Below are positions 1-8,558 of a DNA stretch of 8,558 nucleotides, one piece after another. How positions within the stretch are numbered: position 1 is the first letter of the stretch; the number at the start of each line of letters is the position of its first letter. The notes under the pieces were generated by a model that saw nothing but the letters and a program-made list of their open reading frames with translations, ran no database searches and had not been told where the DNA came from. Source of the stretch: Naegleria gruberi (lineage: Eukaryota); NCBI GenBank assembly GCA_000004985.1, contig GG739059.1. One strand, 5' to 3'. The position numbers and the translations under genes are program-made.

Positions 1-517
1 GTGACTTATATTACTAAATCTTGGATTACATACAATAAATAGAATGTTCACAATCAGATATTAGACAGTCGTTACTATTCTAAACATGTGTGACACACTA
101 TCATTACACTAAATGGTACTGTACGTGATCGTTTCAACTGTTTCCCAGCCCTATTTTAACTCTATAGAGAAACCAGTATGCGGCTTGTACCAGAATCTTT
201 GACTATTGGTTTGTATATATGCTATAGATAGTCTGTTGGGGCATACTTAAAAATATACTGTAAGTTTGTTTTTCGTATTTTAAGATGATGTTCATACTTA
301 CACTATCCTCGTCAATATTTTATGTTGACCAGTTGGCCCAATGTTTCTACTTACGTATTGTGGTTGAGAGATGAATATAACAGATCAATGACAAGAAGCT
401 TCATATAATGATACTCAAATAATAAATAGTTGATTTACAACAGCTGTTATGATATTATGGAACATTTGGTAGATTACGGTCATGGTTAATGCGAGAAAGG
501 CCATTGAAGCATTAATG

Positions 518-523
518 TTTATT
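518..523 (-). terminator. Putative polyadenylation signal (AATAAA on the minus strand, TTTATT on plus), 43-48 nt downstream of the TAA of the coiled-coil gene.
   Basis: Hexamer seen directly at the expected distance from the stop codon. There is no other support, and in AT-rich DNA such hexamers are frequent. Confidence 0.35.
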
Positions 524-565
524 CAATAAAATAGATTCAATTTTTGAAATATTTGTAATTAAAAA

Positions 566-2029
566 TTAACTCTTTTTTTTATTCAATGTACTACTTGGAC
601 TGTTATCACTCTGTGTTTGTTGACCAGGAGATGATTGATTAGACTTTGGAGATGATGTATCGGTAGGAGATAATGATAATGGTCTTAATTTTCTACTTCT
701 TGGTGATGATGATTGATTCTCATTGTCCATTGACGCTGTAAAAGTCATATTATTATTGGTCAATGTTTGATTATTAATACTACTACTGTTAGTAGGAGAA
801 GGTGAAGAATCTAATAATTTTCTTTCAATAAATTGTAATCTTTTTCTTGCTTGTTCTTCTCTAATTTTTAATTGATCAATTGATTTTTCTAAATGTCTTG
901 TTCTTTCAAAATCTCTTTCAATTTGAGTTTTTAAATGTTGTGAAACAATATCTTGTGATTGTTGTATTCTTGCATTTTGTACATATTCATATCCAATACG
1001 TTGTGATTTAATTTGATTTACAACTTGTTCTTTCATTTGTAATATTTGACGTTCTCTTTCATGAAATAAATTTTCATTGTAAACTTTTGAAGATTGTCTT
1101 TGTAATTGTTTTTGTTTTGCAAATTCATTCTTTTTAATTCTATTTTCTTCTTTTAATCTTTGATTTAATTCTTTAATTTCATTTCTTCTATTTGAATTAT
1201 ATTGTGTTAATTGATTTTTTTGATTTAAATGTAAATCTTTAAAAAAATCAATTCTCTTTCTAAATTCATTAGTTTCAATTTTCTTTTCCAATTCAAAATT
1301 TTTAATTCTTTCTTTAACATTTAATCTTGAATCTTTAATTGATGAAACTATTTGTGATTTTTCTTCTAATAATTTCATATCTAATTCTTTCCTTTTTTGT
1401 ACAAGTTCATTCATTGATTTTTTTAATTTTTTAGATTCTTCATGTTTTTGATTTAAAAAATCATTTTGTAATAATTTTGATCCTTTTCTCTTTTCTTCTT
1501 CTTCTAAAAATTTAATTCTAGATAATAATGATTGATAGGCTTTTTCTGCTTCTTTTTTACTTGTTTTAGTTTGTGATAGTTTTGTAAATGATGGTTCAAT
1601 TATATTATTACTACTACTTGTTAGTATATTCAGTGATGATGATGTATTATTATTTGTATTATTATTAGTATTATTATTGGATCGATTTGAAAATAAATTA
1701 GATGGATTATGTGATGATTTTCTAACAGGTGATAATGAAAATGATGGTTGAAATGATGAATTACTTGGTGATAATGATGAATATTGTTGTTGATGTTGTT
1801 GTTGTACAGAAGATGATGATGATGAATTGTATTGTTGACCTGGACTGAGTGGTGTCTTAATTGGTGAGAGAGCAATCTTTTGTTGTAATTGTAATTGAGG
1901 ATGATAATTTGAATGATTGGAATGATTTAAAGTATTATTATTATTGATATTATTATTATTAGGTGAATTTGGTGAATTTGTAACAACACCTACACCTGGA
2001 TGATGATTTAATGGAGTTGCAATTGTCAT
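566..2029 (-). CDS. Uncharacterized low-complexity coiled-coil protein (487 aa in window). N-terminal N/S/Q/H-rich region, central ~250-aa K/E/R/Q-rich heptad-like coiled-coil, C-terminal S/P/T/N-rich tail. TAA stop at 566-568. The 5' end may be incomplete because the frame stays open (QTEYNK-M) up to the N block 19 nt upstream of the ATG.
   Basis: A 488-codon stop-free frame in ~70% AT DNA is very unlikely by chance. Codon usage is consistent (AGA Arg, TTA Leu, CCA Pro, CAA Gln, AAT Asn). The ATG at 2029..2027 sits in an AACAAAATGA context. Composition changes from coding-like to non-coding immediately after the TAA. The translation reads as a classic coiled-coil (EEEEKRKG..LKKSMNELVQKRKELDMKLLEEK..) flanked by homopolymer tracts. 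No family-specific motif was recognised. Confidence 0.75.
   Translation of the reverse strand: MTIATPLNHHPGVGVVTNSPNSPNNNNINNNNTLNHSNHSNYHPQLQLQQKIALSPIKTPLSPGQQYNSSSSSSVQQQHQQQYSSLSPSNSSFQPSFSLSPVRKSSHNPSNLFSNRSNNNTNNNTNNNTSSSLNILTSSSNNIIEPSFTKLSQTKTSKKEAEKAYQSLLSRIKFLEEEEKRKGSKLLQNDFLNQKHEESKKLKKSMNELVQKRKELDMKLLEEKSQIVSSIKDSRLNVKERIKNFELEKKIETNEFRKRIDFFKDLHLNQKNQLTQYNSNRRNEIKELNQRLKEENRIKKNEFAKQKQLQRQSSKVYNENLFHERERQILQMKEQVVNQIKSQRIGYEYVQNARIQQSQDIVSQHLKTQIERDFERTRHLEKSIDQLKIREEQARKRLQFIERKLLDSSPSPTNSSSINNQTLTNNNMTFTASMDNENQSSSPRSRKLRPLSLSPTDTSSPKSNQSSPGQQTQSDNSPSSTLNKKKS
1631..1965 (-). repeat. Coding trinucleotide microsatellites inside the coiled-coil gene: (ATT/AAT)n around 1641-1680 and 1931-1965, (TTG/CAA)n 1785-1806, (GAT/ATC)n 1812-1824. 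They encode poly-Asn, poly-Gln and poly-Ser runs.
   Basis: Visible tandem 3-nt periodicity in the sequence. The translated protein shows NNNNINNNN, QQQHQQQ and SSSSSS tracts. Confidence 0.7.
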
Positions 2030-2048
2030 TTTGTTATATTCTGTTTGA

Positions 2049-5000
2049 NNNNNNNNNNNNNNNNNNNNNNNNNNNNNNNNNNNNNNNNNNNNNNNNNNNN
2101 NNNNNNNNNNNNNNNNNNNNNNNNNNNNNNNNNNNNNNNNNNNNNNNNNNNNNNNNNNNNNNNNNNNNNNNNNNNNNNNNNNNNNNNNNNNNNNNNNNNN
2201 NNNNNNNNNNNNNNNNNNNNNNNNNNNNNNNNNNNNNNNNNNNNNNNNNNNNNNNNNNNNNNNNNNNNNNNNNNNNNNNNNNNNNNNNNNNNNNNNNNNN
2301 NNNNNNNNNNNNNNNNNNNNNNNNNNNNNNNNNNNNNNNNNNNNNNNNNNNNNNNNNNNNNNNNNNNNNNNNNNNNNNNNNNNNNNNNNNNNNNNNNNNN
2401 NNNNNNNNNNNNNNNNNNNNNNNNNNNNNNNNNNNNNNNNNNNNNNNNNNNNNNNNNNNNNNNNNNNNNNNNNNNNNNNNNNNNNNNNNNNNNNNNNNNN
2501 NNNNNNNNNNNNNNNNNNNNNNNNNNNNNNNNNNNNNNNNNNNNNNNNNNNNNNNNNNNNNNNNNNNNNNNNNNNNNNNNNNNNNNNNNNNNNNNNNNNN
2601 NNNNNNNNNNNNNNNNNNNNNNNNNNNNNNNNNNNNNNNNNNNNNNNNNNNNNNNNNNNNNNNNNNNNNNNNNNNNNNNNNNNNNNNNNNNNNNNNNNNN
2701 NNNNNNNNNNNNNNNNNNNNNNNNNNNNNNNNNNNNNNNNNNNNNNNNNNNNNNNNNNNNNNNNNNNNNNNNNNNNNNNNNNNNNNNNNNNNNNNNNNNN
2801 NNNNNNNNNNNNNNNNNNNNNNNNNNNNNNNNNNNNNNNNNNNNNNNNNNNNNNNNNNNNNNNNNNNNNNNNNNNNNNNNNNNNNNNNNNNNNNNNNNNN
2901 NNNNNNNNNNNNNNNNNNNNNNNNNNNNNNNNNNNNNNNNNNNNNNNNNNNNNNNNNNNNNNNNNNNNNNNNNNNNNNNNNNNNNNNNNNNNNNNNNNNN
3001 NNNNNNNNNNNNNNNNNNNNNNNNNNNNNNNNNNNNNNNNNNNNNNNNNNNNNNNNNNNNNNNNNNNNNNNNNNNNNNNNNNNNNNNNNNNNNNNNNNNN
3101 NNNNNNNNNNNNNNNNNNNNNNNNNNNNNNNNNNNNNNNNNNNNNNNNNNNNNNNNNNNNNNNNNNNNNNNNNNNNNNNNNNNNNNNNNNNNNNNNNNNN
3201 NNNNNNNNNNNNNNNNNNNNNNNNNNNNNNNNNNNNNNNNNNNNNNNNNNNNNNNNNNNNNNNNNNNNNNNNNNNNNNNNNNNNNNNNNNNNNNNNNNNN
3301 NNNNNNNNNNNNNNNNNNNNNNNNNNNNNNNNNNNNNNNNNNNNNNNNNNNNNNNNNNNNNNNNNNNNNNNNNNNNNNNNNNNNNNNNNNNNNNNNNNNN
3401 NNNNNNNNNNNNNNNNNNNNNNNNNNNNNNNNNNNNNNNNNNNNNNNNNNNNNNNNNNNNNNNNNNNNNNNNNNNNNNNNNNNNNNNNNNNNNNNNNNNN
3501 NNNNNNNNNNNNNNNNNNNNNNNNNNNNNNNNNNNNNNNNNNNNNNNNNNNNNNNNNNNNNNNNNNNNNNNNNNNNNNNNNNNNNNNNNNNNNNNNNNNN
3601 NNNNNNNNNNNNNNNNNNNNNNNNNNNNNNNNNNNNNNNNNNNNNNNNNNNNNNNNNNNNNNNNNNNNNNNNNNNNNNNNNNNNNNNNNNNNNNNNNNNN
3701 NNNNNNNNNNNNNNNNNNNNNNNNNNNNNNNNNNNNNNNNNNNNNNNNNNNNNNNNNNNNNNNNNNNNNNNNNNNNNNNNNNNNNNNNNNNNNNNNNNNN
3801 NNNNNNNNNNNNNNNNNNNNNNNNNNNNNNNNNNNNNNNNNNNNNNNNNNNNNNNNNNNNNNNNNNNNNNNNNNNNNNNNNNNNNNNNNNNNNNNNNNNN
3901 NNNNNNNNNNNNNNNNNNNNNNNNNNNNNNNNNNNNNNNNNNNNNNNNNNNNNNNNNNNNNNNNNNNNNNNNNNNNNNNNNNNNNNNNNNNNNNNNNNNN
4001 NNNNNNNNNNNNNNNNNNNNNNNNNNNNNNNNNNNNNNNNNNNNNNNNNNNNNNNNNNNNNNNNNNNNNNNNNNNNNNNNNNNNNNNNNNNNNNNNNNNN
4101 NNNNNNNNNNNNNNNNNNNNNNNNNNNNNNNNNNNNNNNNNNNNNNNNNNNNNNNNNNNNNNNNNNNNNNNNNNNNNNNNNNNNNNNNNNNNNNNNNNNN
4201 NNNNNNNNNNNNNNNNNNNNNNNNNNNNNNNNNNNNNNNNNNNNNNNNNNNNNNNNNNNNNNNNNNNNNNNNNNNNNNNNNNNNNNNNNNNNNNNNNNNN
4301 NNNNNNNNNNNNNNNNNNNNNNNNNNNNNNNNNNNNNNNNNNNNNNNNNNNNNNNNNNNNNNNNNNNNNNNNNNNNNNNNNNNNNNNNNNNNNNNNNNNN
4401 NNNNNNNNNNNNNNNNNNNNNNNNNNNNNNNNNNNNNNNNNNNNNNNNNNNNNNNNNNNNNNNNNNNNNNNNNNNNNNNNNNNNNNNNNNNNNNNNNNNN
4501 NNNNNNNNNNNNNNNNNNNNNNNNNNNNNNNNNNNNNNNNNNNNNNNNNNNNNNNNNNNNNNNNNNNNNNNNNNNNNNNNNNNNNNNNNNNNNNNNNNNN
4601 NNNNNNNNNNNNNNNNNNNNNNNNNNNNNNNNNNNNNNNNNNNNNNNNNNNNNNNNNNNNNNNNNNNNNNNNNNNNNNNNNNNNNNNNNNNNNNNNNNNN
4701 NNNNNNNNNNNNNNNNNNNNNNNNNNNNNNNNNNNNNNNNNNNNNNNNNNNNNNNNNNNNNNNNNNNNNNNNNNNNNNNNNNNNNNNNNNNNNNNNNNNN
4801 NNNNNNNNNNNNNNNNNNNNNNNNNNNNNNNNNNNNNNNNNNNNNNNNNNNNNNNNNNNNNNNNNNNNNNNNNNNNNNNNNNNNNNNNNNNNNNNNNNNN
4901 NNNNNNNNNNNNNNNNNNNNNNNNNNNNNNNNNNNNNNNNNNNNNNNNNNNNNNNNNNNNNNNNNNNNNNNNNNNNNNNNNNNNNNNNNNNNNNNNNNNN

Positions 5001-7198
5001 NNNNNNNNNNNNNNNNNNNNNNNNNNNNNNNNNNNNNNNNNNNNNNNNNNNNNNNNNNNNNNNNNNNNNNNNNNNNNNNNNNNNNNNNNNNNNNNNNNNN
5101 NNNNNNNNNNNNNNNNNNNNNNNNNNNNNNNNNNNNNNNNNNNNNNNNNNNNNNNNNNNNNNNNNNNNNNNNNNNNNNNNNNNNNNNNNNNNNNNNNNNN
5201 NNNNNNNNNNNNNNNNNNNNNNNNNNNNNNNNNNNNNNNNNNNNNNNNNNNNNNNNNNNNNNNNNNNNNNNNNNNNNNNNNNNNNNNNNNNNNNNNNNNN
5301 NNNNNNNNNNNNNNNNNNNNNNNNNNNNNNNNNNNNNNNNNNNNNNNNNNNNNNNNNNNNNNNNNNNNNNNNNNNNNNNNNNNNNNNNNNNNNNNNNNNN
5401 NNNNNNNNNNNNNNNNNNNNNNNNNNNNNNNNNNNNNNNNNNNNNNNNNNNNNNNNNNNNNNNNNNNNNNNNNNNNNNNNNNNNNNNNNNNNNNNNNNNN
5501 NNNNNNNNNNNNNNNNNNNNNNNNNNNNNNNNNNNNNNNNNNNNNNNNNNNNNNNNNNNNNNNNNNNNNNNNNNNNNNNNNNNNNNNNNNNNNNNNNNNN
5601 NNNNNNNNNNNNNNNNNNNNNNNNNNNNNNNNNNNNNNNNNNNNNNNNNNNNNNNNNNNNNNNNNNNNNNNNNNNNNNNNNNNNNNNNNNNNNNNNNNNN
5701 NNNNNNNNNNNNNNNNNNNNNNNNNNNNNNNNNNNNNNNNNNNNNNNNNNNNNNNNNNNNNNNNNNNNNNNNNNNNNNNNNNNNNNNNNNNNNNNNNNNN
5801 NNNNNNNNNNNNNNNNNNNNNNNNNNNNNNNNNNNNNNNNNNNNNNNNNNNNNNNNNNNNNNNNNNNNNNNNNNNNNNNNNNNNNNNNNNNNNNNNNNNN
5901 NNNNNNNNNNNNNNNNNNNNNNNNNNNNNNNNNNNNNNNNNNNNNNNNNNNNNNNNNNNNNNNNNNNNNNNNNNNNNNNNNNNNNNNNNNNNNNNNNNNN
6001 NNNNNNNNNNNNNNNNNNNNNNNNNNNNNNNNNNNNNNNNNNNNNNNNNNNNNNNNNNNNNNNNNNNNNNNNNNNNNNNNNNNNNNNNNNNNNNNNNNNN
6101 NNNNNNNNNNNNNNNNNNNNNNNNNNNNNNNNNNNNNNNNNNNNNNNNNNNNNNNNNNNNNNNNNNNNNNNNNNNNNNNNNNNNNNNNNNNNNNNNNNNN
6201 NNNNNNNNNNNNNNNNNNNNNNNNNNNNNNNNNNNNNNNNNNNNNNNNNNNNNNNNNNNNNNNNNNNNNNNNNNNNNNNNNNNNNNNNNNNNNNNNNNNN
6301 NNNNNNNNNNNNNNNNNNNNNNNNNNNNNNNNNNNNNNNNNNNNNNNNNNNNNNNNNNNNNNNNNNNNNNNNNNNNNNNNNNNNNNNNNNNNNNNNNNNN
6401 NNNNNNNNNNNNNNNNNNNNNNNNNNNNNNNNNNNNNNNNNNNNNNNNNNNNNNNNNNNNNNNNNNNNNNNNNNNNNNNNNNNNNNNNNNNNNNNNNNNN
6501 NNNNNNNNNNNNNNNNNNNNNNNNNNNNNNNNNNNNNNNNNNNNNNNNNNNNNNNNNNNNNNNNNNNNNNNNNNNNNNNNNNNNNNNNNNNNNNNNNNNN
6601 NNNNNNNNNNNNNNNNNNNNNNNNNNNNNNNNNNNNNNNNNNNNNNNNNNNNNNNNNNNNNNNNNNNNNNNNNNNNNNNNNNNNNNNNNNNNNNNNNNNN
6701 NNNNNNNNNNNNNNNNNNNNNNNNNNNNNNNNNNNNNNNNNNNNNNNNNNNNNNNNNNNNNNNNNNNNNNNNNNNNNNNNNNNNNNNNNNNNNNNNNNNN
6801 NNNNNNNNNNNNNNNNNNNNNNNNNNNNNNNNNNNNNNNNNNNNNNNNNNNNNNNNNNNNNNNNNNNNNNNNNNNNNNNNNNNNNNNNNNNNNNNNNNNN
6901 NNNNNNNNNNNNNNNNNNNNNNNNNNNNNNNNNNNNNNNNNNNNNNNNNNNNNNNNNNNNNNNNNNNNNNNNNNNNNNNNNNNNNNNNNNNNNNNNNNNN
7001 NNNNNNNNNNNNNNNNNNNNNNNNNNNNNNNNNNNNNNNNNNNNNNNNNNNNNNNNNNNNNNNNNNNNNNNNNNNNNNNNNNNNNNNNNNNNNNNNNNNN
7101 NNNNNNNNNNNNNNNNNNNNNNNNNNNNNNNNNNNNNNNNNNNNNNNNNNNNNNNNNNNNNNNNNNNNNNNNNNNNNNNNNNNNNNNNNNNNNNNNNN
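2049..7198. other. 5,150-nt run of N: an assembly gap or hard-masked sequence. It contains no readable information. Every ORF-track entry that is mostly 'X' is an artefact of translating through it.
   Basis: Direct: uninterrupted n from 2049 to 7198. Real sequence resumes at 7199 inside a (TGA)n microsatellite. Confidence 0.98.
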
Positions 7199-7551
7199 AG
7201 TAGTGATGATGATGATGATGGTGATGTGGTGGTGTTAATAGTGCCACTATCTGATAGTAATATAACTACTTTTGAATGAGTTTCAGCAATTCTTTTAAAT
7301 TTAATTTCCTCCCAGAATGGTATTTCCTCCCATTTCAAAATTCCTTGAGCAAACATGAAGAATGTAGTAACAATTGAAAATATAGAAATTGCTATGGTTA
7401 TGAGAATTTGTAATTTAGAGGTAGTAGAAGATGATGGATTGTAGAAATTATTGTCATCATCATAATGATGGTTATGACTTTTGTCATCTATTGTCATGGA
7501 AAATAATTTGGAAAATTGTAGAGTCAATCGATAAATCATTGTTGTTTGCAT
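7199..7551 (-). CDS. 5' part of a minus-strand gene (117 codons visible, continuing into the N block). Predicted single-pass, signal-anchor (type II-like) membrane protein: ~45-aa polar N-terminus, one TM helix (KLQILITIAISIFSIVTTFFMFAQGIL, nt ~7342-7413), then KWEEIPFWEEIKFKRIAETHSKVVILLSDSG... and a Ser/Thr-rich linker.
   Basis: First in-frame ATG at 7551..7549. Upstream in this frame there is no ATG before the stop at ~7648. The frame is stop-free down to the mask. There is a clear 25-residue hydrophobic segment preceded by charged residues. Codon usage matches the other genes. Product family unknown because the domain is hidden in the mask. Confidence 0.55.
7201..7234. repeat. (TGA)5 then TGG/TGA/TGT/GGT/GGT imperfect trinucleotide microsatellite immediately abutting the N block. 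It encodes a Ser run (SPSSSSSL) in the minus-strand gene.
   Basis: Direct: tagtgatgatgatgatgatggtgatgtggtggtg. Its position at the mask edge suggests the mask or gap may be repeat-related. Confidence 0.7.
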
Positions 7552-7772
7552 GTTGAGGAGATGAGATGTATTCTCATTATTTAATGTATTTTTTTTCTGT
7601 TTCGCTAAACAAATTGATAAAAAGAGTAACCCATTTCTTAATACTATTCACTATTTAATAACTTTTAAAGATTCATTGTCAATTTTATTTTAAAAATGGA
7701 CGCACAGTTTGCTCACAAAGGCTAACGAACAAATTTGGTTGTTTCATCTCTCTCATAAAAACAATTGCTGTG
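7552..7772. promoter_or_regulatory. Putative bidirectional promoter and 5'UTR region (221 bp) between divergent start codons (minus gene ATG 7551, plus gene ATG 7773). Contains an A/T-rich TATA-like element TATTTTAAAAAT at ~7686-7697, about 75 nt upstream of the plus-gene ATG.
   Basis: Divergent head-to-head arrangement seen directly. The region is non-coding in all frames and AT-rich (~70%). Element calls are motif-level only. Confidence 0.4.
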
Positions 7773-8558
7773 ATGATAACACTTGCCACCAGTTGGATTT
7801 TCTCCTTTGTATTTGTGCAGGCATTTCAATTCTTTTGTCCATCATCATCACAACATTATCAAGATGAAGGAAAACAACAACCAACATCATCATCAATAGA
7901 AAAACAGGAATATGAAGGAAATAGTAATCATCTTCATGCAAATTCCGATGATTCGGCCAACAATGAACTTTATGAACAAGTAGTTGCACTTCCTCTGACA
8001 CAACAACAACAACACTTGAATAGAAGAAGTGTTTTTTCCTCATATGTATCGAGTGATGGTGGTATAACAATGATTACTACTAAGAATAATGAACATCTAC
8101 TTCACCGTATTTCATTGAGGGAGTTATATAGTAATTTATTTTCAAAATTCAATGTGTTAATCACAAATTTAGGAATTTTAGGTGGAATTTTATTACTAGT
8201 GTATTTAGGTCATACAAAAAATCCACTCCTATTCGAAACTACTGAAAAGGTCTATTCTAGGGATTTATTTATTTCAATTTGTGTTGCATCTTTAATTTGT
8301 GGAATTTTAACATTGACAAGGAATAGTGATGAAACAGTTGAAACAATTTTATCAAGAGAACAATCAGAAGAGTGGAAAGGATGGATGCAACTTATTTTTC
8401 TACTCTATCACTACTATAATGTACAAGAAATTTATGCTCCAATTAGGTTATTTGTTAGTTGCTATGTCTGGATGTCAGGATTTGGGAATTTTTCATATTT
8501 TTATAATAGTAAGGGAGATTTATCCTTAAAAAGATTTTACAAATGTTGTGGAGATTAA
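7773..8558 (+). CDS. Cas1p-like / RWA-like (CASD1 family, 10-TM acyltransferase-3-like) polysaccharide/glycan O-acetyltransferase. N-terminal 261 aa are followed by a TAA at 8556-8558, the last codon of the window. The expected rest of the multi-TM domain is not present in this frame.
   Basis: Translation contains the signature block LSREQSEEWKGWMQLIFLLYHYYNVQEIYAPIRLFVSCYVWMSGFGNFSYFYNSKGDLSLKRF (EWKGWMQ at 8370-8390, YVWMSGFGNFSY at 8463-8498). From memory this matches the conserved region of plant REDUCED WALL ACETYLATION proteins, human CASD1 and Cryptococcus Cas1p (..QTEEWKGWMQ..YHY..YVWMTGFGNFSYYY..KDFSLARF..). Before it are two predicted TM helices (VLITNLGILGGILLLVYLG, LFISICVASLICGILTLT) and an N-terminal hydrophobic segment, as in RWA proteins. 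The true start is ATG 7773; the track's 7770 is GTG, which is not a eukaryotic start. Confidence 0.8.
   Translation: MITLATSWIFSFVFVQAFQFFCPSSSQHYQDEGKQQPTSSSIEKQEYEGNSNHLHANSDDSANNELYEQVVALPLTQQQQHLNRRSVFSSYVSSDGGITMITTKNNEHLLHRISLRELYSNLFSKFNVLITNLGILGGILLLVYLGHTKNPLLFETTEKVYSRDLFISICVASLICGILTLTRNSDETVETILSREQSEEWKGWMQLIFLLYHYYNVQEIYAPIRLFVSCYVWMSGFGNFSYFYNSKGDLSLKRFYKCCGD

What the first reader, a model, noticed from the sequence alone, without database searches (positions are those of the whole stretch)
2049..7198. 5.15 kb of masked sequence hides most of a large minus-strand locus
On the minus strand, a gene starts at 7551 and runs into the N block. At the other side, the coiled-coil ORF (566..2029) has its frame still open where it meets the N block, with only 19 nt between its first ATG and the mask. 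So the masked region contains at least the body of the membrane-anchored gene, plus either the 5' end and promoter of the coiled-coil gene or sequence joining the two into one large gene. If the N length is exact, the two visible pieces are in different frames ((7551-2029) mod 3 = 2), so a single gene would need at least one intron or frameshift. Otherwise there are two genes. The mask edge sits in a (TGA)n microsatellite, so the hidden region may be highly repetitive, low-complexity coding sequence, which would explain masking or assembly failure. Nothing else can be said about its content from here.
Basis: seen in the sequence. Interest (0 to 1): 0.6.

Follow-up and report, generated by a model that had tools for sequence, protein, structure and literature searches.

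The report
N-filled gap over ordinary Naegleria genes
The 5.15 kb of N is a data artefact (a scaffold gap or a mask) in DNA of a Naegleria amoeba; it most likely hides the rest of an ordinary ~713-residue membrane-anchored enzyme gene plus about 3 kb of unknown sequence, not one giant gene.

Summary
Bases 2049-7198 are one unbroken run of 5150 N. A 117-codon minus-strand ORF (from ATG 7551) runs into it. A 487-codon coiled-coil ORF (566-2029) starts 19 nt below it.

The "one large locus" reading is not supported. The 117-residue fragment has one relative among 1.84 billion representative proteins: Naegleria gruberi NAEGRDRAFT_59024 (713 aa, 89-93% identical). This identifies the window as gruberi-lineage Naegleria DNA.

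The gene entering the mask should therefore need only about 1.8 kb of it, plus any introns. About 3.3 kb is unaccounted for, if the N length is real.

The orthologue's hidden part is normal-complexity sequence. It ends in a probable PC-esterase/SGNH-like domain (GDS and DxxH motifs, sub-threshold Pfam NXPE4_C).

The only homologue of the coiled-coil gene lies on a Logan contig and is a separate gene with an unrelated, divergently transcribed upstream neighbour. The six open codons above ATG 2029 are expected by chance 58% of the time.

The best reading is two or more separate ordinary genes. I could not retrieve the hidden bases, and I cannot tell whether the N length is exact. Interest is low.

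One side note: the membrane-anchored gene sits head-to-head with a Cas1-type acyltransferase-only gene. This may be a "split Cas1p" pair.

The parts
2049..7198 (.). Unbroken run of 5150 N (scaffold gap of estimated size, or a deliberate mask). It contains no biological information.
   Evidence: regex over the window
7199..7551 (-). First 117 codons of a membrane-anchored protein gene. It has a short N-terminal region, one hydrophobic helix (about residues 47-72) and a Ser/Thr tract. It is the orthologue of N. gruberi NAEGRDRAFT_59024 (713 aa).
   Evidence: open frame, GC3 bias; E 1.6e-52, 93% id; 89% id over 105 aa; identity of the hit
7204..7226 (.). (TGA)n microsatellite, 7.7 copies. On the minus strand it reads (TCA)n and encodes the Ser run at the end of the visible fragment.
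   Evidence: translation
566..2029 (-). Complete-looking 487-codon gene. It has a disordered low-complexity N-terminus, one long helix (residues 158-406) and a disordered C-terminus. No Pfam family matches it.
   Evidence: homologue P0001/L001; GC3 = 0.07
2030..2048 (-). 19 nt upstream of ATG 2029 (minus strand ..CAAACAGAATATAACAAA ATG). Probably 5' leader. The open frame here is uninformative.
518..523 (-). AATAAA on the minus strand, 43 nt downstream of the coiled-coil stop codon. Candidate polyadenylation signal. Positions 1-565 have no long open frame in any of the six frames.
7552..7772 (.). 221-bp head-to-head intergenic region between the membrane-anchored gene (minus) and the Cas1-type acyltransferase gene (plus).
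7773..8558 (+). 5' part of a Cas1_AcylT (10-TM acyltransferase) gene. Only 111 residues precede the domain, so it has no N-terminal esterase domain. The ORF closes with TAA in the last three bases of the window, although only profile positions 54-197 of 482 are covered.
   Evidence: PF07779, 95.6 bits, cut-off 27.3; 78 homologues, all carrying PF07779

Best explanation
The N run is a non-biological placeholder lying over two or more separate, ordinary protein-coding genes of a Naegleria amoeba of the gruberi lineage. It is most likely a size-estimated scaffold gap; otherwise it is a mask.

1. The minus-strand gene starting at 7551 is the orthologue of N. gruberi NAEGRDRAFT_59024, a 713-residue single-pass membrane protein. 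Its C-terminal third looks like a PC-esterase/SGNH-type acyl-esterase or transferase domain. By inference, it ends with its own stop codon about 1.8 kb into the N run, near 5390-5410 if it has no introns.
2. If the N count is accurate, about 3.3 kb remains. At Naegleria gene density (about 2.5 kb per gene) this would hold intergenic DNA and probably one more gene. This step is inferred and not testable here.
3. The coiled-coil gene is a separate transcription unit whose start codon is most likely the visible ATG at 2029. Its promoter lies in the hidden DNA.

Shown: the N run, both open frames, the orthology and the orthologue's length and motifs. Inferred: where the hidden gene ends, what fills the rest, and the nature of the N run.
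For: - N run exact at 2049-7198.
- The 117-aa fragment has a single hit among 1.84 billion representatives: P0080, 713 aa, E 1.6e-52, 93% identity over query residues 4-113, and 89% over 105 aa by BLASTP.
- P0080 is NAEGRDRAFT_59024 / XP_002673220.1 / D2VRK2 of N. gruberi, on a 342-kb scaffold.
- P0080 carries GDS at 484 and DxxH at 689, 25 residues from its C-terminus. This placement matches the catalytic triad of the PC-esterase family, which is reported in N. gruberi (PMC2824669). The protein therefore looks complete at its C-terminus.
- There is a weak Pfam NXPE4_C hit at residues 468-579, E 4e-4.
- Residues beyond the visible part number 601, equal to 1806 nt, which leaves 3344 nt of the mask.
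- N. gruberi has 40.9 Mb, 16,620 genes and a mean gene length of 1,677 bp (PMC9928731).
- The coiled-coil homologue P0001 on L001 has an unrelated neighbour on the opposite strand only about 220-500 nt upstream.
- The context of ATG 2029 is AACAAA ATG. The six open codons above it have a 0.58 probability of arising by chance.
- The window has eukaryotic features: AT-rich third positions and low-complexity tracts. The homologue's contig L001 carries a GT..AG intron.
Against: - The hidden bases could not be retrieved from any collection. The end of the upstream gene and the content of the remaining ~3.3 kb are therefore inferred from an orthologue, not seen.
- P0080 is itself a computational gene model.
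- The window differs from P0080 by 7-11% with indels, so it is another allele, strain or sister species, and its gene structure could differ.
- On L001 the start of the coiled-coil homologue is ambiguous: in-frame ATGs lie at 3873 and 4146. A short additional 5' coding stretch inside the mask cannot be excluded.
- L001 shares no synteny with the window on the upstream side, so it says nothing about what precedes the gene in Naegleria.
Confidence: 0.75

Rival explanations
1. One large gene. The membrane-anchor exon at 7551 and the coiled-coil ORF are parts of a single transcript of more than 2,300 codons, joined through hidden exons with at least one intron or frameshift.
For: - Both lie on the minus strand.
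- The coiled-coil frame is open up to the mask.
- Introns occur in this lineage (for L001).
Against: - The orthologue of the upstream gene is 713 aa, with its catalytic DxxH 25 residues from the end.
- The coiled-coil homologue elsewhere stands alone next to a divergent, unrelated gene.
- The open stretch is only 6 codons, with a chance probability of 0.58.
- The two frames differ (7551-2029 mod 3 = 2).
Confidence: 0.03
2. Two genes, but the coiled-coil gene begins inside the mask. ATG 2029 would be internal, and one further 5' coding stretch or exon would be hidden.
For: - The frame is open to the mask edge.
- In L001 the homologous frame is open 273 nt upstream of the Met that aligns with ours, with an earlier in-frame ATG at 3873.
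Against: - The extra 91 residues in L001 are unlike the rest of the protein, and an equally long ORF overlaps them on the opposite strand, so they may be non-coding.
- Both proteins read 'MT' followed by a Ser/Asn/Pro-rich tract at the proposed start.
- The A-rich context before ATG 2029 fits a start codon.
Confidence: 0.17
3. The N run marks a real hard-to-assemble element (transposon, tandem repeat or endogenous viral insertion) lying between the two genes. The hidden content would then be unusual rather than ordinary.
For: - The right edge is 5 nt from a (TGA)n array.
- About 3.3 kb is unaccounted for after subtracting the orthologue's length.
- Published Naegleria single-cell assemblies report 7-8% repeats (PMC12482156).
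Against: - The left edge is unique sequence.
- Trinucleotide arrays are common throughout the visible coding sequence.
- The first ~1.8 kb hidden is predicted to be normal-complexity coding sequence.
- Nothing observed points to any particular element.
Confidence: 0.15

Closest known systems
Naegleria gruberi NAEGRDRAFT_59024 (XP_002673220.1, UniProt D2VRK2), annotated hypothetical protein
   Same: The N-terminal 105-110 residues are 89-93% identical, including the membrane helix and the juxtamembrane 'KWEEIPFWEEIKFKRIAETHSKVVILLSD' stretch. It is the only relative found.
   Different: - It is not identical: there are substitutions and two 3-residue indels in the low-complexity parts. The window is therefore another allele, strain or sister species.
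- Residues 113-713 cannot be compared because they are under the N run.
PC-esterase family (Pmr5/Cas1p N-terminal domain; plant TBL/DUF231, animal FAM55/NXPE, FAM113/PCED1; Anantharaman and Aravind 2010, PMC2824669)
   Same: The orthologue has GDS after a predicted strand, a His after the third strand (TFTFHEM), and DxxH just before the last helix. It has a beta-alpha repeat pattern, an N-terminal membrane anchor, and a weak NXPE4_C match. The family is reported in N. gruberi.
   Different: - The Pfam score (20.5 bits) is below the cut-off (27), and the PC-Esterase model itself gave no hit.
- The structure model is too poor to test the fold (pLDDT 37).
- About 350 residues between the anchor and this domain match nothing.
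Cas1p/CASD1 (fused esterase + 10-TM acyltransferase) and the plant RWA + TBL division of labour
   Same: The window encodes a Cas1_AcylT-only protein (RWA-like architecture). It lies head-to-head, 221 bp apart, with the putative PC-esterase-like membrane protein. Together these are the two halves of the Cas1p architecture (PMC2824669).
   Different: - Here the two halves are separate, divergently transcribed genes rather than one polypeptide.
- No functional link has been tested.
- The esterase assignment rests on the orthologue and is sub-threshold.
Size-estimated scaffold gaps in draft eukaryotic assemblies
   Same: - A run of N of non-round length (5150) joins two short contigs (2048 and 1360 bp).
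- The edge does not respect codon boundaries: 353 nt = 117 codons + 2.
- The total of 8558 bp resembles one large-insert clone span. This last point is my inference.
   Different: This cannot be distinguished here from a deliberate exact-length mask, because no assembly metadata are available.

Membership tests
PC-esterase / SGNH-like acyl-esterase family (for the gene entering the mask) | Serine nucleophile in a GDS motif directly after the first beta strand | tested here: inconclusive
   Present in the orthologue P0080 (FFGDSSV, GDS at 484, after predicted strand 479-483). The corresponding part of the window is under the N run and cannot be read.
PC-esterase / SGNH-like acyl-esterase family (for the gene entering the mask) | [quoted passage not shown] | tested here: inconclusive
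   Present in the orthologue (HTDGLHN, DxxH at 689, with the last predicted helix at 690-711). Hidden in the window.
PC-esterase / SGNH-like acyl-esterase family (for the gene entering the mask) | W/H replacing the Asn of GxND after strand 3, and absence of the canonical Gly and GxND blocks (PMC2824669) | tested here: inconclusive
   A His follows predicted strand 577-583 (VAVMTFTFHEM) and no GxND is seen. The strand assignment comes from a low-confidence model (pLDDT 37).
PC-esterase / SGNH-like acyl-esterase family (for the gene entering the mask) | Significant match to a curated family profile | tested here: not met
   The best Pfam match is NXPE4_C at 20.5 bits, E 4e-4, below the 27-bit cut-off. 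No PC-Esterase hit. No PDB sequence relative.
Cas1_AcylT 10-TM acyltransferase (neighbouring plus-strand gene) | Match to PF07779 above the gathering score | tested here: met
   95.6 bits against a cut-off of 27.3, E 4.2e-27, residues 112-258 on profile positions 54-197 of 482. All 78 homologues found carry PF07779.
Single large gene spanning 7551 to 566 | Continuous or spliceable reading frame, and orthologues of comparable length | tested here: not met
   The visible pieces are in different frames. The orthologue of the 5' piece is 713 aa and complete. The homologue of the 3' piece is a separate gene. Continuity itself cannot be tested under the N run.
Assembly gap versus exact-length mask | Assembly metadata (AGP file or gap feature), or an independent sequence spanning the interval | not testable with these tools
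   A 41-mer from the window is absent from the three DNA collections. No contig is on record for the window's ORF or for P0080.

The most novel reading that the evidence does not exclude
The ~3.3 kb of the N run not needed by the 59024 orthologue could hold something that really resists assembly, such as a mobile element or an endogenous viral fragment inserted between two host genes. Separately, the visible head-to-head pair may be a co-regulated 'split Cas1p' glycan O-acetylation module in a heterolobosean. It consists of a putative PC-esterase-like membrane protein and a Cas1-type acyltransferase-only protein, 221 bp apart.
Probability: 0.12. Interest if true: 0.35.

Novelty: not a real feature. 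Interest (0 to 1): 0.1.

Why it matters
It matters little. The N run is a property of the data, not of the organism, and the genes around it look ordinary for Naegleria.

The practical value of this check is threefold:
- It names the source lineage (Naegleria, gruberi group).
- It identifies the gene that enters the gap and predicts where that gene should end.
- It removes the idea of a giant repetitive gene.

The one small point of biological interest is the divergent pairing of a Cas1-type acyltransferase-only gene with a probable PC-esterase-like membrane protein. If confirmed, the two catalytic halves of Cas1p/CASD1 would be encoded as a co-regulated gene pair in an excavate. This would parallel the separate plant RWA and TBL proteins.

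Tried and rejected
**Recovering the hidden sequence: all attempts failed.**
- Exact 41-mer scans of genome contigs, viral contigs and metagenome contigs found nothing.
- Exact-product look-ups for the 487-aa ORF and for P0080 found nothing on record.
- Protein-seeded locus searches with P0080 in metagenome, genome and viral contigs, and with the coiled-coil ORF in viral contigs, found nothing.

**Word-indexed protein search.**
- It found nothing for the 117-aa fragment, although a 93% identical protein exists in the same collection.
- For that reason, I do not take the absence of N. gruberi hits as evidence that those orthologues are absent.

**Counting genes between the orthologues through AlphaFold-DB accession numbers.** The afdb50 library was unavailable.

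**Structure prediction.**
- P0080 without an alignment gave pLDDT 37, so I ran no fold search on it.
- The coiled-coil model is one long helix and says nothing about function.

**Family and RNA scans.**
- Pfam found nothing for the coiled-coil ORF, the 117-aa fragment, or the L001 neighbours.
- No tRNA and no Rfam family was found in the visible DNA.

**Literature.** Searches for SRR29240419 and NAEGRDRAFT_59024 found nothing.

**Rejected idea.** My first guess was a dictyostelid origin, from the poly-N/Q/S tracts. I dropped it after noting that the non-coding flank is GC-richer than coding third positions, and one search then named Naegleria.
Full report
**1. The observation**

The window contains one run of N, exactly 2049-7198, 5150 bases. 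The visible flanks are AT-rich: 26% GC on the left and 30% on the right.

On the minus strand an ORF starts at ATG 7551 and is still open when it meets the N run at 7199, after 117 codons plus 2 nt. It looks coding for three reasons:
- A frame of this composition stays open that long with p of about 2e-4.
- Third-position GC (0.23) is below first and second positions (0.30, 0.38).
- All five other frames are full of stops.

The fragment contains one hydrophobic helix at about residues 47-72 and ends in a Ser/Thr tract.

On the other side, the minus-strand ORF 566-2029 encodes 487 residues. The 19 nt between its ATG and the N run contain no stop in its frame (QTEYNK).

Two qualifications apply:
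- Six open codons are expected by chance 58% of the time at this composition, so "frame still open" carries no weight.
- The (TGA)n array (7204-7226) lies next to the right edge only. The left edge is unique sequence. Five further trinucleotide arrays occur in the visible 3.4 kb.

**2. Where the DNA comes from**

The plus-strand gene from ATG 7773 to the end of the window is a Cas1-type 10-TM acyltransferase (PF07779, 95.6 bits).

The sequence is eukaryotic in style. It has low-complexity N/Q/S/H tracts, and third-position GC in the coiled-coil gene is as low as 0.07.

An exhaustive HMMER search of 1.84 billion representative proteins with the 117-residue fragment returned exactly one hit: P0080, 713 aa, E 1.6e-52, 93% identity over residues 4-113. 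BLASTP gives 89% over 105 residues with two short indels.

P0080 is the Naegleria gruberi hypothetical protein NAEGRDRAFT_59024 (XP_002673220.1, EFC40476.1, UniProt D2VRK2), on a 342-kb scaffold. The window is therefore Naegleria DNA of the gruberi lineage. It is not the reference allele itself. It could be another haplotype, another strain or a sister species such as N. clarki. The literature places N. clarki as sister to N. gruberi (PMC12482156).

The word-indexed protein search had missed this hit. For that reason I do not read the lack of N. gruberi hits for the other two genes as absence.

**3. What the N run hides: the part that can be inferred**

The orthologue is 713 residues, and the visible fragment corresponds to its first ~112. 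The remaining 601 codons plus the stop need about 1.8 kb, more if there are introns.

The orthologue looks complete at its C-terminus. It has a GDS motif at 484 directly after a predicted strand and a DxxH motif at 689, just before the last predicted helix and 25 residues from the end. This placement matches the catalytic triad of the PC-esterase branch of SGNH-like enzymes, defined from the N-terminal domain of Cas1p and reported in N. gruberi (PMC2824669).

Pfam gives a weak match to NXPE4_C, the FAM55/NXPE member of that family: E 4e-4, 20.5 bits, below the 27-bit cut-off. No PDB relative was found by sequence. The single-sequence structure model was too poor (pLDDT 37) for a fold search. 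I therefore treat "PC-esterase-like" as probable but unproven.

Only 8% of the orthologue's hidden 601 residues are low complexity by a simple entropy measure. The figure is 58% for the visible coiled-coil ORF.

**4. What the N run hides: the part that cannot be inferred**

If 5150 is the true length, about 3.3 kb remains between the predicted stop of the 59024 orthologue (near 5400) and position 2049.

N. gruberi has about one gene per 2.5 kb and a mean gene length of 1.7 kb (PMC9928731). The remainder is therefore too long for a typical intergenic spacer and would fit one more gene plus spacers. It could also be a mobile element, or the N count could simply be an overestimate. I found no way to see these bases. 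The AlphaFold-DB route to neighbouring accession numbers was closed.

**5. One gene or several**

The coiled-coil ORF has a single detectable homologue among 5.8 billion clusters: P0001, 41% identity. It lies on a 5.3-kb Logan contig, L001, from run SRR29240419.

tblastn shows that the conserved part continues after a 55-nt GT..AG intron in L001 that the window lacks. The C-terminal helical region is about 55% identical.

In L001 the gene is preceded, about 220-500 nt upstream, by a 1216-codon gene on the opposite strand. That gene is unrelated to P0080 and matches no Pfam family. There the coiled-coil gene is a stand-alone unit.

Its N-terminus in L001 is ambiguous, with in-frame ATGs at 3873 and 4146. 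The second gives "MTLLNSS...", which resembles "MTIATPLN..." at 2029 in the window. A short hidden 5' extension therefore cannot be excluded (I give it about 0.17).

A fusion with the membrane-anchored gene is very unlikely (about 0.03), for three reasons: the upstream orthologue is complete, the frames differ, and the only homologue stands alone.

Downstream of the coiled-coil stop, an AATAAA lies 43 nt away on the minus strand, and no frame is open in 1-565. This fits a 3' end.

The predicted structure of the coiled-coil protein is one long helix (158-406) with disordered ends. Its function remains unknown and is not the subject of the finding.

**6. Nature of the N run**

The edges do not respect codon boundaries (117 codons + 2 nt) or any visible feature. 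The length is not a round number. The run joins two short pieces of 2048 and 1360 bp, for a total of 8558 bp.

This is what a small scaffold held together by large-insert mate pairs looks like, with a gap filled to its estimated size. That reading is my inference, and I could not test it. An exact-length mask applied by whoever prepared the data would look the same.

If it is exact, the argument is still weak because introns occur in this lineage.

**7. Comparison with known things, and verdict**

Nothing here departs from known biology. The gene entering the gap is an orthologue of an annotated hypothetical protein and a probable member of a described enzyme family. The neighbour is a clear Cas1_AcylT member. 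The N run is an artefact of representation.

The one mildly interesting point lies outside the finding. The Cas1-type gene has only 111 residues before its acyltransferase domain, so it has no esterase domain. It lies head-to-head, 221 bp apart, with the putative PC-esterase-like gene. Together these would be the two halves of the Cas1p/CASD1 architecture, encoded as a divergent pair. Plants split the same activities between RWA and TBL proteins (family background from PMC2824669). This rests on a sub-threshold domain call in an orthologue and is untested.

Noticed in passing
window 7199-7551 (-) and 7773-8558 (+), spacer 7552-7772: A Cas1_AcylT-only gene and the putative PC-esterase-like membrane protein gene are divergently transcribed from a shared 221-bp spacer. 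Together they make up the two domains that are fused in Cas1p/CASD1, so this may be a co-regulated 'split Cas1p' pair.
   Followed up: partly
window 8556-8558: The Cas1-type ORF closes with TAA in the last three bases of the window, although only profile positions 54-197 of 482 have been traversed and the match runs to residue 258 of 262. Either an intron starts in the last ~20 nt, or the end of the sequence is of low quality.
   Followed up: no
window 566-2029 (-); L001 3873-5269: The coiled-coil protein has only one detectable homologue in the 5.8-billion-cluster search (41% id, Logan run SRR29240419). That homologue carries a 55-nt GT..AG intron (L001 about 4720-4774) at a position where the window's gene is uninterrupted.
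   Followed up: partly
window 1-565 versus the coding regions: The non-coding flank (31-34% GC) is GC-richer than coding third positions: 7% in the coiled-coil gene and 20-23% in the other two. This is the opposite of the pattern in AT-rich dictyostelids (from my own knowledge), which the low-complexity tracts had first made me suspect.
   Followed up: no
(tool behaviour): The word-indexed protein search returned no hit for the 117-aa fragment. The exhaustive representative search found a 93% identical N. gruberi protein from the same collection. Negative results of the indexed search for the other two genes are therefore unreliable here.
   Followed up: yes
L001 3665-4189 (-) and 3873-4146 (+): Between the two divergent genes of L001, both strands carry long overlapping open frames (174 aa and about 91 aa) in a ~40% GC stretch. 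It is unclear whether either is coding.
   Followed up: no

Follow-up and report, generated by a model that had tools for sequence, protein, structure and literature searches.

To understand why a reading frame that carries the motifs of a Cas1p/RWA-family O-acetyltransferase stops on the very last bases of the available sequence, we analysed the whole stretch of 8558 nt in which it lies (hereafter the window). The initial annotation had offered three explanations, namely an intron donor close to the window edge, a truncated or pseudogenised copy, and a naturally split enzyme. Translation from the ATG at 7773 on the plus strand gives 261 codons and then a TAA that occupies the final three bases of the window (8556-8558), which bears out the annotated extent of this frame. 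The four motifs reported for it (EWKGWMQ, YHY, YVWMSGFGNFSYFY and LSLKRF) were all located in the translation in frame with the ATG. The features of the frame are as follows:

7773-8537, plus strand: frame-0 coding sequence M1-F255, RWA-type Cas1_AcylT, from the translation, the PF07779 match and a 12-homologue alignment
8367-8390, plus strand: EEWKGWMQ, in frame
8406-8414, plus strand: YHY, in frame
8463-8504, plus strand: YVWMSGFGNFSYFY, in frame
8520-8537, plus strand: LSLKRF, in frame
8367-8504, plus strand: the most conserved core of the family (EEWKGWMQ, YHY and YVWMSGFGNFSYFY), invariant columns in both homologue alignments

The family call itself was right: on the sequence as given, the Pfam profile PF07779 (Cas1_AcylT; 482 positions, gathering cut-off 27.3 bits) matches residues 111-257 with 95.5 bits (E=4.3e-27). 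This match is a single uninterrupted stretch, and no intron is visible in 7773-8537. It spans only profile positions 54-197 of 482, leaving about 280 positions missing, and the statement that some 300 residues of transmembrane domain are absent is therefore also correct. The window protein agrees with the homologues at 38 of the 42 columns that are invariant among 12 of them, and its four departures are conservative (T to S twice, A to V and V to L). The family blocks REQTEEWKGWMQ, YHY, YVWM[TS]GFGNFS and R-x-x-QM[LM]WRLN are all present in the window, the last of these in the -1 frame only, and there is no further stop or frame change in the 786 nt of 7773-8558. Judged by the profile match and the alignment, the gene is an ordinary though divergent member of Cas1_AcylT, plant-RWA-like and transmembrane-only, with at most 60% identity to its matches.

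Three-frame translation of the last 360 nt revealed that the -1 frame ends in ...KILQMLWRL and stays open through the final base. In the 12 homologues the pattern GFGNFS[FY][FY]Y-x-[KR]-x-D-[FY]-x-x-x-R-x-x-QM[LM]WRLNF stands at the matching position, and the residues that follow its invariant arginine, R-[VFAL]-x-QM[LM]WRLNF, align exactly with the junction in the window. The Ectocarpus protein P0005 reads ...LRVLQMLWRLNF at this point, which includes LQMLWRLNF, and the seven-residue tail of the window is identical to its LQMLWRL; within this block M, R and L are invariant across the family and W is nearly so. In the window R254 is encoded by AGA at 8532-8534 and F255 by TTT at 8535-8537, and the block that comes next is one base short of being in frame. 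On this alignment the terminal YKCCGD and its stop are the LQMLWRL(N) block in the wrong register, one base off, and not the intronic read-through that had been suggested. The stop codon at the edge would thus appear because one base is missing from a T run 20 bases earlier. The features of the junction are:

8535-8538, plus strand: T4 homopolymer, the putative site of a one-base deficit; the expected run is T5 (TTT TTA = Phe-Leu)
8537-8558, plus strand: coding continuation in the -1 frame, TTA CAA ATG TTG TGG AGA TTA A.. = L Q M L W R L (N)
8556-8558, plus strand: apparent TAA stop, the tTA of Leu plus the first base of Asn, out of frame

To locate the slip, every single-base insertion or deletion in 8490-8557 was scored with an HMM built from the 12 homologues, the window being excluded from the model. 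The unrepaired sequence scores 167.8 bits and insertion of one base anywhere in 8533-8538 raises this to 183.8-183.9 bits (+16), with all of the top-scoring single-base repairs confined to 8524-8540. The match to PF07779 likewise improves after a one-base repair, from 95.5 to 102 bits (+6.5), and extends to profile position 202 rather than 197. As a test of chance, the 21-nt tail was replaced by 5000 random 21-mers from the same ORF or by 5000 shuffles of itself, taking the best of the three frames in each case. The unrepaired -1 frame score of 176.4 was already out of reach for all 5000 random coding 21-mers, and the maximum among the 5000 shuffled tails was 179.0, below the repaired score of 183.8.

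Since R254 is invariant in the homologues, the slip can be placed after this residue. An alternative site, the A5 run at 8528-8532, was considered and rejected: an insertion there gives LSLKKIL..., scoring 181.3 as against 183.8 bits, with loss of the invariant Arg. Because of this replacement and the lower score, the T4 run at 8535-8538 is the most likely site. A ciliate-type code in which TAA specifies Gln was also rejected, as readthrough of the TAA would not restore homology that sits in the other frame.

We consider it likely that the locus holds an intact RWA-like gene cut by what we assume to be a scaffold end, its stop being made by a one-base deficit that is most likely a consensus or assembly error. 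Under this interpretation, the gene would be intact and expected to comprise 450-550 codons, of which 7773-8558 would contain the first 262, intron-free so far. The deficit in the T run at 8535-8538 would shift the frame by one for the last seven codons, and the true product would read ...LSLKRF-LQMLWRL-N..., running beyond the window. The gene would continue past 8558, where the sequence ends and the gene does not, and a stretch spanning the continuation would be expected to begin ...CAAATGTTGTGGAGATTAAAYTT....

Relatives were examined for the arrangement of the same junction. A scan of metagenome contigs with the protein yielded 80 loci encoding relatives of 33-55% identity, none of them from the source organism. 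In all 80 the tblastn alignment extends to residue 262 of the repaired query, and GFGN...R-x-x-QM[LM]WRLN lies within one frame; the junction was read by a motif pattern in 76 loci and by inspection in four, the latter because of small motif variants. One of these metagenome loci reads VRFLQMLWRLNF. In the 76 loci caught by the pattern, a median of 300 further codons remains open beyond WRLN. Among at least 120 protein relatives, those listed are all continuous wherever the junction is covered. As all 80 loci are in a single frame at the junction, none of these relatives ends, splits or has an intron there.

The closest proteins, with 57-60% identity over the conserved half, are P0001 (an ENA metagenome protein) and P0002 (Cryptomonas curvata). 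No near-identical protein was present in about 5.8 billion protein clusters, where the best match did not exceed 60% identity, and protein, genome and metagenome searches returned no close orthologue (>60% identity) showing T5 in its DNA. An exact-protein look-up of the 261-residue product in public assemblies gave no match, nor did an exact 48-mer from the ORF against metagenome contigs; a scan of viral contigs with the protein gave no relative, and no solved structure of one emerged when PDB sequences were searched with the family profile. To find a contig with the remainder of the gene, contigs of prokaryotic genomes were scanned with a chimeric alignment that joined the window N-terminus to the P0005 C-terminus; the sole match was an unrelated 1-kb MAG contig at 32% identity. 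This contig (JBBAPY010000484.1, 1028 bp, 59% GC), from a Rhodoferax MAG, carries a Cas1_AcylT-like stretch and is probably a eukaryotic contaminant binned into that MAG.

These comparisons bear on the proposal of an intron starting at about 8540-8558, with GTTGTG or GTGGAG as its donor and the remaining exons beyond the window. Such an intron would be in keeping with a family domain that is incomplete at the window end, and GT dinucleotides are indeed found at 8545 and 8548. However, these bases belong to the ATG-TTG-TGG codons of the conserved M-L-W in the -1 frame, and the sequence proposed as intron encodes the residues expected after KRF, homology continuing without any intervening sequence. 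Both candidate donors are non-canonical; the single intron observed in a related organism (on contig L002, described below) has the form GTAAGT...CAG. None of the 80 relatives is interrupted at the junction. Splicing, moreover, cannot restore the frame because a base is missing rather than extra. We give an intron at this position almost no credence.

The T4 run might instead be correct and the arrangement functional, either as a split enzyme comprising the 261 residues and a second product initiated at M258 (ATG 8543) or as a programmed -1 frameshift at A5/T4. An ATG does occur in the -1 frame at 8543-8545, shortly before the frame-0 stop, and the homopolymers A5 (8528-8532) and T4 (8535-8538) precede the frame switch. 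By inspection, though, frame 0 (TTA AAA AGA TTT TAC) contains no canonical X XXY YYZ heptamer, and reinitiation after an ORF of 261 codons is inefficient in eukaryotes, which counts against two polypeptides. A functional arrangement has no precedent among the 80 loci or the at least 120 listed protein relatives where the junction is covered; the earlier suggestion of a naturally split enzyme finds no support in these 80 continuous loci. If true, a functional frameshift or an enzyme made as two polypeptides would be unprecedented for the RWA/Cas1_AcylT family, and we judge either to be very improbable.

The nature of the record is relevant to the origin of the missing base. The window is AT-rich and includes a run of 5150 N at 2049-7198, amounting to 60% of its length and leaving about 3.4 kb of real sequence. 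This run implies that the window is a draft scaffold or a masked record, and its odd size of 8558 nt was counted toward draft status. In the mechanical ORF list, the N run also gives rise to four spurious entries of 1730-1841 aa, which occur on both strands. Two further genes are visible:

566-2029, minus strand: intact 487-codon ORF (gene A); low-complexity ends rich in N/Q/S, core K/E/Q-rich and coiled-coil-like
7199-7551, minus strand: second gene (gene B), 117 codons visible, with the hydrophobic segment ILITIAISIFSIVTTFFMF, entering the N gap

Gene A has a sole homologue, P0121, in about 5.8 billion protein clusters, with 40-50% identity. This protein is encoded on the Logan contig SRR29240419_8154 (L002), which has 35% GC. 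A 56-nt intron with canonical GTAAGT...CAG ends interrupts the gene A homologue at L002 4719-4774, where the automatic gene call split the gene; gene A in the window has no intron at the equivalent position. Gene B is transcribed divergently from the acetyltransferase gene over a 221-bp spacer. Gene A, gene B and the neighbouring gene on L002 gave no Pfam match, and the tRNA and Rfam scans of the whole window were empty. Positions 1-565 of the window contain no ORF of more than 30 aa, tRNA or Rfam match, and have a GC content of 31% as against 25% in the adjacent coding sequence. This is unusual, as non-coding DNA is normally the most AT-rich in AT-rich compact genomes; the region might be UTR, a repeat fragment or intron-rich coding sequence.

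A real one-base deletion is the alternative of greatest weight to an error in the record. The locus would then be a copy inactivated recently, whether as a young pseudogene or as a null allele of the strain sequenced, and its product would be no more than a 261-residue fragment containing 4-5 of the 10-12 helices of the family. The sequence as given does have a frame slip and an in-frame TAA, and to this extent the proposal of a truncated or pseudogenised copy holds in a weakened form. An old pseudogene is excluded, because 38 of the 42 invariant columns are kept and the tail beyond the slip equals the LQMLWRL of a homologue. By the same token, any inactivation must be very recent, since the seven codons after the slip equal that block. 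There is also no other disabling change in the 786 nt, and only about 20 nt separate the slip from the sequence end, where consensus errors would be expected to concentrate. Taken together, a consensus error is the most likely origin of the deficit and a quite probable one, whereas a very recent real deletion is considerably less likely, if still the next reading to bear in mind. An error is favoured because the slip is in a homopolymer, some 20 nt from the end of a gapped draft record, and leaves the codons after it untouched; on the other side, typical homopolymer miscalls affect longer runs than T4.

We do not regard the stop after 261 codons as a biological feature; it would reflect a frame slip together with the end of the available sequence. 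The apparent oddity of a half-length Cas1/RWA enzyme is thereby removed, although the biological weight of this result is limited. When a stop falls on the final bases of a contig, the other frames merit inspection before a truncation, intron or split gene is called.

The visible part of the protein allows some statements on its architecture. A hydropathy scan identifies three clear hydrophobic segments, with the conserved core coming after the third, and the relevant features are:

7552-7772, unstranded: upstream spacer, 221 bp, shared with the divergent minus-strand gene starting at 7551
7776-7838, plus strand: N-terminal hydrophobic segment, aa 2-22, counterpart of helix 1 (or the signal anchor) in homologues (hydropathy scan)
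7839-8153, plus strand: low-complexity loop of about 105 residues (aa 23-127), Q/S/N/E-rich, between hydrophobic segments 1 and 2
8154-8318, plus strand: two strong transmembrane segments, aa 128-146 and 164-182, inside the PF07779 match (hydropathy scan)

In the alignment, the segment at aa 2-22 is matched by the hydrophobic block at the N-terminus of P0001, P0002 and P0027. No PC-esterase or SGNH-type family occurs among the Pfam matches to the protein, the sole other match being to PF10661 (EssA; aa 18-106), which at 19.5 bits is below its cut-off of 24.1 bits, and neither a GDS nor a DxxH motif occurs in the visible protein. Because the 221-bp spacer abuts the divergent gene, no space is left further upstream for an exon that could supply an SGNH domain. 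The low-complexity loop, combined with the lack of an SGNH family, of GDS and DxxH motifs and of space for an upstream exon, matches the RWA-type (transmembrane-only) organisation; the CASD1/Cas1p type is distinguished by a lumenal SGNH domain after TM1 (about 350 residues, bearing GDS and DxxH motifs), which was not found.

The transmembrane acyltransferase fold of the family (TmAT superfamily) is related to that of bacterial AT3/OafB (PMC12423673). In the proposed mechanism, the acetyl group of cytosolic acetyl-CoA crosses the Golgi membrane and is received by a lumenal SGNH/TBL-type transferase (PMC12423673, PMC3355586). RWA proteins have 10 transmembrane domains without the extended loop of Cas1p, and their proposed role is translocation of the acetyl donor, which separate TBL transferases would then use (PMC3355586). 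By contrast, in CASD1 and Cas1p a large SGNH catalytic domain on the lumenal side separates TM1 from TM2, with a length of about 347 aa in Cas1p (PMC3355586); this domain is reported to form a covalent acetyl-enzyme intermediate (PMC4510713, PMC3355586). By analogy, the window protein would be a multi-pass membrane protein of the Golgi with a transmembrane acyltransferase fold, through which cytosolic acetyl-CoA would deliver its acetyl group to the other side of the membrane. There, a second protein, a lumenal transferase of the SGNH/TBL type, would take over the acetyl group and O-acetylate a glycan; the window shows no gene for such a partner. The locus adds a divergent RWA-type protein, with a predicted role in acetyl translocation, from an AT-rich eukaryote that is rich in low-complexity sequence and almost unsampled in public data. 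Composition and N/Q/S-rich proteins give a loose impression of a dictyostelid-like amoebozoan. It hints that the organism may O-acetylate some extracellular or Golgi-made glycan through a plant-like two-component system.

The junction resembles frameshift artefacts at contig ends in that a one-base homopolymer difference lies about 20 nt from the end with conserved coding sequence on both sides, and differs from the demonstrated cases in that the artefact is here one that we infer. As regards the protein, the comparison with RWA rests on the first 150 or so of 482 profile positions, those between 54 and 202 that lie within the window. Over this part it is like plant RWA1-4 and the transmembrane-only proteins of stramenopiles and cryptophytes (P0005 from Ectocarpus and P0002) in its PF07779 domain with matching invariant motifs, and in having a short N-terminal hydrophobic segment, then a multi-pass domain, and no lumenal SGNH/GDS-DxxH loop. 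It departs from these RWA-type comparators in sequence, with 36-60% identity over the conserved half, and in the Q/S/N-rich low-complexity loop of about 105 residues that follows its first helix. With human CASD1 and Cas1p of Cryptococcus neoformans it shares the transmembrane acyltransferase domain PF07779. Unlike these two proteins, it does not carry a lumenal SGNH domain in the loop between TM1 and TM2, the place of which is taken by the loop of about 105 residues.
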